IMG/VR virus record: IMGVR_UViG_2541047698_000018
Source: a virus
Taxonomy: Duplodnaviria > Heunggongvirae > Uroviricota > Caudoviricetes
Reading direction: 5' to 3' (one strand)
Length of the DNA: 42,267 bases
In this document: positions 1 through 42,267 of the stretch, one piece after another
Layout: every line of letters begins with the position of its first letter
How positions within the stretch are numbered: position 1 is the first letter of the stretch
Position numbers and translations under genes: made by a program
Notes under the pieces: model-generated
What the model saw: the letters and a program-made list of their open reading frames with translations, nothing else
The model's database searches: none
What the model was told of the DNA's origin: nothing

Positions 1-267
1 ATGCGCAGAAAAGAATCAAACGTTAGCAGTTTGCCGGAACTCACCAATTTTGAGGTAAGCTATTCCCTAGTTACCAATGAAGTTTACTTGTCTGCATCCT
101 TCACTGATAACATGGCCTGTATACCAAACTGGCCCTTACAAGAATTTCCGGATCAACTAATATGCATTTCTCGAGCAAAAGCTATTGCCCTAATCGAAGA
201 GCTCCAGAAAACCATCGACTATATGGACGCAGGAATCGATCGACAATCAGGTAGCCTGCTCCAGTAG
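1..267 (+). CDS. C-terminal fragment of hypothetical protein (5' end outside window)
   Basis: ORF open to window start (88 codons); AT-rich; no motif recognised. Confidence 0.3.
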   Translation: MRRKESNVSSLPELTNFEVSYSLVTNEVYLSASFTDNMACIPNWPLQEFPDQLICISRAKAIALIEELQKTIDYMDAGIDRQSGSLLQ

Positions 268-401
268 CTGGCGAGTTTTATACTCGTTCCCTGCAACAAT
301 GGGCTTTTGGTAAGGCACTCACAAATAAGGAATTCGTTAAGGTTTTTGTTCTGGAGACTCTGAAAGATACAAGGAATCAGTTGATGGCTGGTTTGATCAT
401 A

Positions 402-440
402 CTAATTAATATATTGTCAGACTCACAATATATTAATTAG
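402..440. repeat. Perfect 16-bp inverted repeat with 7-bp spacer; candidate operator upstream of cargo gene
   Basis: ctaattaatatattgt-cagactc-acaatatattaattag; arms are exact reverse complements. Confidence 0.5.
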
Positions 441-568
441 TGGTAGAACATAAAACCGAGTTCTTGACTTTCAATAGCTATTATATGCGATCAACAACCT
501 TAACCACCTTCTTATATTTTATGAGATACTCAAACAATTTAAATTTATGAGCAAAGGAAAATAATAAA

Positions 569-1414
569 GTGAATAAAAATCCCTGGGATATTCCAGCATG
601 GCACGCTCTGGGCCGAGAAGCATCTTTAGTTACACAGCTCATTGGTTCTGGGGCAACAGCCATAGGTAAAGCCAATTATGCAGACAAAATAGGTGAATAT
701 TACACAGCATTTTTTGGGCTTTCTGTAGGTTTTGAGAGACTTGCTAAACTAATACTTGTTGCACACTATGCCATTGAACACAAAGGGAAAATGCCTGACG
801 AGAATATTGTAAGAAAATTTGGACATAAGCTCATTGAATTAACCAACGAGGTTGATAGTATTTCTAAAAAAATGCAACTATCTCTGAGATATTCACGTCC
901 TACACATAAAATTACCTACAAAATACTTGAATGTTTAGATTCCTTTGCTGATGCCCGACGGGGACGTTACGCAAATTTCTCCTCATTAAGCAGCCCCAAT
1001 TTAACCGATAATGAACCTATTAATAAATGGTGGGGAGAAGTAGCCGAGAGTATCCTTGAAAAACATTATTATTATACAGTTGAACAAAGACGTGTTGAAG
1101 AAAATGCTAGGTTTATCAATGCCACTCTTTCACCGTATACAACGGTCATGTATATGAATGAAAGTACCAACATTATGCAAGACCTTATATCAGCCTCCAT
1201 CCGTACTGGACAAAATACCATTGTTCAAAAGTGGGGAAGATTCTATTCTCTTAGCATCGCTCGTTGGCTTGCCACAGTATTAGCAGAACTGTCTGATATA
1301 GCTTCTCATAAATATGGAATAATTAGTTTTTATGGCCTTAGTGAACATTGTTGCAGTTATATAGTTGAAGATAGTTTTTTAAAAAACAGAAAAATATGGC
1401 CACTTCGCCAATAG
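569..1414 (+). CDS. Hypothetical AT-rich cargo protein (281 aa)
   Basis: Intact ORF, GTG start with AAGGA Shine-Dalgarno upstream; AT-rich unlike neighbouring tail genes; sits where e14 carries mcrA next to pin. Confidence 0.5.
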   Translation: MNKNPWDIPAWHALGREASLVTQLIGSGATAIGKANYADKIGEYYTAFFGLSVGFERLAKLILVAHYAIEHKGKMPDENIVRKFGHKLIELTNEVDSISKKMQLSLRYSRPTHKITYKILECLDSFADARRGRYANFSSLSSPNLTDNEPINKWWGEVAESILEKHYYYTVEQRRVEENARFINATLSPYTTVMYMNESTNIMQDLISASIRTGQNTIVQKWGRFYSLSIARWLATVLAELSDIASHKYGIISFYGLSEHCCSYIVEDSFLKNRKIWPLRQ

Positions 1415-1418
1415 TTAA

Positions 1419-1733
1419 CTAGAAAATCTTCATAAGGGGGAGAAATCCCCCACCTGTAATAACATCACTACTAAAATTAACACCTTGTTCGCACAACTCC
1501 TCCACCAGCACGACAAGATGCCGCACACTGCGCCCCAGCCGATCCAGCTTCCAGACAACCAGAGTGTCACCTGCCGATAATGTCCTGAGCAGTTTTTTCA
1601 GTCCCGGCCTTTCGGACTTTGTACCGCTTATCTTGTCTTCAAAAATCAGCTCGCATCCTGCACAGTTCAACGCATTACGTTGTAGATCGGTATTCTGGTC
1701 ATTTGTTGATACGCGTACATAGCCAATAAGCAT
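1419..1733 (-). pseudogene. pin: DNA invertase (Pin/Gin/Hin serine recombinase), 3'-truncated
   Basis: MLIGYVRVSTNDQNTDLQRN...LVVWKLDRLGRS matches Pin/Gin N-terminus including catalytic Ser motif; similarity ends near residue 88, ORF stops at about 105 aa vs about 185 aa expected; C-terminal DNA-binding domain absent. Confidence 0.75.
1436..1451. other. GC hairpin (ggggga-gaaa-tccccc) at cargo/invertase junction
   Basis: 6-bp G/C stem with GAAA loop 22 nt after the cargo stop; coincides with the point where invertase homology is lost. Confidence 0.4.
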
Positions 1734-1789
1734 GGTAGATCTCCCTGACAAAAGCAGGAATGATGCCATTTGCTCGTTATTTCTGCATT

Positions 1790-1813
1790 TTCATAAACGT
1801 TGGTTTGGGAGAA
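1790..1813. repeat. gix/hix-like inversion site (left)
   Basis: ttcataaacgttggtttgggagaa; inverted copy at 3656-3680; encodes N-V-G-L-G-E in frame in the alternate fibre cassette. Confidence 0.6.
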
Positions 1814-2152
1814 GCGGCAAAAAGGAATGTGGGGACAGGGACGAATCAGATACCTGATATGGGTAGCTTCACGCTTTCTGTTTCAGGTACTGGATATCAA
1901 AAATTACCATCTGGTTTTATTCTTCAGTGGGGCTCAATCGGCGCATCAGGCATTGCACAGGATGTGGTAACCCATTTTCCGATTGCATTTCCAAACCGAT
2001 GTCTGCGTGTTTTGGTCTCACAAGACTACACACCAGATAGCGGGGCTGTTGGTTATATTGCCTGTGCAGGTTTTAGTCCCGACCCGGTTAAATTTATATC
2101 CAGAGCCAGTACTCCTGGCCTCGGCGCTTCATTTTTAGCGTTAGGCTGTTAA
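1790..2152 (+). CDS. Alternate tail-fibre C-terminal cassette (promoterless, inside invertible segment)
   Basis: Open frame from the gix-like site; ...[24 protein letters not shown]... parallels ...[11 protein letters not shown]... in the expressed fibre. Confidence 0.6.
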
Positions 2153-2173
2153 TTTAGCTATATGGAGTGAAAA

Positions 2174-2614
2174 ATGAATTACATATATTCCGCGACTACA
2201 AACTCTTTCTATCCGCTGGAGATGAAAGAGGATTACACTCAAGCTGACTCATGGCCAGATGATGCTGTTGAAGTTGATGAGCAAGTGTATATTGAGTTTT
2301 CCGGATTACCGCCGGAAGGAAAAATCCGTATCGCTGGAGAAAATGGTTTTCCTGCATGGTCTGAAATTCCACCACCAACACATGAGGAACAGATTGCTGC
2401 AGCCGAACTGGAAAAGCAGCAACTGATTAATCAGGCCAACGATTATATGAACAGTAAACAATGGCCTGGTAAAGCGGCTATTGGTCGTCTGAAAGGTGAG
2501 GAACTGGCGCAATATAATCTGTGGCTGGATTATCTGGACGCACTGGAGCTGGTCGATACTTCCAGTGCGCCAGATATTGAATGGCCTACGCCTCCGGCAG
2601 TTCAGGCCAGATGA
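2174..2614 (+). CDS. Tail fibre assembly protein (alternate copy)
   Basis: 146 aa directly after alternate fibre cassette; C-terminal ...LDYLDALELVDTSSAPDIEWPTPP shared with the minus-strand Tfa. Confidence 0.7.
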   Translation: MNYIYSATTNSFYPLEMKEDYTQADSWPDDAVEVDEQVYIEFSGLPPEGKIRIAGENGFPAWSEIPPPTHEEQIAAAELEKQQLINQANDYMNSKQWPGKAAIGRLKGEELAQYNLWLDYLDALELVDTSSAPDIEWPTPPAVQAR

Positions 2615-3188
2615 CATCCGGCGCGGTGCTGGTATCTGTTGCCGTCACCGCGTCAATGTAATCCAGCACAGCGTTAAGCCGGGTTGTTTCTGCCTGCGTC
2701 AGTTTCCGCCCGGCCTGTAATTTCAGCTGAATCAGACTAATGGAAGCCATTGCTGCATCAATCAGTGACTGGCGCTGTGCTTCTGCCGCTTCTACTGCGG
2801 CACCGTGTTGTGCCTCAGAATCTGTCACCCATTTCTCACCATCCCATTTATCATATGGCGTTAACGGGACGATAGTGGTTGTATTTTCAGGGTAATCACC
2901 CGGAGCTGTGATTTCTTTTGCTTCTCCTGTTTCGGTGCTATAGATAATTTCACCGCGATGGTCTGGCATATATTCCCATGAGTTTAAATCTACTGAACGG
3001 CAGATTGCATAACCAGCCTTATATGTGCCAGGAGCATCTAAACAGGAATATGCCGGGATACCGACACCAACGGCAAGATATTCATTTGAAGTGGAAATAT
3101 ATTCCCGTGTTTCACCATCATAGTTATAGACGGTAATATTCCCCGCCTTCGTGGCAATAAGTTCGCTATTTAATACGGCTTTATCCAT
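2586..3188 (-). CDS. Tail fibre assembly protein
   Basis: 200 aa immediately after fibre gene; C-terminal ...LDYIDAVTATDTSTAPDVIWPELP. Confidence 0.7.
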   Translation of the reverse strand: MDKAVLNSELIATKAGNITVYNYDGETREYISTSNEYLAVGVGIPAYSCLDAPGTYKAGYAICRSVDLNSWEYMPDHRGEIIYSTETGEAKEITAPGDYPENTTTIVPLTPYDKWDGEKWVTDSEAQHGAAVEAAEAQRQSLIDAAMASISLIQLKLQAGRKLTQAETTRLNAVLDYIDAVTATDTSTAPDVIWPELPEA

Positions 3189-4024
3189 TATGCAGCTCTC
3201 ACGATATAGTTAAATGCAATATTTCGTGGACGGGTTTCGCTCCCACCTGTGTTACCAATACTCCCTCGTGTATGTAGCGTTGGTGATGGAATCAGGGTTC
3301 CTCCGGCATCGGCAGCATCAAGCCCCCGGCCTTGCGTATATGCTCTTCTGAAGATTGTCGCCAGTTCCCATTCCTCTTTTGAATCATACCCATCGTTGGC
3401 AACAACAATATGGCGGTGTTTTTCCAGCATCCCAGTCTGAATGCTCAATAAAGCACGTCCTGCATCAATACCACGCCCGTCATCCCATCCACGAATAAAC
3501 TCACCACGGAGATCAGGTAGTTTCCCTGATGGATATGCTGTAGCAAGATGGGGATATTTCACCTTATCAAAGGCAGCGCCGTTGCATTTCAGCCAGCCCG
3601 TTGGCGGGGTTGCGGAGGGCCACGGAACAGGCACACCAACAGGTAATGCAGAGCCTTCTCCCAAACCAAGGTTTTTGAGAGCCGTTTTCACCGTGCCATC
3701 CGATTTGATATCACCAAACGGATTCTTGCGGCTCAGGTATTCAACAGCAAACCCCGATCCCAGCAATTCAACAAAACCGGGCAGATCACCATTATCAAGC
3801 ACATCCCGTTGCGTTTTATCACTTACAAACTGGGCCAGAGCTGCAGCAATAAAGCTGGCCTGCCGAATAACCTTATTGACTTGCGCACTGGAGGCTTTCC
3901 CTGCTGTAAATCCGGATAAAAGCGCGGGCAACGCTTCCCATTCCTCCTGCGATATAACATTGGCATTTCGATCCGTTGCAAACGCTTTAAAGTCATTTTT
4001 CGCCATCAGAGTAATACTCCCCAT
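3188..4024 (-). CDS. Tail fibre protein (currently expressed orientation)
   Basis: 278 aa; constant N-terminus, variable C-terminus beginning at the gix-like site; followed by Tfa. Confidence 0.75.
3656..3680. repeat. gix/hix-like inversion site (right), inside fibre gene
   Basis: ttctcccaaaccaaggtttttgaga is the near-exact reverse complement of 1790-1813. Confidence 0.6.
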
Positions 4025-4686
4025 GCTCCTACATCAAAACCACTGATGAATTCGTTATCCATATCAAAACCAAAAAATTTTGAGCCTTCCGATGGGGTTT
4101 CCACCGAAGGTGTTTCAATGCCACCCGCCCATACCCCGGCGGCTTTTACTGTGAGATACCCCTGTTTAATTGCCGCAATTAACTCACGCGATACATCTGA
4201 AATATCAGTATCAGGAAAGACCCAGACCGATATCGTCATGTCCTGGTTATCGACTATCTGCATTCGCAGCCCGGATCCTGCTGTTGCAGCGTCAAGAATT
4301 GCCGGAAGCGAATCATTCCGTCCATCCCAGTTATTAATCGCAATCTTCGCTTTAAGAATGACACGATAAGTTTCATCGCTGAGATACATGTATCCTGAAT
4401 CAGGATCGTATGGTCCCTGCCATACCCCCTGATCATATCCAAGCCCGTCGGTATCCCAGCTGAAATAGACACCTGAGATAGGCTGGCTGACAACACGGCT
4501 ACGTCCGATCCACAATCCAAGAATGTCAAGTTGCACACCAACCGCAGAGTCAATATCAAATGCAGTAATCAGCCCTCTGGTGGCAGCCGCAACATCAATA
4601 AGTGGCCGGGTCATCAGATCAACATGCGCAAGAAATTTAGGTTTGGTGGCGTGGTAGTTCGTGATTAGTTCGGTGTATTTGCTCAT
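4006..4686 (-). CDS. Baseplate/tail protein (YmfQ / Mu gp48-like position)
   Basis: 226 aa between J-like baseplate gene and fibre gene. Confidence 0.5.
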
Positions 4687-5882
4687 GACTCCACCGTTAT
4701 AACGATATTTCCCGGGGTACAGGACGCAGATTCGTTGTATCTGATATCAATGTTTGATGACGACAAAGCCCCCGGGGATTTCCCAATCGTCAGTTCCTGA
4801 ATATCGTAATAGCGTGCATTCCCGCTACTCACCACGCCAAGATTCGCCGGTGAGTAAATGCGACTTAAAAGGACCGAATCACCAATCATCAGACTATTGA
4901 TATAGTCGGAAATAGCCTGCTGGATCTGCTGCCCTATCTGTGAGGTATAACCCGTAAAAACTTTTAATTTAATCCGGGCGTAAACAGGCACATCACTGGA
5001 ACGCGAGAATTTGATTACATGGGGATTGCCGTATTTATCCGGAACCGTAACGGATGTTGTACCGTGAGTGGCTGTCCCCTGGCCTTTATTTCCTCTGATA
5101 GCCTGAGCAATATCCGTCACATCACCGCCATCCACAATTACAGCAACAGAGTGTGGCGGTAACCCGTTACCGTCCTCCGAACCAGTATCGTTTTCATAGA
5201 GTTTGTGGCGGGTTACACCGGTAACATTAGAAACAGCACCATCCAGTGCTTCAAATGGGGTTATTGATGGCAACGCAACACTTTGCGACTGGCGGATACG
5301 TAACTCCGCATCAGTTTCTGCTGGAGTGCCTACAGTAGCTGCAGCAGGATTGGTTACCGAAACCCAGCCACGGGTTGGCGTATTAATTTCAGTGATAGTT
5401 CCAGCCAGCGCCGCCACTGCACCACTGACGGAACATTTTGCGGTCACCATCACTGTACCATCCACGCCGACCACCACTGAAGCAGGCAAACGCCATATCA
5501 CATTATTACTGTCTTTCACGCTGCCATTAATGATGGTTGTTCCGGCAGTTCCTGTAAGAAGCAAATCAACCGTAGAATTCGTCGCGCCTTTACGTGAAAT
5601 ACCATTTATTTTCACGTTACTGGTCAGTGCAGCCCCATAGCCGGTTGCCGGTGAAAAACAGTTGTAGACAGTTATCGCCATATTATTGGCATCATGAATC
5701 GCCAGCGCCATCAGAGCCACCATCTGGCCGTCTTTGCTGTCCGGTTCGAGGTAGGCATCACTGCCATAAATCTGCTGAAAATAGCTAATCAGGGTGCTGA
5801 GTATCGTCTGATAATCAGGCGCACTGATCCCCTCCGCGGTTACCTTTGCAGATAAACCGAGAGAATCAAGGTTCAGAGCCAT
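4683..5882 (-). CDS. Baseplate J-like protein
   Basis: 399 aa; size and position match Mu gp47 / P2 J family. Confidence 0.6.
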   Translation of the reverse strand: MALNLDSLGLSAKVTAEGISAPDYQTILSTLISYFQQIYGSDAYLEPDSKDGQMVALMALAIHDANNMAITVYNCFSPATGYGAALTSNVKINGISRKGATNSTVDLLLTGTAGTTIINGSVKDSNNVIWRLPASVVVGVDGTVMVTAKCSVSGAVAALAGTITEINTPTRGWVSVTNPAAATVGTPAETDAELRIRQSQSVALPSITPFEALDGAVSNVTGVTRHKLYENDTGSEDGNGLPPHSVAVIVDGGDVTDIAQAIRGNKGQGTATHGTTSVTVPDKYGNPHVIKFSRSSDVPVYARIKLKVFTGYTSQIGQQIQQAISDYINSLMIGDSVLLSRIYSPANLGVVSSGNARYYDIQELTIGKSPGALSSSNIDIRYNESASCTPGNIVITVES

Positions 5883-6235
5883 TACGCCTCCGATGTAACA
5901 GTCGTTATTCCATAAAGAGTGTCGATTTCAGCGGAAAACATGACACGTCGGGTCGTGGTATCCACCGTCGTATTGAAAGAGAGGATTGATTTAACGCCCC
6001 GCGTTTCGAGGATGCGCTTACGGATCGCCAGGTTGTAGGTTTCCGGCTTCTGCTTACCGAGCACAGACTGGATCCACGGAGTCCCTTCGGTGATATCGAG
6101 AAACCATTGCCCATACCACAATTCGAATCGCGTTTTTACCGCTTGCGCCACGGCCTCCGGTGAGTTAATCAGCCAGGTGTCATCACCGCTGCCAAAGGTG
6201 TAATCGCCATCGGCGTCTTCACGTCTGTATCGCAT
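5882..6235 (-). CDS. Baseplate protein (Mu gp46-like)
   Basis: 117 aa between spike and J-like genes, translationally coupled. Confidence 0.5.
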   Translation of the reverse strand: MRYRREDADGDYTFGSGDDTWLINSPEAVAQAVKTRFELWYGQWFLDITEGTPWIQSVLGKQKPETYNLAIRKRILETRGVKSILSFNTTVDTTTRRVMFSAEIDTLYGITTVTSEA

Positions 6236-6987
6236 CAGTTTACCCCGTCGGTACTGCTTCCACCGCGCTGAACACCGCCATGAGTGTGCGTATCATCGAT
6301 TGGCTTGCCGTTAGCCTTCACGCTACCCAAAAACTCAACAGCACCAGTGATTTTTGAAGCCACACCAGAAACAACAGACCCCACCATGCCCCCCATCCAG
6401 GTTAACAGGCCATGAATGGTTACTTTCTCAGAAAAATCAGCCAGAGGGGCAACCACATCAAGACCACCCGGGGCGACAATTTTAATTTTCCGGGTATCAG
6501 GATTAAGATCAAAATAGGTGCTGCCGTCGTCACTACGCAACTGTGTGGCACTGGTATTAATACCGCTAATCTTCCTCGCCTGCGACTGGGGACCGACAAT
6601 ACAAAACGCATCCGATAAATCATGCATTCTGTCATCGACCGGCTCCTGTATCCCACCGCTCTGCCACCAGAAATCAATACAACGATCGGCAAAAACGACA
6701 AGACACTCATCCCCGGCTTTAACCGGAAAAGTCAACGTACAGCCTCCGCCGCGCGGAAATACCACAGGCACATCCACCAGCAACGGGTAATTTTTGGTAA
6801 TGCGGTTACCGTCGTTATCCTTTTCAACCGAACGGATAGCTGGCTGCACAACCGCCGTCACCGCGTCGGGATCGAATGACTGAACAATGCCAGGCAAGGC
6901 GACACGGATCTGGTTCTTTGTTGTTTCCCGTTCAGATTTGAATGTTTCGGCAAGGTCGCCGCTGCGGGTCTGGTCAGATACTGCCAT
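6235..6987 (-). CDS. Baseplate spike/assembly protein (V-like)
   Basis: 250 aa, Gly-rich C-terminus; position matches Mu gp45. Confidence 0.5.
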   Translation of the reverse strand: MAVSDQTRSGDLAETFKSERETTKNQIRVALPGIVQSFDPDAVTAVVQPAIRSVEKDNDGNRITKNYPLLVDVPVVFPRGGGCTLTFPVKAGDECLVVFADRCIDFWWQSGGIQEPVDDRMHDLSDAFCIVGPQSQARKISGINTSATQLRSDDGSTYFDLNPDTRKIKIVAPGGLDVVAPLADFSEKVTIHGLLTWMGGMVGSVVSGVASKITGAVEFLGSVKANGKPIDDTHTHGGVQRGGSSTDGVN

Positions 6988-7004
6988 TTAGTAGGCTCCA
7001 GAAA

Positions 7005-7028
7005 GCAAAAAACCCGCCGGGTGGCGGG
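7005..7028 (-). terminator. Rho-independent terminator after membrane-protein moron
   Basis: Stem cccgcc-gggt-ggcggg followed by a U-run on the minus-strand transcript; 19 nt downstream of 7047 stop. Confidence 0.6.
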
Positions 7029-7046
7029 TTCATTATTGAAGTTTCA

Positions 7047-7286
7047 TTACTGCTTGTTTGCTTCTAACGCTTCAGCTATTCGGCGAAGATACTCATTGTT
7101 TTTAAATGAAACCATGATGCACTCAAAGAATATTCGGCAAAATACAGCACATAACAAAAGCACTAAAGCGCCAGCAGCCTTCCCATTAACAAACGTTATA
7201 ATGGCGGCAACAACCAGAAGTAACATTGTGATGCCATACAGAACGTTGATGATTTTTGGAGTTATTAATTTATCAAATCCGAACAT
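7047..7286 (-). CDS. Small inner-membrane protein (moron)
   Basis: 79 aa, two hydrophobic helices; AT-rich; own terminator; inserted between baseplate hub and spike genes. Confidence 0.5.
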   Translation of the reverse strand: MFGFDKLITPKIINVLYGITMLLLVVAAIITFVNGKAAGALVLLLCAVFCRIFFECIMVSFKNNEYLRRIAEALEANKQ

Positions 7287-7339
7287 GCGACAAATTCCTT
7301 ATCGTGAAAGTAGAAGTATCACATTATAATTACGAGTGA

Positions 7340-7681
7340 TTAATCAACAATCTTTTTGCATGGAAAGGAACCGATGATTTTCGGCGCATCCATGCTGTTC
7401 TGCAGCAGTTGGACATTCAGGAATCGCGTTTCGGTACCAGGGCGACGAATGTATTCAAAGCCGTAGTTGTTACCGTCTTTGGCAGGCATAAGCCCCATGT
7501 CTACTTTCAAACCATTGGTACCCAGTTCGGTGATTTTTTGAGAGGTAACTCTTTCACCGTTGATTGTCGATAACTCGCCCTGGTTTGCAACCATAGTGTA
7601 GCCACCGCATTTAACCGTGAAGCCATCCGCCCACGCGCTGCACGCAGAAAAGACAGCTAACAGAAAAATAATACCCCTCAT
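7340..7681 (-). CDS. Secreted/periplasmic protein with signal peptide (moron)
   Basis: 113 aa; N-terminal MRGIIFLLAVFSACSAWA signal-like segment; two Cys (positions 25 and 109). Confidence 0.5.
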   Translation of the reverse strand: MRGIIFLLAVFSACSAWADGFTVKCGGYTMVANQGELSTINGERVTSQKITELGTNGLKVDMGLMPAKDGNNYGFEYIRRPGTETRFLNVQLLQNSMDAPKIIGSFPCKKIVD

Positions 7682-7684
7682 TGC

Positions 7685-8746
7685 TCATCCCCTTTGCAAA
7701 GCCGATTGCGTATACAGATCCGCCGCGCCACGCGCTTCGCACATCATATCCATGTACCACGCCTGGCCCCTTGTGTCGCCAGTGTACATAATCCCGCGTA
7801 CAATATAAACGCCATCCGTTGCGATGCTGGCAGGCTGCGCGGCGGTACCGCTGAGCGTGATATTTCCGTCCGTGTTCTGGTCGGTGATCTGACCACCAGC
7901 CATCGCAATATCGTTGTTCGACAACGCGGTACGATAGACGGAAGCCTGATCCAGCTGAATGAGCCCGTTAACCCGGATGTTCGGATTAATAAGCGCGCGG
8001 ACGTTTACGCCGTTGCCGATGGTCTGCTGCGGCATGCCAATAAGCCCGGTAGCACTGTTGAGCACAATCGCTTCGTGAACATATTCATTAGTCGCCACCA
8101 TCTGGCGCTGACCGTCCACGAATTGCCATGTTGCGCCACATTGCCCGGCTACGTTATCCATTAGATGCCGCGTCATGCCAAAGAGCACCCGCCCCCGGGG
8201 GAATACAGTAGCAGGCATTTCAGGCGTCAGGCCTTCGGTCGCGCCTTTGGCTTCAAAGTCTTTCATCAGCGCACGGTTTACATCAGCGACCGTGTAACCG
8301 GCAGCCAGCGTCTGTGAGGTTATACTGGTGGCAAAAGCCAGATCTGTATCGGCTGCCTGAATCAGGACGTAGGAATCAACCGGACTGTCTTTTCCTGTGA
8401 CCGAGTAGCGAATTTCACCGCTGAAAATCAGTCCGTAGTTGCGACCATCACTCTGGCCCACGTCCGCCGCGTCAACTTCCCGCACTGTCCCGACGTCGCT
8501 TGCCGACACCTCCGGCGCGATACCGTCGTAACCCGCAATCAGACGCACTTTCGAAAACTCCCGCCCGGTGATTCGGTTCACAGTATCTGCCGAGAGGTTA
8601 TAAATTTTGATAGTCCCTACCCGGGACGCGCTGCTGATGTTGAACCAGTCGATCGTAAAGGTGACTTTAAAATCACTTAGCTCAATTCCCTGACCGTTCT
8701 CGTCCACAAGCTGCAGCTCGAAATGTCTCATCCAGTTCTGTGACAT
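7685..8746 (-). CDS. Baseplate hub protein (Mu gp44-like position)
   Basis: 353 aa downstream of tape measure cluster. Confidence 0.5.
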   Translation of the reverse strand: MSQNWMRHFELQLVDENGQGIELSDFKVTFTIDWFNISSASRVGTIKIYNLSADTVNRITGREFSKVRLIAGYDGIAPEVSASDVGTVREVDAADVGQSDGRNYGLIFSGEIRYSVTGKDSPVDSYVLIQAADTDLAFATSITSQTLAAGYTVADVNRALMKDFEAKGATEGLTPEMPATVFPRGRVLFGMTRHLMDNVAGQCGATWQFVDGQRQMVATNEYVHEAIVLNSATGLIGMPQQTIGNGVNVRALINPNIRVNGLIQLDQASVYRTALSNNDIAMAGGQITDQNTDGNITLSGTAAQPASIATDGVYIVRGIMYTGDTRGQAWYMDMMCEARGAADLYTQSALQRG

Positions 8747-8748
8747 AC

Positions 8749-9051
8749 TTACTCCGTTGATACCAGTAAATGGCTGCGACTGCCCAGGTCAGTTTTCGTG
8801 GGATAATCCTGTGTGTTGTCATCGCAGACCACCAACAGCTTAAAACCAAGCCCCATACAGGCGTACTGCGCCAGCAGGTCAGCGCCAGTGACGAGAGGAA
8901 TACCGGAGATTACCGGCTCCCCTCTGTCATTCTGCAGGTCCATAATCCAGTAAAGATCGCGCCATATGATGCTAATCCGCCAAGTGACACCACCCAGGAC
9001 GATGCTGAACTGCTGATTGTCCGCTGTCAGCGGAATTTCCTGAATTGTCAT
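8749..9051 (-). CDS. Tail protein (small)
   Basis: 100 aa, translationally coupled within tail operon. Confidence 0.4.
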   Translation of the reverse strand: MTIQEIPLTADNQQFSIVLGGVTWRISIIWRDLYWIMDLQNDRGEPVISGIPLVTGADLLAQYACMGLGFKLLVVCDDNTQDYPTKTDLGSRSHLLVSTE

Positions 9052-9638
9052 TATCCGCCTCCCAGTAATGACTCCACGTTACCCGTGATGCTTTTCAGCA
9101 GTGAAGTATCTGGAGGCTTTGTGGTTTTGTTGCCGCTATTCTGTACCGCCGACGTGCTGACCCCTTCCTTCATGTTGGTTTTATCCGCGACGGTAATCTG
9201 CTGTGTCCGGGAGATAAGGACCTCCCTCAGGGTGAGGACGGCGGACAGGACGTTTTCGGTTGTCTTGTCCGTCGTCACTTCCAGCGCCCGGATCAACATG
9301 TTGCTGTACAGTCGTTTACCGGTTACCACATCGAAGGGGATACGGCTTTCCTGCAGATCCAGTAGCTCCTGATACGTCTGCTGAGGACTCAGGCCGAGCA
9401 GGCTGGTAGCCGTCAGATTACTGGCAAAATCCAGCAATGCGCCGCCACCGGCGAAACCAACCTCCATCACCACTTCTGACGGTTTTTTATAGGCATGATC
9501 AGCGACAGCGGCCCCAACCTCTACCGGATGCTCTGTTATTTCAAGCATATCTGTATGCTTCTCTGAAATAACAACACTGGGAACAATCATTCCTATTTTT
9601 CTGCTCTGCTGATGAAAAAGTGTAGAGAGAATATCCAC
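9051..9638 (-). CDS. Tail protein (DNA-circulation/gp43-like position)
   Basis: 195 aa directly after tape measure gene. Confidence 0.4.
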   Translation of the reverse strand: MDILSTLFHQQSRKIGMIVPSVVISEKHTDMLEITEHPVEVGAAVADHAYKKPSEVVMEVGFAGGGALLDFASNLTATSLLGLSPQQTYQELLDLQESRIPFDVVTGKRLYSNMLIRALEVTTDKTTENVLSAVLTLREVLISRTQQITVADKTNMKEGVSTSAVQNSGNKTTKPPDTSLLKSITGNVESLLGGG

Positions 9639-11626
9639 TAACCCACCCTCACCTGATTACTTCGCATGACCTGAGCATTTGCAGACTGTTGCCGACGTGC
9701 AACCTCATTACCGACAGCGTGCGGATCTCCGCCACCGTAAATGTGGTAGGTATTTTGCTGGTTAACCTCTGTCACTTTGCCACTAATTCCCGCCACGGCA
9801 GCCTTATTAATCAGCTCTCGGGAATAGATATTTCTTCCATTCTCATGCTGGATAATGCTGCTCATCAATGCTGACATGGTTTGCAGATCGCTCATATTCA
9901 GGGCAGCCCGGGGATCCACTCCCAGTCGTTGCGATACAGCATTGATATACGCAGTTGTGTTGTTATTATCAGAGGCAGGTGCCCAGGTAGAGATAATTTT
10001 TTCCACACTGTTTATTCCTCGCCCGGCGTACAACATTAACTGACGAGCAAGAGCCCGTAATCCATCAAAGGCAGTTTCAAATCTGGCAAATCGCCCGCCC
10101 GGGTGTTCAAGAGAAGCCCCCGCCTGACCAGCAAAATTAAGGTTTCCCGGATTGTTATTCCGCTCTCCTCGTTTCGTAGCCTGTGCATGTTGTTCCGGCT
10201 CATCATCACCAAACCAGCCGCGTACCGTCCGGCCCACACTGCGGGGATCGAATCCCCAGTGCTCTTTAATCCAGTCGGCAGTACTGTTAGCGCTGTCTGT
10301 AACCATCGGCATCGCTGACGGATTTTCGCTGCCCTGATTAAGTATCTGTTTGCCGATGCTGACGGCATCAGCCCAGCGTCCATCTTTGATAGCGTTGAGC
10401 AGGTCGGCGATCATGTTCAGCATTTTGCTGAATTCGCCCATCTGGTCGATGAAGTTGCTGAAATCCCACTTCAGGGACCATGATTTGGGGTCAATATTGA
10501 GTAGTTTCGCCAGCGCTTTCGCCAGGTCGTTAACGGTCGTTTTAAGGTCACGAACCATCTTCAGCGCGGCATCGACCTCCGGTTTCCACTTGCCCCAGTC
10601 AATCAGGCTGTCGCCGCCTTCCTTCCAGGTCTGATAGTCCTCCCACAGGAGGGCAATCCCCGCCGCCAGCGCGGTAATGAGGCCAACCGGCGACATCCAG
10701 AACGTACTGTTCAGAATGCGCAGCGCAATCGTCAGTGCGCCAAACAGCGAGATCAACTCCCGCGTTTGCTTATCCAGCGATTGCCACCAGGTGATAAGGC
10801 CTGATGTCCCCTCAATCAGTCTGAAGAACAGCCGCCCGATAATATCCCCGAGCGCCAGAATGCCTTTTATGGCTTTCGTCAGGGTCTGCTCGATACGAGG
10901 GAAGTTGTCCAGGATATGGCGGCGCAGGGTGTCCAGCGAACCTGCAAGCCCACCCGCAAGATTAGAGCCGATTTTGTCACGGGCCATGCCTGCCATCGCG
11001 CTAAACTCACGCAGGGAGGTCATAAATTTGTTGGAGCTTCTGGCCGCCTCGTCAGCATTGAAGCCGATAGCTTTCGCCATTGCGCTGTACTGCCCGGAGA
11101 AGCCACCCACACCCCGGCGCATCGCCATAAGGGTATTTTCGTCAATGCCCAGCATCTGCGCATACTGGTTAGCCCGGTAATACGGCATGCCGCTGAGCTT
11201 CTGGCCTACACCTGTAAAAATAGCGGCCATGTCACGCATGTTACCGCTGGCATCCCGTGTCTGTACCCCCAGACGATTCAGAAATCCCTCAGCCCCGGGG
11301 TTATTACGGATAAACCGGGAGAGGCTTTCCAGAGAAGATTGCGCAGCGTCCACGCTGCCGCCAACCTGCGAAACCGCATAGCCAATAGACTGAATTCCCT
11401 GGGCTGTCGCGCCGGTGCGCTGTGACGCCCAGTAAAGATTATCCAGGCCGGAGGCGATCTTAGCCGTGAAGGCCACCACGGACAGCGCAGCTCCTTCAAC
11501 AGCCAGCCCCATTTTGATGACATTTGCAGTTGTACCGGCGAGGACAGAACCGAACTTTTTCGCTCCTGCATCATCCACACTGAAGCCAAGCGAGACGAGG
11601 AAATCTTTAATAGTTTCAGCGTTCAT
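9638..11626 (-). CDS. Tail tape measure protein
   Basis: About 660 aa, Ala/Gly-rich with hydrophobic central segment; follows chaperone; start MNAETIKDF at 11626 preceded by GAGAGG. Confidence 0.75.
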   Translation of the reverse strand: MNAETIKDFLVSLGFSVDDAGAKKFGSVLAGTTANVIKMGLAVEGAALSVVAFTAKIASGLDNLYWASQRTGATAQGIQSIGYAVSQVGGSVDAAQSSLESLSRFIRNNPGAEGFLNRLGVQTRDASGNMRDMAAIFTGVGQKLSGMPYYRANQYAQMLGIDENTLMAMRRGVGGFSGQYSAMAKAIGFNADEAARSSNKFMTSLREFSAMAGMARDKIGSNLAGGLAGSLDTLRRHILDNFPRIEQTLTKAIKGILALGDIIGRLFFRLIEGTSGLITWWQSLDKQTRELISLFGALTIALRILNSTFWMSPVGLITALAAGIALLWEDYQTWKEGGDSLIDWGKWKPEVDAALKMVRDLKTTVNDLAKALAKLLNIDPKSWSLKWDFSNFIDQMGEFSKMLNMIADLLNAIKDGRWADAVSIGKQILNQGSENPSAMPMVTDSANSTADWIKEHWGFDPRSVGRTVRGWFGDDEPEQHAQATKRGERNNNPGNLNFAGQAGASLEHPGGRFARFETAFDGLRALARQLMLYAGRGINSVEKIISTWAPASDNNNTTAYINAVSQRLGVDPRAALNMSDLQTMSALMSSIIQHENGRNIYSRELINKAAVAGISGKVTEVNQQNTYHIYGGGDPHAVGNEVARRQQSANAQVMRSNQVRVG

Positions 11627-11649
11627 TATCCTCTCTCCATTTCTCAATG

Positions 11650-11803
11650 CGCCGCTGGTTATCCGCTTTTACCGCCAGATGGTCATTCAAGATAGCAATG
11701 TCATACAAATCGACAGAGCCATCTTTAAGTGCTGTATAGGGAATTAACCCGGCGTCAACCGGATTGAGAAGGTAGGACAGCCCGTCCGGCAGGCTGTTAA
11801 ACG
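11650..11803 (-). other. Putative -1 frameshift extension of tail assembly chaperone
   Basis: About 52 sense codons in the -1 frame fill the gap between chaperone stop and tape-measure start, ending ATGAACGCTGA overlapping that start. Confidence 0.35.
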
Positions 11804-12256
11804 TCAGCCCTGTTGCAGGCTCTGTGTCGTGCTGGTAAGGGGTGTAGGCAAAAAATTTCCCAGCGAATCGGCGACCACCCGCGCCACCAGATGAAGCATG
11901 ACCAGCAAGTCAATATCATCAAACATCAGTTCGCCCTGGGTAAATACCGGCACCCATCCATCCATATGACGCCGCGACACCACCGCAAGACAGGGATGAA
12001 TAATCGCATCGGTGTCATCTTCGGTCAGGGAAGACAGTTCCTCAGCGATACGCGGGAGCATGGTTTCAAACACCGGTTTTAACTGCTCGAATTTCACGGT
12101 GTCGATTTTGCCGTCAGCAGGCAAACGGGAGCGAATGCTCCCGAAATCTGACATCATTCCTGCCAGTACCGGCAGAAGTTTGCGGGTCACTTTCAGCTGG
12201 TCAAAAACGCTGAGTTTTGCCACGCGATATTTCACGCCTTTGATTTCGAATTCCAT
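11804..12256 (-). CDS. Tail assembly chaperone
   Basis: 150 aa between tube and tape measure genes. Confidence 0.55.
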   Translation of the reverse strand: MEFEIKGVKYRVAKLSVFDQLKVTRKLLPVLAGMMSDFGSIRSRLPADGKIDTVKFEQLKPVFETMLPRIAEELSSLTEDDTDAIIHPCLAVVSRRHMDGWVPVFTQGELMFDDIDLLVMLHLVARVVADSLGNFLPTPLTSTTQSLQQG

Positions 12257-12259
12257 GTA

Positions 12260-12700
12260 TTAAAACTCCCCGAGAACCTGGTCAATCTTGCCGCAGTCAA
12301 ACACCCACGGCATCGTATTACCGGTTTTAGCGTTGGCGTTATCCGGTTGTTTCTGGAACGCAACACTGCGTGCCGTGATGATGTCGCCGCTGACCTTGTT
12401 GCGGATCACGATAACGTTATTCCCCCATGTGGCAGAAGACTGGCTCTGTGCGTTATACGCCAGCGACAATTTTTTATTTGTCGGTGATGTCTTCAGAAGG
12501 TTAACGGTAATCGTCCCGCTTTTATCTGCATGGAGACTGTGCATCACTTCGCCATCAGCACCGATGGTCATGGTGTTTTTAGGACCGCCCATCGCAACCA
12601 CAATCCCCTCTTCAGAACTTGCCGAACCGTACCCGAGGTCAATCGAACCGGTCGGCCCGGTCAGCGTCGCAGTGACATCCATAAAAGAATAGGTAGACAT
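12260..12700 (-). CDS. Tail tube protein
   Basis: 146 aa immediately after sheath gene. Confidence 0.65.
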   Translation of the reverse strand: MSTYSFMDVTATLTGPTGSIDLGYGSASSEEGIVVAMGGPKNTMTIGADGEVMHSLHADKSGTITVNLLKTSPTNKKLSLAYNAQSQSSATWGNNVIVIRNKVSGDIITARSVAFQKQPDNANAKTGNTMPWVFDCGKIDQVLGEF

Positions 12701-12710
12701 TCACTTCCCC

Positions 12711-13856
12711 TTAGCGAACAACGTTAATCTGTACGTCAGCGTAATGAACCGCGCCTGCAAGTTTTATTGCAGCCTGAATCACCGGAGCCTTACGGGCTTC
12801 ACGTTCTGATTGTGCCTGTTCATCCAGCGGCTGGGCGTATACGTAATAACCTTTGGGTAGTGTGTCACCTGATGACAACTGACCAAGGTCGCCCCCGTTC
12901 CATACGCCCGGAGCAATCAGTCCATTCTGAACGGCCTGATCCAGTGATTTTTCAACATTTGATAACAGTCGGGTAATACCGGCTTCAGTCTGGGGAACTT
13001 TCGTGGTGCTGGTATAAAGCAGGTTATAGAGGTTGGTCTGCACATAATTCTGTAACCAGTCCAGGCCGTGGCGTTCATCAAAGAAATCGCCGTTAGCCAT
13101 CACTCCCTGCTGGAGGATAGCTGTATCATTCTGGTAGTACACGAACACATTGCAGTTTTTTGCATCAAGTGCCGATGCCTGGCTGACTGTCAGTGTTTCA
13201 TACCCGACACCCGGCTCCTGCTTAAACTTGAGCGTAATCGCGGTATTACTGCCATTGAAATTAACCGTGAATGCCCGGCCAAATGCAGATAACGCAGCGT
13301 ATTTATTACCCGATGAATACTGAATAAAACTGCGTGAATATCCGGCGGTTTTCAGTTTTGATGCCAAATCATCGCTGGATGCAGTCTGCAGGCATTTCTC
13401 ATCGCTTGTCGTAATCGCCAGAATACGGCTTACAGAAGAGGATTCGATCGCCGCAGCCACTTTCAGCCAGTCTGCATCCGGAATATCTTCATCGTCTGCA
13501 ATCCCCAGCCCATACCATGAAGTATAATCAAGCATGGCATTCACAGCCTGCTCCAGCGTCTCAGGCGTGGCCTGTTCGCTGTCTCCCTTCGTTTTCACCC
13601 AACGACCAACAAAAACCTCCTGAGGTTTCGGTGATTGTGAGAAAAACACCTGCGCAGCTTTATATTCTGGTGATTCCACGCCAAAATCTTTTCCAATATC
13701 TTCCGCGGCAGAATAACGACGAATGCGCTCACTTACCGGAATGATTGTGGACGGGCCGAGAATGAGTAATGCACCAAAATTTCGCCCTGATGCTGCACGC
13801 GGCGACATGATCACATCAACATTAACAACGTTTGATACAGGCAAGCCCTGTGCCAT
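12711..13856 (-). CDS. Tail sheath protein
   Basis: 381 aa upstream of tube gene. Confidence 0.65.
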
Positions 13857-13859
13857 AGC

Positions 13860-14426
13860 TTAATCTCCGAAAAAGATGACTGGTGCTTCCACCAGCGATT
13901 TAATACCGTACTCGCGCACAACCTTCCGGCGCAGGCGCACCGTCATATCGTAGCGGCGGACCCATTGCTGATTAATAAGTTCAGGGAAGGGAGTCAGACC
14001 TGTGTAATCGCCAAGAGACAGCCCCAGCGCATTCAGTGCTGCGTTGTTCTGCGGCACAGATATACCGTCACGAAACCGGGACGCATACACCATCCCCGCC
14101 GGTCCATAAAACGAAGCCATACACTCAATCGTTTCATGCCGCCAGAGCTGAGAGCCATCATCGGTCTGTCTGGTGAATGCCGGACTGTCATCACCTGACC
14201 ATCCGATAACCCCAAACGCACACCAGTTCGTTTCAACCGGTAGCAGTGGCGGCTGCTCTTTCTGCCAGCGCGGGCGAACCATCCCGGCAGACAGACCGGA
14301 AACGTTACGCATCCACTGGCTTAACAGCCTGTCGAGCGCTTCGTCATAATCCGGATCGCCACTGGTTGGTATTAACCATCCGCGCTCTGTACTGGTGTTA
14401 TTGCTCAACCGGAGTTCCCCCATCAA
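13860..14426 (-). CDS. Tail/neck completion protein
   Basis: 188 aa between head-tail joining genes and sheath. Confidence 0.4.
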   Translation of the reverse strand: MMGELRLSNNTSTERGWLIPTSGDPDYDEALDRLLSQWMRNVSGLSAGMVRPRWQKEQPPLLPVETNWCAFGVIGWSGDDSPAFTRQTDDGSQLWRHETIECMASFYGPAGMVYASRFRDGISVPQNNAALNALGLSLGDYTGLTPFPELINQQWVRRYDMTVRLRRKVVREYGIKSLVEAPVIFFGD

Positions 14427-14787
14427 ACGGCATCAACTCACAATGCGCCTGAACGAATCCGGCCCCATAAGCTGTATACGGGTCGACGAAGGTCACACGA
14501 TAATCACGGCCCTGATACGTCACGATATCGGCATCACGGCCAGTCTGTCCCTGCGTCAGTCGCTCAGTCGTCACAATCAGAATTGCACCGCTGATTACCT
14601 GCCCTGCCTGCATACGGCGGTTTTCCAGAGAGCGATCAACAGTTACGACTCCGGCAAACTGCTTTTTAACTTCACTGTCGCTGCCGATCCCGTCCTCATC
14701 CACCGTTTGCACTCGGCGTGTTACCCACAAATTGAAGTCGCAAAAATCGGGGTCAAAAAGCACATCTGTTACATCAAGAGTCGGCAT
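14398..14787 (-). CDS. Head-tail joining protein
   Basis: 129 aa in neck region, overlapping neighbours. Confidence 0.4.
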   Translation of the reverse strand: MPTLDVTDVLFDPDFCDFNLWVTRRVQTVDEDGIGSDSEVKKQFAGVVTVDRSLENRRMQAGQVISGAILIVTTERLTQGQTGRDADIVTYQGRDYRVTFVDPYTAYGAGFVQAHCELMPFDGGTPVEQ

Positions 14788-15328
14788 CTTTATCCCTCAC
14801 TACATGGGTAATAGCTCTGCGATATTGCCCGGTGTCAATTAATGGTTTCGCCAGATCGGTTCCGGGAGATTCGCCAGCAACACGCCGGGCAAGTTCCAGT
14901 GTTGCCCCCTTGCGCCCCCGACGAGCCCGGGCTTCAACAGTGCTGTCAGCAAGCGGCGTAAAGCCGGTAATAGTCATGTAACGCCTGACGCCATTAGCGG
15001 CCAGCGTTCCGGCACGGTTGAGTGCGCGTTCTGCTCCCGCAGCATTACCATCAAGAGCAGCCTGCGCCGCGGTTTTGAGCTGCGGCACCGTCTGCTCTTC
15101 TGCCGATTTTACGCCGGGGACCAGGTGAGGTCGTGGCGGGATGTTCTGCTCTGGTGAGCCGTATTCGTTGAGGTAACCGATGCCCGCATTACCAAACGGA
15201 ACATCATCCCGCTCGCTGTCTTCCGAAGGGATGCCGACCAGCACATCTTTTTTGGTTAACGACCTGAGCGCATCCAGAATGGCCTTAGCGTTATCCACCC
15301 TCGTTGTTACACCGCTTTTGAAACTCAT
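14774..15328 (-). CDS. Head completion/neck protein
   Basis: 184 aa in neck region. Confidence 0.4.
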
Positions 15329-15732
15329 AGCTGGCGACCGCCTGCACCGAACATCGTGATCAACTGATAAAATTCAGCGCCATATCGGGTGTTATTCCAG
15401 AAACCTGCATCAGGATTCAGCGTCGCACTGGTGTCATAACTGACGCTTACCTTATCCACGGACTTTGAGGACTGAACGCCATTGGTTGAACCGCCAGAAC
15501 CACCAGCCAGCATCGCCCGGCTGTCTGCCGCCCAGAGCGTCATGTAGTGCGCAACGAACAACCCGGCAAAGTACGGAAACAACTTTTTGCCGGTGACGTT
15601 TTCGCTCAGCAGTTCATCGGCCAGATTCAGACGAAACTGGATTTGCGCTTCGGAATATTTGGCAGGGTCAGCAAACTGCGGGAAGTCGCGGCGAAAATCA
15701 CTTACCGCTGGCAGACTTTGATTCTTTGGCAT
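15325..15732 (-). CDS. Head-tail connector/adaptor protein
   Basis: 135 aa following capsid cluster. Confidence 0.4.
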
Positions 15733-15919
15733 TTTTTACCTCGTTACACGCGTCTGTGGCTTTGCCAACGGATACTTCCGCGTGCGCACGAGTGAACCAG
15801 TGCGTGGCAACGTCTTCCTCCACAGCATGACGGCCTTTAACAAACTCGCGCCGAGAACCGTCGGGAAGCGTGAGCACAAACGGGGTATGTACGTGTATTA
15901 CTGCATCATTTTTTGCCAT
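15698..15919 (-). CDS. Small head-associated protein
   Basis: 73 aa directly after major capsid gene. Confidence 0.3.
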
Positions 15920-15961
15920 CGGGTCATCCTTAATGGCCCCGCCAGGGGGGCCATGTGGCTG

Positions 15962-16903
15962 TTAAATGCCATCAACGTACGAAATGGTTTCTTTGTACAC
16001 TGGCTCGACTGCACCCAGCTTGCCGTAGTAAGTGACGATCTGATACAGACCGCGATACTGCACCGGCACGCTCTGAAGCGGAACCAGCGGGTAGCGGACG
16101 TATTTTTTATCGTTGGTGTACGCAACCATGCGATCCTTTTTCCCCACACCACGGCCTTTCAGCCATTTAACCGCGCGGATATTCAGCGGAACACCGTTCT
16201 GGTGATAGCTGATGGTGTTGGTCTGAAGATACGTCAACAGGGACTGGTTACCCGCAGATGAAACGATGATGCTGGACAACAGAGCAAACTGCTCAGGCGG
16301 GATCAGCAAATCACGCGGAACCACAGAGTAACCGGAAGCGGCCCACGCATCAGACAGTACCTGGTTAATGCTTGCGCGGATTTCGTCCGGTGTTGAGGTT
16401 GCCCACGTTTTGGCAGCGTTGTTGACAGGCACGCCGTCCAGGGTAACAAGGCCTTTCAGGTTTAATGCGGAATCGCCAACATATACCTGTTCATCGTTAT
16501 CCATCTGCCATTTCAGTTGCATACCGTCATACTTCTGCGTATCAATCGGGCGGCCGACCTGCTGAGCAGCCTGCAATTCTATGACCGTCCAGCCAAGTTC
16601 CATCCCCCACAGGTTCAGCGGGTTACCAGATTTGCCGATATCCACGTTCACGCCAGCAATAGCGGTTGAGTCTTTGCCTACCCAGTTTTTGCCATTCGGA
16701 TTTGCACCAGTACCCGCAGCGGCGAAGCTGGTATTCGTCCAGCTGGAAATGTCATCTGCGATGGAGACATCTTCACGCAGTTGGATATCGCGGGTCCAGG
16801 TGTACCCCACCAGTGGCAGGTTCAGCGTCTGGTCGAGTCGCTCCAGCTCCCCGATGAGAAAGGCACCAGAGCTGTCAACGGTTGCCTGATCAAAAGTAAT
16901 CAT
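15962..16903 (-). CDS. Major capsid protein
   Basis: 313 aa downstream of scaffold-like gene. Confidence 0.65.
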   Translation of the reverse strand: MITFDQATVDSSGAFLIGELERLDQTLNLPLVGYTWTRDIQLREDVSIADDISSWTNTSFAAAGTGANPNGKNWVGKDSTAIAGVNVDIGKSGNPLNLWGMELGWTVIELQAAQQVGRPIDTQKYDGMQLKWQMDNDEQVYVGDSALNLKGLVTLDGVPVNNAAKTWATSTPDEIRASINQVLSDAWAASGYSVVPRDLLIPPEQFALLSSIIVSSAGNQSLLTYLQTNTISYHQNGVPLNIRAVKWLKGRGVGKKDRMVAYTNDKKYVRYPLVPLQSVPVQYRGLYQIVTYYGKLGAVEPVYKETISYVDGI

Positions 16904-16914
16904 TCGTCTGTTCC

Positions 16915-17421
16915 TTAAATCTTCCAGGAAATTTCTGCATTGCCGTCAGCATCACCGGCACCTGTGAATTCAGCGTTGGTCAGCACCACGTTTTTGCCAC
17001 TGACTGACGTGGCCATGAATCCACCCAGCGGCACTTTGATGGATTCATCAGTGGAGACGACAACGTATACCGGGTCGCCTTTTTTGATGGTGCTGGCATC
17101 AAAATCAGAACCGAGATTAACGGTCACGTAGCCACGCTTCATTGCGTCGCCCGGGAAGTTCTTGCCTGTTCCCACCTGGCGAACCATGTCCGGCTGCGAC
17201 GTGGTCGGATAAGGGCGCACGTAGATCCCCTTCACCTTGTCTGCGGTATCACCATCTGCCAGCGGCACGAAAAAACCGTCATCATCGTATTTACCAGCCA
17301 GGCCATAGGCAGCGAAGGCGTTATCGGATTTAAGGACCACCGGTTCGACGGTTAAGTCCTGCGGGCGAGAGACAGCCCCGGCAATGCCAACAGGCATCCG
17401 GTACAGAAATACATTATTCAT
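16915..17421 (-). CDS. Capsid-associated structural protein
   Basis: 168 aa between scaffold-like and capsid genes. Confidence 0.45.
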   Translation of the reverse strand: MNNVFLYRMPVGIAGAVSRPQDLTVEPVVLKSDNAFAAYGLAGKYDDDGFFVPLADGDTADKVKGIYVRPYPTTSQPDMVRQVGTGKNFPGDAMKRGYVTVNLGSDFDASTIKKGDPVYVVVSTDESIKVPLGGFMATSVSGKNVVLTNAEFTGAGDADGNAEISWKI

Positions 17422-17424
17422 TTT

Positions 17425-18645
17425 TTACCCTTTACGGTTTGCCCAGAATTCAGCGTTTTGTTTGTTCAGGGAAGCGATACTGGTCATGCCCATGTTTAGG
17501 CGCTGTGCATCGCCGGTGGTGGCGCGGGTGTTTCGCCCTTTGGCAATCTCAGACACGGCATTAAACGCCATGTCGACCGATTGTTTCGGCAATTTGCGGA
17601 TATCCGCATCACCGACGATCTGGCGAACCAGCGTTTTATCTGCGGAAGCCAGAACCTCGCGTTTGAACGCGGTCGGTTTCATCTTACGGCTCAGATCGAT
17701 ACCCGGAACGATAACTTCGGCACGCCAGGCTGAGTCACCAGTAATCGTGGTTTCCTCTTCATCGTCCTCGCCGTCACCGGTCGGATTATCGTCAGGCTTA
17801 TTATCGTTATCGCCCGTGGCATTTCCTTCCAGCTTAGCCAGCAGGGCTTTCAGTAATGTTTTGAGGTCATCATCACTGTCGCCGGTTGGACCTCCACCCA
17901 TCTCTGGTGCTTTGTCCGGTAGTGGTTGCTGCGGGGACAGGTTGATGTTGAGATTAACGCCCTGCGGCAAATCCCCCTCATCTCCTGTAACCGATGCGGG
18001 AGCCGACTCCACCAGTTCGTTCATGGTGTCAGCGTCACCCGTTTTGATGGCCGTGCGCATGCGGGTCCACCAGCTTTTCTTTTGATTTGCCATTGTGTCT
18101 CTGTCTCCAATTGCACAACGATTTCCGGCTCTGCCTTTAGGGACAAGAGCCACATGGTTTCCGGTAATATCAACCTGCTCAGCCTTACCCGGCTCAGTCT
18201 GCTTATATTCCGCGTCATAGCCACACGACACTTCGCGCAGGCCATCTTCGATCAGCTGAATGGCGTTTTCGTCTTTGACGATAAGGTCAGCCAGCATCAA
18301 ATCAGACTGCATACCCGTCCCGCGCCGGACATTCTGAAGATGCCCGACCGCGAGCTCTTTCCAGTTCTCTGGATTCACCAGCCGCACATCCCCGTTTTCA
18401 TCCTCGGGATGCAACACCGTGATACTCATTCCTTCGAATGAGGCAAGCGTGGCGGGATGGAATACCTGCTCAGGAGAACGCGTGACGACTATTTCACCGA
18501 ACTTATCGGGTTTCAGTTTTGGCAGGTCATCAGCACCATAGAGCTGCTTACCTGTTCGTCCTATCGGCACGTCTTTGCACAGCAACGAGCCGTCAGCCAG
18601 CTGATAGCGGGTTTCCCCCAGCCGGGTATTGAAAAAATATTTCAT
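17425..18645 (-). CDS. Scaffold/prohead protein
   Basis: 406 aa with acidic low-complexity stretch (GDSDDD...DDEEE). Confidence 0.5.
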   Translation of the reverse strand: MKYFFNTRLGETRYQLADGSLLCKDVPIGRTGKQLYGADDLPKLKPDKFGEIVVTRSPEQVFHPATLASFEGMSITVLHPEDENGDVRLVNPENWKELAVGHLQNVRRGTGMQSDLMLADLIVKDENAIQLIEDGLREVSCGYDAEYKQTEPGKAEQVDITGNHVALVPKGRAGNRCAIGDRDTMANQKKSWWTRMRTAIKTGDADTMNELVESAPASVTGDEGDLPQGVNLNINLSPQQPLPDKAPEMGGGPTGDSDDDLKTLLKALLAKLEGNATGDNDNKPDDNPTGDGEDDEEETTITGDSAWRAEVIVPGIDLSRKMKPTAFKREVLASADKTLVRQIVGDADIRKLPKQSVDMAFNAVSEIAKGRNTRATTGDAQRLNMGMTSIASLNKQNAEFWANRKG

Positions 18646-18659
18646 GTGTTACCTGCGAT

Positions 18660-19433
18660 TCAGGCGGGATAAGAATGGGAGGTGGGAAAAACGATTTCTT
18701 TATAACAGCGACAATTCGGGAGCTCGCCAGCGTGACCGGTCATGCCATCAAGCGTTGGAGGTTTGCCCCATTCGACAAATTTACCTTCCATTTCCCGATG
18801 AGAATGCCTGACGTCACCATCTTCGGCTGTACGCCAGATATAACCATTCGAACCAATTGCCAGCGCACGCGCCTGATCCAGCGCGCCGGTTGCACGTCCA
18901 AGTTCAGTACGGGCAATCAGGTCAGCTCTGGACTTTGCTATATCACCCGATGCGGCTATTTCTTTAGCAAAATGTTCCGCTCTCCCACCGGTCACAACAG
19001 CTTCAATCGCCCGATTCCGGATGTCGTACACCCTGTCAGCCGCCTCGAGGGGTAGCGATTTAATGTACTTAACCTGTTCAGCAACGATGGATTTCATCAC
19101 CTGCCCTGGCGGGGCACTGTTTACCAGATTGCGTAGCTCACGGCTGATGGTTTTGCTGTGTTTACGCCACTGCTCATCATTCTTGCGCACAATATCGGCG
19201 GTAAAGTTTTCCGCGACCTTTGTCGCCCAGGGGGTGATGATTTCACTGTAGCGTTCCAGCGCCTCAATAATTTCCGTGATACTGTCATTTGAACCATCGT
19301 AGTGACCATTTACGATGTCCCCGACCGCCCGCGCTATCCTGCGTAGGCTGGTTCGATACCGGATTTCCGCCTGACGGTTCCTGCGGTTCGTCATCAGGTT
19401 CGCCGATGCCGGGCGGCGCTTCATCTTCGGCAT
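18660..19433 (-). CDS. Head morphogenesis protein (Mu F / SPP1 gp7-like)
   Basis: 257 aa after portal; real start probably internal because the annotated frame overlaps the portal 3' end by 149 nt. Confidence 0.6.
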   Translation of the reverse strand: MPKMKRRPASANLMTNRRNRQAEIRYRTSLRRIARAVGDIVNGHYDGSNDSITEIIEALERYSEIITPWATKVAENFTADIVRKNDEQWRKHSKTISRELRNLVNSAPPGQVMKSIVAEQVKYIKSLPLEAADRVYDIRNRAIEAVVTGGRAEHFAKEIAASGDIAKSRADLIARTELGRATGALDQARALAIGSNGYIWRTAEDGDVRHSHREMEGKFVEWGKPPTLDGMTGHAGELPNCRCYKEIVFPTSHSYPA

Positions 19434-20751
19434 TCTCGATGTCCTCGTCGGTAATGGATGCCCCGATGCCGGTTACGTCAGAATTTTCTCGCAAATCAGT
19501 CATAGCGGCTTTCAGTGTCATCAGACCATCACCCAGCGCTGTACTGATTGCGTTGGTAGTGTTTAACGCCACCGTTGAGCGATCGACATCAGACATTTGC
19601 CAGAGCGGGTTAAACTCAAACGTGAAATCGTCCGGCAGCGGCTTGCCAAGCTCCGAACGATGCATGATGTCCAGTATCCGCCGCACCGGAAGACGTAAAC
19701 GCCTCTCCTGCAACGAGCTTACCCGGTCGTAATAGTTGGCAAGGTCTGCATCGCCGGTAGAAAATCCCTTCGGGGACTGTCCGAACAACCGCACCAGTGG
19801 GATACCAACAGCGCCACTAATCTGTTCTGCAAACTGTGAAAGGATGTCATCCAGACCACTGAAGCTGTACTGATGGGTTTCAAACTTATCCCGCGAGTCC
19901 ATGAGAGTCATGCCTTCATTGCTCTGGAACTGTCGAATCAGGTCAATATTCTTCAGCAACGCTTCATACGCAGGACCACCAAGTGCGATAAGCTCACGTA
20001 GCTTCTCCACGCTGTAGGTACGCAAATGCGCTTTGTAGACCAGCTGCGCCGCGCCGACAGTAGCGCTGTCGAACGCGGTAAGACGATCCCAGATACGCTC
20101 TACAACCGACATTCCCCATTCGTTCTCGGTCATCTTCTGCTGAAATGGCAGCGTGACGCCATCAAAGCGAATCAGGCGACTGTGATGAATGCGCCAGGCA
20201 GGAATTCCCGTTGCTGTGGTCACCACATCGTAAAACTCAGGTTTACCCAGGTCCGGCCCCATATCTTTAATGCGGCGGGTCAGTACCGGGTCAATCATCC
20301 AGCGGTCGAGCGGGAGAATCCCCTTAAACTTGCCTTTACCGATGGTTTCGGGTCGCAGCGGGGTCATTGGTGCCTGCCCCTCAATCATGATGAAACCCAC
20401 CGCGCCGCCGTAGAGGCGCGACCATTTCAGCACGTCATTCAGCGCATCCCAGATTTGCAACTCATCCAGTTGTGATTCTAGAATGCCACGATCTTTTGCA
20501 TCAATTTCCGAAGTAATGCGAATGCCTTTGCGGGTCATATCATCCGGGATAGCATCGACTGCTTCGCCGATAATCCAGGATGAACGATAGGACCATTCCA
20601 CCAGCATGCGGTTACGACTGGTGAAATTAGCCCGATAGGTGGATGCTGAGTGCTGGTTAGGTGTCTGCATCCCTACGCGGGCAATAAAATTCTCATAACC
20701 ATCAGCTGTGGCCTGCGCAGTTCGCCGCAGGGCTTGTTTGTTTCGTGCCAT
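19285..20751 (-). CDS. Portal protein
   Basis: 488 aa immediately after TerL; acidic C-terminal tail. Confidence 0.65.
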   Translation of the reverse strand: MARNKQALRRTAQATADGYENFIARVGMQTPNQHSASTYRANFTSRNRMLVEWSYRSSWIIGEAVDAIPDDMTRKGIRITSEIDAKDRGILESQLDELQIWDALNDVLKWSRLYGGAVGFIMIEGQAPMTPLRPETIGKGKFKGILPLDRWMIDPVLTRRIKDMGPDLGKPEFYDVVTTATGIPAWRIHHSRLIRFDGVTLPFQQKMTENEWGMSVVERIWDRLTAFDSATVGAAQLVYKAHLRTYSVEKLRELIALGGPAYEALLKNIDLIRQFQSNEGMTLMDSRDKFETHQYSFSGLDDILSQFAEQISGAVGIPLVRLFGQSPKGFSTGDADLANYYDRVSSLQERRLRLPVRRILDIMHRSELGKPLPDDFTFEFNPLWQMSDVDRSTVALNTTNAISTALGDGLMTLKAAMTDLRENSDVTGIGASITDEDIENAEDEAPPGIGEPDDEPQEPSGGNPVSNQPTQDSAGGRGHRKWSLRWFK

Positions 20752-22373
20752 CAGGCCTGTCTCCCTAGCAGCTCCCAGATGTTCAGGGCTGAATTCATTG
20801 GGGCATAGTTGATCATCACCGAGTCGGCAAGGTTTGGCGACCGGGTTCCATCAGGCTGTTTATCAATAACGATTTTTCCCACACCATTAATGGAATAGGT
20901 CGGCTGCGAAAGCTCGATGATGAGTTTATCTTTGAGCGCCATGCTACTGCTGATTGAGATGATTTCGTCCGGGTTGTAAGCCATACCTTCAACCACGGCG
21001 CGCCAGGTATTCTGAAAAAGTTTACGTAACCGCCACCAGCTCTGGGCTTTGGCGTTAGCGAAGAAGTCCTTGTTCAGACGTGCGGCTTGCCCGTTGTCCC
21101 CGCGAACAGCTTCATCATCCGGATCAAATACCGCGCCACTACCTCGAAACGGTGTGGCGAGTATTGACGGTCGGCGCGCAGCGTTACGCAGTTCGTTGAT
21201 AGCGCGCGCATCGCCGCGAACGCCAGCGCCCAGCCCGTCCTCGTCAAAGCGAAACTCTTCGAGGTTGTCCTGTTCGCAAAAACCGAAGACCTTCTCGACG
21301 GACTGATAAATGTCGCTGCCCACACCAGACCATTCCCGCACATTTTCCAGGAGGAAGCCATGACGGGTGGAAAAGGCATTTTTGTCCCTGCCTTCGTCGG
21401 CGACATCCATCGCGCCAAGTCGTTTGCCTGTTGGCTGGATACCCAGTTTGATATGCGCATCAACGGCAGCCTGTACCCATTCTGATGGAATCAGAACGCC
21501 TTCCGCTGATGCGCTGTAGTTCAGATCAAGTTCCTGTGCCACCACCACCGGATTATCGATTTTCTCGCATTCCCTGCGATACCACTCTTCATCCTTGCGA
21601 GGATCATCCCGCCAGTGGAATGTGAATACCGGTATCTTCCCGCCATGACGCTTCTGAGCGAACGGGTTAGCCATGCCGTTAACTGAACTCAGGTCGATAC
21701 GGCAACGCGTCGTTTGTGACAACGCCGCATCAATCAGCAGAGGACGCTGAAGGAATGCAGCCTCATCAACCAGATAAAGCGTGGTACGGTCACCACGACC
21801 AATATTATCGCCAGCCTCGCCTTTGATAACGGCACCAGTTTCAGGAAACTCAACACGCATATATGGCGCGTGCTTCTTCTCGCTCCACGAACCACGAAAC
21901 TCTACAGGCAGTGTTTCCACGAACTTGCGCGCCTTCCAGAACAATGCTTTCGGGTCACCGGTGCTGTCGACGTATTCCTCTTTACGGGAGCCGAAACCGA
22001 TAACCATTTCTTTGTTGAAGAGACAAAGCGAGCAGGCCAGTCCGATCGCGGTCCAACTGAGCCCCATTTCACGGGATTTTTCGGTAATACCATTCTCCCG
22101 ATTGCCCCAGCGTTCCATAATCCAGTGGATCCACTCCTCCTGCTTAGGGAAGAGTAAAAACGGAATGGTCACCGGCAGGCCATAATCAATATTACGCGGG
22201 TCCGTTGTCATGCCCCAGTCGATGATGAACTGAGCCGGATTGGTTCGGTAAAACTGCTTCAATACGGGCAATATTTCAGGATTCTGGCGAATGCGCTGTA
22301 GGCGTTCCATCCGCCATTCAAAAACCATCTGGTAATCAGGATGTTTAAAATCGAAGGGGAATGGTAACGGCAT
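20751..22373 (-). CDS. Terminase large subunit
   Basis: 540 aa; Walker B-like [11 protein letters not shown]; coupled to TerS (ATGA overlap). Confidence 0.85.
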
Positions 22374-22375
22374 AC

Positions 22376-22948
22376 TTAGCCCATCATTTTTCTATACGCC
22401 TCTGCAGCCTGCTCCGGCGTTAAGTTGGTAATTTCTGTTCTTACGGGTCCTCCATCAGCGCCAGTCACTTCATTTTTGACGTTGTCTTTAAACGCCTGAA
22501 CAGAAACATGACGCCCAAGCAACTCAAGGTTTTTAACCTTATCAGGCCACTTAATCTTTTTAAGGATCCCGACCATTTCTCTGTCATCTCCTCGCCCCTC
22601 AAACATTTCAGCGAGGTTAAATCCACTCAGGTACCGACGCCACGATTCCGGCCACGCAGACAGAGGCTTAATACTTAAATCGTCCTCCAGGATGTCAGCC
22701 ACATCGAGCCTGTCGATCTCAACCAGTCGCATCAGCACATAATTCGCATCAATGCCCAGTTGATCAATACGCTCCTGCTTTAGCTCGTTAATACGGGCGC
22801 GTATCTCAGGTTTACCGTATAGTTCAGCCCCCGTAACATGTGCTCGCCTGGAGACGTAGCCTGCGCGAATAGCTGCTTGTGTAGCATTCAGATCGACAAG
22901 AAACTCGCGACAAAACACCTCGTGTTTTGCTTTCAGCTTCTTAGTCAT
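22376..22948 (-). CDS. Terminase small subunit
   Basis: 190 aa; N-terminal [22 protein letters not shown] helix-turn-helix typical of terminase small subunits. Confidence 0.8.
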
Positions 22949-23009
22949 TTTATTTTCCAGTTATCAGGTCATTATCGAAGCCCCTCCTGGAAGAGCTTCT
23001 GTAATGCTA

Positions 23010-23534
23010 TTACCGGGACTGTTCTATTTGTCGGACACCAGCCAACTGGTTATTCGCCTTCTCGATGGCTGCCAACAGTGGGTTAATCCACAGAACAGCC
23101 TGGCAATATGTCAACGTTCTGGTGGTAGTGGCACGATCACCGGCTGAGTCAATGTCCCCGGAATCGGCGTGCAATGCGCTGGCGCGTAAACGGTTCGCGT
23201 AGTTGAGCAACCCGACAGCAATATCAACAGGAACAGGAAAATCACAGTTCTTTTCACGGAGCAGAACCTCACGGTATTTGATGACTGTCTTCTCGTGACC
23301 GATGTCGACCAGAGAATTTAATCGGCTTGCGTTTTCTGCTATCTGGTTAAAACGATTGAAGTTTAATGCCTGATTAGCTATCACTTTCCCTTGATATTCA
23401 GCTTCACCTTCCGCTTTATCAGCCCGCAACTTTTCTGCCTGATACTTGCTGTGGTAATGGTTTGCAGACCAGACGAGCGCCCCAAAGGCAGAGAAGAAAA
23501 ATGCCGCGATGACAATCTTATAAGTCAGCTTCAT
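23010..23534 (-). CDS. Rz: Rz-like i-spanin
   Basis: 174 aa; N-terminal TM helix then WSANHY (lambda Rz has WAVNHY) and coiled-coil; last gene of lysis cassette. Confidence 0.7.
   Translation of the reverse strand: MKLTYKIVIAAFFFSAFGALVWSANHYHSKYQAEKLRADKAEGEAEYQGKVIANQALNFNRFNQIAENASRLNSLVDIGHEKTVIKYREVLLREKNCDFPVPVDIAVGLLNYANRLRASALHADSGDIDSAGDRATTTRTLTYCQAVLWINPLLAAIEKANNQLAGVRQIEQSR
23111..23257 (-). CDS. Rz1: Rz1-like o-spanin lipoprotein embedded in +1 frame of Rz
   Basis: GTG-initiated 48 codons: VKRTVIFLFLLILLSGC lipobox then Pro-rich STTRTVYAPAHCTPIPGTLTQPVIVPLPPER; GAGG 9 nt upstream. Confidence 0.5.
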   Translation of the reverse strand: MKRTVIFLFLLILLSGCSTTRTVYAPAHCTPIPGTLTQPVIVPLPPER

Positions 23535-23994
23535 TTACCACCCCACCAGCATCTTTAAACCTGGAAATCAGGTCACCGATTTTATGTTCATACTGACCGT
23601 AACCTGCACCAGGTAACGACGCCCAGATATTGCTGCAACGGTCGATTGCCTGACGAATATCGCCACGGTCAATCATCGGTAAAGCGCCACGCTCTTTAAT
23701 CTGCTGCAGCGCCACAGCGTCCTGACTTTCTGGCGAAAAATCTTTCAGGCCAAGCTGCTTGCGGTAGGCATCCCACCAGCGTGAAAGAAGCTGATACCGG
23801 CCTGCGGCTGTTGATTTAAGCTTCGGGTTTAGCGTGACAAGTCTGCGAGGGTGATCGGAGTAATCAGTGAACAGTTCACCACCGACAATAACATCATAAC
23901 CGTGGTTACGTGTCGGTTGTCGCCCGTTATCCGTTCCTTCTGACCATGCCACCATATCCAGGAAAGCTTTACGTTGGGAATTTAGTGTCTGCAT
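23518..23994 (-). CDS. R: Endolysin (lambda R-type lytic transglycosylase)
   Basis: 158 aa, nearly collinear with lambda R as recalled (NSQRKAFLDMVAWSEGTDNGRQ...). Confidence 0.9.
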   Translation of the reverse strand: MQTLNSQRKAFLDMVAWSEGTDNGRQPTRNHGYDVIVGGELFTDYSDHPRRLVTLNPKLKSTAAGRYQLLSRWWDAYRKQLGLKDFSPESQDAVALQQIKERGALPMIDRGDIRQAIDRCSNIWASLPGAGYGQYEHKIGDLISRFKDAGGVVNEADL

Positions 23995-23997
23995 GAA

Positions 23998-24357
23998 TTA
24001 CTCCTTAGAGCCACCAAACTTGTTACCGATTACTCGCATTGCAGCCCCACGAATAGCATCGACACCGATCAGCCCAACACCACCACCAATGGCAACAGAA
24101 AGCGATTTAGGCCATCCAACATACTCAAGAGCGGATGCAAAGGTCAGCGTCAGAGCACCACAGAGCAAAATCTCAAGCGTTTTTCGTTTCCAGCCGCCGC
24201 CACCGCCAAAATAGGCAATGCGCAAGCCAGCCATAACAATTGACATAACCACTGCGCCCAACGGCGTATCTCCACGCCACCAACTTTGTAAGAGTTCCAG
24301 TAAGTCAGGCCAGGAATGAGGAGCATTGTGCATTTTCATACTTCCCACCTCCGCCAT
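23998..24357 (-). CDS. Holin (dual-start motif)
   Basis: 119 aa, three predicted TM helices; N-terminal MAEVGSMKM suggests antiholin/holin dual start; directly before endolysin. Confidence 0.7.
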   Translation of the reverse strand: MAEVGSMKMHNAPHSWPDLLELLQSWWRGDTPLGAVVMSIVMAGLRIAYFGGGGGWKRKTLEILLCGALTLTFASALEYVGWPKSLSVAIGGGVGLIGVDAIRGAAMRVIGNKFGGSKE

Positions 24358-24440
24358 TACGGGGTGTTGTTGAAAGGCGGGCCCTGCGTATACGCCCGTA
24401 GGATTGGGTTATGAGCCGTCCTTCGGTGGGCCCTGAATAC

Positions 24441-24463
24441 AAAAAAAGTTCGCCATAGCGAAC
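24441..24463 (-). terminator. Rho-independent terminator upstream of holin (tR'-like)
   Basis: Minus-strand RNA gttcgc-uaug-gcgaac followed by U7; about 85 nt before holin start. Confidence 0.6.
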
Positions 24464-24504
24464 CTTGTTAAATTTGTTAAAAAAGGAGGTTATTTAACAT
24501 AATG

Positions 24505-24540
24505 TGCGTTATAGGAACCACACGATCACCGCTCGCAATA
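24505..24540 (-). promoter_or_regulatory. Candidate late promoter (pR'-like)
   Basis: Minus strand TTGCGA, 19-nt spacer, TATAAC; lies about 45 nt upstream of the tR'-like terminator. Confidence 0.3.
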
Positions 24541-24783
24541 GATTTGCGATGAAAGGCCTATTTAATCAACTTAAGTGGTCCAGAATGACGAAATTCGAGT
24601 GAATAAAAGGTGCATAAAAAAGGGCAAAAACTGCATAGCGTTTTTTCGCAGCGAAAGCCCTGTTTTATTAACTTTTCCCCAGAATAGGACAATAAAAAGG
24701 CCCCCTTGCGGAAGCCTCTTCGTGATGAACTGTTTTCAACAGATATCAGGCTAATCGGCTTTTTGGAATTCCACAACTATTTT

Positions 24784-25125
24784 TTATCTTACCTTGATGC
24801 CTGATGCCGTCAGATGTTTACGACAGTCCTGAATACCTTCGTTATAACCCGCATCGTAGAAGCTATCCGGCTTTGCCTTCAGCGCAGGAAGCGTAACGCT
24901 GGTAGCTCTTCGTTCGGCCAGAACACCTGCCTGAAAGAGTGTCCACATCAACTGAACTGCTGAATCACAGTAAGTAACATCTTCACTGTACAATTCTCGT
25001 TCAATCCTGATGCCAAGTTGAGCCTTCATTGATGCGCCAATATTACCTTTGACCTGCAACGACAGGTCTGGGTACCTCTGTTCCATGAAGCTTTCAAATC
25101 TGTTGCGAACGCTGATCAGAGCCAT
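24784..25125 (-). CDS. Hypothetical protein between Q and lysis cassette
   Basis: 113 aa intact ORF directly after Q; no motif recognised. Confidence 0.4.
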   Translation of the reverse strand: MALISVRNRFESFMEQRYPDLSLQVKGNIGASMKAQLGIRIERELYSEDVTYCDSAVQLMWTLFQAGVLAERRATSVTLPALKAKPDSFYDAGYNEGIQDCRKHLTASGIKVR

Positions 25126-25156
25126 CTGGTTCCCTTACGTGATTGATTGCTGGATA

Positions 25157-25579
25157 TTATGCCGCCGAGCAGCTCCTACGCAAAGTCCTGATAGTCTGAG
25201 GCTTTGACTGAACCGACTGATCCATTTCGAGCACCACATCCAGCATGGCTAAGCAACCGTCAATAAATCCCTCTGCCGCCTGAAGCCTCTTCAGAACGTG
25301 GGTGTGAGATACGCCGAGCTTCTCACCCATCGCCCGCACGGGCATGGCCTGGACGTAATGCCACTCAAGGAGCGTGCACAGATACGGATCTTTTTTCTTC
25401 AGGCAGCTCATAGCGGAGTTGATGATAAGACCGTCATTGTCACTGCATTTCAGCCTTCCAGACTGCGTCGCGGGTAGCAGATTCTTAAACCCGGCTGCAA
25501 CAGGAGGAAAGTAGACGCTACCACCTTCACTCGCAGCCCAGCCCCCCCAGCGCTCTAAAACCTGTTGAATATTACGCAT
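25157..25579 (-). CDS. Late antiterminator Q (QuuD-like)
   Basis: 140 aa; MRNIQQVLERWGGWAA...AAGFKNL...KRLQAAEGFIDGCLAMLDVVLEMD matches DLP12 QuuD as recalled. Confidence 0.8.
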   Translation of the reverse strand: MRNIQQVLERWGGWAASEGGSVYFPPVAAGFKNLLPATQSGRLKCSDNDGLIINSAMSCLKKKDPYLCTLLEWHYVQAMPVRAMGEKLGVSHTHVLKRLQAAEGFIDGCLAMLDVVLEMDQSVQSKPQTIRTLRRSCSAA

Positions 25580-25624
25580 AGCTCTGACCTCTACGTTTTG
25601 CTACGTTTGGAAATTTTCTACTAC

Positions 25625-25855
25625 TCAATACTCGTTGAATGTCAGGTGGCCGCTAACACTGACGTTTGGCCCGTCAGATAACACAAGCTGGAAATTGTCG
25701 TCGCAAACAGAGCAGCCGAGGTCAATAACTACCGTTTTGTCGTGTTTATGCGCTCGCATGGCGACATCGCGAATAAACACGCTGTTACTAGCGCAACGTG
25801 GGCAGGTAATTTCGTTATTTCCGTCGATATGATTTTTTAATCCTGAAACTTTCAT
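25625..25855 (-). CDS. Small zinc-ribbon protein
   Basis: 76 aa with CPRC ... CSVC pairs; between origin region and Q. Confidence 0.4.
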   Translation of the reverse strand: MKVSGLKNHIDGNNEITCPRCASNSVFIRDVAMRAHKHDKTVVIDLGCSVCDDNFQLVLSDGPNVSVSGHLTFNEY

Positions 25856-25904
25856 GTTGTTTACTCCAGCTAGTTATTTGCAAATATTTGCAAGTTAATT
25901 TCCG

Positions 25905-26170
25905 GGTGACGGCTAGGTGACGCGTAATTACATATCCGTCACCTGCTGCAAATCGCGCCATATAAGGCCTGAAGATGTTTTAGGTGACAGGTGACGGTTG
26001 ATTTTAGTTCTATATATATATAAGCGATCGTATAATACCTAAAATACACACTCTCGCGTATATAGTTTTAAATTCTGCCGTCACCTGTCACCTTTAGCAC
26101 ATTTCCCATTGTTTTATATATAATTTTTAAGGTGACGCTTAAGCATTTTGCCGTCACCTAGCCGTCACCT
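25905..26170. repeat. Iteron cluster with AT-rich core; putative origin of replication
   Basis: At least 9 copies of GGTGAC(G/A) / CCGTCACC in both orientations (e.g. 25905, 25936, 25983, 25990, 26078, 26131, 26151, 26162) flanking tatatatatata and GATC. Confidence 0.5.
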
Positions 26171-26172
26171 TT

Positions 26173-28434
26173 TTACAATCCAGATTGCAAAATTTCGCAA
26201 GATTTATATATTTCGCGCAATTCTTCGTTGCTGAAATCGTTATTTTTTACAAGAATCCAAATCCTATATACAAACCCGTCAATTTTTACGCGTACGGGTT
26301 CCCGCTTTGTTCTTTCTTTCAAAATGCGAGTAATATGCTTCTGGTTAATTTCTACATCCATTCCTGCTTCTGCCAGTATTGCGTTAACAATTTGTTGATA
26401 AGTCATTGCTGGCACAGGCGGATTATCCAGGATTTCAATAAGAGCAGCCTCCACATCGCTCTTATTGCTTTCAATCATCAGAAGGCGTTCTTTCGTCTCG
26501 GGGGCGCGCTGCCAGTTAAAGCGAGACAGGTCAACGCCCATCAGATACCAGTACACCTGGGCGATAAAGTCGCTGTCGCTTAGCGCACCGTACAGGCTGG
26601 CGTAATGCTCTTCAGTTGCGGCGAAGTCAGGGCCCCCCAGCACAGCGATACGTCGGTCTTCCTCTGGCAGCGCCAGCGCATCAAAGTGGTTGGTGTAGAA
26701 CAGAAAGCCGGTGTATATATCCATCGTTTTTTTGCTGCCATATTTGCGGTTCACTTCAAACCGTGGTTCTGTCAGCACATCGCGGATCTTATCGTTCACC
26801 TCATACCGCTTATCGTTTTCGCGCACCTCGTCAATGGTGCATAGAAGCGTATTGTACAGATAGTCATGGAACTGGTTATCGCACAGGATCTTCATGCGAG
26901 TACGAGCACAGTTCCACGGGCCGAGCACGCGCTCCATTAACTGGCTGACCCATCCTCTGCCCGTACCATGTGCGGTAGCCACATGCAGAATAGAAATCGG
27001 GCATCGACGCTCCGGATGCTGAACCATCCACCCCAGACGGGCGATGAAAAACTCGCGCTGCCAGGCATCAGGTACCAGATACGCCATATGATTAAGGAAC
27101 GTGGACACCTTACTTGTATCCGCTGTACGTGGATGCTCAGGCATATAAAATTCGTTTATCTCAAACCGCCCGTCGAAACGCTCGATAATACGTCCCGCAC
27201 CGGGCTTATAGCCTGTCGTCTCAGCAATCTTCTTATGCCGATGCTCTATCCACCGTTTGGTTGCGGGAGTTGGTTGCCCTTTCCCTTCTGGCGGGAACTG
27301 GTAAGGCGCCATCAGGTTTTTGAACGACTTCATATCCATCATGCACTGATATGGCGGTCGGCTAAGATCACATACCTGGTCACCCTCGATGACGTAGATA
27401 AAGCGTTCCAGAAAATGAGCTGTCATATCTGTATTAATATCGGTAAATTCAGGCTTATCGCCATCTTCAACCACCGTGAGATCTTCGAACAGGGATTGCG
27501 TATAGCCGTAGCCTTCCAGCCAGTCGGCATCAGTAAGCCCCGCATCGGTGTTGTGCATGCTTTTAAAATGTCCCTGTTCAAATCCCCCCGTCCCTTTTGG
27601 GAAATACTTAATGGATGTTTCGCTGCAACCGTTGCTGTATTCTGACTCATCCCGAAACGGTTTCAGATTGCGGGAACCATCAGAGCTGACTGACAGAGTC
27701 CACCCGTTCGCGTCAAGCCAGTCAGCGACATCATCTGTCGCGGAAGGATCAACACAGGAAAGGTCACGCTGACGTCCCGCACCTGCGGTATAGCTGTCTT
27801 TCACGGGTAAGTTATCCGCTAGACGCTGCCACAGGCTTTCGAGCTGTTCAGATGTAATTTTCAGAGGTTCGCTGGGCAAACCGCAGTCCCACTGAATACG
27901 TTCGCCTGCCGGATGGGTACCACAAGCCACAAACTGCTGGCCCTTAGCGAGCAGCTCTATTTGTTTGTTTTCGCCTTCCAGGCGGTGACCACGTTTACGG
28001 TAGTCGCCATCAACAGCAATCAGGTATAGGCATTTATGACTGTCAGCCCGCCAGCGACGTGGCGGAAGTTCCCCCAAGCATGACAGGATAATATTGCGTA
28101 CGATCTCCTGCATCCCGGCGTCATTGATATCGCAGTCCAGAGCCACCACCCCGTCGCCAGTACGAACGCAAATACCGTAATCGGGTTCGTTCGACCACCG
28201 GGCAAAATCGTTTTCCGTAACAACATAGTTAGCCCAGTCGGGGATACCAACAACCTTACGTTGGCCATTGTAGCGACTGGGAGTTTTGCCGAAATTATGA
28301 GACAGCTTGCTATTAGGCGACAGTTCTGCACAGGGATTGGACACCACAGGTAAAAGCCTGTCTGTCATCCCCAACACCAGATCGAAGTGGAACCACTCAT
28401 CGGGCGTAGCTCCCCATGGTTTGTTATCAGACAT
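26173..28434 (-). CDS. DNA primase/replication protein (Prim-Pol domain plus C-terminal domain)
   Basis: 753 aa; GDGVVALDCDIND and KGQQFVACGTHPAG resemble Prim-Pol; no canonical Walker A seen in C-terminal half. Confidence 0.7.
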   Translation of the reverse strand: MSDNKPWGATPDEWFHFDLVLGMTDRLLPVVSNPCAELSPNSKLSHNFGKTPSRYNGQRKVVGIPDWANYVVTENDFARWSNEPDYGICVRTGDGVVALDCDINDAGMQEIVRNIILSCLGELPPRRWRADSHKCLYLIAVDGDYRKRGHRLEGENKQIELLAKGQQFVACGTHPAGERIQWDCGLPSEPLKITSEQLESLWQRLADNLPVKDSYTAGAGRQRDLSCVDPSATDDVADWLDANGWTLSVSSDGSRNLKPFRDESEYSNGCSETSIKYFPKGTGGFEQGHFKSMHNTDAGLTDADWLEGYGYTQSLFEDLTVVEDGDKPEFTDINTDMTAHFLERFIYVIEGDQVCDLSRPPYQCMMDMKSFKNLMAPYQFPPEGKGQPTPATKRWIEHRHKKIAETTGYKPGAGRIIERFDGRFEINEFYMPEHPRTADTSKVSTFLNHMAYLVPDAWQREFFIARLGWMVQHPERRCPISILHVATAHGTGRGWVSQLMERVLGPWNCARTRMKILCDNQFHDYLYNTLLCTIDEVRENDKRYEVNDKIRDVLTEPRFEVNRKYGSKKTMDIYTGFLFYTNHFDALALPEEDRRIAVLGGPDFAATEEHYASLYGALSDSDFIAQVYWYLMGVDLSRFNWQRAPETKERLLMIESNKSDVEAALIEILDNPPVPAMTYQQIVNAILAEAGMDVEINQKHITRILKERTKREPVRVKIDGFVYRIWILVKNNDFSNEELREIYKSCEILQSGL

Positions 28435-28437
28435 GGG

Positions 28438-28638
28438 TTACGCCTTTTGTCTAGCTGTCACTTCCTGAAAAAGCTTTTCTATCGCACGTACTGTAGAAAA
28501 GCGAGGGTCAGAATGAACCCCGGTAAGAAGCCGACTAATAGAAGACTGCTTCACGCCTGCAATTTCGGCAATTTGGTTTTGGGTATACCCTGAATCAATC
28601 AAGCTTTTGACCATCTCTTGTGGTGTTAGTCCGGACAT
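28438..28638 (-). CDS. Cro-like HTH regulator
   Basis: 66 aa; YTQNQIAEIAGVKQSSISRLLTG helix-turn-helix; divergent from cI; GGAG Shine-Dalgarno. Confidence 0.65.
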   Translation of the reverse strand: MSGLTPQEMVKSLIDSGYTQNQIAEIAGVKQSSISRLLTGVHSDPRFSTVRAIEKLFQEVTARQKA

Positions 28639-28779
28639 ATTTAAGTCTCCACTTTCGTCTATAGCGCAAATTTATACGAAAACGGATTATTCAGCAATAC
28701 AGCAATTCTATGCCATCCTGGATTAAAATATCCGATAACGCATAATCACCGTCCCTGTATACAACATGGATGAATCCAA
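28639..28779. promoter_or_regulatory. Divergent cI/cro promoter-operator region (OR-like)
   Basis: 141-bp gap between divergent genes; minus-strand TTGCTG...TATAAA before cro; motif AACGCATAAT at 28737-28746 recurs beyond cI. Confidence 0.45.
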
Positions 28780-29454
28780 ATGATTGATACTACCGATATC
28801 CTTTCTCAAAACATCAAGTACCTGATGGACAAAGCCAAGATAAGCTCGATAACTGAGCTGGCACGTCGGTTACAGCTGAACCAACCAACGCTACACAGGC
28901 TGGTATCAGGAGAGGTGAAAGATCCGAAATACGCAACGTTAAAGCAGATCGCCGACTACTTCCACGTGTCACCAATAGACCTGGCAGAAAGGAGCCTTCA
29001 AGAAATGGAGAAAGAGGACGCGACAGGTATAAAAACGTATATTTCTCTTAGGTTTAATAAAGTACCTGTTTTGGGAAACACTCAGCTAGGCGTTGGAGGA
29101 CTTTGGAGCGACACCCAATATTCAGTAGGTAGCAGTGATGGTTTCATATACTGGCCGACAAAGGATGAAGATGCATACGCCCTGAAATGTGTTGGTGATT
29201 CAATGATGCCTAGAATCAAAGAGGGTGAGTTCGTAATCGTCGAACCCAACCACGACTACACTCCTGGTGATGAAGTACTTGTGGTTACCCAGGACGGTGA
29301 GGTCATGGTTAAAACCTTCTTGTTCGAACGCGATGGCCTGTTCCATCTAATGTCTGTAAATGAAGATCATCCACCAGTCAGAGTACCACGCGAAAACATT
29401 GAAAAAATCCATTACGTGGCGGGGATCGCCAAATCCGCGCTACGCATGTACTAA
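28780..29454 (+). CDS. cI: CI-type repressor (HTH plus S24 LexA-like peptidase)
   Basis: 224 aa; N-terminal HTH; C-terminal GDSM (Ser nucleophile) and downstream Lys (VMVKTF). Confidence 0.85.
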   Translation: MIDTTDILSQNIKYLMDKAKISSITELARRLQLNQPTLHRLVSGEVKDPKYATLKQIADYFHVSPIDLAERSLQEMEKEDATGIKTYISLRFNKVPVLGNTQLGVGGLWSDTQYSVGSSDGFIYWPTKDEDAYALKCVGDSMMPRIKEGEFVIVEPNHDYTPGDEVLVVTQDGEVMVKTFLFERDGLFHLMSVNEDHPPVRVPRENIEKIHYVAGIAKSALRMY

Positions 29455-29486
29455 CCTTTACAGTCTGATAACTTACTTCTGATCAA

Positions 29487-29517
29487 ACCGCTCTCCACAA
29501 GGGCGGTTTTCTTATTT
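29487..29517 (+). terminator. Terminator after cI
   Basis: accgctc-tccacaa-gggcggt (one G-U pair) followed by tttcttattt. Confidence 0.5.
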
Positions 29518-29538
29518 GCAAAATAATTCATTTTCGCA

Positions 29539-29567
29539 TTGACACAAAATCCCATAACGCATATAAA
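29539..29567 (+). promoter_or_regulatory. Consensus sigma70 promoter (PL-like) with operator motif in spacer
   Basis: TTGACA, 17 nt, TATAAA; spacer contains ATAACGCATA; followed by CGCAT-N5-ATGCG palindrome. Confidence 0.55.
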
Positions 29568-29603
29568 TACGATATCGCATAATTAATGCGTTTTTTAATA
29601 CCA

Positions 29604-29615
29604 GCTCTTTAACAA
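29604..29615 (+). promoter_or_regulatory. boxA-like antitermination element
   Basis: GCTCTTTAACAA matches rrn/lambdoid boxA core, about 35 nt downstream of the PL-like promoter. Confidence 0.4.
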
Positions 29616-29760
29616 ACTGAACCGCGTGACAGGTAAGCCGCAGTACTCCTGGCAAAATGAAATGGCACCCGATGGGATCGAGGTAAGCGCCGAGTCCGTA
29701 TGCGTACGGTAAGCGTAGAGGACAACACCGCGACGAACTGATAAGTCACGCAAGTTGAAA

Positions 29761-29778
29761 CGCCCCGACGATGGGGCG
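29761..29778. other. GC hairpin downstream of the 189-aa gene
   Basis: cgcccc-gacgat-ggggcg perfect 6-bp stem. Confidence 0.35.
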
Positions 29779-29829
29779 CTTAGTTCCTTTAACTCTGGGT
29801 GGCCGGAAAGGTACCCATGCTTAAAGAAA

Positions 29830-30399
29830 TTACTGGTTGTAAGGATCGTAATCCGTGATTGCCTTCCCCGGATTTTCATCTTCAGCAGGCAGTCTGGCCT
29901 CTAAAGCATTTCGGTTGAACAGATAGGAAGCCCTACAGTGCGAACAAACCATATTAACGGCTCGCCCAAGGCCTGGCTTAATAACCAGACCTTCCGCTTG
30001 CAATATAGATTTTCTCTTTTGCTCGTAGCAATTGGGACAAATATAAACCGGAGATTGGTCAGTATCTGCAGAAAGCTTGCTGCGATAGACCAGAGTACCC
30101 CGCATAGGCTGGTAAAGTTCATAGCTCGCCGCTTCAGCGGCCCAGTTCTCTTGCTTTACTTTCTCATTTTCCAGTTCAACAATTTTCTCCTTAGCCGCAA
30201 TCAGCAGCTCCTGAAGCGACATTTGCTGCATCTGAACATCCATTAGCTTATCGAGTAAGGTGTGCGTCTTCTCTTTAACTGCATAGTCGACAGTCAGATT
30301 CTGAATCTCTCTTGCTGCTCCAACCGCGCCTTTAATTGCTCCTCCCACGCCGGATAACGATTCAGTTATCCGGGAAAGAATTCCTTTTTCTTCAGACAT
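29830..30399 (-). CDS. Hypothetical coiled-coil/zinc-ribbon protein, convergent with PL
   Basis: 189 aa; central heptad-like region; C-terminal CPNC...CSHC; sits at the rex-equivalent position next to cI. Confidence 0.55.
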   Translation of the reverse strand: MSEEKGILSRITESLSGVGGAIKGAVGAAREIQNLTVDYAVKEKTHTLLDKLMDVQMQQMSLQELLIAAKEKIVELENEKVKQENWAAEAASYELYQPMRGTLVYRSKLSADTDQSPVYICPNCYEQKRKSILQAEGLVIKPGLGRAVNMVCSHCRASYLFNRNALEARLPAEDENPGKAITDYDPYNQ

Positions 30400-30415
30400 A
30401 TCTAATCTCTCTCAA

Positions 30416-30461
30416 ACTGTAGGGGTGAAGAGATATTAGACGATTTCTCACTGTAGGGGTA
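30416..30461. repeat. Two 11-bp direct repeats upstream of the 189-aa gene
   Basis: actgtaggggt at 30416-30426 and 30451-30461, 35 bp apart, 17-60 nt before the gene start. Confidence 0.5.
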
Positions 30462-30538
30462 CAAGGAGAACCACCTCGCCTGATGTGGTTAAAAGCAGGC
30501 ACTCGATGATATCCATGTAATTGCTGTGTGTAGTCTTT

Positions 30539-30564
30539 GCCCGCCGCAAATGACGGGCTTTTTT
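30539..30564 (+). terminator. Hairpin plus T-run before early-left operon (tL-like)
   Basis: gcccg-ccgcaaatga-cgggc followed by tttttt. Confidence 0.4.
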
Positions 30565-30623
30565 ATGTCTGAAAGCGCACTCGCAACAGCGCGCTCCCCG
30601 ATATGAAAAAAGGAATACAACCG

Positions 30624-30773
30624 ATGAAACCTGAACACCTCTATCGACTGACGGGGCGCGATGTTCTCCGTTATCGCCGTAAAAACTTCGATTTGATGAC
30701 CGGTCTGGCCGTTGCCACTGCGCTCGGTCTGATCATCACTTTCATTCTCCTTGTTGCGAGGACCACAGTATGA
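30624..30773 (+). CDS. Small membrane protein (49 aa), first gene of early-left operon
   Basis: Not in ORF track (<60 aa); AAGGA Shine-Dalgarno; C-terminal hydrophobic helix; stop overlaps next start (ATGA). Confidence 0.3.
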   Translation: MKPEHLYRLTGRDVLRYRRKNFDLMTGLAVATALGLIITFILLVARTTV

Positions 30774-31672
30774 GTTTAGAAACCAGTCTCGAACTTAATA
30801 ATCAACTTCTGGCACAACATAATGCGCTGCTTGAACGTCTTATCCGCACAATGGCATCAGGTATTGTTATGCATCCTGACACGATTTCACGAGTGCAGGA
30901 ATGTCGGGATACAGCAACTGAAACTGAAAATATGTCAGCGGCAATGACACTGGATGATCTGGAGTTCAGCGACGTTATCGCACTGGCTGGTTTCTACCCG
31001 GTAGCCACCCCTATCACAGAAGACATGCTGCAACGTGCTGTTGCCTACCGTGATGCTGAAGGCGATAAACGAGTAGTTCAGATTGATGCTCTCGACAGCG
31101 CATTGCAGGGCGTCAAACGAGCCAGGGCACTGCATAAACCCGCTCTTCTGGACCTGTCCCGTAACATTCTTAAGTTCTGGGACGACCTGCCAACCATCGG
31201 CGAGCGACGTGCTTTTGCCGAGCAACTACTTGATGCACCTGCAGATGGGCGTGATGAAGTTAAGCCGAAAAAGGCCAGTAACAAAGATGGAGAACGCACG
31301 GGGCCGTTTTACGTCAAAAATGTATCCGGCACAGCAGCCAGTGAACTCCACACCTTACGCAAGTTGAACGAGATGCTTAAAAAAGGCCATATCGAGATCA
31401 ACCGTGTTGAGTACCTTCAGCTGCAGGAAGAATTTGCACGCAGAGACGCAGCAAATTCCAGCCAGAATAATGACGCCAAAGATGACCATACAATTGATTT
31501 CGCGGCACTACGCAAACAAGCTGAAGGGTTGATCCTCCAGTTAGCAAAAGGGGGTTACCGGGCAGAAGCTATTGCAATTCTGGAAAAACAGGGAGCCAGG
31601 AAACTTGGTGAAGTAACGGATGAAAATCTCGCTGAAGTAATCACCCTGGCTGAAAAAGCACTGGAGGGTTAA
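30770..31672 (+). CDS. Hypothetical early protein
   Basis: 300 aa, coupled to flanking genes; no motif recognised. Confidence 0.5.
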
Positions 31673-31674
31673 TC

Positions 31675-32976
31675 ATGCCAGACGTTCATGCACAACTTTC
31701 TCCATCATCAGCGCATCGATGGATGCGCTGCCCAGGAAGTCTGGCGCTGGAGGCCACACAACCGGATAAAGAAACAACTTTTGCAATCGAGGGCACTGCA
31801 GCGCACGCGCTTGCTGAAAAAGTTCTACGAAACAGGCAAAGCCACCCGGAACACTACGCCGGATGCAATGTTTCTATGTTTCTCGGCTCATACCCCCTTC
31901 GCGAAAATCCTGATGATACATCTGGCCCACAGGTGGATGATGAAATGGTCGAAGCCGTTGGCCGGTATGTTGATACGGTCTGGACTCTTGCACAGAATAA
32001 TGAACTATTGGTTGAACAACGTGTTGATTTCTCACATATAACGGGGGTGGAAGAATCTTTCGGAACTGCCGACGGCATAATCATCGCTGGTAACGAATTA
32101 CAAATCCACGACCTGAAATATGGCAAAGGCGTCCGCATTGATGCAGAACAAAATGAGCAACTACAACTGTATGCTCTGGGTGCGCTCGAACAATTCAGCA
32201 TGCTGTATGACTTTGAGACTGTAAGATTATTTATTCACCAGCCAAGGCTCAACCACGTTTCAGAATGGTCGTTAACCGTACAGGAACTTCAGTCTTTCGG
32301 TGAACGGGCACAGGAGGCCGCAACCAGTGCGATCCTTGTTCTCAATATTGCTGAATGCGAAGGCATTGAGACACTACCGCTGGAAAACTTCATACCTGGA
32401 GAAAAACAGTGCCGCTTCTGTAAAGCAAAAGCTATTTGCACTGCCCAGAAAATGCAGCATTTACAAACAGCGGCCAGCGATTTTGAAGATCTGACAAAGC
32501 CTGTCAGCGAAATAATCACCAATGCCAGCGCACGTGTACCTCTGTTAACCATTGAGCAGCTTGCGGAGATCTATAGCCAGGCCGACTTTATTGAATCCTG
32601 GCTAAAGGCAGTACGGGACCGGGTTCACAATGAACTCAATGCCGGACATCCGGTACCGGGGTTTAAACTGGTAACAGGAAAACAAGGTAACCGGGTCTGG
32701 AGTGATGAAGAGGCAGCTCGCGCACTTCTGAAGGACCAGTTCAGGTACAAAACTGAAGAAGTATTCGACTTTAAACTTATTAGTCCCACAAAAGCCGAAA
32801 AACTTATCAAAAAGGCCAGTCCGCGCCGTTGGTCAAAAGTCGAGGCACTGATAACACGAGCTGATGGTAAACCAACCGTCGTTCCCGAGTCAGACCCACG
32901 CCCCGCACTCAATATCAACCCTATAAATGATTTCGACGACGTATCCGACGATACGCTAACCGCAGACCTCATCTGA
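31675..32976 (+). CDS. PD-(D/E)XK nuclease, Cas4/DUF2800-like
   Basis: 433 aa; N-terminal Cys (RWMRCPGS), IHDLKYGKG nuclease core, C-terminal [10 protein letters not shown] cluster. Confidence 0.7.
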
Positions 32977-32991
32977 TTTAAGGAAATCCCC

Positions 32992-33540
32992 ATGAAACTG
33001 AAGCTGAACAATGTTCGTCTGGCCTTCCCGTCTCTGTTTGAAGCTAAAACTGTAAACGGCGAAGGCGATCCACGTTTCTCCGCAGTATTTTTAATGTCAC
33101 CCAAACACCCACAACTGGAAGAAATCCGTAAAGCTATGAAGCAGGTAGCGAAGGAAAAATGGGGAGAGAAGTGGGAGCCCATTTATAACCAGCTGGAGAA
33201 AAAACTCAATCTGTGCCTGCATGATGGTGATGAAAAAGCAGAGTATGAAGGCTTCCCCGGTAATTTCTTCCTGAATGCTGCTAACAAAGCGCGCCCAGCT
33301 GTTCTTGATCGCGATCGTTCGCCACTTATTCAGGCTGACGGACGTCCCTATGCAGGGTGCTATGTAAACGCCGTTATCGATATCTGGGCACAGGACAATA
33401 ATTTCGGTAAACGCATTAATGCCTCACTCGGCGGAGTCCAGTTCCTGCGAGACGGCGATGCATTCGCTGGCGGCGGAGTGGCAAGCGCTGACGATTTCGA
33501 CGATATCAGCGAAGGTGCTGATGCTGAAGCACTAATTTAA
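32992..33540 (+). CDS. DUF2815-like ssDNA-binding protein
   Basis: 182 aa with acidic C-terminal tail (DDFDDISEGADAEALI); sits between nuclease and polymerase. Confidence 0.6.
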   Translation: MKLKLNNVRLAFPSLFEAKTVNGEGDPRFSAVFLMSPKHPQLEEIRKAMKQVAKEKWGEKWEPIYNQLEKKLNLCLHDGDEKAEYEGFPGNFFLNAANKARPAVLDRDRSPLIQADGRPYAGCYVNAVIDIWAQDNNFGKRINASLGGVQFLRDGDAFAGGGVASADDFDDISEGADAEALI

Positions 33541-33555
33541 CCCTACTTCATAGAC

Positions 33556-33574
33556 GCCCGGTTAAACACCGGGC
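33556..33574. other. Hairpin between convergent genes
   Basis: gcccggt-taaac-accgggc perfect 7-bp stem. Confidence 0.4.
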
Positions 33575-33592
33575 TACTGATTAGGCGTATAA

Positions 33593-34222
33593 TCACTCAG
33601 GAATCTTAATCTTTCTCAATTCTTTATTTAGTTCACAGATCTTTTTCTTAGACGGGAAAGTATCATACATCCAAAAACCAACAGTCTCTAAAACTATTAT
33701 CATAACCATATACACAAGATAATTTAAAAGGCCTTCATTTTGCCCTATGGAAATAATGCAGATAATAGAAAAAAGGGTAAACAGCACAAAACACAGAAAG
33801 GAAAACAGACGACTAACAATAAATAAAAAACCTGAAAAATCAACATTAATAAAAAACACTCCGTTATCTTTCTCTATATAATTCTGAAGCTTAATCAACT
33901 GATTTATATACTGTCTTTTTTCTAATCTATTGCAAATGTAAATAACATCTCTTCGGTTATAAGAGGATTGCAATTTCAGCGCATCACGAATAATTTTATC
34001 ATTTATTCTTTTTTCTATGGCACTCTTATCCTCCTCATCCAGATAACGTTCATACTTAACTAAATATAAAATTAACTTCTTGACATATTTAGGCTCTTTA
34101 TACTTATAATTAAAAATGATCTTTCTTATCCAGACTCCCATAACAATCAAACATGAAAAAATATATCCAGCTATTTTCTCCAGATGCTCTGTATGGTCAA
34201 TCAAGTATTGGATCATATGCAT
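33593..34222 (-). CDS. AT-rich multi-pass membrane protein (moron, opposite strand)
   Basis: 209 aa; Lys/Ile/Tyr-rich; N-terminal and C-terminal hydrophobic helices; antisense to replication operon. Confidence 0.5.
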   Translation of the reverse strand: MHMIQYLIDHTEHLEKIAGYIFSCLIVMGVWIRKIIFNYKYKEPKYVKKLILYLVKYERYLDEEDKSAIEKRINDKIIRDALKLQSSYNRRDVIYICNRLEKRQYINQLIKLQNYIEKDNGVFFINVDFSGFLFIVSRLFSFLCFVLFTLFSIICIISIGQNEGLLNYLVYMVMIIVLETVGFWMYDTFPSKKKICELNKELRKIKIPE

Positions 34223-34268
34223 AATTAATCTTTTAATCAGTTAATATAATAAAAACCAAGGTAAACAC

Positions 34269-36332
34269 ATGTCCAATATACTATGGGGCGACCTGGAAAC
34301 CTATTGCGAAATCCCTATTACGAACGGTACCCATGCGTATGCCGAAGGCGTTGAAGTGATGCTTTTCGCATGGGCTATCAACGACGGGCCAGTAAACGTG
34401 TGGGATATCACTGCCGGTGGTGGTATTCCACACGGCTTATACGAAGCAATCGCAGACCCTGAAACCCTGCTTTATTTCCATAACTCTCACTTCGACCGCA
34501 CCGTTCTGCGTTATGCAATGCCGCGCCTGGCACCGCCAGTCGAACGTTGGCGCGACACAATGGTGCAGGCGCTGGCGCACGGTCTCCCGGGGTCTCTGGG
34601 GGAACTCTGCGAAGTACTAGGCGTCCCGCAAGACAAAGCGAAGGACAAAGAAGGTAAAGCGCTGATCCAGCTGTTCTGTAAGCCACGCCCGAAAAACAGC
34701 AAACTGCGCCGGGCCACCAGCAAAACCCACCCGGAAGAATGGCGGCGCTTTGTTGCTTACGCCGGACTGGATATCGAGGCAATGCGCGAAGTCTATAAAC
34801 GTCTGCCGAAGTGGAATTATCAGGGGACAGAACTGGCGCTCTGGCATCGTGATCAGCAGATCAATGACCGGGGCGTCTGCATGGACGTGGAACTCGCACG
34901 CGCTGCGATCGACGCGGTAGACCAGGAACAAAAGCGCCTGGCAAAGCGTACACAGGAAATGACTGATGGCGAAGTGCAGGCAGCCACACAACGAGACGCG
35001 TTGATTAAGCACATTGTTGAATCCTACGGTGTGGAGCTACCAGACATGCAACGCAGTACTCTGGAACGTCGTATTGCCGACCCCGATTTACCATCTGCCG
35101 TGAAAGAACTGCTGGCTATCCGCCTGCAGGCCAGTACTACCAGCACCAGTAAATACAAGGCACTGATGAAAGGCGTAAGCCACGACGGGCGCTTACGCGG
35201 TACGCTACAGTTCTGCGGGGCGTCACGTACCGGTCGTTGGGCCGGACGGCTATTCCAGCCCCAGAACCTTCCCCGCCCTTCACTAAAACAGGAACAAATA
35301 GACGAAAGCATCGAAGCACTGAAAGCCGGATGTGCAGACCTGCTGTTTGACAATATCATGGAACTAACCAGTTCAGCGTTACGTGGCTGCATTATCGCGC
35401 CAACAGGCAAAAAGCTGGTGGTAAGTGACTTGTCGAACATTGAAGGCCGTATGCTGGCATGGCTGGCGGGAGAAGAATGGAAACTGAATGCATTCAGAGA
35501 GTACGACGCCGGAACGGGTCCGGACTTATATAAACTGGCGTATGCAAAAGCTTTCGATATTGCACCAGATGATGTTGATAAACACATGCGTCAGATCGGT
35601 AAAGTCATGGAACTCGGTCTGGGTTATGGTGGTGGTGTGTCGGCCTTCATCACTTTTGCACTGGTTTACGGTCTCGATCTCGACGAGCTGGCGAACGCCG
35701 CACTACCAAACATTCCCCGCGATGTTATCCGCGAGGCGAAAAGCTGGTACGACGAATCGGTTAAACGCAAGTCAACCTACGGGCTTTCTGAACGGGTATT
35801 TATCGCCTGCGACTCACTTAAACGTCTCTGGCGCCGGGCGCATCCCGCGACCTGTGATTTCTGGTACGAACTGGAGCGCACCGTCCGCACTGCAATCGCC
35901 ACACCGCAAAAAACATTGTATTGCGGTTATCTTAAAATCCGCCGCGATGGCGCGTGGCTGCGCATACAGCTACCATCCGGACGCGCTGTATGCTACCCGT
36001 CTCCGGTTATCGAAAAAGGGAATATCACCTACATGGGGGTTAACTCTTATTCGCGTAAATGGCAACGACTCAAAACCTACGGCGGAAAGCTGGTGGAGAA
36101 CATCACCCAGGCGGCCGCCCGCGACATTCTGGCCGGAAACATGCCGCTTATCGAAGATGCCGGTTACAGCATTGTGCTGACGGTACACGACGAGGTGATC
36201 ACCGAAGCACCTGACACAGAAGATTTCAACGATAAAGCGCTTTCCGCGCTTCTCTCCACTGACCCCGAATGGGCGCCCGATATCCCACTGAACGCTGGCG
36301 GTTTTGAGGCGTACCACTACAAAAAAGATTGA
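34269..36332 (+). CDS. DNA polymerase, family A, with 3'-5' exonuclease
   Basis: 687 aa; exo motif DLETY; motif [18 protein letters not shown]; motif [17 protein letters not shown]; motif C VHDEV. Confidence 0.85.
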
Positions 36333-36396
36333 TATAACTCACCTTATCGAGCTATGGCGACATGCTGAATTCGAGTAAATTAAAGGAACAATACTT

Positions 36397-37158
36397 ATGC
36401 AGGAACTAACTGAAATGCCGATCACCTATCCATACCCGAGAGAATCTTTTCCTGACTTTTTGAGGGAGTGTGGGTTCACCAATTTTTCCCACGAACAGCG
36501 TGAGACTTGTGACTGCTATCGTTTAACGAATGGCGTAATTGTTAACCTTTACACCACCCGGACCATTCAGTTTCAAGGTAACCCTCAAGAACGTCCCAAT
36601 GTTGAAACTGCAATAATGACCCATTTAGGAACGCCGCCCACGGCAACACCACTAGCCGTAGAACAGCCATCTGAGCTCCCCAAAAAGATATTCATTGTTC
36701 ACGGCCATGACCATACTGCAAAGGAGCAACTTGAGCTAATCCTTCATAAACTTGGATTACCAGACCATTTCATTTTGCAGAATACGGGAGGGACTGGACT
36801 CACCATTATTGAAGAGCTTGAACGTGAAATTGGGCAAGGACAAACTGCTACCCGTTTCGGGATTGTTCTTTTGACACCTGATGATATGGGATACTCAAAG
36901 CGCGCCGGTGAAGCAGAAATCCAACCCCGCGCAAGACAGAACGTTGTACTCGAGATGGGTATGCTTCTTTCGTCCTTAGGGCGCAGCAATGTAGCAATCC
37001 TTCAGAAACAGCACCTAGAACAGCCTTCTGATGCTAACGGGATTTTGTATCTGAATTTCAACGACCATGTACGTGAAACAGTTCCTCGTCTAGTGCAACG
37101 GTTACAAAATTCTGGTTTCGAATTTACACAAGCTCAAATAGCTAACGCTTCCTCGTAA
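36397..37158 (+). CDS. TIR-like (COG4271/PF10137-type) nucleotide-binding domain protein with unknown N-terminal domain
   Basis: 253 aa; KKIFIVHGHD, VLLTPDD, ARQNVVLEMGMLLSSLGR resemble the TIR-like family as recalled. Confidence 0.5.
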   Translation: MQELTEMPITYPYPRESFPDFLRECGFTNFSHEQRETCDCYRLTNGVIVNLYTTRTIQFQGNPQERPNVETAIMTHLGTPPTATPLAVEQPSELPKKIFIVHGHDHTAKEQLELILHKLGLPDHFILQNTGGTGLTIIEELEREIGQGQTATRFGIVLLTPDDMGYSKRAGEAEIQPRARQNVVLEMGMLLSSLGRSNVAILQKQHLEQPSDANGILYLNFNDHVRETVPRLVQRLQNSGFEFTQAQIANASS

Positions 37159-37181
37159 TTACCCCTTATTGTTGATTACAA

Positions 37182-37202
37182 CCCTGCATCGCGGGGTTTT
37201 TT
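37182..37202 (+). terminator. Terminator after TIR-like gene
   Basis: ccctgc-atc-gcgggg followed by tttttt. Confidence 0.5.
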
Positions 37203-37392
37203 ATTTGGGAATAAAAAACCTATGTCATTTAAATACCGGGACAGTCCGCTTTATTACCGGACTGTGCGGGAGGCTTTGCACCTTGAACAGTCCGGCGGGT
37301 ACGACCGGGCGATGCAGGTCTGGGCCAAAGCGAACGTCGGTTTGATTTTTGTCTGATGCAGAACATGCGCGAAAAGCGTAAGGAGGTGGACG

Positions 37393-37587
37393 ATGTCTAA
37401 TATCGATAATAAGGGTTGGGGGTTCCCCGCTCTGTCAAAAAAAGCACATTTCTTTAATTCGGGGGAAGCCATATCACTATGCGGAAAATGGATGTTCATA
37501 GGTATCAGGATTGATGAATGGCATGACCATCCTGAGAACTGCGCTATCTGCATGAAGAAACGCAAAAAGCAGGAAGGCGAAAGCTAA
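37393..37587 (+). CDS. Small Cys/His-rich protein
   Basis: 64 aa; C...H-x-H...C-x2-C; stop overlaps VRR-NUC start. Confidence 0.35.
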   Translation: MSNIDNKGWGFPALSKKAHFFNSGEAISLCGKWMFIGIRIDEWHDHPENCAICMKKRKKQEGES

Positions 37588-37856
37588 TGGCCTATGAACG
37601 TGAAAACCTAATCGAAAAGCACCTCGTCGCTGAAGTGAAAAAAGCTGGCGGGGTTGCCTTTAAGTTCGTATCTCCCGGTCGCCGCTCGGTACCAGATCGC
37701 ATTGTTCTGCTACCCGGCGGTCGCATCGTCTTTGTCGAATGCAAAGCACCAAGCAAACCTCCACGACCTGATCAGTTGCGCGAACATGAACGACTGCGCG
37801 CACTGGGCTTTAGCGTGGTGGTACTAGATAGCAAAAATCTAGAGAGGATATTGTAG
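37587..37856 (+). CDS. VRR-NUC domain nuclease
   Basis: 89 aa; PDRIVLL...IVFVECKAP matches VRR-NUC D...ExK core. Confidence 0.7.
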   Translation: MAYERENLIEKHLVAEVKKAGGVAFKFVSPGRRSVPDRIVLLPGGRIVFVECKAPSKPPRPDQLREHERLRALGFSVVVLDSKNLERIL

Positions 37857-37879
37857 CGTGAGAATTCTTCACGCTACAA
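37851..37879. terminator. Bidirectional hairpin between convergent units
   Basis: Perfect 11-bp stem ttgtagcgtga / tcacgctacaa with 7-nt loop, overlapping VRR-NUC stop. Confidence 0.55.
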
Positions 37880-37885
37880 TTATAA

Positions 37886-38146
37886 TTAGGGTTTTTTAGG
37901 GGGAGGAGCTACAGGACGAGTTTGTGACGGAGGCTGGTAACCATCACGCTTCTCTGACTCTAACGAACTTGGGCATTGCTGCATAGTTATAGGTGAACTA
38001 AAAAAGCCCATACTTCCATTATTTTGTGGTTGGTAACCATTGATAGCAAGACGTTCATTAGAAACTTTTGGTTGATACCCTTCCATAATTGCTTGATAGT
38101 TATTTACGTCCAATGCGTCATTACTCATCTTTTTATTAATAGTCAA
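37886..38146 (-). CDS. Small protein with three GYQP repeats and Pro-rich tail
   Basis: 86 aa; EGYQPK, NGYQPQ, DGYQPP; second gene of AT-rich minus-strand cassette. Confidence 0.4.
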   Translation of the reverse strand: MTINKKMSNDALDVNNYQAIMEGYQPKVSNERLAINGYQPQNNGSMGFFSSPITMQQCPSSLESEKRDGYQPPSQTRPVAPPPKKP

Positions 38147-38169
38147 TTTATACCACCTTTATTTTTAAC

Positions 38170-38772
38170 TTAAATTGAATAAAACTCTACGGTAAGAACA
38201 TCTGTAGTCAGAACCAACACACCTAAAGTTCGTTCTTTAGGTCTATCAAACCCACCGTCATCATTGATGTGCCAACTTTCAATCAAATAAATTTGCTCAG
38301 GTTCTGGGCTGCTTGAGGCAAAGGCATTACCTGCGTACAGCCCCCCTATTTTTTTACCATCTTTTAGGGTGATAATAACCCAACAAGCAGGAGCATTCCT
38401 GAAGAAAAAATCCCATGGACGCCCCACTGGATGCGGCAATTTATTTCTAAAAAACTGCGATTCTCTTAATTTATACAGAGCTACAGGAAGCAACGATGGA
38501 GATATAAAAAACGCTAAGAAGTACATTAGATAATATAAAAACAATGAATAATCAAATAAGTTATTCCGCTCTGCGAAATAAATCGGGAAAAACCAAATAG
38601 CATAATTAATGCAGCTATAAGCAACAGCATCAATAATTATTTTGGATGACTCTTTTTTAACCGAAGGATGAAGTGCTTCGTACACTTTTATACTAATAAA
38701 TCCAGGAACCACAAAAATAATAAAAATAAATAGTTTATCAAAGCTCCAAATATCCATACTTCTCTCCACCAT
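38170..38772 (-). CDS. AT-rich membrane protein with C-terminal soluble domain
   Basis: 200 aa; about 3 hydrophobic helices in the first 110 aa; opposite strand to flanking replication genes. Confidence 0.5.
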   Translation of the reverse strand: MVERSMDIWSFDKLFIFIIFVVPGFISIKVYEALHPSVKKESSKIIIDAVAYSCINYAIWFFPIYFAERNNLFDYSLFLYYLMYFLAFFISPSLLPVALYKLRESQFFRNKLPHPVGRPWDFFFRNAPACWVIITLKDGKKIGGLYAGNAFASSSPEPEQIYLIESWHINDDGGFDRPKERTLGVLVLTTDVLTVEFYSI

Positions 38773-38809
38773 CGCTTCTCCAGAACATTATACACATACA
38801 GGTTTCGAA

Positions 38810-40201
38810 ATGATCAATTTTTCTCCTCGCCTCTATCAAGACCTGATTATTAATCACCAAATCGAAACCCTGCGCGGCAACATCTGGGCGGGTATGGGAA
38901 TGGGTAAAACCGTAGCGACACTCACTACGCTGGAAGACCTCTTCATGGCGGGTGCAGAAACACAACCTGCGCTGGTTCTCGCGCCGCTGCGCGTGGCTGC
39001 CAGCACATGGCCGGATGAAGCACTGAAGTGGGGGCATTTGCGCAATATCGAGGTACAACCAATTGTTGGTAACGCCAAAGCGCGCTCTGCAGCGCTGGCG
39101 AACAGCAACGCGAGCGTGTTCACCATCAACTACGATAACCTTGTCTGGCTGGTTGAGGAATTGGGAGAACGATGGCCGTTCGGTACTGTCATTCCAGATG
39201 AAAGCACCCGGCTAAAATCCTTCCGGCTGCGAGGTGGTGGTAAGCGCGCGGCGGCGCTGGGCAAAGTGGCGCATAAGTATGTCCGGCGCTGGATAAATCT
39301 CACCGGTACTCCAGCACCGAACGGCCTGGTAGATTTGTGGGGACAAGCGTGGTTTGTGGACCAGGGGCAACGTCTCGGACGCACTTACGGCGCGTTTACC
39401 TCACGCTGGTTCAACTCGATACAGTTTCCGGGGCAGAGCTGGACCAAACTGGAGCCGTTTGCTCACTCACAGGGTGAAATACAGCGAGCGTTAGCCGATG
39501 TGACCCTATCGCTGGATGCGGCCGACTGGTTCGATATCAAAGACCCCATCCATAACGTAATCCGCGTGGATATGCCGGCGAAGGCCCGTCAGCAGTATCG
39601 TGAAATGGAAAAGGAAATGTTCCTCGAGCTGAATGGCGAAGGCATCGAAGCACCGAACGCCGCGGCAAAGACACTGAAGTGTCTGCAAATCGCCAGCGGC
39701 GCAGTATACACAGATGACACCGGAAGTTGGTCAGAACTGCATGACACCAAACTACAGGCGCTGGACAGCATACTGACCGAAGCAGCTGGCGCACCTGTGC
39801 TGGTTGCTTATCACTGGAAACACGATCTTGAACGCTTGCTTAAAGCATTTCCTCGCGGTCGTCACCTCGACCAGGATCCACAGACACTACGTGACTGGAA
39901 TTCCGGAAAGATTCCTGTTCTCTTTGCACACCCAGCCAGCGCGGGCCACGGTCTGAACATGCAGGACGGCGGAAACATACTGGTATTTTTCTCACATTGG
40001 TGGGACCTGGAGCAGTATCAGCAAATTATTGAACGTATCGGCCCAACCAGACAGATACAGGCCGGACACAATCGTCCGGTATTTATTCACCACATTATTG
40101 CTGCCGACACTATGGACGAAATGGTGATGGAGCGGCGCAACTCAAAACGAACAGTGCAGGACATCCTGCTCGATGCCATGAAAAAGAGAGGTATAGCATG
40201 A
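38810..40201 (+). CDS. SNF2-family helicase
   Basis: 463 aa; Walker A GMGMGKT; DExx box VIPDESTRL; C-terminal helicase domain. Confidence 0.8.
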   Translation: MINFSPRLYQDLIINHQIETLRGNIWAGMGMGKTVATLTTLEDLFMAGAETQPALVLAPLRVAASTWPDEALKWGHLRNIEVQPIVGNAKARSAALANSNASVFTINYDNLVWLVEELGERWPFGTVIPDESTRLKSFRLRGGGKRAAALGKVAHKYVRRWINLTGTPAPNGLVDLWGQAWFVDQGQRLGRTYGAFTSRWFNSIQFPGQSWTKLEPFAHSQGEIQRALADVTLSLDAADWFDIKDPIHNVIRVDMPAKARQQYREMEKEMFLELNGEGIEAPNAAAKTLKCLQIASGAVYTDDTGSWSELHDTKLQALDSILTEAAGAPVLVAYHWKHDLERLLKAFPRGRHLDQDPQTLRDWNSGKIPVLFAHPASAGHGLNMQDGGNILVFFSHWWDLEQYQQIIERIGPTRQIQAGHNRPVFIHHIIAADTMDEMVMERRNSKRTVQDILLDAMKKRGIA

Positions 40202-40398
40202 GCGAGAAACCCGACGATTTACTCACCCCAGATGAAGTATGCCAAAAGTTAGGTATTACACAGAAAACGCTATGTGAGTGGAATATTAAGCATCGTCATC
40301 GGGCTATCCTGGCACCAATTCGTTTCAGTGCAAAAGTAGTTCGTTATGAGCGCCGAAATGTCGACGCTTTTATTCAAAAGTGTCGCAGCCAGTATTAA
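40198..40398 (+). CDS. AlpA/excisionase-like DNA-binding protein
   Basis: 66 aa; LTPDEVCQKLGITQKTLCEW helix-turn-helix; adjacent to integrase. Confidence 0.5.
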   Translation: MSEKPDDLLTPDEVCQKLGITQKTLCEWNIKHRHRAILAPIRFSAKVVRYERRNVDAFIQKCRSQY

Positions 40399-41798
40399 CC
40401 TCGCCGCCGTAGCAATGCAACCTGCGCAAGTATGCTCCGCTCGTGAGCCTCGAAAGCTTCGCGCTTTAACGCAATCTCTTCCTGTAAAATCTCATCAGAA
40501 AAGTCGTAATGTTCTGCCATCGGGTCATCTGACTTGCTGGAGTGGTGAAGGCAAAGGAGGCTGATTTCCCTTCGGTCTGATCGGGAATAGCCTCTTTCCT
40601 TCATCAAGGCAATAACATTGCTCTTAAGGAATTTACGGCACATCGTATTAAATGCACCGTCTTTCCCTTTAACAGTCCCATCATGTTTTATTCCTTTTAC
40701 AGCCCCGTCCGGGCTGTATGTTTTCACCAGCTTATCCAGTGATCGTTTTGAAAATGGCTGCATTGGATCACGTGGCTGCAAAAATACATAATCCCTGTTG
40801 CACTCAGGAACTGAATCACGCCAGGCTTTCTGCTCGTCGATAATCCGCCGGATCTCAGGCGTTATCGGCAGGCGGAAAGCCTTTTGTGTTTTCATAGCCC
40901 CTCGCATGCCGATAACGCCTTCCGGATAAACAATTTCACCAGCCTCCTCGTGAACGTAGTCCCAGCGTAGGTTATGGACATTAATCGGACGAACGCCAGT
41001 GATGATCATGAAGCGAACAGCATTCTTCTGGTGTACAGAGGTGCAGGCAGCAACATTGAGCCAGAGTCGGGCGATTGATTCAATATCGGTAAAAAGCCGT
41101 GTGGGGGTAGGTTTCTGTACGCGGGAGGAAACATAATCATCTGGCAGACTGGCGGCAACATTGCGGCCGTTGCAAAGAGTAGGTGCGCAGAACTTCCAGA
41201 ACCGACGGAGCTCGGCAAACAACTCCAGGGCGTTATTGTTCGAGCGAGTGGCGATCCACTCGTCCAGCACTTCCACCAGCCGATTGTATGTTACGTCGCT
41301 GAACACCTCACGCTCGCCGAACGTTGCTTTAATCCGGTCGATACGCACCCCGTAGGTTGTGAAACTGTCCGGGCTCAGCTTCTGCCGGGCGACTTTGGCT
41401 TTGAGGTCATCCCGGTACATTTCCAGCGCTGCATGTACTGACTCTGCCCGCAAGCCACAGTCAGCCATACCTAGCGCTTTTTCGCGCGCCAGCTGGATAG
41501 CGAGCTCCGGCCACTCGCCGAGCTTTTTACCCTTGAGGCCCATCTTTTTTGGAAACTCGGCGTAAAATGTAACCTTACCGGCTTTGCTGAAATCGATACG
41601 GAGATAGTTCTCTTTTTCGTATTTGGAACGGCGAGCCACGCCGGAAGCAGCGAGGATGATTTTGGCGGCAGCAACACAGATTTTCATGTGTGCGCTGGTA
41701 TAGGGGGGTTTACAGGCGTCCCATTTTTCAGATGCGGCTAAAACATCGTCATTATTGGGGCTATCCGGATTATGTGTTACAGTGCGCGGCATTCTCAA
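40395..41798 (-). CDS. int: Tyrosine integrase (start codon uncertain)
   Basis: 467-aa ORF at prophage edge; ITGVRP (Arg), LHH, C-terminal AEHYDF (Tyr) consistent with a divergent tyrosine recombinase. Confidence 0.7.
   Translation of the reverse strand: MRMPRTVTHNPDSPNNDDVLAASEKWDACKPPYTSAHMKICVAAAKIILAASGVARRSKYEKENYLRIDFSKAGKVTFYAEFPKKMGLKGKKLGEWPELAIQLAREKALGMADCGLRAESVHAALEMYRDDLKAKVARQKLSPDSFTTYGVRIDRIKATFGEREVFSDVTYNRLVEVLDEWIATRSNNNALELFAELRRFWKFCAPTLCNGRNVAASLPDDYVSSRVQKPTPTRLFTDIESIARLWLNVAACTSVHQKNAVRFMIITGVRPINVHNLRWDYVHEEAGEIVYPEGVIGMRGAMKTQKAFRLPITPEIRRIIDEQKAWRDSVPECNRDYVFLQPRDPMQPFSKRSLDKLVKTYSPDGAVKGIKHDGTVKGKDGAFNTMCRKFLKSNVIALMKERGYSRSDRREISLLCLHHSSKSDDPMAEHYDFSDEILQEEIALKREAFEAHERSILAQVALLRRRG

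Positions 41799-42267
<469 letters not shown>

Follow-up and report, generated by a model that had tools for sequence, protein, structure and literature searches.

What is the gene that lies against a broken DNA invertase at one end of an E. coli prophage, and what might it do for the lysogen? The ∼42-kb prophage sits between yfhH and yfhL, and it is represented here by the window, the whole stretch of 42,267 nucleotides of viral DNA that was analysed. An initial annotation, made from the sequence, described an AT-rich 281-aa gene beside pin, in the position that the restriction gene mcrA holds in the E. coli element e14. The gene is as described: an open reading frame, here called X, has the prophage end on one side and a pin remnant on the other (Table 1), and its GC content is 0.37 against 0.49 for the whole window. 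RefSeq annotates the same reading frame as the hypothetical protein WP_021517243.1. Searches with this accession and with the phage name returned no literature matches.

A variable cargo slot at the prophage end

The comparison with e14 holds at the level of gene order. In MG1655, the order stfP/tfaP-tfaE/stfE invertible segment, pinE, mcrA and prophage end was verified, and the window likewise runs from an invertible tail-fibre segment through pin and one cargo gene to the end of the prophage. The two ends differ in that the window's pin is truncated and X is transcribed towards pin, whereas the e14 cargo is transcribed away from it. The window's slot also holds an 88-aa ORF and a dinI remnant. 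The cargo genes themselves are unrelated, as had been proposed: X has no match to mcrA, and while McrA is described as a methylation-dependent HNH type IV restriction enzyme, X carries no HNH or other nuclease signature. X as an analogue of McrA can be set aside, since no HNH, other Pfam or PADLOC restriction-enzyme match was found and the two genes are alike in position only.

The acquisition of X had been held responsible for the loss of the invertase 3′ end, and the junction bears this out. Codons 1-89 of the remnant (1733 down to 1467) are intact; 15 codons of unrelated sequence then lead to a stop. Residues 1-89 are identical to the intact 184-aa PinE at 84 of 89 positions (94%), after which similarity ends. 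At the DNA level, homology to other pin genes breaks at window position 1473, and the cargo abuts exactly this break: pin lost its 3′ half at the right-hand junction of X. With 89 of 184 residues kept, the remnant lacks the 95 C-terminal residues and with them the HTH_7 domain. It does not have the complete catalytic domain with a C-terminal HTH that characterizes a serine invertase, and RefSeq lists it as a pseudogene.

Positions 1-1472 of the window form the cargo slot on the att-proximal side of the prophage. A prophage end related to that of the window is found at yfhH-yfhL in 159 of 5426 complete E. coli genomes, yet only 44 of these 159 carry X. Two carriers without X were examined (L075 and L083), and both have an intact pinE together with a hypothetical/DUF2335/hypothetical gene set. 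In CS6L, a related prophage at another chromosomal site, pinE directly adjoins host DNA without a cargo gene. Gene content at the same backbone position differs between related prophages, which is what marks a moron or variable cargo, and the locus is variable rather than invariant, in line with the initial annotation. The variable segment begins ∼86 bp before the window start and the empty-site boundary lies ∼207 bp before it. GC content is 0.32-0.39 across 301-1500, compared with 0.44-0.55 in the tail genes alongside.

From position 1 onwards the slot is mosaic: a phage gene of 88 aa comes first, then the 3′ remnant of a dinI-like gene, an AT-rich palindrome of 17 bp and, last, the horizontally acquired low-GC X. 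The 88-aa ORF matches phrog_17793 at positions 1-88 of 91 and shares 83% identity over 88/88 aa with gene 31 of Salmonella phage SEN34 (SEN34_31). It had been taken for an ORF fragment and thus for a sign of a larger cargo island. The ORF is complete, however, and a truncated gene of a bigger island is ruled out by the full-length phrog_17793 and SEN34 matches and by the nearby segment boundary. The gene lies within the stretch in which the alternative cargo variant differs, and L075 does not have it.

Brunovirus SEN34 itself offers a second parallel. It shares the baseplate/tail-fibre backbone, the integrase-adjacent 88-aa gene and a variable accessory gene in the slot; its accessory gene encodes an acyltransferase, probably for O-antigen modification, whereas the window's slot holds X and the dinI remnant. 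The SEN34 copy of the 88-aa gene adjoins the integrase gene, a placement that puts attP probably close by. In SfV-like Shigella phages, gtr genes are found at a similar place.

The dinI-like remnant aligns with the 3′-most 116 nt of an 82-aa dinI-like gene, with a DNA match of 75-76% to annotated DinI-like genes in ∼560 genomes. It runs into the left arm of the inverted repeat upstream of X. This perfect repeat had been reported at 16 bp; the repeat is real, but its length is 17 bp. It consists of A/T but for a few G-C pairs, ends 128 bp upstream of the X start codon, and folds at -17 kcal/mol (z = -4.6), with 0 of 200 shuffles folding as well. An arm with three mismatches or fewer is expected 0.09 times by chance in the window, and no second copy of the palindrome was found elsewhere in it. 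Within IMG/VR the palindrome is confined to this prophage type, and no equivalent repeat lies upstream of X homologues at the seven examined. These results speak against a part of a gene cassette or a repeated operator; candidate roles are a terminal hairpin for the upstream remnant, an operator, or a scar left at a junction.

Signals for the expression of X are modest. The sigma-70-like site upstream of the gene is suggestive as an X promoter at the level of consensus, and the region holds 10 such promoter-like sites against 5.0 ± 1.8 in shuffles. The short hairpin downstream of X (-12.7 kcal/mol, z = -1.66) is statistically unremarkable, has no T-tract on the + strand, and was not called by terminator prediction. 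A scan of 1-1900 against Rfam found no RNA family.

Table 1. Features of the prophage end and the adjoining tail-fibre region, in window coordinates.
Feature	Position	Strand	Description
Complete 88-aa phage ORF (phrog_17793)	1..267	+	Full-length PHROG match; first gene inside prophage end
dinI-like gene 3′ remnant	290..409	+	∼40 codons, without start codon; from DNA alignment and translation
Perfect 17-bp inverted repeat	401..441 (arms 401-417, 425-441)	.	ACTAATTAATATATTGT, 7-nt spacer, ACAATATATTAATTAGT
Sigma-70-like promoter candidate	491..518	+	TCAACA, 16 nt, TATATT; 9/12 consensus positions; 50 bp upstream of GTG
281-aa cargo gene X	569..1414	+	GTG start; AGGAAA Shine-Dalgarno-like sequence before start
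Pin/Gin-family serine invertase remnant	1419..1733	-	Resolvase N-terminal domain match, profile positions 2-97 of 145
Short G+C hairpin	1436..1451	.	GGGGGA GAAA TCCCCC; between X stop and invertase junction
Invertible tail-fibre segment	1791..3678	.	24-nt crossover inverted repeats, 1791-1814 and 3655-3678

Gene X, its family and its genomic contexts

X is an intact gene under purifying selection. Informative pairs give dN/dS values of 0.06-0.19, and the GTG start is kept in all eleven copies examined. The family is large: searches returned 486 matches among clusters made at 90% identity and ∼950 clusters at the 50% level, almost all 265-290 aa long. It consists of a single domain of ∼275 aa; no domain fusions were found in the longer family members, whose extensions resemble mis-called starts or read-through. 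The distribution is patchy over at least seven phyla. A set of residues nonetheless stays invariant down to 25-30% identity, namely E17, E56-R57-x-x-K60, [R/K]82-x3-H86, R133-Y134-x-N136, W154, R232 and D268, and these form a candidate functional site.

Homologues were compared at 63 loci; a scan that took one genome per species supplied 60 of them. About three quarters (∼3/4) are solitary genes amid housekeeping genes. The window's copy lies in a prophage setting without hsd genes nearby, and others are found on integrase islands and in other prophages. X is cargo on two further viral contigs, in one of them once more close to an invertase. A distant homologue occurs in 134 plasmid records, mostly conjugative. 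IncX1 plasmids carrying the family come from Escherichia, Klebsiella and Salmonella, and on one IncX1 plasmid a full-length member lies beside RiboL-PSP-HEPN and ApeA-HEPN genes. DNA homology between contexts is limited to the ORF and 16-37 bp upstream of it. In 10 of 10 homologue loci, moreover, the GC content of the X ORF is 2-16 points below that of its surroundings (12 points in the window). What moves between prophages, IncX1 plasmids, integrase islands and type I restriction-modification (R-M) operons is the bare ORF of X.

Most tellingly, X is found within type I R-M operons. The complete hsdM-hsdS-X-hsdR arrangement is present at 12 of the 63 homologue loci, and three further loci have an adjacent hsdR gene or fragment. 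Operons of this order are found in Aurantiacibacter marinus (L046) and Nitratireductor aquimarinus (L023), for example. At loci where X directly abuts hsdS or hsdR, the gaps measure at most about 20 bp or the genes overlap. Clustering of neighbours across the 63 loci revealed no conserved partner gene, as nothing recurs except the hsd genes. At loci without hsd, the genes most often found beside X encode integrases, AbiEii-type ATPases, Abi_C and Phd antitoxins, interspersed with housekeeping genes.

This position within the operon is also that of PrrC. The EcoprrI type Ic R-M locus has the order hsdM-hsdS-prrC-hsdR, and the PrrC anticodon nuclease that it encodes is switched on when the Hsd complex is inactivated; its nuclease domain is classed as HEPN. 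X shares with PrrC its place between hsdS and hsdR, co-oriented with them, at the 12 homologue loci. Unlike PrrC, X has neither an N-terminal NTPase domain nor a Pfam match, and most X copies, including that of the window, are not beside hsd genes. Genes embedded in type I R-M loci are mostly defence genes, and PrrC is almost exclusively embedded in them (Payne et al. 2024, 10.1101/2024.01.29.577857). The PDC/HEC candidates (Payne et al. 2024, PADLOC-DB v2) resemble X as uncharacterised genes nested in type I R-M operons, but X falls outside the 145 PDC families and has no PADLOC match.

Predicted fold and candidate function of X

Profile searches place X in no described family. There was no match in Pfam or PHROGs, and NCBIfam gave one match at noise level (HdrC, E = 0.054; 13 bits, where the cutoff is 350). 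The profile scans gave no match to a conserved structural or housekeeping family, which agrees with the initial annotation of X as an accessory gene. The defence role that it proposed found no counterpart among the PADLOC models: X had no match in PADLOC-DB v2, PDC and HEC included, at E ≤ 1, and 86 divergent relatives had five isolated noise-level matches and no recurrent one. The TIR gene of this prophage served as a positive control and matches PDC-S35 at 7e-109, so the PDC models were in the searched library. Against Pfam, the 86 relatives gave no recurrent match, only isolated ones at noise level, such as HEPN_AbiV and HD_4 at about 0.009, and Pfam-type scans detected no ATPase domain in X or these relatives. 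We discarded the possibility that the GH(D)L motif marks an HD-phosphohydrolase, since the Asp is found in only 38 of 86 members. Sequence-profile searches of the PDB with two alignments returned nothing, and hhalign of X against the plasmid RiboL-PSP-HEPN protein gave a probability of 0.2%.

The AlphaFold2 model of X (pLDDT 81, pTM 0.83) is an all-alpha up-down helical bundle of the HEPN type, from which we infer a HEPN-like helical fold for X. Model confidence is low for residues 129-150, the most conserved motif (pLDDT <50). Foldseek searches of the PDB and BFVD with the model found nothing significant, and X matches no HEPN profile in Pfam or NCBIfam. Canonical HEPN Rx4-6H chemistry is unlikely for X because the motif, which would open the last core helix, is not conserved: at the expected site the Arg is present in 15 of 86 members and the His in 43 of 86. 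In the window protein this site, residues 110-116, reads R-P-T-H-K-I-T, with Thr replacing the motif His. The invariant His86 has R or K at -4, which gives [R/K]-x3-H with non-canonical spacing.

Two HEPN proteins of the phage-defence literature serve as points of comparison. HepS, from the Salmonella Gifsy-1 prophage, is an abortive-infection protein with a single HEPN domain (PMC13043305, PDB 9oik), a nuclease that cleaves tRNA anticodon loops (PMC13043305). X has no detectable sequence similarity to HepS, lacks a conserved Rx4-6H, and is larger, with ∼150 extra C-terminal residues. For AbiV (HEPN_AbiV, PF18728; 10.1101/2024.05.05.592566), the match was non-recurring, in one family member, and at noise level (E = 0.009), and AbiV proteins are shorter than X (152 residues in PDB 9bj5 chain A).

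The R-M embedding and the predicted HEPN-like fold make X a reasonable candidate for an anti-phage defence gene. From genomic context together with the predicted fold, we infer a stand-alone defence or superinfection-exclusion effector. We give a probability of about 50% to the joint reading, in which the att-proximal slot holds a horizontally acquired X that acts as a HEPN-like effector of second-line immunity or abortive infection. X would stay latent in the lysogen until an infection cue switched it on. This cue might be the inactivation of the Hsd complex in R-M-embedded copies, as for PrrC, and a phage protein in the prophage copy, as for HepS. Active X would then damage RNA or another essential target, and superinfecting phages would fail. 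The PrrC-like guard mechanism is not directly transferable to the X of the window, because that copy has no hsd neighbour.

A more specific proposal is doubtful as a whole. Here X would be the founding member of a widespread HEPN-like orphan family in which Rx4-6H was swapped for a new site (E17, E56-R57-x-x-K60, H86, R133-Y134-x-N136), and which serves as a PrrC-style guard of type I R-M and has been repeatedly captured by phages and IncX plasmids as a stand-alone immunity gene. If true, this would amount to a new single-gene defence system with a chemistry or trigger undescribed for HEPN.

The R-M operons might also be read as a sign that X modulates type I R-M. In hsd operons X would then tune or delay restriction (establishment control) and, on phages and plasmids, serve in restriction alleviation or anti-restriction and so shield the DNA of the element that carries it, for which lambda Ral and Rac Lar are the comparison. 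We regard this as improbable. Most homologues have no nearby hsd genes, which would be odd for a dedicated regulator, and the invariant E17, E56, K60, H86 and Y134 resemble a catalytic or ligand-binding site. The familiar anti-restriction proteins are, to our knowledge, small and acidic or DNA mimics, from which a 281-aa helical protein differs. The company of X on the IncX1 plasmid, among toxin-like HEPN genes, also speaks against a modulator.

X could also be a non-defence accessory: a HEPN-like nucleotide- or ligand-binding or regulatory protein, for which the substrate-binding domain of nucleotidyltransferases and MtlR-type regulators are examples. Its links to mobile elements and R-M would then reflect hitch-hiking. 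This, too, seems improbable, as no nucleotidyltransferase or other partner recurs beside X. A patchy spread over phyla, a consistent GC deficit and movement as a bare ORF typify selfish or defence cargo, not metabolic genes, and R-M embedding in 20% of sampled species is, by rough estimate, far above the background for a random gene.

Very unlikely is a selfish toxin or addiction-type gene, or an inert passenger here, that persists by linkage and horizontal spread and brings the lysogen no benefit: it would suit the missing partner gene, the conserved but weak GTG start, the type I toxins and HEPN toxin-like genes near X on IncX1 plasmids, and the single configuration of 44/44 E. coli copies, which suggests one acquisition spread with the prophage, but a solitary toxin without antitoxin or regulator would be hard to maintain, and the low dN/dS and the full length in ∼950 clusters argue for a selected protein function.

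If X is a defence gene, a large and wholly unannotated family joins the bacterial immune repertoire, and X becomes the second effector, after PrrC, at the hsdS-hsdR position. Small and partner-less, it would then allow a direct test of whether R-M systems are guarded against anti-restriction. Otherwise, X is an ordinary moron.

Apparent tail-fibre switching beside the broken invertase

The history of the slot also touches the neighbouring tail-fibre genes. A cargo swap at the prophage end can destroy the invertase encoded in cis, and tail-fibre switching apparently continues via trans-acting invertases. The invertible segment holds two tail-fibre-assembly genes and alternative tail-fibre C-termini (Caudo_TAP twice, Gp53-like_C and Collar). 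In the BCE049 prophage, otherwise identical, this segment lies in the opposite orientation, and window 1795-3678 aligns reversed to L001 at 99.8%.

The prophage end and its variable slot

The window corresponds almost exactly to a single prophage. In Escherichia coli BCE049, whose chromosome is 100% identical to positions 1-1800 (98.9% for the induced phages vB_EcoM-606R2, -611R5 and -683R1), the element is flanked by yfhH and yfhL, with the tail-fibre genes at its near end and a tyrosine integrase at its far end. In genomes with an empty site, the host-flank match ends 103 bp past yfhH, which is ~207 bp before window position 1. The shared 120-bp prophage end is present in 159 of 5426 complete genomes.

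The cargo slot, which begins ~86 bp ahead of the window and runs to position 1472, exists in two versions. The window's version occurs in 44 genomes, always in the same configuration. The second is found in CUVET16-465 and EC0585, the two other carriers examined (loci L075 and L083), where three other genes, one encoding a predicted membrane protein with DUF2335, adjoin an intact pinE; a PADLOC search of these three genes returned no matches. A related prophage integrated elsewhere in the chromosome lacks a cargo gene, its pinE abutting host DNA, and in Salmonella phage SEN34, also a relative, an acyltransferase occupies the corresponding slot. Because its content differs in this way, the slot is a variable cargo position, as the initial annotation had anticipated. 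The e14 order on which that annotation drew (invertible segment, pinE, mcrA, prophage end) was confirmed in MG1655.

Coordinates of the features discussed (window positions unless a locus is named)
Feature	Position	Strand	Remarks
Complete 88-aa phage gene	1-267	+	Full-length phrog_17793 match; 83% identity to SEN34 gene 31
dinI-like 3′ remnant, ~40 codons	290-409	+	DNA identity to annotated DinI-like genes
Perfect 17-bp inverted repeat	401-417 and 425-441		Upstream of cargo gene
Cargo gene	569-1414	+	GTG start, 281 aa; RefSeq hypothetical protein WP_021517243.1
Serine-invertase (pin) remnant	1419-1733	-	Downstream of cargo gene; residues 1-89 94% identical to intact 184-aa PinE
Invertible tail-fibre segment	1791-3678		Beyond pin remnant; 24-nt crossover repeats
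TIR-domain protein, 253 aa	36397-37158	+	Adjoins phage DNA polymerase gene
Counter-oriented ORFs	38170-38772, 33593-34222, 29830-30399	-	Replication and early region
Second-version cargo	L075 4561-5619; L083 5247-6305		108-aa hypothetical, 183-aa DUF2335 and 53-aa hypothetical proteins
Plasmid homologue, 273 aa	L076 4968-5789		IncX1 plasmid pYLMB49c; full-length family member, hhalign probability 99.9%
70%-identical copy	L092 864-1703		IMG/VR contig 2904513164_000002; between SRAP (YedK-like) gene and umuDC

The slot is a mosaic, consisting in order of the 88-aa gene, the dinI-like remnant, the palindrome, the cargo gene and what is left of pin. The first of these had been taken for a fragment of a larger island and is instead a complete gene; its counterpart in SEN34 adjoins the integrase gene. 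The remnant shares 75-76% DNA identity with the DinI-like genes of ~560 E. coli genomes. The palindrome begins at the former dinI stop codon, and its left arm contains that codon. The inverted repeat, one base pair longer than the 16 bp originally noted, has a folding energy of -17 kcal/mol (z = -4.6) and an arm sequence with a chance expectation of 0.09, and is restricted to the window's prophage type. At the other edge, DNA-level homology with other pin genes breaks off at 1473; the likeness of the remnant to PinE stops after residue 89 and the HTH domain is absent, bearing out the reported loss of the 3′ part. Judged from this junction, the cargo may have cost the invertase its 3′ half on arrival, and a two-step history is possible.

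A mobile gene and its relatives

The cargo gene is a real, mobile gene under strong purifying selection. As first described, it is AT-rich (GC 0.37 vs 0.49 for the window) and lies beside pin. Relatives number 486 among 90%-identity clusters; at 50% identity the family comprises ~950 clusters. Almost all members are 265-290 aa long and without added domains. They span Gamma-, Alpha- and Betaproteobacteria, Actinomycetota, Nitrospinota, Gemmatimonadota, Acidobacteriota and Planctomycetota, and are named ‘hypothetical protein’ in every case. Informative pairs gave dN/dS values of 0.06-0.19, and the GTG start is kept in all 11 copies examined (the window and ten homologues; homologue loci L003, L009, L078, L084, L085, L088 and L090-L092). 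GC falls below that of the surroundings by 2-16 points in 10 of 10 homologue loci and by 12 in the window. Between contexts, DNA similarity is limited to the ORF and 16-37 bp upstream, and no mobility ends were recognisable around it.

Context was surveyed at 63 loci, of which 60 came from a scan that took a single genome for each species. The association with type I restriction-modification (R-M) operons is strong and position-specific. In Enterobacter/Klebsiella, a homologue of 73% identity follows hsdM-hsdS-hsdR after 86 bp, in an integrase-bearing island that also holds Vsr, HNH and DUF4917 genes; a 56%-identical homologue sits between hsdS and hsdR, its start overlapping the hsdS stop. 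The complete hsdM-hsdS-homologue-hsdR order recurs in 12 of the 63 loci; in another three, an hsdR gene or part of one is adjacent. Where the gene is the immediate neighbour of hsdS or hsdR, the ORFs overlap or lie no more than ~20 bp apart. Among the 63 loci, no neighbours other than hsd genes were recurrent. That the protein modulates type I R-M is nonetheless unlikely in our estimation; the remaining copies are solitary, and their commonest neighbours, among housekeeping genes, are integrases, AbiEii-type ATPases, Abi_C and Phd antitoxins.

The family also travels on other replicons. Among PLSDB plasmid records, 134 carry a distant homologue, and they are mostly conjugative plasmids of Escherichia, Klebsiella and Salmonella; in pYLMB49c it lies next to genes for RiboL-PSP-HEPN and ApeA-HEPN proteins and to dinQ-like type I toxins. 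Two further viral contigs carry the gene as cargo, one of them close to an invertase: the copy in contig locus L092 has an intact 192-aa invertase ~3 kb away, so that a second phage lineage also carries the gene close to a tail-fibre invertase.

Fold and candidate function

Searches of the protein against Pfam, PHROGs and PADLOC gave no matches, and NCBIfam only one at noise level; the proposed defence role thus finds no counterpart among PADLOC models. The same kind of profile scans with 86 relatives yielded no recurrent match, and PDB sequence-profile searches found nothing. The AlphaFold2 model, based on 30 homologues, is confident overall (pLDDT 81, pTM 0.83) and all-alpha, and suggests a HEPN-like fold; its low-confidence stretch, residues 129-150, holds the most conserved motif. 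The Rx4-6H motif is not conserved: of 86 members, 15 have Arg and 43 have His at the expected site, and the window protein has Thr. Invariant instead are E17, E56, K60, H86, F126, Y134 and W154, with R57, R133, N136, E198, R232 and D268 nearly so and R or K at position 82. As the family does not conserve this defining catalytic motif and keeps an invariant set of its own, classing the protein as a canonical HEPN RNase is not justified, and we set that assignment aside. It is likewise doubtful that it is a binding or regulatory protein unconnected with defence.

The best fit, to which we give a probability of about 0.5, is a stand-alone immunity or abortive-infection effector, because the gene is a bare, low-GC, selected and mobile ORF that associates with type I R-M, lacks a partner and has a HEPN-like predicted fold. 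With its putative trigger and target, such an effector would act in a lysogen as superinfection exclusion. The arrangement hsdM-hsdS-gene-hsdR is that of the prr locus, and PrrC offers a precedent for a gene placed among hsd genes. According to Payne et al. (2024, 10.1101/2024.01.29.577857), PrrC is hardly ever found outside type I R-M operons, and most genes embedded there serve in defence; TgvAB of Vibrio is another R-M-embedded example, experimentally tested. HepS (PMC13043305) sets a documented precedent for a lone HEPN effector encoded by a prophage: it recognises a phage protein and cuts tRNA. Least probable of the named readings is that this selected gene is a selfish toxin or inert passenger; a small share of the probability goes to none of them.

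Cargo slots that vary at the ends of prophages are well known, as are candidates proposed through guilt by embedding. More unusual points are how large the family is, that none of it is annotated, that defence catalogues currently omit it, and that it has lost the canonical HEPN motif but retains another invariant set. To a specialist this would be a good test candidate, not a surprise.

Other morons and the invertible segment

Elsewhere in the prophage, the TIR gene matches the PADLOC single-gene defence candidate PDC-S35 (E = 7e-109) and is therefore a second candidate defence gene; the match also attests that the PADLOC library searched contains PDC candidates. Three counter-oriented ORFs, encoding a DUF6338 protein and two hypothetical proteins, look like morons and had no PADLOC matches.

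The invertible segment holds two tail-fibre-assembly genes and is reversed relative to the BCE049 prophage (L001 13792-15675), which is otherwise 99.8-100% identical. Orientation in near-identical copies was judged from the gene annotated beside the pin remnant: among the 30 copies listed, this neighbour is gp53-like in 20 and a ‘phage tail protein’ in 9. As both orientations are common, inversion seems to carry on despite a dead cis invertase that keeps 89 of 184 residues. Other Pin-family enzymes presumably act in trans, since most genomes with near-identical copies have a second pin-like locus.

Follow-up and report, generated by a model that had tools for sequence, protein, structure and literature searches.

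Can an invertible tail-fibre segment still switch when the invertase beside it has lost its C-terminal half? This question is raised by the tail-fibre locus of IMG/VR record IMGVR_UViG_2541047698_000018 (Caudoviricetes), which we analysed as one stretch of 42,267 nucleotides, hereafter the window. The prophage is a complete 40-kb element by annotation; it appears complete, is Mu-tail-like and occupies the interval between yfhH and yfhL. Its tail end lies at the left end of the window, where the minus strand encodes a spike, a sheath initiator, baseplate J and a DUF2612 wedge, followed by the tail-fibre gene. Elsewhere in the window, a TIR-domain protein (36397–37158) matches the PADLOC candidate system PDC-S35.

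The longest inverted repeat of the region has 24-nt arms at 1791–1814 and 3655–3678, which are 92% complementary. The 15-mer TTGGTTTGGGAGAAG occurs in exactly two copies in the 42-kb window, at 1800–1814 (+) and 3655–3669 (−), against a chance expectation of 0.05 matches as estimated by shuffling, and in none of 100 shuffles did it reach at least two matches. Around these copies we delimited two 26-bp crossover sites (Table 1). The invertase-proximal site reads, as its reverse complement, TTCTCCCAAACC AA CGTTTATGAAAA, and the distal site, which codes for NLGLGE within the fibre gene, reads TTCTCCCAAACC AA GGTTTTTGAGAG. The sites lie in inverted orientation, each has two half-sites, they share the central AA dinucleotide, and both resemble hixL. 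The 1.87-kb invertible segment between them holds two alternative fibre C-termini with one assembly chaperone for each, and the two chaperone genes are convergent. At present, the fibre gene (3188–4024, −) encodes a protein of 278 aa with a collar-type C-terminus. When we inverted 1801–3668 in silico, the 118 constant fibre codons continued in frame into the gp53-like C-terminus and encoded a protein of 235 aa. Both fusions are annotated in relatives; the gp53-like one is the annotated fibre gene of Escherichia coli BCE049, whose constant part is identical to that of the window, irrespective of orientation. The assignment of the locus to the invertible tail-fibre host-range switches of the Pin/P-segment type (Hin/Gin/Cin/Pin family) is thus supported.

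Table 1. Features of the invertible tail-fibre locus and of the adjoining prophage end (positions in the window).
Feature	Position	Strand	Basis or remark
Cargo cassette at prophage end	283–1466	+	Non-aligning stretch versus ETEC-2264 prophage
281-aa cargo ORF, uncharacterised family, HEPN-like predicted fold	569–1414	+	
pinE-type serine invertase remnant, codons 1–89, catalytic domain only	1467–1733	−	Pfam Resolvase, homology end
Predicted Fis-dependent recombinational enhancer	1650–1712		Inside pin remnant, codons 8–28; position and pinE/hin similarity
Invertase-proximal 26-bp crossover site	1788–1813		Core TT/AA at 1800–1801
gp53-like_C fibre C-terminus, at present silent, promoterless and without start	1814–2152	+	Pfam PF21882, E 2.4e-15
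Tail-fibre assembly protein of the silent C-terminus, 146 aa	2174–2614	+	Caudo_TAP, E 1.9e-38; phrog_188
TfaE-like tail-fibre assembly protein of the currently expressed C-terminus, 200 aa	2586–3188	−	Caudo_TAP, E 5.2e-32
Variable fibre C-terminus now expressed, collar domain, StfE-like	3188–3668	−	Pfam Collar, E 2.5e-14
Distal 26-bp crossover site, inside fibre gene	3656–3681		Core AA at 3668–3669
Constant N-terminal part of tail-fibre gene, outside segment	3669–4024	−	ORF 3188–4024

The invertase gene next to this segment is clearly incomplete. Its open frame (1419–1769, −; 116 aa) matches only the N-terminal Resolvase domain, at profile positions 2–97 of 145, and nucleotide homology to full-length pinE ends at window position 1467, which corresponds to codon 89. 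The remnant is about 97–98% identical to K-12 pinE across the first ~240 nt and its residues 1–69 are identical to those of K-12 PinE; nucleotide divergence climbs just before the breakpoint. The adjacent intact serine invertase of Din systems is not found here, as the oligomerisation helix (helix E) and the DNA-binding domain are gone. Judged from these losses, the remnant is certainly dead and cannot act in cis, and the system is a Din member by descent, the enzyme component of which is a pseudogene. In agreement with this, the identical allele is annotated in RefSeq relatives as a 267-bp recombinase pseudogene 'missing C-terminus'. The same truncated allele is present in the phage records vB_EcoM-611R5, 606R2 and 683R1, which also include host genes; the literature mentioning one of these phages gives no information on inversion. 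The description in the earlier note of inverted gix-like sites around a segment of ~1.9 kb holds, with coordinates exact to within a few bases, and Pfam matches and ORFs confirm the alternate fibre C-terminus that it placed there in reverse orientation together with its own assembly protein. It had also reported a Pin-like invertase cut to about 88 residues and devoid of the DNA-binding domain, for which alignment to PinE gives 89 codons.

How the truncation arose can be read from a comparison with the ETEC-2264 prophage, which occupies the same chromosomal site and carries an intact 184-aa pinE and a different gene of 648 bp. Window positions 1–282 and 1467 onward align to this prophage, whereas 283–1466 do not, and the full-length pinE matches, of which there are thousands in E. 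coli, all start at exactly window position 1467. This break in the alignment, together with the replacement of 283–1466, argues for a cargo exchange and not for the insertion of an IS element. An IS-type interruption of pin was ruled out, since a tblastn search with full-length PinE as the query recovered neither the missing pin half nor a second invertase elsewhere in the 42-kb window. On the evidence of these alignments, the truncation is the product of a swap of the prophage-end cargo cassette for the 281-aa gene, which cost the prophage its former cargo gene as well as the 3′ half of pin. In e14, the equivalent position downstream of pinE holds mcrA. The 281-aa cargo protein, among whose conserved residues are R82-x3-H86, had no match: Foldseek against the PDB gave none, and neither did profile searches of PDB sequences and of Pfam.

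To follow the segment in other genomes carrying this allele, we surveyed 5426 complete E. coli genomes, a set that does not include the source genome of the window, with a synthetic post-inversion junction (cargo, pin remnant and collar-type C-terminus) as the query. Of the 5426 genomes, 43 carry the truncated allele, recognised by the junction peculiar to it. In BCE049 the inverted-junction query matched at 100% over all 1201 nt, whereas the native junction matched just as far as the crossover site. The BCE049 prophage is 99.9% identical to that of the window over about 42 kb: identity is 100% over 1–1814 and 99.9% over 3655–42267 (38.6 kb), and the match is inverted over 1795–3678. The inverted stretch contains four mismatches, three of which are fixed outer half-site differences and one a true SNP. 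Altogether, near-identical prophages that share the truncated allele but have the segment in opposite orientations make up four independent pairs: the window and BCE049, 22AR0747 and WP3-W18-ESBL-08, 97-3250 and O111:H11 8D, and C11 and C10. The three pairs beyond that of the window show 100% or nearly 100% identity in the flanks and an exact inversion of the segment; the assembly proteins, with unchanged accessions, have traded places, and the breakpoints fall in a 20-bp overlap at the sites. All crossovers lie inside the 15-bp identical core (1800–1814), which takes in the central dinucleotide, the point at which Din-family enzymes cut. Regarding the distribution of the two states, an ST38-like clade (all ≥99.9% identity) splits into 18 genomes with one orientation and 3 with the opposite one, and in an EHEC O26/O111 group the annotation beside the remnant divides the records four versus five.

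Opposite orientations in near-identical prophages that all carry the truncated allele argue that inversion happened repeatedly after the loss of the invertase, as seen between complete genomes rather than within one culture. The skewed distribution, with 18 of the 21 ST38-like genomes alike, suggests that flipping is infrequent or conditional, and not free-running. The proposal in the earlier note that the prophage is frozen in one orientation is therefore not sustained at the population level, where four pairs differ by a precise inversion. The caveat attached to it, that another Gin/Hin/Pin-family invertase might act in trans, has in turn become the reading that we favour, now accompanied by opposite orientations on the truncated allele.

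We consider it likely that this is a Pin-type switch whose own invertase is dead, whose cis elements have been kept, and whose segment is occasionally flipped in trans by the invertases of other prophages; within this reading, we infer the identity of the enzyme, the function of the enhancer and the rate of flipping. The constant 5′ part of the fibre gene would be joined to either the collar-type or the gp53-like C-terminus by recombination at the two inverted 26-bp sites. The cargo exchange would have cut pin after codon 89 and eliminated the local enzyme, leaving as surviving cis elements both crossover sites and, presumably, the Fis enhancer, which would lie within the 5′ stretch of pin that was kept. 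The segment would thus stay a substrate for PinE of e14-like prophages or PinQ/PinR of Qin/Rac-like prophages, and plasmids or superinfecting phages may be other sources of the enzyme.

The predicted enhancer is part of this scheme, as Din invertases require a Fis-bound enhancer in cis. The two Fis sites of hin are at codons 8–13 and 24–30, and the ATTTA and TAATG motifs, which are spacer motifs of the hin enhancer, fit the codons between them. In the remnant, the stretch at ~1650–1712 is separated from the midpoint of the proximal site by about 95 bp, contains a CGTAATGCG (TAATG) stretch and differs by 3 nt from the functional K-12 pinE. In Salmonella, the Fis-bound enhancer is located on the hin gene, ~100 bp from hixL (PMC3798978, PMC9368917). 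These likenesses suggest that the enhancer has been retained in the pin remnant.

A direct precedent for cross-prophage action is provided by the e14 segment, which has been inverted experimentally by PinE and also by PinQ of prophage Qin (PMC12529663); PinQ is 39% identical to the pin family studied here. Among the classical cases that PMC12529663 and PMC4272514 cite, e14 pin complements Mu gin and pin drives flagellar phase variation, and their reference lists point to a second invertase that contributes to Salmonella phase variation. Potential donors are widespread, with pin 5′ homologues in 2393 and pinQ-like genes in 2989 of the 5426 genomes. To count additional loci in allele-carrying genomes, we searched chromosomes at the DNA level with chimeric queries that rank the 43 genomes first. 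The BCE049 chromosome contains two additional loci similar to the 3′ half of pinE, C10 and C11 have one pinE-3′-like and one pinQ-like locus each, and a pinQ-like locus is present in eight of nine EHEC records. Within the ST38-like clade, an extra invertase-like locus was found in all three flipped genomes versus 9 of the 18 unflipped ones, a difference that is not significant (one-sided hypergeometric test, calculated by hand, p about 0.17). The same DNA search revealed no C-terminal region of a second invertase on the chromosome of nine unflipped ST38-like genomes or of O111:H11 8D.

Several other explanations were weighed against trans inversion. The segment could be truly locked, if the source strain makes no compatible invertase or too little of it and always displays the collar-type fibre, the opposite orientations being rare past events elsewhere. 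The certain death of the cis invertase and the lack of any other invertase in the window fit such a state, as do the 18:3 skew in one clade and the apparent fixation of orientation within EHEC subgroups, which point to infrequent flipping. In K-12, moreover, the e14 P segment stayed locked once pinE had been deleted, although the chromosome still supplied PinQ and PinR at native levels (PMC12529663); that deletion probably removed the enhancer as well. We nevertheless regard a true lock as unlikely: among just 43 genomes, at least four independent flips have taken place while the sequence otherwise hardly changed, E. coli is rich in compatible invertase genes, and both crossover sites are undamaged and match those of e14, save for one mismatch in the distal site.

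The inversions might also have come about with no invertase at all, either by RecA-dependent or illegitimate recombination at the short repeats, or because the truncated allele moved several times into prophages that already differed in orientation. Homologous exchange within the 15-bp core would give products indistinguishable from site-specific ones, and fibre-cassette mosaicism among the allele-carrying genomes reveals active recombination at the locus. However, 15 bp of perfect identity is less than RecA needs to recombine DNA efficiently, and four events stand against zero or near-zero divergence of the flanks; allele transfer would in addition presuppose, in all four cases, an oppositely oriented twin of the prophage that is identical but has an intact pin. 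That perfect identity between the sites is confined to 15 bp, central dinucleotide included, speaks for a site-specific recombinase acting in trans, and we hold an invertase-free origin to be very improbable. Mis-assembly of a repeat-flanked segment is harder still to credit. Short-read assemblies can indeed mis-orient invertible segments, but every record used is a genome of complete level, repeats of 15–24 bp are far below read length, the flipped form is common to three independent genomes at 100% identity, and the protein-coding fusions are intact in either orientation.

The closest known relative of the locus is the e14 P segment. The proximal site is identical to that of e14 over 29 nt and the distal one differs at a single base; the core TTGGTTTGGGAGAAG(G) equals the published e14 inversion repeat (PMC12529663) and the K-12 sequence. 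The tfaE/stfE-like cassette is 80–89% identical at the nucleotide level, with 89% for the TfaE-like assembly gene against tfaE and ~80% for the collar-type C-terminus against stfE. The layout is also the same, consisting of the constant fibre part, two C-termini with two tfa genes, the invertase and a cargo gene at the end (mcrA in e14). Unlike in e14, the invertase is cut here after codon 89 and is followed by another cargo gene, the second C-terminus is gp53-like instead of StfP-like, and the prophage is a complete 40-kb element (by annotation) at yfhH/yfhL, whereas e14 is decayed and sits at icd. The G/Gin system of Mu and the C/Cin system of P1 are serine-invertase, Fis-enhancer-dependent tail-fibre switches with one chaperone per C-terminus that change host range (PMC12529663). 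They share with our locus the switch between alternative fibre C-termini with their own chaperones; both keep an intact invertase, however, and their fibre modules and invertase lineage differ. Finally, the trans-acting Din invertases (PinQ on e14, pin for gin, and the Salmonella case) resemble our proposal in that a segment is flipped by an enzyme encoded elsewhere. In those cases trans action was shown experimentally and the local enzyme had been mutated in the laboratory, whereas here we infer it from comparative genomics and the local enzyme was destroyed naturally.

A switch that lost its enzyme in nature and is still flipped in trans adds only a little to what was learned decades ago from laboratory complementation; its biology is ordinary and largely understood, and the understanding of Din-family inversion is unchanged. 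A more far-reaching possibility, which we judge improbable, is that the switch, its own invertase destroyed when a HEPN-like defence cargo arrived, has come under foreign, infection-responsive control through the invertases of other prophages and that, separately, the 281-aa cargo is a new single-gene abortive-infection protein. Were this true, fibre orientation and an adsorption-blocking by-product like e14 StfE2 would be a host-controlled trait, with PinQ/PinR induced by phage attack, and the benefit of the cargo would explain the spread of the truncated allele. Whatever the case, the locus is an example of phage genes being damaged when the cargo next to them at a prophage end is exchanged. 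A truncated invertase beside an invertible segment does not equal a dead switch: provided that the crossover sites and the 5′ part with the enhancer are preserved, other prophages in the same cell can go on flipping the segment. This is relevant to annotation-based predictions of prophage host range and to judging the activity of an inverton by its local recombinase.

The remnant of the invertase gene pin does not keep the same similarity along its whole length. Directly before the breakpoint, the stretch comprising pin codons 81-89 carries about 7 mismatches in 26 nt when compared with pinE of both K-12 and ETEC-2264, and the 240 nt of the remnant ahead of it share approximately 97-98% identity with these same two genes. 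The junction between pin and the cargo cassette may go back to a recombination event whose partner, a more divergent piece of an invertase gene, came along with the cassette.

Features discussed, with their positions in the window
Feature	Window position	Strand	Location or assignment
88-aa ORF	1-267	+	very start of window; phrog_17793 (unknown function)
Start of cargo cassette	283-~400		
Pin codons 81-89	1467-1492	-	directly before breakpoint
TIR-domain protein, 253 aa	36397-37158	+	prophage early region

The 88-aa ORF, which adjoins the variable cargo slot, is conserved in prophages with truncated and with intact pin alike. We also found the same locus in a rearranged copy in E. coli CAU16175 (NZ_CP047378.1), where IS421 separates the cargo gene from the pin remnant, the DUF2612 gene contains an IS3, and a larger inversion has brought the fibre constant part beside the cargo gene. 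Elsewhere in the prophage, the TIR-domain product matched the PADLOC candidate defence family PDC-S35 (E 7e-109), and its counterpart in E. coli BCE049 is annotated as 'TIR domain-containing protein'.

Finally, the start of the cargo cassette is similar to a region of Qin-like prophages, ynfT/ydfK, that lies upstream of their pinQ gene. In strains PAR and O55:H7 CB9615, a search with a chimeric query found such a piece joined to pinQ, and this arrangement hints that distinct prophages with invertase genes have exchanged the cassette at their ends.

Follow-up and report, generated by a model that had tools for sequence, protein, structure and literature searches.

Several phages encode, near their tail or lysis genes, envelope proteins that do not form part of the virion, among them Lom and Bor of lambda, Cor of phi80/N15 and Llp of T5; Cor and Llp, both lipoproteins, mediate superinfection exclusion. 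The gene for HK97 gp15 is an AT-rich moron that encodes a small inner-membrane protein and lies inside the tail operon of a phage whose regulation is lambda-like, with an intrinsic terminator directly 3' of it that abuts the ribosome-binding site of the next tail gene, and gp15 is a proven superinfection-exclusion protein according to the primary reports (Juhala et al., 2000; Cumby et al., 2012) as cited in PMC3594210. Whole hotspots of antiviral genes are found in P2-like phages and P4-like satellites, as described by Rousset et al. (2022; PMC9122126). For the baseplate genes themselves a reference is provided by Pam3, the closest minimal myophage with a solved structure, in which the tube initiator (gp17), plug (gp18), hub (gp19) and spike (gp20) succeed one another with none intervening, and whose baseplate has six components, none corresponding to the two proteins described below. 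E217 has a gp42 that, going by gene number, falls between hub gp41 and tip gp43; the structure paper does not mention it.

Here we analyse the interval between the hub and spike genes in a 42,267-nucleotide stretch of DNA (IMG/VR record IMGVR_UViG_2541047698_000018; hereafter the window) from a SEN34-like prophage of E. coli, which combines a myovirus tail with lambda-like regulation. The SEN34 paper and papers mentioning Brunovirus contain nothing on the hub-spike region, a search of the literature on the SEN34-like group found no virion proteomics, and a paper on Tai tail-assembly interference proved not to be relevant to the interval. We argue that this interval is probably a conserved accessory-gene slot within the baseplate operon.

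Results

As the first-pass annotation had reported, two open reading frames lie between the hub and spike genes; they are on the minus strand, at 7681..7340 (p113) and 7286..7047 (p79), and the order of features is hub gene, p113 gene, an AT-rich cargo position, terminator and spike gene. The upstream anchor of the slot is the baseplate hub gene (7685..8746, minus strand; 353 aa), whose product matches phrog_196 ('baseplate hub') at 5.7e-89 and, weakly and under the family cut-off, Pfam E217_GP41 (1.8e-4). The downstream anchor is the baseplate central spike gene (6235..6987, minus strand; 250 aa), whose product carries the Pfam PF18352 spike N-terminal domain (1.7e-44) and a GpV Apex motif and is named 'membrane-puncturing spike protein' in RefSeq. 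That the pair interrupts the baseplate gene series holds by comparison with Pam3, where the series runs from hub to spike without an intervening gene; the hub and spike genes of Edwardsiella phage GF-2 are also contiguous. The pair is AT-rich, as had been stated, with a GC of 0.36-0.47 versus 0.52-0.55 in the flanks: it is 0.55 in the hub gene, 0.47 in the p113 gene, 0.38 from the p113 gene to the spike gene (0.36 with the terminator excluded) and 0.52 in the spike gene. The gradient recurs over the loci, with 0.45-0.61 for the hub (at least 0.51 in all but one), 0.40-0.50 for p113 and 0.35-0.46 for the cargo. The hub gene lies upstream of a homolog of the 113-aa protein in 25 of the 27 loci surveyed, and further loci agree. 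Complete E. coli genomes matched the region in 292 of 5426 cases, with the whole arrangement present in 41 of these 292; E. coli E62 (NZ_CP022393) is 100% identical here, and relatives of the prophage occur in Klebsiella, Salmonella, Citrobacter, Pantoea and Pectobacterium. An antisense open reading frame (7021..7329, plus strand; 102 aa) overlapping p79 was taken as spurious, and an Rfam scan of 6800..7900 gave one sub-threshold match to a eukaryotic snoRNA, which we took as chance.

The p113 gene (7340..7681, minus strand; 113 aa) begins with an ATG 3 nt past the hub stop codon, its GGGGA ribosome-binding site lying within the end of the hub gene, and in one locus (L037) the hub stop and the p113 start overlap. 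A homolog occupies exactly the same position in about 30 related prophages and phages, which come from many genera of Enterobacterales (four isolated phages and about 25 genomes, and also 19 phage records). Members of the family at 27% identity (P0144 and P0145) likewise sit at the slot, and a homolog is missing only from much more distant tails, such as those of Pam3 and GF-2. Between pairs of loci with hub identity above 0.9, the mean identity of p113 is 0.77, compared with 0.88-0.97 for Dit, plug, spike and gpW; in 689R2, hub and spike are 96% and 98% identical and p113 only 55%. Variation in p113 over 14 loci correlated with that in the hub at rho 0.81, Dit at 0.72, the spike at 0.32 and the tape-measure C-terminus at 0.22, and a test of co-variation in these 14 loci against the tape-measure C-terminus, Dit, plug, hub, spike and gpW recovered linkage to the hub only. 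As p113 variation tracks the neighbouring hub, there is no co-evolution signal that would name a target. Tandem arrays of p113 paralogs are present in locus L014, and a chromosomal, non-phage homolog exists.

A moron is expected to be absent or replaced in related phages and to have its own promoter; p113 is retained in its relatives and starts 3 nt after the hub stop. It also lacks the counterpart in the Pam3 or E217 baseplate lists that would be expected of a baseplate structural protein. A minus-strand scan found no promoter-like site upstream of p113, and no positionally conserved promoter ahead of it emerged from a scan of 22 loci, in which hits in the AT-rich cargo were at chance level. 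The gene may rely on a weak or non-sigma-70 promoter; given that it has no promoter-like site, p113 may also be made only late in infection, which fits protection of the lysogen less well. By its distribution, p113 is a lineage-fixed, predicted exported accessory gene and not a recent add-on. The proposal that p113 and p79 were acquired as a pair is not sustained, p113 being coupled to the hub gene and kept down to 27% identity.

The cargo position, by comparison, holds unrelated genes in close relatives. More than ten cargo types were found, including a YafO toxin pair of the toxin-antitoxin type (YafO at 4e-17), the validated defence gene PD-Lambda-1 (1.4e-82) and a tRNA_anti-like exported protein, and a PADLOC scan of p113, p79 and 14 cargo proteins matched the PD-Lambda-1 cargo only. 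The slot thus has what characterizes a prophage accessory or defence hotspot, namely conserved flanks and terminator, variable content and known defence genes.

In the window this position is taken by the p79 gene (7047..7286, minus strand; 79 aa), whose product belongs to the DUF4282 family (Pfam PF14110 at 1.2e-10, with 42.2 bits over residues 2-71 against a cut-off of 27; phrog_12129 at 8e-48) and is named 'DUF4282 domain-containing protein' in RefSeq. In relatives its place is taken by unrelated genes of 119-408 aa, its GC of 0.36 differs from the 0.52-0.55 of the flanks, and a terminator accompanies the gene in every DUF4282 context, the one found within this lineage being common to all cargo. 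DUF4282 genes are terminator-flanked inserts in three other phage contexts. In Pectobacterium such a gene sits in the same slot with a terminator following, in K. pneumoniae prophages and GF-2 it stands after the tape-measure gene with a terminator next, and in Pantoea it lies past the lysis genes and is then followed by a terminator; elsewhere, too, DUF4282 genes are preceded by AT-rich gaps with -10-like hexamers. As far as sequence comparison can tell, the p79 gene is a true moron in the sense of Hendrix and Juhala, and part of the swappable cargo. Of the two morons originally proposed, p79 therefore behaves as a classical one, whereas p113 is conserved in every relative examined. A literature search found no paper mentioning DUF4282.

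The strong terminator said to follow the gene pair is present on the minus strand at 7031..7000, where GAACCCGCC-ACCC-GGCGGGTTT is followed by TTTGCTTTCT and abuts the GGAG ribosome-binding site of the spike gene (6996..6999). Its stem (7031..7010) comprises nine pairs, six of them G-C, closed by a 4-nt loop, and folds at -18.6 kcal/mol (z = -3.2 versus shuffles). A generic terminator scan found three sites in the region versus 3.8 in shuffles, that is, no excess; we consider the terminator more than chance because it is conserved across loci. Hairpin and T-run recur in 30 of 31 loci irrespective of cargo (YP3 has a weaker hairpin only), changes on both sides of the stem are found in at least one sequence at four of eight pairs, sequence similarity between loci starts at the hairpin, and a near-identical hairpin stands before the spike gene even without unrelated cargo. 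The terminator is consequently not the two genes' own, contrary to the first-pass annotation, as close to the same hairpin precedes the spike gene regardless of cargo; this predicted element belongs to the slot and is its conserved downstream boundary. A gene for a Q-like antitermination protein (25157..25579, minus strand; phrog_79 'anti-termination protein Q-like', 1.5e-38) is located on the same strand as, and upstream of, the lysis and structural genes, with holin, endolysin and Rz-like genes at 24357..23010. The regulation region of SEN34 has been described as lambda-like (PMC5261728), and the Q-like protein could carry late transcription past the slot terminator.

Between p113 and p79 lies a 53-nt gap (7287..7339, minus strand) with a candidate moron promoter, consisting of the TATAAT already pointed out in the annotation (7323..7328, 37 nt upstream of the p79 ATG) and a TTGTTG -35 hexamer at a 16-nt spacer, and with the AAGGAA ribosome-binding site (7295..7300) of the p79 gene. 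TTGTTG, the best -35 partner, matches at three of six positions, and for this reason a consensus promoter scan did not call the site. TATAAT occurs 17 times in the window versus 18.4 expected, so the hexamer alone is not significant. The same gap accompanies the DUF4282 gene in locus L005, and several cargo genes begin a few bases past the p113 stop, leaving no room for a promoter.

Both products are predicted to go to the envelope. The first codons of p113 (7625..7681, minus strand) read as a Sec signal peptide, MRGIIFLLAVFSACSAWA, with an AxA cleavage site before DG: a positive n-region (MRG), a hydrophobic h-region (IIFLLAVFSA) and a small-x-small site (CSAWA, then DG), which agrees with the signal peptide assigned to this protein earlier. 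Nearly all family members have a hydrophobic leader ending in a small-x-small site, the leader sequence itself being variable, and p113 is predicted to be a Sec-exported substrate of signal peptidase I. A lipobox, also considered in the annotation, is unlikely because Cys14 is not conserved: the cysteine is absent from most homologs, and FSAC, with its atypical -3 residue, departs from the pattern [LVI][ASTVI][GAS]C. The only clear lipobox in the family (LSGC) is that of a 292-aa fusion (P0145). Cys25 and Cys108, by comparison, are invariant across the family. Mature p113 was modelled with confidence as a small 8-stranded beta-barrel (pLDDT 86 for the better model, 67 for the first); fold searches with both models returned the generic 8-stranded barrel class only, and a search of a viral structure library gave nothing under an E of 0.001. 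We compared p113 with PliC/MliC, PhiA and T6SS immunity proteins as small periplasmic beta-barrels, and found no sequence-family or specific fold match that would place it among the PliC/MliC lysozyme inhibitors. Searches of Pfam and NCBIfam gave no match and PHROG no functional match, and a profile built from the p113 alignment retrieved only 40 matches among 1.84 billion representatives. Giant proteins (4267 aa and others) were rejected as homologs, their scores being sums of repeat matches of about 5 bits each.

The alignment of p79 shows two hydrophobic helices, with R51, F54 and E55 invariant in the second, and an invariant FKNNEYL-R-I tail; these conserved parts are predicted to lie on the cytoplasmic side. 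The description of the two proteins as envelope-targeted is thus apt for the destination of both, but less so for the conserved parts of p79.

Discussion

Taken together, these comparisons lead us to propose the following scheme. The cargo position would be refilled by recombination. In the lysogen, ordinary RNA polymerase that initiates within or ahead of the cargo would halt at the slot terminator, so that the spike, wedge and fibre genes downstream would stay silent; in lytic growth, Q-modified polymerase would read through. The late transcript would be at least one source of p113, which would then pass through the Sec pathway and become oxidised in the periplasm, and p79 would be inserted in the inner membrane with its two termini on the cytoplasmic side. 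Most likely, both proteins would act at the envelope in superinfection exclusion or defence and so keep out other phages. By analogy, p79 may act like HK97 gp15 and stop DNA entry at the inner membrane, a possibility we put forward tentatively, and p113 might be a periplasmic binder or inhibitor of a part of the incoming phage or of a host envelope component, which we regard as somewhat doubtful in this specific form. A further extension, unlikely as a whole, would make the p113 family an undescribed, hub-anchored class of phage periplasmic immunity or exclusion proteins that bind a periplasm-exposed part of incoming related tails, such as the tape-measure lytic domain or spike tip, or a host envelope factor needed by them; its rapid allelic turnover and the arrays of L014 would then reflect an arms race, like arrays of orphan immunity genes, and the terminator would be a recombination anchor for cargo exchange. 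A spanin or lysis role was rejected because the window has a complete lysis cassette elsewhere.

Could both genes instead form one recently acquired moron cassette, with promoter, two genes and own terminator, expressed in the lysogen and affecting virulence or resistance to serum or lysozyme? Both are AT-rich relative to their flanks, both products are bound for the envelope and a terminator comes next, and between some near-identical phages (689R2) p113 and the cargo have been swapped together. Yet p113 is present in all relatives at the site and is coupled to the hub gene by the 3-nt gap, or by overlap in L037; the same p113 allele is found with different cargo (the window versus L007, L002 versus L008), all cargo types have the terminator in common, and the sole promoter-like element lies between p113 and p79 and not ahead of both, which makes a single cassette very unlikely. 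In another reading p113 would serve the tail, either in assembly or as a minor component of the virion that the baseplate or spike needs, and only p79 would be an add-on; the strict position of p113 beside the hub over deep divergence, with translational coupling, speaks for it. That p113 identity correlates best with hub and Dit and that no promoter of its own was found are consistent with such a role, but the hub correlation is what physical linkage alone would give, and p113 diverges faster than the structural genes. Moreover, the conserved cleavable signal peptide and the cysteine pair suggest the periplasm, although phage tails are built in the cytoplasm; Pam3 has a complete baseplate with no protein of this kind, and hub and spike adjoin in GF-2; and the lipoprotein fusion P0145, the chromosomal homolog and the tandem arrays are hard to reconcile with a tail component, so that we consider this highly improbable.

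For p79, a different activity can be envisaged, in which it is a membrane-active toxin, an abortive-infection effector or a modulator of lysis or stress that depolarises the inner membrane when triggered. The YafO toxin pair and PD-Lambda-1 among the sister cargo point in this direction, as do the invariant R51 and E55 of helix 2 and the invariant cytoplasmic tail, which suggest a cytoplasmic partner or trigger. However, the p79 gene stands alone here, neither a partner nor an antitoxin being evident, its product has no PADLOC match, and the window is already equipped with a full holin, endolysin and spanin set. The repeated placement of DUF4282 genes directly behind tape-measure genes, in two tail types that are unrelated, is explained at least as well by exclusion at entry; we therefore regard a toxin as rather improbable.

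If an accessory slot is indeed what we describe, the baseplate operon of SEN34-like prophages, which are common, contains a defined site at which defence and envelope genes are exchanged. Its edges, an exported-protein gene that is readily recognised and a terminator that hardly varies, make it easy to find computationally, and because most of its cargo is without known function the slot is a practical source of candidate anti-phage genes. The DUF4282 protein p79 and the p113 barrel are themselves two small, tractable candidates for superinfection exclusion. The slot is a rather unexceptional instance of phage add-on genes, although organised otherwise than first proposed, and it leaves current views of morons and prophage hotspots as they are.

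The resemblance to HK97 is one of arrangement, since p79 and gp15 share the succession of moron, terminator and ribosome-binding site within a tail operon. Comparison of the two sequences found no similarity: gp15 (62 aa) is of the YebO type and has a single hydrophobic segment, p79 is a DUF4282 protein with two, the gp15 gene precedes the tape-measure gene whereas that of p79 lies between hub and spike, and exclusion, demonstrated for gp15, is inferred for p79. Like Lom, Bor, Cor and Llp, p113 and p79 are predicted exported or membrane proteins encoded in or beside late operons, although they have no detectable homology to any of these four and p113, unlike the lipoproteins Cor and Llp, is without a conserved lipobox. 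Most of the slot cargo is without match to known defence models. The slot shares with the hotspots of P2-like phages and P4-like satellites a fixed site between core genes and a content that differs in close relatives and includes defence genes, but it belongs to another phage lineage, lies inside the baseplate operon and is edged by a conserved exported-protein gene and a conserved terminator.

Two ORFs interrupt the baseplate gene series between hub and spike

All genes of this region lie on the minus strand and encode, in order of transcription, the tape-measure protein (11647..9638), a Dit-like tube initiator (9638..9051; Pfam Dit_like, 1.5e-33), the plug (9051..8749; Pam3_gp18, 9e-25), the hub (8746..7685; phrog_196, 5.7e-89), the 113-residue protein p113 (7681..7340), the 79-residue protein p79 (7286..7047) and, behind a hairpin with a T-run (7031..7000), the central spike (6987..6235; spike N-terminal domain, 1.7e-44, plus an Apex motif), followed below 6235 by gpW-like (sheath-initiator family), J-like and I-like wedge genes and then the fibre gene. 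Between the p113 gene and the spike gene the GC content is 0.38 (0.36 without the terminator), and in the p113 gene it is 0.47, compared with 0.55 for the hub gene and 0.52 for the spike gene, bearing out the AT-rich, two-ORF interruption described in the first-pass annotation. In the minimal myophage Pam3, the tube initiator, plug, hub and spike follow one another as gp17, gp18, gp19 and gp20, and only six components make up its solved baseplate (PMC9942802). The series in the window matches that of Pam3, except that Pam3 has no genes between hub and spike. The E217 hub and tip are gp41 and gp43, and the structure paper (PMC10329688) does not mention gp42, which by gene number falls between them; Edwardsiella phage GF-2 has adjoining hub and spike genes. 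We thus regard both ORFs as insertions into the structural series, and solved baseplates of this type give p113 and p79 no place.

The 53-nt gap between the two ORFs (7339..7287) does contain the TATAAT noted earlier (7323..7328, coding strand), but the window holds 17 copies against 18.4 expected, which makes a single copy statistically unremarkable, and its -35 partner (TTGTTG, 16-nt spacer) is poor. A 102-residue antisense ORF overlapping the p79 gene (7021-7329, plus strand) and a weak terminator-like hairpin inside that gene (7159-7172, minus strand) look like chance products of AT-rich sequence. The tape-measure protein has an NNPGN-containing region in its C-terminal third, the most variable tail segment among relatives (mean pairwise identity 0.45); its homologs are annotated 'lytic transglycosylase' in RefSeq, and Pfam SLT matches the homolog in one related locus (L041).

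The terminator belongs to the slot, and the cargo is exchanged

The hairpin before the spike gene comprises nine pairs (six of them G-C) and a 4-nt loop, then TTTGCTTTCT, and folds at -18.6 kcal/mol (z = -3.2), a strong terminator as had been claimed. Its assignment to p113 and p79 in particular did not hold: of 31 loci, 30 have a G+C-rich hairpin with T-run 15-25 nt ahead of the spike ATG, with hardly any sequence difference among most of them (AACCCGCC-ACCC-GGCGGGTTTTTTGCTTTCTGGAGCC), and the hairpin is present whatever the cargo (the replaceable gene or genes in the p79 position), including a Pseudescherichia locus with extra p113 paralogs only and no unrelated cargo. Similarity between loci starts exactly at the hairpin, and for 4 of the 8 pairs both sides have changed in at least one sequence (e.g. 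CCCAC/GTGGG in Klebsiella phage Mulock and GGCCGC/GTGGCC in locus L025). The terminator is thus a property of the slot between hub and spike, not of a particular cargo.

A gene for a Q-like antiterminator (phrog_79, 1.5e-38) precedes the lysis and structural genes and shares their strand, and SEN34 is described as having lambda-like replication and regulation genes (PMC5261728). During lytic growth a Q-modified polymerase would ignore the hairpin; in the lysogen, transcription begun in the slot would end there, so that the spike, wedge and fibre genes would not be expressed.

The whole arrangement around the slot recurred in only 41 of the 292 E. coli genomes matching the region. Elsewhere the slot held a 192-residue protein with a YafO toxin (Pfam, 4e-17; L006 and L007, similar in L012 and L023), gene pairs of 257 and 131 (L008), 243 and 142 (L016, L020) or 186 and 65 codons (L013), a 266-residue protein (Yersinia phage YP3), a 170-173-residue protein (E. 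coli phage 689R2, L022), a 138-residue membrane protein (Salmonella phage SEN34, L010), a 148-residue Cys-rich membrane protein (Mulock), a 245-residue exported tRNA_anti-like protein (L015, L019, L024; disrupted in L025), exported proteins of 119-122 residues (L017, L018), or the 408-residue defence protein PD-Lambda-1 with a T5orf172 domain (PADLOC, 1.4e-82; L011:4095-5321, Dryocola clanedunensis). The p79 gene is therefore swappable cargo. A scar in E. coli 30EVA2 (L005:4348-4766) indicates that cargo is exchanged through recombination at two places, the 3' end of p113 and the terminator: the DUF4282 cassette there lies behind what is left of a p113 3' end of the window type (62% identity to residues 66-113), which adjoins a resident p113 homolog with only 27% identity.

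p113 is an old accessory gene with a predicted export signal

A p113 homolog directly follows the hub gene in all four isolated phages (YP3, 689R2, SEN34 and Mulock; 55-98% identical), with a different gene after it in each, and the picture was the same in about 30 loci from E. coli genomes, 19 species-representative genomes and further contigs. Very divergent family members occupy the same position, namely P0144 (27% identical) and P0145, a 292-residue lipoprotein with the p113 domain at its C-terminus, and the family occurs in 19 phage records. In the window 3 nt separate the hub stop from the p113 start codon, in locus L037 the two overlap, and a promoter scan found no sigma-70-like site upstream. 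The proposed moron status, i.e. that of an add-on phage gene, fits p79 by the features tested but not p113, which is not an extra gene and has no detectable promoter of its own; an accessory gene long fixed in the lineage describes it better.

The variable, hydrophobic p113 leader ends in a small-x-small site (AWA|DG in the window), in keeping with a signal peptide; Cys14, which could be taken for the cysteine of a lipobox, is not conserved. Conservation is strong in the mature domain, where Cys25 and Cys108 are invariant, and an AlphaFold model from a diverse alignment comprises eight antiparallel strands (pLDDT 86, above 90 in the mature part); no match was found in Pfam, NCBIfam or PADLOC models.

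The SEN34 record (NC_028699; L003:2434-2775) annotates its homolog as 77 residues without leader; as all 113 residues of the frame align in tblastn, the true start probably lies upstream of the annotated one. Pseudescherichia vulneris NBRC 102420 (L014:629-2849) carries three to four tandem paralogs (124, 106 truncated, 117 and 117 residues) separated by duplicated fragments of the hub gene 3' end, an amplification resembling an array, where other loci have unrelated cargo. On a metagenome contig (L040:5001-5357), the 118-residue family member P0158, with a signal peptide, lies among chromosomal, non-phage genes (cls-yciY-[gene]-yciI-ompW), at roughly the position of kch in E. coli K-12.

p79 is a predicted membrane protein of DUF4282, a family found in several contexts

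p79 belongs to DUF4282 (Pfam, 42.2 bits; cut-off 27) and has two hydrophobic helices joined by a loop of 3-4 residues. The N-terminal LITP-I is invariant in the family alignment, with flanking residues nearly so, and R51, F54 and E55 of helix 2 and the FKNNEYL-R-I tail are also invariant; by the positive-inside rule both ends are predicted to be cytoplasmic, which would make the conserved parts the cytoplasmic ones. DUF4282 genes also occupy the same slot in Pectobacterium, directly follow the tape-measure gene in sipho-type K. pneumoniae prophages and in the Edwardsiella myophage GF-2, and come after the lysis cassette in Pantoea. An intrinsic terminator follows in every context examined, and an AT-rich gap with -10-like hexamers precedes in all except GF-2, where the DUF4282 gene directly adjoins that of the tape-measure protein ('lytic tail protein'; L045:4501-6816). 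Next to it in GF-2 comes an Arc-like repressor/Ant module, which interrupts the tail operon ahead of its Dit-like, plug, hub and spike genes. In the K. pneumoniae prophages the terminator and ribosome-binding site after the DUF4282 gene (L028:4243-4290), ACCCGCTCCGGCGGGTTTTTTATGCCCGGAGG, are nearly identical to the slot terminator of a Raoultella prophage of the SEN34-like group (L017, some 40 nt ahead of the spike ATG); terminators may be common anchors at which unrelated tail operons recombine. A literature search for DUF4282 found no paper.

Possible functions

We propose that p113 and p79 would act in envelope-level exclusion of other phages, a reading weakened by the lack of a detectable p113 promoter, of a match for either protein among PADLOC defence models and of co-variation pointing to a target. 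Tentatively, p79 might prevent a channel from forming, or DNA from entering, at the inner membrane, as HK97 gp15 and the repeated placement of DUF4282 genes beside tape-measure genes suggest; with slightly less confidence, p113 might bind or inhibit, in the periplasm, a part of an incoming tail or a host factor. That p79 is a membrane toxin or an abortive-infection effector seems unlikely, and the single two-gene cassette of the first-pass annotation slightly less likely still, as the gene following p113 varies and the hairpin stays.

A tail-linked assembly or structural role for p113 would suit its place behind the hub gene, but we consider it improbable. Its export signal and cysteine pair, the chromosomal homolog and the tandem paralogs argue against it, as does divergence faster than that of the structural neighbours (mean identity 0.77 in pairs with hub identity above 0.9). 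Variation in p113 followed the adjacent hub (rho 0.81), as physical linkage predicts, and showed no tracking of the tape-measure C-terminus or the spike, which also counts against a virion role.

Relation to known systems

We found nothing on this region in the SEN34 paper and, going by title and abstract, no paper concerning it among the listed matches mentioning Brunovirus. The slot has a computable signature: hub, exported barrel, cargo, terminator, spike. The product of HK97 gene 15, the founding moron, is a proven superinfection-exclusion protein at the inner membrane (PMC3594210); p79 shares its design, a small membrane-protein gene with a terminator abutting the next tail gene, but no detectable sequence similarity. 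The region works like a moron locus or prophage hotspot, the promoter before p79 being a candidate only, and is of a known kind, a prophage accessory and defence hotspot built from moron-type cassettes.

Follow-up and report, generated by a model that had tools for sequence, protein, structure and literature searches.

The question raised by this locus is what function is served by a 317-bp gap at positions 25856–26172, between two minus-strand ORFs that code for a 753-residue primase-helicase upstream and a 76-residue protein downstream. The gap was analyzed in its context in the window, by which we mean the whole 42,267-nucleotide stretch of viral DNA. A preliminary description made from the letters had pointed to a likely origin of replication next to a Prim-Pol primase gene. 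[quoted passage not shown] The positions of the genes and of the features found in the gap are collected in Table 1.

The genes around the gap are those of a phage. Escherichia phage vB_EcoM-606R2, which is 97.6% identical, is annotated with Q, a holin, an endolysin, Rz and the two terminase subunits, whose genes are about 3 kb from the gap, past Q and the lysis genes. Because cI and cro lie upstream and Q, lysis and terminase genes downstream, the element is a compact lambdoid-like temperate phage, with one primase-helicase in place of O and P. The gene content is not that of a satellite, since the window and vB_EcoM-606R2 both carry their own lysis and terminase genes. The prophage was chromosomal in each of the 33 complete E. 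coli genomes that have this sequence.

The primase-helicase matched Pfam Prim-Pol (E = 2.8e-7, 31.6 bits against a cutoff of 22.8), DUF5906 (PF19263, residues 488–595, E = 9.6e-14) and PHROG 1156, "DNA primase" (1.8e-87). Residues 456–659 matched the helicase chains 6k9e and 6k9c of the phage NrS-1 primase-polymerase (E = 1.8e-8). A phmmer search of all PDB chains (E ≤ 1) hit nothing but the NrS-1 primase-helicase and, by chance, CagT, with no similarity to SaPI Rep or P4 alpha. A search of NCBIfam returned no family, and no D5_N, Rep_3 or O-type domain was reported by Pfam. The P-loop of the helicase reads GTGRG, with an Arg replacing the Walker A Lys of NrS-1; we assumed that the protein is nevertheless an ATPase. 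An AlphaFold model of residues 590–753, made from a 17-sequence alignment, predicted a winged helix, with a pLDDT of 79 overall and about 90 in the winged-helix part.

Table 1. Positions of the genes, the repeated sites and the other elements in and around the gap (coordinates of the window).
Feature	Position	Strand	Remarks
Iteron 1, GGTGACGG	26162–26169	-	4 nt after the stop codon
Iteron 2, GGTGACGG	26151–26158	-	Same orientation as iteron 1, 11 bp away
Iteron 3, GGTGACGC	26131–26138	+	Convergent with iteron 2
Iteron 4, GGTGACAG	26085–26092	-	Overlaps iteron 5, 7-bp register
Iteron 5, GGTGACGG	26078–26085	-	Inner site of the gene-proximal half
Iteron 6, GGTGACGG	25990–25997	+	Mirrors iteron 5
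Iteron 7, GGTGACAG	25983–25990	+	Mirrors iteron 4
Iteron 8, GGTGACGG	25936–25943	-	Mirrors iteron 3
Iteron 9, GGTGACGC	25916–25923	+	Mirrors iteron 2
Iteron 10, GGTGACGG	25905–25912	+	Mirrors iteron 1
Origin centre, candidate melting region	25998–26077		72% A+T, about 80 bp between the inner sites, symmetry point at about 26037
Distal border element, consensus AACTTGCAGAAAnnTGCAAATAAC	25872–25897		Conserved across iteron classes in Enterobacteriaceae relatives; membership in the origin uncertain
Primase-helicase gene, 753 aa	26173–28434	-	Prim-Pol, residues 75–185; DUF5906/NrS-1-type SF3-like helicase, residues ~456–659; C-terminal winged helix, residues 660–727; terminal helix
Predicted winged-helix codons	26254–26457	-	Residues 660–727: H1, b1, H2, H3 (698–709), wing b2 (714–718), b3 (721–727)
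Wing-hairpin codons	26254–26301	-	Residues 712–727, EPVRVKIDGFVYRIWI; the only protein segment co-varying with iteron class
76-aa Cys-rich (zinc-ribbon-like) ORF	25625–25855	-	Start 50 nt beyond the last iteron
Q antiterminator	25157–25579		Downstream of the 76-aa ORF
Cro-like HTH gene	28438–28638		Upstream of the primase-helicase gene
cI-type repressor	28780–29454		Divergent, upstream

The gap is dominated by one short word. When both strands of the window were searched, GGTGAC was found 32 times, against 16.1 ± 3.9 in shuffled sequences, and ten of these matches fell within 25905–25995 and 26080–26169. The 8-mer GGTGACRS matched 18 times against 4.4 expected, including the same ten places. 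From the rate elsewhere in the window, 0.14 copies of GGTGAC would be expected in the 265 bp from 25905 to 26169 (Poisson P(≥10) = 7e-16), and the maximum in any other stretch of that length was 2. In 5000 dinucleotide shuffles of the gap, the top 6-mer count never exceeded 6. At least nine copies of GGTGAC type in both orientations had been claimed before; the exact count is ten.

In plus-strand coordinates, GGTGAC reads on the plus strand at 25905, 25916, 25983, 25990 and 26131, and on the minus strand at 25938, 26080, 26087, 26153 and 26164. These ten positions are mirror-symmetric about 26037. Read in the direction of the gene, the offsets from the primase-helicase stop codon are 4>, 15>, 35<, 81> and 88> in the first half and 176<, 183<, 230>, 250< and 261< in the second, the nearest site thus lying 4 nt past the stop. 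The 8-bp sites follow the pattern GGT-NN-C-R-G, of which the version in the window is GGTGAC[G/A][G/C].

Between the two halves lies an AT-rich core, with 72% A+T in 25998–26079 against a window mean of 50.6%. It contains the alternating TA tract (26011–26022) and the GATC (26026–26029) of the preliminary description, as well as CGCGTATATA at 26055–26064, and a conserved inverted CTATATA...TATATAG pair (CTATATAC...GTATATAG) was found within it. The centre is built from alternating purine–pyrimidine runs, which are 12, 10 and 8 nt long in this phage, 22–24 nt in other Enterobacterales, 34 nt in Limnobaculum and a perfect 44–50 nt in Xenorhabdus. The GATC is not part of a conserved origin design: it is missing from more distant relatives, and control by GATC/Dam was rejected on this ground.

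The TTGCAA-type repeats described earlier fared unevenly. A perfect palindrome, TTGCAAATATTTGCAA, is indeed present at 25878–25893, within the distal border element, and is palindromic in this lineage only. The second copy, at 26185–26200, has one mismatch and lies outside the gap and the interval first described, in the coding sequence of the primase, where it encodes C-E-I-L-Q and varies synonymously among relatives. No enrichment of the pattern was seen in the window, and inspection of the cI–cro intergenic region by eye showed nothing resembling the palindrome. We therefore rejected these palindromes as operators, the proximal copy being coding and the distal one limited to the lineage, and do not count them as a conserved feature of the origin. 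Over the whole window, cumulative GC skew tracked gene orientation and gave no origin signal.

The preliminary description had suggested a search for the motif in related phages, and we found the ten-site layout kept in all but two of about 40 relatives, with the word changing as a set. In IMG/VR, a scan with the primase-helicase matched 24 loci, over the full protein or its C-terminus, at 68–99% identity. Every one of the 24 carried 8–10 copies of one hexamer after the stop codon, at the offsets of the window to within a few bp (4>, 15>, 37<, 81>, 88> and 174–186<<, 226–231>, 248–264<<). The hexamer was GGTGAC, GGTGGC, GGTAAC or GGTGTC, depending on the locus, and with flanking bases the site words were GGTGACGG (this window), GGTGACAG, GGTGGCAG, GGTAACAG and GGTGTCAG.

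Exact-protein look-ups and a scan of GTDB added 16 loci, 36–74% identical, from Xenorhabdus, Arsenophonus, Serratia, Erwinia, Izhakiella, Limnobaculum and Pasteurellaceae (Avibacterium, Caviibacterium). Over the full protein, identity to the window was 58% in Xenorhabdus, 56% in Arsenophonus, 46% in Limnobaculum and 36% in Avibacterium. The same origin plan was seen in 14 of the 16, with GGTTGCA and TGACACAG as extra classes, and the array was lost in two Arsenophonus endosymbiont loci (L093 and L096). The distant relatives share the gene order cI, cro, primase-helicase, gap, Q, lysis, terminase. Inverted iterons were also found outside this module: on small circular plasmids of 8.9 kb that have no Q, inverted repeats of the GGTTACA type lie behind DUF5906 homologues, a hint that a gene and repeats of this kind may replicate autonomously, and in VapE-type chimeras with the same Prim-Pol N-domain inverted iterons follow the gene too. 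In total, at least seven classes were observed over the roughly 40 loci, from E. coli to Pasteurellaceae, and within a genome all ten sites switch word together. Such a concerted change is explained by selection through one shared binding specificity.

Which protein would exert this selection is suggested by five loci whose iteron class is not that of the window (L004, L005, L006, L008 and L020). Over residues 1–700, their primase-helicases are 98–100% identical to that of the window; the differences are confined to the final ~50 residues, which are 71–75% identical. The class-specific residues are 712–716 and 721–723, and the pairings hold on three protein backbones. Class GACG goes with EPVR at the first of these positions and FVY at the second; GACA with EPVR and IAQ; GGC with EAVK or ETAK and MTV, LTV or DTL; AAC with QPTDL or PATEL and MGY or IGY; and GTC with EPVR or EPLR and CTN, FTN or STQ. 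In Xenorhabdus, wings reading GKKERPW pair with GGTGGCA, and GKTERPW with GGTTGCA.

On the AlphaFold model, the class-variable residues sit in the wing hairpin of the predicted winged helix. The recognition helix shows conservative variation that does not track iteron class. No single alignment column in the C-terminal domain separated all four classes; the signal is the segment 712–727, in which the residues depend on the backbone. Across the roughly 40 loci, each class had its own wing sequences, with no mismatched pair, a pattern confounded by the tight linkage of wing and iterons.

The wing codons and the origin are 50–400 bp apart, and when the window was compared with L004 and L008, they formed one contiguous diverged block starting about 132 nt before the stop codon. 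We thus rejected the idea that wing and origin co-vary across an unchanged intervening stretch. Because they diverge as one block, independence from linkage cannot be claimed; linkage contributes to the association, and part of the co-variation could be simple linkage. The argument rests mainly on two observations: all ten sites change in concert, and the protein differences are confined to the predicted DNA-binding wing.

The neighboring genes vary independently of the iterons. Two loci, L003 and L009, have the wing and iterons of the window, with an origin that is 96% identical, and their cI, cro and downstream genes have no similarity to those of the window. Conversely, the Q gene of L004 is 99.5% identical to that of the window and its iteron class is different. 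As the class is independent of these genes in L003, L009 and L004, neither cI, Cro and Q nor the 76-residue ORF is the binder, which is likely to be the C-terminal domain of the primase-helicase itself. The earlier claim of a likely origin is strongly supported by this comparison, through the conserved layout and through motif switches made in concert with the primase-helicase wing. Judging from these sequence patterns, we consider that the gap 25856–26172 is very probably the replication origin of the phage, recognized by the Prim-Pol/SF3-like helicase encoded directly upstream.

Several other explanations were weighed against this reading. The array might serve mainly in transcriptional control, where a regulator or a roadblock formed by the primase-helicase tail would time the late genes without any role in replication. 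In all relatives, it does lie in the early operon, directly before Q or one small ORF before it, and a scan of the gap found no terminator and no promoter on the transcribed (minus) strand, so that transcripts into Q must cross the array. However, the iteron class does not follow Q, cI or cro. The same layout is also seen behind DUF5906 genes on small plasmids lacking Q and behind VapE-type initiators, and neither the AT-rich alternating centre nor the head-to-head symmetry has an obvious role in a roadblock. We regard this explanation as improbable; a regulatory side-effect may come on top of origin function. Slightly less probable again is that a stem-loop or cruciform, of DNA or RNA, does the work and is recognized by its shape, not by sequence-specific binding to duplex iterons. 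An intact stem-loop is needed in pRN1 (PMC4234260). In the gap, single-strand folding exceeded that of shuffles at 25975–26100 (z = -5.3) and 25898–26176 (z = -8.4), giving a long hairpin in which the stems are the iterons themselves. Inverted arms of 35–40 nt are 80–83% complementary. Pairing, though, asks no more than that an arm fit its partner; it leaves unexplained why in every genome the same 8-mer occurs in all five arm pairs and in the direct repeats within an arm, and why the 8-mer tracks a segment of a protein. The long spacers between sites 3 and 4 and between sites 7 and 8 are not complementary, and an Rfam scan of 25400–26600 gave no family, only sub-threshold matches to miRNA hairpins caused by the dyad. 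Hairpin extrusion could still assist melting.

The two remaining explanations are both very unlikely. The preliminary description had named the primase and the adjacent 76-residue zinc-ribbon protein as candidates for footprinting. For the latter, or for another phage regulator, adjacency is the one argument, and it is weakened by the relatives: the ORF, which matched nothing in Pfam or PHROG, is replaced by an unrelated 96-residue ORF in vB_EcoM-606R2, is absent from L080–L083, where Q follows the origin directly, and is different in L003 and L009, with the origin kept in each case. It is thus the first of the two candidates, through its tail, that the co-variation favors. Clustered short inverted repeats are also found in partition (centromere-like) and packaging sites, but there are no partition genes nearby, the terminase genes are some 3 kb off, the prophages are chromosomal, and the coupling is to the primase-helicase tail.

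If the gap is the origin, replication might start as follows. The C-terminal winged-helix domain would bind the ten 8-bp sites. The conserved recognition helix would probably read the bases that stay constant (GGT..C.G), and the variable bases at positions 4 and 5 would probably be read by two to four wing-hairpin residues within 712–716 and 721–723. With five sites on one side opposed to five on the other, two helicase assemblies would load head-to-head around the 80-bp centre, melt it and encircle the single strands, needing neither DnaA nor a separate loader. Synthesis would then be started by the protein's own Prim-Pol domain and continued by a host polymerase. As part of the rightward early operon (cro, primase, ori, Q), the origin would be crossed by early transcription. 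We infer that binding, melting, loading and priming all take place at the array.

This arrangement is closest to that of the SaPIs and other PICIs. SaPI origins lie immediately downstream of rep and consist of 6–12 iterons of 5–6 nt in two opposed sets, with at least two per side, around an AT-rich centre (PMC9371898). Rep is a self-loading helicase that recognizes the iterons through a C-terminal winged helix, and in PriRep5 of SaPI5 a primase is fused to the helicase (PMC9371898). Rep–ori pairs of SaPIs and PICIs are cognate (PMC9371898, PMC6092414), and the same origin plan, which works in E. coli PICIs such as EcCICFT073, was called unique to PICIs (PMC6092414). When the gap was compared with this description, five plus five inverted sites were found around an AT-rich centre, 3' of the initiator gene. 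It thus shares with SaPI1, SaPIbov1, SaPI5 and EcCICFT073 the position of ori, the opposed iterons, the AT-rich centre and a helicase with a C-terminal winged helix, which is predicted here. Those elements are satellites, whereas the present one is a complete phage with cI, cro, Q, lysis and terminase genes. It also differs in having a DUF5906/NrS-1-type helicase with a Prim-Pol (AEP) primase and no detectable similarity to Rep, and in that ten fixed site positions are kept across genera. A primase-helicase family with this origin would be a counter-example to a plan limited to PICIs, namely a SaPI/PICI-like replicon that is not a satellite.

In domain order, the protein resembles ORF904 of pRN1, a single polypeptide with a PF09250 Prim-Pol domain, an SF3 helicase and, at the C-terminus, a winged helix (PMC2777425, PMC4234260). 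An essential dyad of about 100 bp lies just downstream of orf904; it was read as a stem-loop, and no cognate binding site was found (PMC4234260). Proteins of this kind were proposed to assemble 3' of the gene that encodes them, and the authors pointed to similar arrangements in phages, for example Bordetella phage BIP-1 (PMC2777425, PMC4234260). The domain order, the PF09250 N-domain and a dyad directly downstream of the gene are thus common to both systems. In contrast to pRN1, the dyad here is built from a single 8-mer, repeated ten times and co-varying with the wing, and the protein has DUF5906 but no D5_N. Alpha of satellite phage P4 likewise has primase, SF3 helicase and C-terminal winged helix in one protein, the primase being DnaG-like (PMC2777425). 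The domain order is again the same, and the primase differs, being Prim-Pol in the present phage. Alpha binds 8-bp "type I" iterons, TGTTCACC, which resemble CCGTCACC, and P4 also depends on crr, a further cis site kilobases from ori. No second, crr-like iteron cluster was found in the window, where no other 265-bp stretch had more than two GGTGAC.

In the origins of SV40 large T antigen and papillomavirus E1, inverted short sites flank an easily melted AT-rich segment, at which two hexamers assemble head-to-head. The origin-binding domain of those eukaryotic systems has another fold, is N-terminal to the helicase and comes with no fused primase. The number of sites per half in the gap, five against a presumably hexameric ring, counts against the origin model, as do the Arg in the P-loop, the lack of similarity to SaPI Rep and P4 alpha, and the failure of any one alignment column to separate the classes.

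Lambda O and the iteron plasmids (RepA, pi, TrfA) use direct repeats of 17–22 bp, DnaA and/or a loader (P, DnaC), and an initiator that is not a helicase. The present layout is similar in that the initiator repeats adjoin an AT-rich unwinding element, and lambda ori also lies in the rightward early operon; there, however, it is inside the O gene, whereas the candidate origin here follows the primase-helicase gene. The "textbook" iteron layout of the preliminary description could not be upheld. In place of direct 17–22 bp iterons, the gap has dyad-symmetric 8-bp sites with inverted cores, the protein has no Rep_3 or O domain, and the single DnaA-box match in the gap, with one mismatch, is at the level of chance, so the array is not a classical iteron theta origin.

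The compact gene order matches, by description, that of the "Eru10" Stx phages, which have only a PF09250 primase-polymerase and Q between cI and the late region; their genes were typed only (PMC8951638). According to the same source, nothing is known of the replication of these Eru phages, and no origin or iterons are described in the Eru papers (PMC8951638). What appears to be new here is a candidate origin for the Eru10-like module, together with a putative natural series of at least seven protein–DNA specificity pairs.

The iteron classes invite a further proposal, which we consider rather unlikely to be right as a whole. The classes would be orthogonal specificities set by two to four wing residues and not by the recognition helix, kept by diversifying selection against the firing or theft of origins by co-resident prophages or satellites; in addition, the initiator-loaded array would gate read-through into Q until the origin fires. 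With such a gate, the phage would be able to turn to late gene expression and lysis only after firing of the origin.

The relatives amount to a natural experiment, as proteins that are near-identical but for a few wing residues come with origins in which each of the ten sites is changed at one or two bases. The DNA-recognition code of self-loading primase-helicases thereby becomes testable, and orthogonal replicon sets could follow. The presence of a PICI-type origin plan in complete phages bears on the descent of satellite replicons. For the widespread, uncharacterized cI–cro–primase–Q module of temperate Enterobacterales and Pasteurellaceae phages, the gap provides a candidate origin and a candidate initiator-binding motif.

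The Prim-Pol N-domain of the primase-helicase (residues 1–323) was found joined to a VapE-type (PF05272) C-terminal half in other prophages (IMG/VR loci L027, L031, L056 and L079; proteins P0046 and P0056–P0120), with about 61–97% identity to the N-domain of the window. Inverted iterons were present directly 3' of these fusion genes too, placed around a TATATATA centre, and their words were very unlike the GGTGAC of the window: TACTCAACC in ten copies, GGTGGTTCCA, TGTACCAAC and GTATCCAC. Homologues of the DUF5906 primase-helicase, 25–28% identical over residues 341–753, were also carried by two small circular "plasmids" of 8.9 kb, L084 and L085, and were followed on their 3' side by inverted GGTTACA-type repeats. 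One of these, pW47-1, also contains a tail tape-measure gene and so may derive from a phage or resemble a satellite.

The P-loop of the primase-helicase reads H-G-T-G-R-G-W. In the helicase structure of the phage NrS-1 primase-polymerase (6k9e), the Walker A lysine (GTGKG) occupies the position of this arginine, whereas all 25 homologues read, which were 36–99% identical, had arginine. In most relatives (e.g., P0002, P0007 and P0013), a zinc-binding-like Cys/His cluster, CPFEDGHS...HFKCLHASCAH, lies between the primase part and the helicase part; at residues ~255–300, the protein of the window lineage carries another segment, RDESEYSNGCSETS...HFKSMHNTD, in which most of those cysteines are missing.

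In three Xenorhabdus loci, the centre of the probable origin was a perfect alternating purine-pyrimidine tract of 44–50 nt (ATATACATGTACGCGCACGCACACAC...), a type of sequence that is more than just AT-rich and is prone to Z-DNA formation or easy melting. In Arsenophonus nasoniae (L083), iterons 1 and 2 overlapped the last codons of the gene (...AAG GTG ACA GGT GAC ACT TAA). In two loci of the Arsenophonus endosymbiont of Aleurodicus (L093 and L096), the C-terminal domain survived as a relic whose tail was altered, and no iteron array lay downstream of it; both loci are probably prophages undergoing decay in the genome of an endosymbiont.

Positions of features in the window and in related loci
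Feature	Sequence	Position	Strand
P-loop codons (residues 489–495)	window	26950–26970	
Border element, ~25 bp	window	25872–25897	
Border element, ~25 bp	L027	about 5485–5510	
Cys-rich ORF (76 aa) between origin and Q	window	25625–25855	(-)
Alternating tract	L082, L092, L097	about 106–156 past stop codon	
L084	Proteus mirabilis pW47-1, NZ_CP104987	4596–4866	
L085	E. coli pRHB04-C06_4, CP058022	4384–4663	

Among 5426 complete E. coli genomes, 33 carried the origin sequence of the window, on the chromosome and in single copy every time, and no annotated feature overlapped it. The slot between the origin and the antiterminator gene Q varied: the Cys-rich ORF of the window had no match in Pfam or PHROG, a 96-aa ORF took its place in the Escherichia phage vB_EcoM-606R2, and the slot was empty in distant relatives. 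The element that borders the origin on its distal side, AACTTGCAGAAAnnTGCAAATAAC, was not found in the Xenorhabdus, Arsenophonus or Pasteurellaceae relatives. It was kept across iteron classes (the motif variants carried by all ten sites of one genome), and even in L027, where it follows an initiator of the VapE type. It might mark a junction between modules or serve as a site for a host factor.

Follow-up and report, generated by a model that had tools for sequence, protein, structure and literature searches.

We describe here a boxA-containing RNA cassette in the genome of a virus of the Caudoviricetes (IMG/VR virus record IMGVR_UViG_2541047698_000018), a prophage of E. coli, analysed as one window, that is the whole stretch of 42,267 nt. 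The region is probably the 5' leader of a repressor-controlled early-left operon, and its boxA-to-hairpin stretch would serve there as a cassette for processive antitermination, in cis and independently of N. The cassette is kept in well over 100 fetched Enterobacterales phage and prophage loci, where it occurs as four divergent versions in two unrelated phage families. An RNA-based or N-independent antitermination leader had been suggested in the initial annotation of this DNA. The conserved, covarying cassette and its exchange with HK022-type put RNA favour this suggestion, while the function itself we infer from the sequence.

Promoter and boxA of the early-left leader

The leader lies directly behind the repressor gene and comprises the following features:

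28780-29454: cI-like repressor gene, with HTH and Peptidase_S24 domains
29485-29509, plus strand: intrinsic terminator closing the cI-like repressor gene, from the terminator scan
29539-29567, plus strand: early PL-like sigma-70 promoter, with -35 TTGACA at 29539-29544, a 17-nt spacer and -10 TATAAA at 29562-29567
29554-29592, unstranded: operator-like sequences, with ATAACGCATA at 29554-29563, the palindrome CGCATAATTAATGCG at 29576-29590 and AACGCAT/ATGCGTT half-sites
29604-29615, plus strand: rrn-type boxA GCUCUUUAACAA, the 5' boundary of the conserved cassette

The proposed PL-like TTGACA-17-TATAAA promoter is indeed found just past the cI-like repressor gene, and a search of both strands of the window for TTGACA-N16-18-TATAA[AT] returned this occurrence only. 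The promoter agrees with the consensus at 11 of 12 positions; the conserved final T of the -10 element is missing, which is why the promoter scan does not list it. Transcription would start at about position 29574. Its placement past cI, with which it shares its direction, is that of lambda PL, and a TTGAC-type promoter is found at the same place in every related locus, in more than 10 different immunity versions. The 10-mer ATAACGCATA and the 8-mer CGCATAAT are common to the promoter region and the cro/cI intergenic region (28735-28746), and just 2.7% of random window segments share an equal number of 8-mers with that intergenic region. The terminator scan scored the palindrome at 29576-29590 and its T6 as terminator-like, yet this palindrome is specific to this immunity type.

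The boxA expected about 35 nt past the promoter is present as well: GCTCTTTAACAA starts 36 nt after the -10 element, occurs in one exact copy only in the window and matches the boxA of the E. coli rrnB leader at 12/12 positions. Across about 120 loci it hardly varies, L111 having the variant GCTCTTTAAAAA and L202 the variant GTTCTTTAACAA, whereas the sequence directly upstream is a mosaic. Outside boxA we found no similarity to the rrn leader; the best local match, GCAAAACGAAA versus GCAAGACGAAA (10/11), is at chance level compared with shuffled sequence (p 0.2-0.4).

Conservation and folding of the cassette

Downstream of boxA the cassette consists of a folded domain and a terminal hairpin:

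29624-29751, plus strand: structured RNA domain of about 130 nt, closed by P1 (29624-29630/29745-29751)
29632-29634/29737-29739, 29637-29641/29730-29734, 29642-29645/29724-29727 and 29647-29650/29719-29722, plus strand: continuation of the stem as P1b, P2a, P2b and P2c
29648-29666, plus strand: near-invariant unpaired core CCUGGCAAAAYGAAAYRGC, invariant in all four divergent versions
29670-29680, plus strand: P3a hairpin CGAU-GGG-AUCG
29687-29716, plus strand: optional P4 domain, with P4 (29687-29690/29713-29716) and the P4a hairpin (29696-29709)
29715-29723, plus strand: near-invariant junction GUAGAGGAY, whose AGGA pairs with UCCU at 29647-29650
29761-29778, plus strand: P5 hairpin CGCCCC-GACGAU-GGGGCG, with which the cassette ends on its 3' side in types A and B

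In all loci a repressor gene and then a TTGAC-type promoter precede the cassette, whose 5' edge is exactly at boxA. Its borders are sharp, with more than 10 promoter/operator types upstream, varied inserts downstream and a mosaic junction directly 3' of P5. Each genome has a single copy, in the left operon, and no second copy was found in the rightward (cro-primase-Q) operon. Among complete E. coli genomes, 104 of 5426 match the region. A scan of genome contigs with the 19-nt core gave 35 matches, about the chance expectation for 596 Gb, of which only those in Trabulsiella and Pluralibacter are real, and a relaxed 17-nt scan of viral contigs returned mostly chance matches and one new true match, L138, a truncated type D remnant. 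Two loci, L228 and L237, have a 2-nt deletion in the core. We propose that boxA and the core may also pair with each other as an alternative. In L204 and L230 the invariant core is gone, and boxA, P1 and the downstream terminators are retained; this may reflect decay of the two prophages or a core that is not required. Public records carry spurious ORF annotations over the element. Other boxA-linked domains were seen in four further sets of loci (L245-247; L250/254; L252/253; L259/263/277/280).

No Rfam 15 family reaches its gathering score in the whole window, and none matches at E <=10 within 29539-29780. This does not prove absence from the literature, because Rfam also misses the put element of L171. 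In the literature on boxA, put, DUF2800 phages and sRNAs of prophages, taken without King et al. (2011) on put-like RNAs, we found no description of the element.

The window copy folds no better than shuffled sequence (folding energy z = 0.08), and the evidence for the structure is therefore conservation and covariation rather than folding energy. The structure was derived by hand and tested by pair counts, since the variable hairpins were misaligned in the all-type MAFFT alignment used for RNAalifold. The covariation analysis across related prophages, proposed earlier as a check on this region, revealed compensatory changes. In the model-fitted alignment A6 (59 distinct sequences) 92.9% of cells are paired and 22/36 pairs show double changes, compared with 2-10 in slid controls, and 0/500 shuffles attain the observed value. 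The MAFFT alignment A2, which was not fitted to the structure, has 92% paired cells and 11 double-change pairs versus 2-4 in the slid controls. All 4 pairs of P3a covary, with 99.6% of cells paired and compensatory forms GCGA/UCGC in type B and GGUA/UACC in type C, and 4/5 pairs of P4a covary. The 7-bp long-range inverted repeat of the initial annotation (GCGTGAC/GTCACGC) is P1, and the local hairpins reported there correspond to 29670-29680, 29696-29709 and 29761-29778.

The strand of the element is set by the orientation of boxA and promoter and by G-U counts, with 147 G-U cells for the plus strand versus 54 for the minus strand. Folding energy is uninformative in this respect: consensus-structure energies are near equal (-29.6 for plus, -28.3 for minus), and unconstrained folding prefers the minus strand. 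One P2a pair is C.A on the plus strand and G.U if read on the minus strand. The strand-specific conservation of Watson-Crick and G-U pairing led us to reject a DNA-level element, for example an origin.

Three GGTAAGC repeats had also been pointed out. They are present, at 29632, 29682 and 29708, and three copies within 83 nt are far more than chance (both strands of the whole window together contain 9, about 1e-4 per site); they are not an independent motif. Copies 2 and 3 flank the optional P4 hairpin, so that the P4 domain lies between the second and third GGTAAGCG repeats, and copies 1 and 2 bound a deletion. The P4 domain is absent from L042, by a deletion between repeats, and from type D. 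The repeats mediate natural deletions in L042 and L204.

Invariant junction nucleotides within covarying helices resemble an aptamer, and the junction might bind a metabolite or a host protein, for example CsrA, and tune the early operon or the lysis-lysogeny decision as a riboswitch or protein-binding regulator. In line with CsrA-type motifs, GGA is kept in the P3a loop (AGGA, CGGA, GGGA) and in GAGGA, and CCUGG is able to pair with either of two AGG motifs. Such a sensor would however call for an expression platform, terminator or RBS-sequestering, and none is conserved: P5 is missing in type C and has no U-tract on the plus strand in most loci, and the distance from the cassette to terminators and genes ranges from about 90 to over 1000 nt among loci. 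The lack of an Rfam match even at an E of 10 and the exchange with put, which indicates constitutive antitermination, also argue against a sensor, and we consider it very unlikely.

Terminators, operon genes and exchange with put

Downstream of the cassette we find:

29830-30399, minus strand: optional inserted gene of 189 aa (phrog_1244), which early transcripts must cross
30455-30568, plus strand: RprA-like module with a strong intrinsic terminator (stem plus T6, 30539-30564), about 35 nt upstream of the first operon gene
30603-36332, plus strand: early-left operon, encoding a small membrane protein (30603/30624-30773), a 300-aa protein, a DUF2800 nuclease-like protein, a DUF2815 protein and a 687-aa ORF

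The 687-aa ORF, which is last in the operon of related loci, is taken to be a putative DNA polymerase. The window has no space for a further promoter between 30564 and the operon. Rfam RprA scores 50.2 bits on 30455-30568 (E 5e-5), below the gathering score of 70, and a 24-nt block of the module is identical to K-12 RprA. The module is conserved directly upstream of the operon in most loci, cassette-bearing or put-bearing, and is absent from types C and D. Related loci have GCCCC..GGGGCUCUUUUUUUU, AAAGGCUUCGGGCCUUUU or the RprA-like terminator between cassette and first operon gene, at variable distances; cassette and operon are less than 100 nt apart in minimal loci and are separated by inserts of up to 1 kb elsewhere. 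The 189-aa gene is missing from most related loci. On the minus strand UUUCAACUU follows P5, and P5 therefore probably also terminates this gene. A role of the element as leader of a type I toxin, the small membrane protein, was rejected: the gene for this protein is translationally coupled to the following gene, whose start it overlaps, and lies at varying distances from the element.

Among the 80 closest DUF2800-type phage loci, 19 have no cassette and carry a putL-like RNA at the same place instead, which is 61/77 (79%) identical to HK022 putL. The upstream flanks of the two arrangements are about 90% identical, the downstream flank is the same, and in some put-bearing sister loci the tm56, p300 and DUF2800 genes are 100% identical. 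The unit exchanged is the whole boxA-to-P5 stretch. None of the loci compared has cassette and put together, and the second, unrelated phage family likewise mixes cassette and put (L301). Homology between the two RNAs was rejected: by inspection neither putL nor putR has a motif in common with the element, whose model has no match on the HK022 locus. The equivalence of element and put we infer from position only.

The rrn identity of boxA invites another explanation, namely that boxA recruits an rrn-type complex (NusA, B, E, G, SuhB) against Rho. BoxA might by itself counteract Rho, and terminators are never fully efficient; the folded domain could then have a different role, such as RNA stability, processing or a long-range helix chaperoned as in pre-rRNA. 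Nus factors and boxA block Rho-dependent termination without N, while read-through of intrinsic terminators in lambda requires N (PMC5725501). The deletion variants L204 and L230, in which boxA persists without the core, and other phages in which boxA is followed by quite different structured domains fit this explanation. Against it stand the strong and intrinsic nature of the downstream terminators and the exchange of the complete boxA-to-P5 unit with put, an RNA that suppresses Rho-dependent and intrinsic termination with no protein factor (PMC9378689). Moreover, about 35 unpaired nucleotides are near-invariant across otherwise divergent versions, which implies a specific partner, and the similarity to the rrn leader ends with boxA. 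A role of the leader against Rho only is in our view fairly unlikely.

The statement that no N-like ORF lies ahead of the operon holds: between the promoter and 30603 the plus strand has just ORFs of 49, 102 and 31 aa, which are antisense to the 189-aa gene or overlap a hairpin and are absent from loci without that gene. No plus-strand ORF is conserved between cassette and operon, and none lies inside the cassette. Ten window proteins, including those of the first two operon genes, were scanned without an N-like Pfam or PHROG match. BLASTP detected no proteins common to the two phage families within about 10 kb of the cassette; since about 10-17 kb were examined per related locus, trans-acting partner genes are judged within that range. 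The folded domain could nevertheless be a nut-like site, bound by an unrecognised phage antiterminator protein, an N analogue, encoded elsewhere. The layout of boxA and structure is like that of lambdoid nut sites, and the P5 loop GACGAU/GAUGAU recalls boxB loops, that of P22 boxB being GACAA. All four versions of the element are accompanied by a family of small membrane proteins that bear the motif H-x-Y-x-L-T-G-x-D-F; however, this protein has a membrane helix and is also found in put-bearing phages. Further, no hairpin is present at boxB distance from boxA, an N-like ORF is found neither in nor beside the cassette even where the operon follows within 100 nt, the two families have no detectable common proteins nearby, and in sisters whose operon genes are identical the place is taken by put, an RNA that works without a protein. 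A protein-dependent site is thus quite unlikely.

With its own promoter and a 3' hairpin the element could also be a stand-alone, trans-acting sRNA, either antisense to the 189-aa gene, as had been considered before, or a long leader sRNA ending at the RprA-like terminator. The antisense variant finds no support, because the element ends at 29778 and shares no overlap with the gene at 29830-30399; the gene is moreover optional, and P5 lacks in most loci the U-tract needed to end a discrete sRNA. For the longer variant speaks that the unit from promoter to RprA-like terminator is about 300 nt long in minimal loci, closed by an Hfq-type terminator that carries an RprA seed. Yet inserts of up to 1 kb part the element from the RprA-like module, and types C and D do without the module. 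An independent sRNA of either kind has very little probability.

Proposed mechanism and comparison with known systems

A processive antitermination cassette would work as follows, where transcription from the 29539 promoter, Nus binding, contact with RNA polymerase and antitermination are all predictions from sequence. Upon derepression, sigma-70 RNA polymerase would initiate at about 29574. Some 30 nt into the transcript the rrn-type boxA would be exposed and bring in host NusB and NusE(S10) together with the Nus complex, which would tether the 5' RNA to the elongating polymerase and shield the long untranslated leader from Rho. The next 130 nt or so would fold as a long irregular P1-P2 stem, capped by a junction that displays the invariant core and GUAGAGGA, plus a small hairpin. 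At the RNA exit channel this folded domain may act like HK022 put RNA or lambda N and render the polymerase resistant to intrinsic terminators. Reading on through P5 and across the oppositely oriented 189-aa gene, the polymerase would get past the RprA-like terminator (30539-30564) and further terminators to the replication genes.

It seems possible, at a little less than even odds, that Enterobacterales temperate phages carry an unrecognised class of self-sufficient antiterminator RNAs, in which a consensus boxA would bring in host Nus factors and a folded RNA would stand in for N, and which would be mobile cassettes interchangeable with put. The class would occur in structurally distinct versions and comprise the four versions of the element and at least three or four other boxA-linked domains. 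To our knowledge, detailed knowledge of RNA-only processive antitermination comes from essentially one case, HK022 put, which is Nus-independent. If the proposal is true, the element would be an "RNA N protein" that bridges rrn-type and put-type mechanisms, and nascent RNA and host Nus machinery would jointly be able to replace a phage N protein. It would further offer a compact new model for structural study of the elongation complex and explain how replication genes are expressed across inserts and terminators in common E. coli, Yersinia and Serratia-type prophages. The element is also a portable candidate antitermination part.

Several known systems share single traits with the cassette. 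In Bacillus, the EAR element of eps operons, a cis-acting RNA that is structured and comparable in size, allows distal terminators to be read through. Unlike the element, EAR is from a different phylum, lacks boxA and is situated within an operon, and Rfam gave no match to EAR here. The leaders of CRISPR arrays and suhB have in common with the element a consensus boxA on a non-rRNA transcript, which in these leaders controls Rho termination (PMC7665894, PMC5725501), but no conserved structured domain accompanies boxA there, and neither is an early leader of a phage. As in lambda nut, boxA lies beyond cI, in the leader of an early-left operon that is under repressor control, runs in the cI direction and has terminators ahead. 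The element differs from nut in that there is no boxB, the 5' strand of P1 beginning 8 nt after boxA and the nearest small hairpin being 55 nt off, no N gene is present, and its boxA has the full rrn consensus. The lambda boxA is weaker than the rrn consensus. With the rrn leader the element shares the identical 12-nt boxA followed by a long-range helix on an untranslated RNA, and an N-independent mechanism, which for the element is proposed. The rrn antitermination complex, which assembles on a boxB-boxA-boxC leader from NusA, B, E, G, SuhB and S4, mainly deals with Rho-dependent termination and RNA folding. Different from the rrn leader, the element has strong intrinsic terminators downstream and no significant similarity outside boxA (no matching boxB/boxC). 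Like the element, HK022 put comes directly after the early PL promoter of a phage that has no N gene, with terminators beyond, and in sister phages both RNAs occupy exactly the same slot between the same flanks. The put RNA binds the zinc-binding domain of the RNA polymerase beta' subunit and is blocked by the rpoC mutation Y75N; its stalled elongation complex has been imaged by cryo-EM. However, put is about 70 nt long, consists of two stem-loops, has no boxA and is Nus-independent (PMC9378689), whereas the element combines boxA with a branched stem of about 130 nt, is about twice as long and occurs in one copy per genome.

Layout of the early-left region

The window derives from a temperate phage of E. 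coli. Over the stretch queried it matches a prophage of strain BCE049 at 100% identity, and its identity to Escherichia phage vB_EcoM-606R2 is 99%. The region contains the following features:

28438-28638, minus strand: cro-like gene; primase and Q antiterminator genes follow on the same strand
28780-29454, plus strand: cI-like repressor gene (HTH and S24 peptidase domains), divergent from the cro-like gene
29485-29509: terminator of the cI-like repressor gene
29539-29780: promoter-boxA-folded RNA region under study
29830-30399, opposite strand: 189-aa gene
30455-30568, plus strand: RprA-like module, with a terminator at 30539-30564
30603/30624 onwards, plus strand: early operon (small membrane protein, 300-aa protein p300, DUF2800, DUF2815 and a 687-aa ORF, taken to be a putative DNA polymerase)

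The initial annotation had proposed a PL-like promoter, and TTGACA (29539-29544), a 17-nt spacer and TATAAA (29562-29567) are indeed present; 11 of 12 positions agree with the consensus, only the final T of the -10 element is missing, and the pattern is the sole one of its kind in the window. The promoter lies 3' of the cI-like gene and has the same direction. ATAACGCATA and CGCATAAT are common to the promoter region and the cro/cI intergenic region, consistent with operators used by both and with a lambda-PL-like promoter under repressor control. The boxA described in the annotation, GCTCTTTAACAA at 29604-29615, occurs as a single exact copy in the window and matches the boxA of the rrnB leader at every position. 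The three GGTAAGC repeats (29632, 29682 and 29708), the long-range inverted repeat with 7-bp arms (29624-29630 and 29745-29751) and, among the local hairpins, a GC-rich hairpin at 29761-29778 (P5) were likewise recovered. BoxA, the folded RNA (29624-29751) and P5 are together termed the cassette here.

An N gene had been reported as lacking, and this holds: the cassette contains no ORF, the stretch from there to the operon lacks a conserved plus-strand ORF, and N-like domains are absent from the scanned proteins. The Q-family protein encoded on the other arm acts on the late genes. An unlikely rival reading, suggested by the layout of boxA plus structure, is that the cassette serves as the nut site of a protein that has escaped notice; BLASTP, with roughly 10 kb examined per locus, returned no protein shared by the two cassette-bearing phage families. 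Each genome carries one copy, and the rightward operon holds no second one.

The direct repeat ACTGTAGGGGT (30416-30426 and 30450-30460), just upstream of the start of the 189-aa gene on the opposite strand, is also found in the related loci L051, L011 and L029 and may be a regulator site for this inserted gene. A 253-aa protein (36397-37158, plus strand), in which Pfam detects a CAP12/Pycsar-effector TIR domain (E 3e-31), is likely the product of an anti-phage defence gene within the early-left operon.

Conservation and covariation of the folded RNA

The exact pattern of boxA, 20-45 nt and CCTGGCAAAA matched 76 IMG/VR contigs, and protein-guided searches together with two species genomes, Trabulsiella and Pluralibacter, supplied further copies. 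Four divergent versions can be distinguished: type A is window-like, type B is close to the window, type C is carried by ParB-type phages, an unrelated family akin to Serratia phages, and type D by Yersinia YeP4-like phages. Conservation starts exactly at boxA, downstream of more than ten unrelated promoter/operator types that all have a TTGAC-type -35, and ends directly after helix P1 or, in types A and B, after P5, where varied sequences follow. Gene order is fixed (repressor, promoter, cassette, optional inserts, small membrane protein, replication operon); the 189-aa gene is one of the optional inserts, and in the shortest loci the operon begins about 90 nt 3' of the cassette.

The small membrane protein (phrog_11981; motif H-x-Y-x-L-T-G-x-D-F, then a membrane helix) is encoded at 30603/30624-30773 (plus strand) in the window, at 4328-4465 in locus L002 and at about +1276 to +1497 from boxA in L058. 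It is the only gene seen alongside the cassette in all four versions, the otherwise unrelated type C phages included. A second leader segment, UUUACCCUGCCGC-loop-GCGGNAGGYAUAAAACYACYGAGGA, is conserved immediately 5' of the first gene in types C and D and in the related leaders L250, L252 and L254; it consists of a hairpin and then the ribosome-binding region (about 4262-4320 in L002; about +372 to +385 from boxA in L058). Two minus-strand ORFs, 29512-29655 (47 aa) and 29595-29879 (94 aa), overlap promoter, boxA and RNA; given the RNA conservation pattern, the 47-aa ORF, entered in ON470579 as hypothetical protein URC08718.1, is probably an annotation artefact.

By-eye comparison of the versions and single-sequence folds yielded a long irregular stem (P1, P1b, P2a, P2b and P2c) capped by a junction that comprises the near-invariant core CCUGGCAAAAYGAAAYRGC (29648-29666), hairpin P3a, an optional P4/P4a domain and the near-invariant GUAGAGGAY. 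In an unfitted MAFFT alignment 92% of cells are paired and 11 pairs have changed on both sides, compared to 14-44% pairing and 2-4 double-change pairs when partners were shifted by 1-3 columns. The model-fitted alignment of 59 distinct sequences, biased toward the model by construction, gives 92.9% pairing and double changes in 22 of 36 pairs, while slid controls have 2-10 such pairs and none of 500 shuffles matches the observed values. Exchanged pairs are found in several helices:

P1: GCGUGAC/GUCACGC (types A, B), GCAUGAC/GUCAUGC (type C), GUGUGAC/GUCACAC (L202)
P2b: UGUG/CACA, UGUC/GACA, CAAAG/CUUUG, and UUGCAU/AUGCAA in type D
P3a: CGAU/AUCG, GCGA/UCGC, GGUA/UACC
P4a: CCGUA/UACGG, CCGUG/CACGG

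For the window copy alone, folding is no better than for shuffled sequence (z = 0.08). We assign the fold to the plus strand on the basis of the orientation of boxA and of all promoters, the downstream operon, and the excess of G-U over A-C cells (147 vs 54); folding energies do not discriminate between the strands, and one P2a pair, C.A, better suits the minus strand.

The GGTAAGC repeats mediate natural deletions. Copies 2 and 3 flank P4, which L042 (6498-6622) has lost via recombination between GGTAAGCG repeats, and copies 1 and 2 bound another deletion; the core is lost in L204 (6494-6594). L230 (5851-5934) has lost it as well, and both retain boxA, P1 and P5. In L228 and L237, 2 nt are deleted from the "invariant" loop. 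RNAalifold indicates a possible pairing of boxA (29604-29610, GCUCUUU) with this loop (29659-29666, AAAURGC), 3+3 bp around a C.U mismatch; both sides are invariant, hence covariation is uninformative. If real, the pairing would sequester boxA.

Downstream terminators and exchange with put

In nearly every locus the path from the cassette to the first operon gene is interrupted by one or more strong intrinsic terminators, such as AAAGGCUUCGGGCCUUUU directly after the cassette in related loci, or a conserved module that ends in GCCCG...CGGGCUUUUUU and lies 30-110 nt 5' of the operon. The window module (30455-30568) is of the latter kind; it scores 50.2 bits with Rfam RprA, an E. coli sRNA, below the gathering score of 70, and its 24-nt block AATTGCTGTGTGTAGTCTTTGCCC and terminator are identical to K-12 RprA. 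Most related phages, with boxA cassette or put alike, keep this module just 5' of the early operon; types C and D do not have it. Early transcripts that are terminated or processed could give rise to an Hfq-binding sRNA that mimics RprA. That the cassette itself is a trans-acting sRNA is an unlikely rival explanation. No promoter fits between the terminator at 30539-30564 and the operon start; early transcripts must pass P5, about 600 nt of untranslated antisense over the 189-aa gene, and then a strong terminator. Among loci, cassette and terminator are from about 60 to over 900 nt apart, hence any cassette effect on terminators must be processive and not a local alternative hairpin.

Among the best 80 relatives of the DUF2800 gene, each with 8 kb of upstream flank, many loci gave no match to the covariance model of the cassette. 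In 19 of the 80 its slot is occupied by GUCGAACGGCGCGACUCUAAACCAUGCGUCGGGACCGUGGCGGGACAGGAUGUCGGCAAUACGGG, 61/77 identical to putL, the cis-acting antiterminator RNA sequence taken from the HK022 genome (L171-173, 176, 178, 180, 182, 183, 190, 198, 201, 207, 211, 214, 215, 236, 238, 242 and 244). Pairwise alignment of L023 (cassette) with L171, where put lies at 6478-6550 just 3' of the early promoter, shows about 90% identity across promoter/operator to the -10 region, then unalignable elements, and identity again from AGTTCCCTTTGGGGTG. Some put-bearing phages have small-protein, p300 and DUF2800 genes 100% identical to those of the window. The two elements never occur in one locus; where put is present, boxA is absent and the same downstream terminators remain. 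The type C family is mixed too, with the cassette in L249, L275 and L278, put in L301 (about 4097), and in other members boxA followed by different large stem-enclosed domains. The put hosts are DUF2800-type, myovirus-named prophages and one ParB-type phage, not HK022-like lambdoids.

Put, a well-characterised RNA, needs no protein for its processive antitermination, which overcomes intrinsic as well as Rho-dependent termination (PMC9378689); its precise substitution for the cassette is therefore the strongest available evidence that both do the same job. We propose that the leader is transcribed and that boxA would load NusB and NusE, and through both the Nus complex, which would shield the untranslated leader from Rho and tether nascent RNA to polymerase. 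The folded domain would display about 35 near-invariant unpaired nucleotides, may contact RNA polymerase and would give the terminator resistance, and thus read-through, that elsewhere comes from N protein or put RNA. This antitermination reading is weakened by the lack of sequence likeness to put and by the core losses in L204 and L230. BoxA-containing RNAs without N are protected from Rho (PMC5725501, PMC7665894), and it further weakens the reading that anti-Rho activity might require nothing beyond boxA; two less likely rivals, a Nus-only leader in which the fold has another role and a sensor RNA, have to be weighed against the put exchange.

Comparison with known leader RNAs

Other early leaders have the same consensus boxA and then different conserved structured domains (L245 5404, L246 6257, L247 5425; L250 3709, L254 3529; L252 3932, L253 3429; L259 3950, L263 4353, L277 4774, L280 3761; L233 5641), for example a 9-10 bp long-range helix GUCACCCAG...CUGGGUGAC around about 130 nt, and this hints that leader RNAs linked to boxA form a broader class. 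No Rfam 15 family matches the cassette, nor the put element of L171, and the literature covered, which stops short of a key 2011 paper on put-like RNAs, holds no description of it. HK022 put has the same position and likewise no N gene, but the cassette is without put homology. Nut sites share boxA, but boxB and N are missing here, and the similarity to rrn leaders does not extend beyond boxA. The defining tests of put, nut and rrn leader alike exclude the cassette, and we infer that it represents a new class of cis-acting antitermination leader.

Follow-up and report, generated by a model that had tools for sequence, protein, structure and literature searches.

A homologue of the prophage-encoded defence protein Rip1 in the sieB-type slot of a temperate Escherichia coli phage

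Introduction

RexAB of phage lambda is an abortive-infection system that is expressed from the prophage and causes membrane depolarisation. The sieB gene of phage P22 is accompanied by a regulatory RNA, as P22 produces a 105-nt cis-antisense RNA, sas, against it (PMC12197685). A third system, Rip1, is a prophage-encoded anti-phage defence that consists of a single protein and has been characterised experimentally (Patel et al., Nature 651:1060, 2026, as covered by the review PMC13434031). [quoted passage not shown] The same text describes a cryo-EM structure of HK446 Rip1 with the T6 small terminase, in which 12 Rip1 molecules surround an 11-mer small-terminase ring. The pore is attributed there to the N-terminal amphipathic helices of Rip1 and the contact with the ring to its C-terminal half, and both liposomes and cells are reported to be permeabilised by Rip1 complexes (PMC13434031). 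Rip1 is also known from Pseudomonas Casadabanvirus prophages. A conference report (PMC12908700) agrees on this mechanism, and another article (PMC13601566) likewise has the small terminase subunit sensed by Rip1. Finally, the tab moron of phage JBD26 is reported to have its own promoter and constitutive expression from the prophage (PMC10884400).

Here we describe a locus to be compared with these systems, located in a 42,267-nt stretch of phage DNA (IMG/VR record IMGVR_UViG_2541047698_000018) that is referred to below as the window. We put at about 80% the probability that the gene in question encodes a Rip1-family, single-protein abortive-infection defence and forms a self-contained unit placed antisense, in the slot of sieB, within a CI-repressed and boxA-equipped PL transcription unit.

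Results

The phage and its gene neighbourhood

The source is a temperate E. coli phage sharing 99.7% identity over 1.3 kb with vB_EcoM-606R2 and three sister phages. The gene under study (29830..30399, minus strand, ATG start) encodes a product of 189 aa that is labelled 'hypothetical protein' in GenBank. To its left are a Prim-Pol/DUF5906 primase gene (recognised by domain match), cro (28438-28638, minus strand) and cI (28780-29454, plus strand), the latter a LexA-like repressor with HTH and Peptidase_S24 domain matches; the adjacency to cI pointed out in the original prediction is therefore real. To its right, a plus-strand operon encodes a 49/56-aa protein, a 300-aa protein, a DUF2800 PD-(D/E)XK nuclease, an Enc34-type SSB and a family A DNA polymerase. 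The phage also encodes a small terminase (PF03592, 22376-22948) and a portal (PF06381, 19285-20751).

Two more genes of this left operon may be recorded here. Between the SSB and DNA polymerase genes, a 209-aa ORF (33593-34222, minus strand) lies antisense in the operon, with 29% G+C against a window average of 49%. PHROGs assigns it to phrog_10579, Pfam gives no match, and its slot holds other genes in related phages (a Band_7 gene in the phage L007); it is probably another reverse-oriented moron. In the near-identical phage ON470579 (L014), a left-operon gene downstream of the DNA polymerase gene (38874-39635, corresponding roughly to 36400-37200 of the window) is annotated 'TIR-like domain-containing protein' and is possibly a further defence or counter-defence gene.

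The 189-aa protein belongs to the Rip1 family

Scans of the 189-aa protein against Pfam, NCBIfam and PADLOC returned no family match, including none to a standard early gene, and PHROGs offered only phrog_1244, of 'unknown function'. On the other hand, a phmmer search of the PDB gave a sole match, 9oox_L, named 'ring interacting pore 1 (Rip1)' (E=8.5e-48, residues 3-166), and a profile built from an alignment of 12 homologues, compared with solved structures, again gave one match, chain L of 9oox (E=6e-72). The entry is the cryo-EM structure entitled 'Escherichia phage HK446 Rip1 in complex with the Enterobacteria phage T6 small terminase'. By BLASTP, HK446 gp37 (YP_007111990) is 52% identical to the window protein over 166 aa (E=1e-59), while D3112 orf25 is 32% identical (E=8e-17). 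The tblastn search of phage genomes placed homologues in HK446 (gp37, 52%), ev099, HK620 (hkaP) and HK629/HK630, as well as in the Pseudomonas Mu-like phages D3112 (orf25), DMS3, JBD30 and MP38. Homologues opening with MS(E/D)xKGI back the start codon of the 189-aa ORF. The family is large: among 1.84 billion cluster representatives (clusters at 50% identity), the profile finds 3,420 clusters with E<=1e-3 and 2,064 with E<=1e-10, nearly all of them with proteins of 150-175 aa.

The predicted fold points in the same direction. In the AlphaFold2 model (pLDDT 72.5, falling to 49-57 over the N-terminal 40 residues), helices 7-34 and 39-90 are followed by a beta-rich C-terminal zinc-ribbon domain. 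Foldseek ranks 9oox_M and 9oox_L first (E=1.3e-10, TM(target) 0.87, rmsd 2.3 A over 128 columns) and, beyond these two Rip1 chains, returns nothing significant for this model, the next match having E=0.26. The layout comprises a Gly/Ala-rich amphipathic N-terminal helix, a long central helix, a Cys4 C-terminal domain and a tail of ~25 aa ending in ITDYDPYNQ; within the helical N-terminal half, residues 7-40 have the highest helical hydrophobic moment (0.35-0.42). The four cysteines of the zinc ribbon (CxxC pairs 121-124 and 152-155, i.e. C121, C124, C152 and C155) are conserved without exception in the 12 diverse homologues aligned, and so are Y93, Y105, R106, L133 and Q134 in the same alignment, which includes members from Enterobacteria and Pseudomonas. 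Of the zinc-ribbon coiled coil originally predicted, the zinc ribbon is thus borne out, whereas the 'coiled coil' amounts to a long predicted helix.

Judged by these alignments, the 189-aa protein is a clear homologue and a member of the Rip1 family, and its detection by both phmmer and Foldseek supports the earlier proposal of a lysogen-expressed exclusion or defence gene convergent with PL. The Rip1 system itself has already been described (in 2026), and what is new here is another member of the family. A distinctive feature of this member is its C-terminal tail (residues ~165-189; 29833-29905, minus strand) with the conserved DYDPY, which is confined to a clade of the window protein and two others (P0004 and P0010) and has no counterpart in HK446 Rip1. 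Given this clade-specific tail and the 52% identity, trigger specificity or regulation may differ from that of HK446 Rip1, and the trigger of this particular allele is predicted by homology.

The PL region and its transcription into rip1

A strong intrinsic, tIMM-like terminator follows cI (29485-29509, plus strand, fold z=-3.74) and separates it from OL/PL. Next comes the consensus PL-like promoter that the original prediction had firing antisense into the gene, TTGACA-17-TATAAA (29541-29546 and 29564-29569, plus strand), which is indeed directed into the rip1 homologue. Two 14-bp CI operator copies (29549-29562 and 29567-29580) overlap it. They were recognised by their match to operators of the same type in the cI/cro intergenic region (28674-28687 and 28730-28743), and the PR-side operator has the same offset from its -35 hexamer as at PL. 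Our consensus promoter scan required a T at the last -10 position, which is why this promoter, with its TATAAA, was not listed by it. About 30 nt downstream of PL there is an exact rrn/nut-type boxA, GCTCTTTAACAA (29604-29615, plus strand), with no second exact copy in the window; the boxA annotated in nutL and nutR of HK620 and HK629 has the same sequence. Going by these motifs, the TTGACA-17-TATAAA element is a bona fide PL equipped with a nut-type boxA. After boxA, neither a boxB-like hairpin nor an N-like ORF was found, and the question arises how PL transcripts get past the downstream terminators.

A G+C-rich hairpin is located ~50 nt past the rip1 stop codon (29758-29781, minus strand), with a 9-bp stem followed by UUUCAACUU (fold of 29829..29745, z=-3.49). 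It falls below the T-run rule of our terminator scan, and is a probable terminator of the rip1 unit, possibly a bidirectional one. The PL leader (29576-29830) was also considered as a structured RNA of a put-like or riboswitch-like kind and was rejected, since it folds no better than shuffled sequences (z=-0.08) and has no homologues outside the phage group. Two other elements of the region can be noted. A perfect 15-bp palindrome, CGCATAATTAATGCG, followed by T6 (29576-29590, plus strand), overlaps the right-hand PL operator near +1; the scan flags it as terminator-like, and a Cro site or a third operator is another possible reading. The 47-aa ORF URC08718, which the ON470579 record lists as a CDS (29512-29655, minus strand), extends across the PL promoter, operators and boxA and is probably no gene.

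The consensus scan detected no further plus-strand promoter ahead of the left operon (30400-30620), so that PL transcripts probably have to traverse rip1 in antisense before they arrive at the genes for replication and recombination. Once the prophage is induced, antiterminated PL transcription would collide with the transcription of rip1 and would be antisense to its mRNA, leading to less new synthesis. The orientation of the gene suggests that read-through from PL would damp rip1 in this way when the phage itself grows lytically, and the reversed orientation of homologues in three unrelated operon contexts, together with the reported behaviour of tab, fits this step.

The alternative that survives best retains the Rip1 homologue and uncouples it from PL. 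According to this explanation, which we regard as possible and distinctly the less probable of the two, the gene is constitutive in both the lysogenic and the lytic state, its antisense orientation merely insulates the moron from the host operon, and self-immunity comes from an unrecognised terminase and portal of the phage's own or from an anti-Rip1 factor. The hairpin at 29758-29781 could indeed halt PL transcripts before they enter the gene, and tab, which sits in the equivalent Pseudomonas slot, protects its own phage by a protein antidote and not by transcription (PMC10884400). Moreover, transcriptional interference cannot remove Rip1 that is already present, which implies that the phage's own small terminase and portal are probably not recognised or that another antidote exists. 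Damping by PL is favoured, on the other hand, by the exact nut-type boxA behind this promoter, by the probable passage of PL transcripts across the gene and by the upstream cassette (described below), which in P22 goes with sieB and its antisense RNA sas. Overall, the orientation of the gene, the operators and the parallels to sieB/sas and JBD26 tab suggest that rip1 is expressed in the lysogen and silenced by PL.

The gene occupies the slot of sieB rather than that of rex

The original prediction had assigned the gene to a rex-like position. This assignment has to be revised, since the cI terminator and OL/PL intervene between cI and the rip1 homologue and the gene is on the opposite strand, which places it inside the PL transcription unit and antisense to it. 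The same arrangement is seen for sieB in lambda and P22, where the gene lies on the strand opposite PL, just beyond N or gene 24. A rip1 homologue is found in a sieB-type slot in HK446, HK629 and HK620 as well, and three relatives that share the backbone of the window phage have one (proteins 51-64% identical) in the same place and orientation. Homologues are always opposite in strand to the surrounding lytic operon, across three unrelated operon contexts. [quoted passage not shown]

The shared slot raises the possibility that the window protein is an analogue of SieB in function as well as in position, i.e. that it brings about membrane exclusion by the SieB mechanism and not by a ring-templated pore. 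The upstream cassette is also the same as that of lambda and P22 sieB, and HK620 hkaP is annotated as a 'putative superinfection exclusion protein' (the literature on hkaP yielded only a biosensor paper that uses its intergenic regions as insertion sites). However, BLASTP with lambda SieB aligns only a short C-terminal stretch of 29 residues (E=0.001), and no Pfam family, the SieB models included, matches the window protein. The resemblance of the tail to the lambda SieB C-terminus (YDPYN) was taken as chance, because the P22 SieB is devoid of the motif and there is no accompanying DNA similarity. Set against the overwhelming match to Rip1, this makes a SieB-type mechanism very improbable.

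An upstream cassette common to rip1 and sieB genes

Upstream of the Rip1 gene lies a conserved cassette of ~90 bp (30413-30503) of the sieB type, which contains both copies of an 11-bp repeat, a TAAnnT -10-like hexamer and an AACCAC/GTGGTT hairpin. The two exact direct repeats of the original prediction are there, the proximal ACTGTAGGGGT (ACCCCTACAGT on the gene strand) at 30416-30426 and the distal ACTGTAGGGGT at 30450-30460, both given for the plus strand. As a statistical exception per se they do not stand: no other exact 11-mer is repeated locally in the window, yet 43% of block shuffles give at least one such repeat. That they are non-random follows instead from the invariance of both copies in a cassette shared with lambda, P22, HK446 and HK620. 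The cassette was found in 159 phage records; it immediately precedes sieB in lambda (cassette at 34395-34485), in P22 and in a lambda-like prophage of E. coli, and it immediately precedes rip1 in HK446, HK620 and HK629. A six-way alignment shows variation at neighbouring positions but none in either ACCCCTACAG copy, in the AACCAC/GTGGTT inverted repeat or in the TAAnnT between the repeats.

By alignment, the hexamer TAATAT (30433-30438, minus strand) is the candidate -10 element of rip1, corresponding to TAAACT in lambda and P22 and to TAAAAT in HK446 and HK620 (T, A, A and the final T are invariant); the -35 region of this promoter is non-canonical. With TAATAT as the -10, the transcript would start at ~30426, the first base of the proximal repeat, which would then span ~+1 to +11 of the rip1 transcript, with the distal repeat at ~-34 to -24 of the promoter. 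By analogy with P22, the cassette is where a sas-type RNA would lie.

A third copy of the repeat, inverted and with 1 mismatch, is present within the coding sequence of rip1, where it covers the codons for the second CxxC pair (29929-29939, minus strand), and 29931-29944 is complementary to the distal repeat region at 30445-30458 (14 nt, 93%). The three copies compare with 0.4 expected, and 2 of 100 shuffles reach three.

The proximity of a Cys4 zinc ribbon to direct repeats immediately upstream could also mean that the protein is a nucleic-acid-binding regulator of these repeats or of early transcription and no defence effector, an idea that we consider the least credible of all, as identical repeats precede the unrelated sieB in lambda and P22 (and are therefore no private operator of the window protein), as relatives with 51-64% identical proteins are without them (L006-L008, which are nearest to the window phage in backbone, differ from it in this upstream region), and as no solved structure other than the two Rip1 chains significantly matches the model.

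An RprA-like element between rip1 and the left operon

At Rfam gathering thresholds, no match was obtained in the whole window. An E-value-mode scan listed a full-length but sub-threshold match to RprA (RF00034) at 30455-30568 on the plus strand, with 50.2 bits against a gathering score of 70 and E=1e-5 to 5e-5. Only the 3' half of this match (30519-30566) is convincing: it contains AAUUGCUGUGUGUAGUCUUUGCC, 24 nt identical to chromosomal E. coli rprA, and then a hairpin and U-run terminator. In the direction of PL transcription, the element separates rip1 from the first gene of the left operon and is the first terminator that PL transcripts meet past rip1. The related phage L007 retains the block, its hairpin differing in sequence, and similar blocks occur in the Erwinia phages Ea9-2, Frozen and Rexella. 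Among the papers searched, none was found that describes a phage-borne RprA-like element.

Discussion

The observations can be assembled into the following model of a unit that consists of a sieB-type promoter cassette, the coding sequence and a terminator hairpin. In the lysogen, CI would keep PL off and the cassette promoter would supply Rip1, which, by homology, should be harmless alone. Upon superinfection, the C-terminal zinc-ribbon half would bind the ring formed by the invader's small terminase (in E. coli phages) or portal (in Pseudomonas phages), and the N-terminal amphipathic helices would assemble into a membrane pore, so that the cell lyses before progeny are complete and the infection is aborted.

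A function can hereby be proposed for a gene that GenBank leaves 'hypothetical' and that is unmatched in Pfam, NCBIfam and PADLOC, although the surprise is limited by the fact that the Rip1 family and its mechanism were published in 2026. Beyond this assignment, Rip1 and SieB are shown to alternate as the cargo of a single lambdoid slot, with the same conserved cassette upstream, even in a phage whose replication and virion backbone is quite different. The shared slot and cassette point to a portable module of the type 'promoter plus defence gene', and the antisense control of P22 sieB suggests asking whether Rip1 is controlled likewise. A more far-reaching and speculative version, to which we give little credence at present, holds that rip1 and sieB are interchangeable cargo behind a single promoter/antisense cassette, and that PL read-through in the phage's lytic phase could yield a sas-like, RprA-module RNA that shuts off rip1 translation and could act on the host targets of RprA. 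If true, a pore-forming defence would have an RNA-based self-immunity, and the same RNA would carry an RprA seed and an Hfq-terminator module acting in trans.

Among the known systems, lambda RexAB resembles the locus in being a cI-adjacent, prophage-expressed abortive-infection system. In contrast to the window gene, which is downstream of PL and on the opposite strand, rexAB is upstream of OL/PL, on the cI strand and co-transcribed with cI, and there is no homology between RexAB and the window protein. The Tab/anti-Tab pair of JBD26 provides the parallel of a reverse-oriented moron with its own promoter in a lytic operon, directed against the late morphogenesis of the invader. However, Tab is an unrelated 83-aa protein that blocks tail assembly and forms no pore, and self-protection there is due to a co-encoded antidote (PMC10884400). 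The likeness to the sieB/esc/sas locus of P22 and lambda is closer, as it extends to the antisense slot in the PL operon and to the ~90-bp upstream cassette with both ACCCCTACAG repeats, at 84-86% identity. SieB likewise mediates an abortive exclusion expressed from the prophage, although by a protein unrelated to that of the window.

The closest counterpart is HK446 Rip1. Unlike in HK446, the window rip1 directly follows the PL leader, with no intervening N gene; the window phage has a non-lambda-like myovirus backbone (Prim-Pol primase, DUF2800, Enc34-type SSB and family A DNA polymerase), and its protein has the extra tail of ~25 residues with DYDPY. On the other hand, the two proteins are homologous over residues 3-166 and share the predicted fold, the Cys4 set, the aromatic and Arg residues and the amphipathic, Gly/Ala-rich N-terminal helix, and both genes are prophage-borne, antisense to a lytic operon and preceded by the same upstream cassette.

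What the first reader, a model, noticed from the sequence alone, without database searches (positions are those of the whole stretch)
33541..34268. AT-rich 209-aa membrane protein inserted antisense between SSB-like and polymerase genes
A Lys/Ile/Tyr-rich protein with hydrophobic helices at both ends is encoded on the opposite strand within an otherwise co-directional replication operon, with a GC hairpin at its 3' side. The composition contrast and orientation indicate a moron; small membrane proteins in such positions are often exclusion or abortive-infection factors.
Basis: partly seen in the sequence, partly recalled or inferred. Interest (0 to 1): 0.5.

Follow-up and report, generated by a model that had tools for sequence, protein, structure and literature searches.

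The report
Swappable prophage membrane-protein gene, function untested
A real, AT-rich, backwards-facing gene for a small inner-membrane protein sits in an always-occupied "cargo slot" of an E. coli prophage; it belongs to an uncharacterised family that recurs in accessory and defence slots of unrelated phages, a satellite and conjugative elements, so it is a good but unproven candidate for a factor that keeps other invading DNA out.

Summary
Window 33593-34222 (-) encodes a 209-aa protein with 29% GC against 49% for the window. It has three predicted membrane helices and lies between the DUF2815/Enc34 ssDNA-binding gene and a family A DNA polymerase. A 7-bp GC hairpin follows its 3' end.

The moron reading is supported:
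- 159 E. coli genomes carry this junction, and none has it empty.
- 67 carry this gene, and 15 carry only a 199-aa distant relative.
- The rest carry other cargo: SIR2 (PDC-S25), BRO-N/Ant, or Nmad5 plus small genes.

The hairpin belongs to the phage backbone, not the cargo, and it is not a canonical terminator here.

The protein belongs to an uncharacterised family, PHROG 10579, with about 35 clusters at 50% identity, all named members from Enterobacterales. It has no Pfam, NCBIfam, PADLOC or structural match. Relatives sit in other accessory slots: P2-like S-V, the P4-like hotspot beside psu, a lambdoid early-left operon (antisense), ICEs, and next to Dsr1 or an OLD-like nuclease.

It shares SieA's layout and sieB's antisense placement, but is detectably homologous to neither. 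An exclusion function is inferred, not shown. Interest is moderate.

The parts
33541..34268 (.). Whole variable cassette between the DUF2815 stop and the polymerase start (728 nt, 30% GC)
   Evidence: in relatives L002, L003, L004, L006 the sequence differs across this interval while the flanks match; the interval is never empty in 159 E. coli genomes.
33593..34222 (-). 209-aa ORF; family PHROG 10579; predicted three-pass inner-membrane protein
34112..34174 (-). Codons for TM1 (aa 17-37). The N-terminus (aa 1-16) is predicted periplasmic.
   Evidence: Hydropathy. AF2 helix 11-40. Positive-inside counts across the family: median K+R is 1 in the N-terminus against 20 in the following domain.
33830..34111 (-). 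Codons for the basic cytoplasmic domain (aa 38-131): four helices plus a beta-hairpin. It holds the conserved positions Y57, L61, D65, K66, I73, R90, I94-I96, L112, F123.
   Evidence: AF2 model, mean pLDDT 87.9; helices 45-56, 63-82, 90-99, 103-111; strands 116-119 and 122-125. Conservation and charge.
33659..33829 (-). Codons for the TM2-TM3 hairpin (aa 132-188), with a 4-residue periplasmic loop
33596..33658 (-). Codons for the cytoplasmic C-terminal tail (aa 189-209). It carries the family's best conserved residues: P190 and N199 (91%) and L202 (81%).
   Evidence: The motif resembles FxRYPxEAxxFNK, the conserved cytoplasmic motif of SieA (PMC10883804), but without significant homology.
34246..34275 (-). 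Promoter-like site for the ORF: TGGACA, 18 nt, TATTAT (10 of 12 matches). The -35 element overlaps the polymerase start codon.
   Evidence: This is a consensus match only: 4 sites were found against 3.9 expected from shuffles, so it is not evidence on its own.
33556..33574 (.). GC hairpin GCCCGGT-TAAAC-ACCGGGC between the convergent DUF2815 gene and the ORF. It is backbone-derived.
   Evidence: Fold. Present in the L004 (BRO-N, followed by TGTTTTTG) and L006 (SIR2) cargo variants. No terminator call in this window.
32992..33540 (+). Left flank: DUF2815/Enc34-type ssDNA-binding protein gene (conserved backbone)
   Evidence: E 7.6e-44.
34269..36332 (+). Right flank: family A DNA polymerase gene (conserved backbone)

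Best explanation
The gene is a self-contained accessory cassette of a temperate E. coli prophage. It encodes a three-pass inner-membrane protein of an uncharacterised family (PHROG 10579).

Predicted layout:
- a short N-terminus in the periplasm;
- TM1;
- a basic cytoplasmic domain of about 95 aa, made of helices plus a beta-hairpin;
- a TM2-TM3 hairpin with a loop of only about 4 residues in the periplasm;
- a conserved cytoplasmic tail.

Proposed action (inferred). The gene is transcribed from its own AT-rich promoter, against the direction of the replication genes. It would therefore be made in the lysogen, as sieB is in lambda and P22. There it would protect the lysogen against incoming foreign DNA by acting at the cytoplasmic face of the inner membrane. 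The most likely mode is interference with the DNA-translocation step of a superinfecting phage, or of a conjugative transfer for the ICE-borne relatives. This is the way P22 SieA works.

Shown here: the gene is real, it is swappable cargo, the family exists, the topology and fold are predicted with good confidence, and it recurs in accessory and defence slots.

Inferred: expression in the lysogen, any anti-phage effect, and the entry-block mechanism.
For: Cargo status.
- The slot holds different DNA in close relatives, and the breakpoints lie at the gene ends.
- The ORF is 29% GC against 49% for the window.

A real family.
- A profile search of 1.84 billion representative proteins found 35 clusters, nearly all about 190-260 aa and colinear.
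- Comparison of this gene's profile with that of the 199-aa occupant of the same slot gave 81% probability, E 1.2e-5, over 180 columns.
- 30 of 32 members match phrog_10579.
- The AF2 model has mean pLDDT 87.9.

Topology.
- Positive-inside counts put the domain and the tail in the cytoplasm.
- Conservation is highest there and lowest in the TM helices and the periplasmic loop.

Stand-alone mobile gene in accessory slots of unrelated elements.
- Same slot, counter-oriented, in a Klebsiella aerogenes prophage and on a short metagenomic contig whose 90%-identity cluster includes a Serratia oryzae protein.
- P2-like prophage, between genes S and V, the place of the non-essential Orf30 in P2 itself.
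- P4-like satellite, beside psu and next to a PDC-M36A candidate defence gene. The psu-int region is a documented defence hotspot (PMC9122126).
- Lambdoid early-left operon, counter-oriented.
- Directly beside Dsr1, and two genes from an OLD/GajA-like nuclease.
- ICE or conjugation modules.

Other defence-type cargo nearby.
- SIR2 PDC-S25 occupies the same slot in another strain.
- TIR PDC-S35 lies just after the polymerase in this window.

Analogy.
- P22 SieA is a 3-TM inner-membrane protein whose best conserved motif is cytoplasmic and follows the last TM. It blocks DNA injection (PMC10883804).
- The lambda and P22 sieB genes lie antisense inside the early-left operon.

The gene is single-copy and chromosomal in 67 of 5426 complete E. 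coli genomes, and it is annotated as an intact CDS in the 30 matches that were listed.
Against: There are no functional data of any kind.

No hit to any PADLOC model, even at E<=1, nor to Pfam or NCBIfam exclusion or Abi families.

No detectable homology to:
- SieA type A (2%) or type B (3.7%);
- SieB (0.1%);
- P2 Orf30.

The structure searches were uninformative.

The slot also holds cargo that is not a defence gene: BRO-N/Ant antirepressors and Nmad5.

The promoter-like site is no better than chance expectation.

The protein exposes almost nothing to the periplasm. That limits how it could meet an ejection conduit.

pN/pS among close alleles is 0.3-1.1 on very few substitutions. This fits either diversifying or relaxed selection.
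Confidence: 0.4

Rival explanations
1. Abortive-infection membrane effector. The cytoplasmic domain senses an infection cue. The TM2-TM3 hairpins then oligomerise and depolarise or permeabilise the inner membrane, killing the cell before the invading phage completes. This would work like SieB, RexB, or the 2-TM SLATT-type effectors.
For: - Placement matches sieB: counter-oriented inside an early operon.
- It is a stand-alone TM protein near defence genes.
- A few members give weak sub-threshold Pfam hits to 2-TM effector families DUF4231 and SLATT_fungal, and to DUF2207_C.
- The literature view is that TM proteins in defence hotspots act as suicide effectors (PMC9122126).
- Several allele differences fall in TM2.
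Against: - No partner or sensor gene is conserved next to it in any context.
- The Pfam hits are all far below the curated cut-offs.
- No homology to SieB.
- The TM helices are the least conserved parts of the protein.
Confidence: 0.2
2. An accessory membrane protein whose role is not defence. Examples: lysogenic conversion of host envelope or transport physiology, or a modulator of the prophage's own cycle. In the latter case, convergent transcription across the cassette would tune polymerase expression, or the protein would affect lysis timing.
For: - The slot directly upstream of the polymerase is never empty. It is very often filled by a counter-oriented gene of varied type: family members, an 89-aa 2-TM protein, or a 229-aa soluble protein.
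- No + strand promoter-like site lies between DUF2815 and the polymerase, so polymerase transcription must cross the cassette.
- Other occupants of the slot, Ant/BRO-N, are regulators rather than defences.
Against: - The same family occurs in unrelated contexts with no polymerase nearby: the P2 tail operon, a P4 satellite, ICEs, and beside Dsr1. The protein itself is therefore the selected unit.
- Some slot variants carry only co-directional cargo: SIR2, Ant.
Confidence: 0.2
3. A replication accessory protein that anchors the phage replisome or the incoming genome to the membrane, like phi29 p16.7. This would fit its position between the ssDNA-binding protein and polymerase genes and its basic cytoplasmic domain.
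For: - Its position inside the replication block.
- The basic domain: median 20 K+R against 11 D+E.
- Weak, non-significant profile similarity to nucleic-acid-binding proteins: ribosomal S18 at E 0.24 and the Rex N-terminus at E 0.005 for a single-protein search.
Against: - It is present in only 67 of 159 otherwise near-identical replication modules.
- It faces the opposite way, and its GC content is foreign.
- Relatives sit in tail operons, satellites and ICEs.
Confidence: 0.04
4. A chance ORF in AT-rich spacer DNA, not a gene.
For: AT-rich DNA is poor in GC-rich codons and can give long ORFs. No strong Shine-Dalgarno sequence is visible upstream of either ATG.
Against: - Colinear homologues exist down to 14-20% identity, with conserved motifs and the same three-helix layout.
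- The family alignment gives a confident AF2 model.
- The reading frame is intact in all 30 listed E. coli matches.
Confidence: 0.01

Closest known systems
P22 SieA (superinfection exclusion A; PHROG 7745)
   Same: - A small prophage-encoded inner-membrane protein with three TM helices in the same order: TM1, cytoplasmic linker, TM hairpin, cytoplasmic tail.
- AT-rich (34% GC) and counter-oriented to the flanking operon.
- Its best conserved motif is cytoplasmic and directly follows the last TM: FxRYPxEAxxFNK in SieA (PMC10883804), against [FY]P-x8-N-x-E-L here.
- It exists as very divergent sequence types held in one fixed slot.
   Different: - No significant sequence relationship: hhalign 2% to type A and 3.7% to type B. 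It falls in a different PHROG.
- The cytoplasmic domain here is about twice as long and folded.
- SieA is confined to P22-like prophages, between genes 16 and 9. This family is spread over several element types.
Lambda / P22 SieB (PF14163)
   Same: A gene of about 190 aa lying antisense inside an early operon, with its own promoter. It is expressed from the prophage and encodes a membrane-associated protein.
   Different: - No homology: Pfam has no hit and hhalign gives 0.1%.
- In SieB the hydrophobic segment lies in the N-terminal half and is followed by a soluble C-terminal domain, which is a different layout.
Morons and defence hotspots of temperate phages and satellites (P2 S-V Orf30 slot; P4 psu-int hotspot)
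   Same: - A fixed junction between conserved genes holds interchangeable, compositionally foreign cargo, including known or candidate defence genes.
- One family member sits beside psu in a P4-like satellite. Another sits in the S-V slot of a P2-like prophage (PMC9122126).
   Different: - The junction here, DUF2815 to polymerase inside a replication block, was not mentioned in the papers I read.
- It is never empty.
- The classic moron terminator is missing: the only hairpin is backbone-derived and lacks a U-run.
Entry-exclusion proteins of conjugative elements (F TraS; SXT/R391 Eex). Recalled from general knowledge, not tested here.
   Same: Small inner-membrane proteins whose cytoplasmic parts determine the exclusion of incoming DNA transfer. 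Some family members lie in ICE or conjugation modules, near TraG-type genes.
   Different: No sequence comparison was made. In L013 the gene is about 2 kb from the TraG_N gene and in the opposite orientation.

Membership tests
Moron / accessory cassette in a phage variable slot | Lies between two genes that are conserved neighbours in related phages, and the intervening DNA differs between relatives | tested here: met
   159 E. coli genomes share the flanks. 67 carry this gene. The others carry the 199-aa relative, Nmad5 plus small genes, BRO-N, AntA/B or SIR2. Breakpoints lie at the gene ends.
Moron / accessory cassette in a phage variable slot | Nucleotide composition differs from the surrounding genome | tested here: met
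   29.4% GC against 49.4% for the window; the flanking 500-nt windows are 50-59% GC.
Moron / accessory cassette in a phage variable slot | Independent transcription unit with its own promoter and terminator | tested here: inconclusive
   A promoter-like site with 10 of 12 matches lies upstream on the minus strand, but such sites are as frequent in shuffled sequence. No canonical terminator was found. The 3' hairpin is backbone-derived and lacks a U-run. This needs 5' and 3' end mapping.
Moron / accessory cassette in a phage variable slot | An empty site exists in some relatives (the 'more DNA' criterion) | tested here: not met
   No genome among the 159 has the two flanks adjacent. The shortest interval is 652 nt, in 15 genomes, and it holds the 199-aa relative. 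This is cassette replacement rather than simple insertion.
PHROG 10579 (unknown function) | Significant match to the family profile | tested here: met
   E 5.2e-108 over aa 28-209. 30 of the 32 relatives gathered here match the same PHROG.
SieA superinfection-exclusion family (types A-C; PHROG 7745) | Detectable sequence homology to SieA | tested here: not met
   hhalign of the family profile against P22 SieA: 2.1% probability. Against E. coli HS1 type B SieA: 3.7%. No member hits PHROG 7745.
SieA superinfection-exclusion family (types A-C; PHROG 7745) | Three-TM inner-membrane protein with a conserved cytoplasmic motif after the last TM helix | tested here: met
   Predicted only: compared with PMC10883804. 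This is a resemblance in layout, not proof of membership.
SieA superinfection-exclusion family (types A-C; PHROG 7745) | Blocks DNA injection of superinfecting phage | not testable with these tools
   Needs plating, K+ efflux and DNA-entry assays.
SieB (Pfam PF14163) | Match to PF14163, or homology to lambda or P22 SieB | tested here: not met
   No Pfam hit even at E<=10. hhalign gives 0.1% for both proteins. The lambda and P22 SieB controls hit PF14163 at about 1e-29.
Known or candidate anti-phage defence proteins in PADLOC-DB v2 | Match to any PADLOC model | tested here: not met
   No families at E<=1 for this protein and none for the 199-aa relative. The neighbouring TIR (PDC-S35), SIR2 (PDC-S25), Dsr1 and PDC-M36A proteins do match in the same scans.
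Holins, or 2-TM SLATT-type effectors | Profile match above the curated threshold | tested here: not met
   Only sub-threshold hits, driven by TM regions: holin PHROGs at E 0.35 and 0.0036 (one member each), and DUF4231/SLATT_fungal at E 0.02 (1-2 members).

The most novel reading that the evidence does not exclude
PHROG 10579 may be a previously unrecognised family of single-gene exclusion factors shared by temperate phages, a P4-like satellite and ICEs. In this reading, a membrane-tethered, basic cytoplasmic domain intercepts incoming DNA, or the cytoplasmic end of the translocation machinery. It would do so whether the DNA arrives by phage injection or by conjugation. The family would diversify rapidly while staying in fixed cargo slots.
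Probability: 0.15. Interest if true: 0.65.

Novelty: new member of a known kind. Interest (0 to 1): 0.4.

Why it matters
If the protein does exclude phages or plasmids, it would add a compact one-gene system of about 630 nt to the known prophage-borne defences. That system is unrelated in sequence to SieA, SieB, Imm and similar proteins.

It would also mark the DUF2815-to-polymerase junction of a common group of E. coli prophages as a cargo hotspot. This junction is present in 159 of 5426 complete genomes, including O103:H2 12009, O55:H7 CB9615 and IAI1. The hotspot could then be mined for further systems.

Independently of function, the locus is a clean example of cassette replacement inside a replication gene block. 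Cargo transcription there runs head-on against an essential downstream gene.

Tried and rejected
Family libraries.
- Pfam, NCBIfam and PADLOC scans of the protein, at thresholds up to E=10 (Pfam, NCBIfam) and E=1 (PADLOC), and a Pfam scan of all 32 family members at E<=1, gave nothing above the curated cut-offs.

Structure.
- The first AF2 model, from a 12-sequence alignment, was poor (pLDDT 50). The 32-sequence alignment gave pLDDT 87.9.
- The afdb50 library was not available.

PDB sequence searches.
- Profile searches with the whole family and with the cytoplasmic domain alone found nothing significant. The best hit was ribosomal protein S18 at E 0.24.

Direct comparisons.
- Lambda SieB, P22 SieB, P22 SieA, HS1 type B SieA and P2 Orf30 showed no homology by hhalign.
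- A local hmmsearch that also included lambda RexB likewise found no homology.

Collection scans.
- Genome contigs with the protein gave no confirmed hit, because only one genome per species is held.
- tblastn against plasmids found nothing.
- tblastn against phages found only three near-identical E. coli phages, vB_EcoM-606R2, 689R2 and 611R5.
- The third homologous-protein search, with the family profile, returned few proteins.

Literature.
- Searches for the phage names, protein accessions and PHROG id found nothing.

Rejected readings.
- A replication role was rejected because of presence/absence among relatives.
- A chance ORF was rejected because of the family evidence.
- The hairpin as the cassette's own terminator was rejected because it is shared with other cargo variants and lacks a U-run.
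Full report
1. THE OBSERVATION

The window carries an ATG-initiated ORF of 209 codons on the minus strand at 33593-34222. It fills nearly all of the 728-nt interval (33541-34268) between two plus-strand genes.
- The left gene, 32992-33540, matches PF10991 (Enc34 ssDNA-binding protein, DUF2815) at E 7.6e-44.
- The right gene, 34269-36332, matches family A DNA polymerase.

The ORF is 29.4% GC against 49.4% for the window. Its product is rich in Ile, Leu, Lys and Tyr.

Hydropathy gives three hydrophobic segments at about aa 17-37, 130-160 and 165-187.

A 7-bp GC stem with a 5-nt loop lies at 33556-33574, between the convergent stop codons.

From about 27 kb rightwards the window is identical to a prophage of E. 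coli BCE049 that is integrated next to yfhL. There the ORF is annotated as a hypothetical protein. Three phages, vB_EcoM-606R2, 689R2 and 611R5, carry it at 98% protein identity.

2. IT IS CARGO, AND THE SLOT IS A HOTSPOT

159 of 5426 complete E. coli genomes contain this DUF2815 gene and, in most, this polymerase gene at 94-100% identity.
- Only 67 contain the ORF. It is always single-copy and chromosomal, and it is annotated as an intact CDS in all 30 listed matches.
- The other genomes carry different DNA in the same interval:
  - a 199-aa counter-oriented membrane protein (L003);
  - Nmad5 plus an 89-aa counter-oriented 2-TM protein (L002);
  - Nmad5 plus a 229-aa counter-oriented soluble protein (L007);
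  - BRO-N (L004);
  - BRO-N plus the 199-aa protein (L008);
  - AntA/AntB (L009);
  - a 493-aa SIR2 protein (L006) that matches the PADLOC candidate PDC-S25 at E 4e-157.

A query made only of the two flanks found no genome with an empty junction. The shortest interval is 652 nt, seen in 15 genomes, and it holds the 199-aa gene.

Similarity between variants stops at or just after the DUF2815 stop codon and resumes only at the polymerase start. This is cassette replacement at a fixed junction.

The hairpin belongs to the backbone, not to the cassette. The BRO-N and SIR2 variants have the same stem, and in the BRO-N variant it is followed by TGTTTTTG, which makes a proper terminator for the DUF2815 transcript. 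In this window the cargo begins right after the stem, neither strand has a U-run, and the terminator scan found nothing.

3. THE PROTEIN BELONGS TO A REAL BUT UNCHARACTERISED FAMILY

Word-indexed searches found only near-identical E. coli proteins.

The 199-aa occupant of the same slot aligns colinearly with the 209-aa protein:
- BLASTP gives 22% identity;
- profile-profile comparison gives 81% probability, E 1.2e-5, over 180 columns.

A joint profile, searched against 1.84 billion representative proteins without a word filter, found 35 clusters at E<=1e-3. Apart from a few truncated sequences, they are about 190-260 aa long and colinear.

30 of 32 members match one PHROG, phrog_10579, 'unknown function'. 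Members with source names come only from Enterobacterales: Escherichia, Citrobacter, Klebsiella aerogenes, Enterobacter, Cronobacter, Rahnella, Rouxiella, Serratia and Xenorhabdus. All are named hypothetical.

With the 32-sequence alignment, AlphaFold2 gives a confident model with mean pLDDT 87.9:
- a long helix at 11-40;
- four short helices at 45-56, 63-82, 90-99 and 103-111;
- a beta-hairpin at 116-125;
- two long helices at 132-160 and 165-188;
- a final helix at 192-203.

Across the family, median Lys+Arg counts are:
- 1 in the N-terminal 14 residues;
- 20 in the 97-residue middle domain, against 11 Asp+Glu;
- 0 in the 4-residue TM2-TM3 loop;
- 5 in the tail.

By the positive-inside rule (established knowledge), the N-terminus and the tiny loop lie in the periplasm, and the domain and tail lie in the cytoplasm.

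Conservation is highest in the tail (P190 and N199 in 91% of members, L202 in 81%) and in the domain (R90, F123, the L-S-x-E-D-K stretch). It is lowest in the membrane helices. The selected surface is therefore cytoplasmic.

No Pfam, NCBIfam, PADLOC, PDB-sequence, BFVD or PDB-structure match is significant.

Among four close E. coli alleles, pN/pS is 0.3-1.1 on 8-20 substitutions. One genome has an in-frame 31-codon deletion in the domain. These numbers are too small to separate diversifying from relaxed selection.

4. WHERE RELATIVES LIVE

The relatives were located by exact-protein look-up.
- Same slot, counter-oriented. A Klebsiella aerogenes prophage carries a member with 17% identity to ours. 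A short metagenomic contig carries another, and its 90%-identity cluster includes a Serratia oryzae protein.
- A P2-like prophage of Rahnella carries one between tail genes S and V. In P2 itself this position holds the non-essential, counter-oriented Orf30, which is not a homologue.
- A P4-like satellite of Citrobacter carries one directly beside psu, next to a PDC-M36A candidate defence gene. The psu-int interval is an experimentally supported defence hotspot (PMC9122126).
- A lambdoid prophage carries one counter-oriented in the distal early-left operon.
- In Cronobacter, one lies at a prophage end, two genes from an OLD/GajA-like nuclease.
- One lies directly beside a full-length Dsr1 (E=0) and umuDC-like genes, on an element with a TraG-type coupling protein.
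- Two lie in ICE or conjugative contexts.
- In Xenorhabdus, one lies in a decayed mobile region with Tn3, HicA and Tad2-like genes.

No neighbour is shared between these contexts, so the unit is a single gene.

5. HOW IT MOST LIKELY WORKS

Shown: it is a stand-alone, horizontally mobile inner-membrane protein gene that occupies accessory slots.

Inferred: it is made in the lysogen. A promoter-like site, TGGACA-18-TATTAT, lies at 34275-34246 on the minus strand. The scan finds as many such sites in shuffled sequence, so this is only compatible with the idea, not evidence for it.

The arrangement is that of lambda and P22 sieB, which lie antisense inside the early-left operon and have their own promoter.

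The protein layout is that of P22 SieA, a three-TM inner-membrane protein that blocks DNA injection. SieA's best conserved motif, FxRYPxEAxxFNK, is cytoplasmic and follows the last TM (PMC10883804). The tail here reads F-P-S-K-K-K-I-C-E-L-N-K-E-L.

I therefore favour protection of the lysogen by interference with DNA translocation at the cytoplasmic face of the inner membrane. My estimates are:
- about 0.95 that it is a real accessory membrane protein;
- about 0.55 that it acts against incoming mobile DNA;
- about 0.3 that the mode is an entry block.

The main rival is an abortive-infection membrane effector (0.2). A role that is not defence comes next (0.2). This includes a regulatory effect of head-on transcription on the polymerase gene, which is suggested by the never-empty slot and by the absence of a plus-strand promoter-like site upstream of the polymerase. 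A replication-anchor role is unlikely, because most near-identical replication modules lack the gene.

6. COMPARISON WITH KNOWN FAMILIES

It works like a moron or hotspot cargo, and it resembles SieA in layout and sieB in placement.

Membership fails for each named family:
- SieA types A and B: hhalign 2% and 3.7%;
- SieB: no PF14163 hit and hhalign 0.1%, while the lambda and P22 controls hit at about 1e-29;
- PADLOC: no model.

It is a member of PHROG 10579, which carries no functional annotation.

The strict moron definition is only partly met. Foreign composition and variable occupancy are met. The gene's own promoter and terminator are unproven. No empty site exists.

7. VERDICT

The finding is real and the moron reading is right, with two corrections: the hairpin is backbone sequence, and the event is cassette replacement rather than insertion.

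The new information is that the protein belongs to a coherent, unstudied family that keeps turning up in accessory and defence slots of unrelated mobile elements.

The function remains inferred. Such candidate families are numerous, so interest is moderate (0.4). The phage-challenge experiment that would decide the matter is simple.

Noticed in passing
window 36397-37158 (+): A TIR-domain protein lies directly after the polymerase. It matches the PADLOC candidate defence family PDC-S35 (E 7e-109) and Pfam CAP12/Pycsar TIR (E 3e-31). It is a second likely accessory or defence gene in the same block. Some relatives lack it (L007) or carry Ant there instead (L008).
   Followed up: partly
window 37886-38146 (-) and 38170-38757 (-): A second counter-oriented, low-GC (38-39%) pair lies between the VRR-NUC gene and the SNF2-type helicase. 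It consists of an 86-aa protein with no family match and a DUF6338 protein (E 9e-37). Neither has a PADLOC match. This looks like another cargo slot.
   Followed up: partly
window 29830-30399 (-): A counter-oriented 189-aa protein (phrog_1244, unknown function) with paired Cys motifs, CPNC...CSHC, that look like a zinc ribbon. It lies between the repressor-like HTH gene and the plus-strand block. Relatives L006 and L007 have no gene there.
   Followed up: no
window 37222-37400 (+): RefSeq annotates the ANR-family regulator gene as frameshifted in the identical BCE049 sequence. Relative L007 has it intact.
   Followed up: no
window 1 to about 27000: The window is identical to the E. coli BCE049 prophage only from about 27 kb rightwards. 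To the left, position-by-position identity falls to random level, which indicates an indel or a mosaic difference. RefSeq coordinates are therefore offset there; for example, the annotated CDS at 565-1410 is the window ORF at 569-1414.
   Followed up: partly
window 569-1414 (+) and 1419-3188: A low-GC (36-40%) 281-aa ORF with no Pfam or PADLOC match lies at the prophage end. It is next to what RefSeq calls a truncated recombinase and two oppositely oriented tail-fibre-assembly genes. This may be the remnant of an invertible host-range segment.
   Followed up: no
L004 1592-2107 and L005 1592-2107 (related E. coli prophages): In some relatives an HNH endonuclease gene is inserted between the DUF2800 and DUF2815 genes. 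It overlaps the DUF2815 start by 4 nt. This is a homing-endonuclease-like extra gene that the window lacks.
   Followed up: no
L026 301-837 (E. coli F1022): One natural allele of the gene has an in-frame 31-codon deletion between two 'EKR' repeats. The deletion removes most of the cytoplasmic domain but keeps all three TM helices.
   Followed up: partly
L011 7811-8026 (Cronobacter sakazakii): A 71-aa ORF overlaps the start of the family gene by 26 nt on the same strand. No such ORF was seen in the other contexts.
   Followed up: no
window 33830-34111 (-), aa 38-131: The profile of the cytoplasmic domain gives weak, non-significant similarity to ribosomal protein S18 (E 0.24 and 0.74, two species). 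The single protein gives a weak match to the N-terminal region of the Rex repressor (NCBIfam, E 0.005, far below cut-off). Together with the net positive charge, this is a lead for nucleic-acid binding, nothing more.
   Followed up: partly
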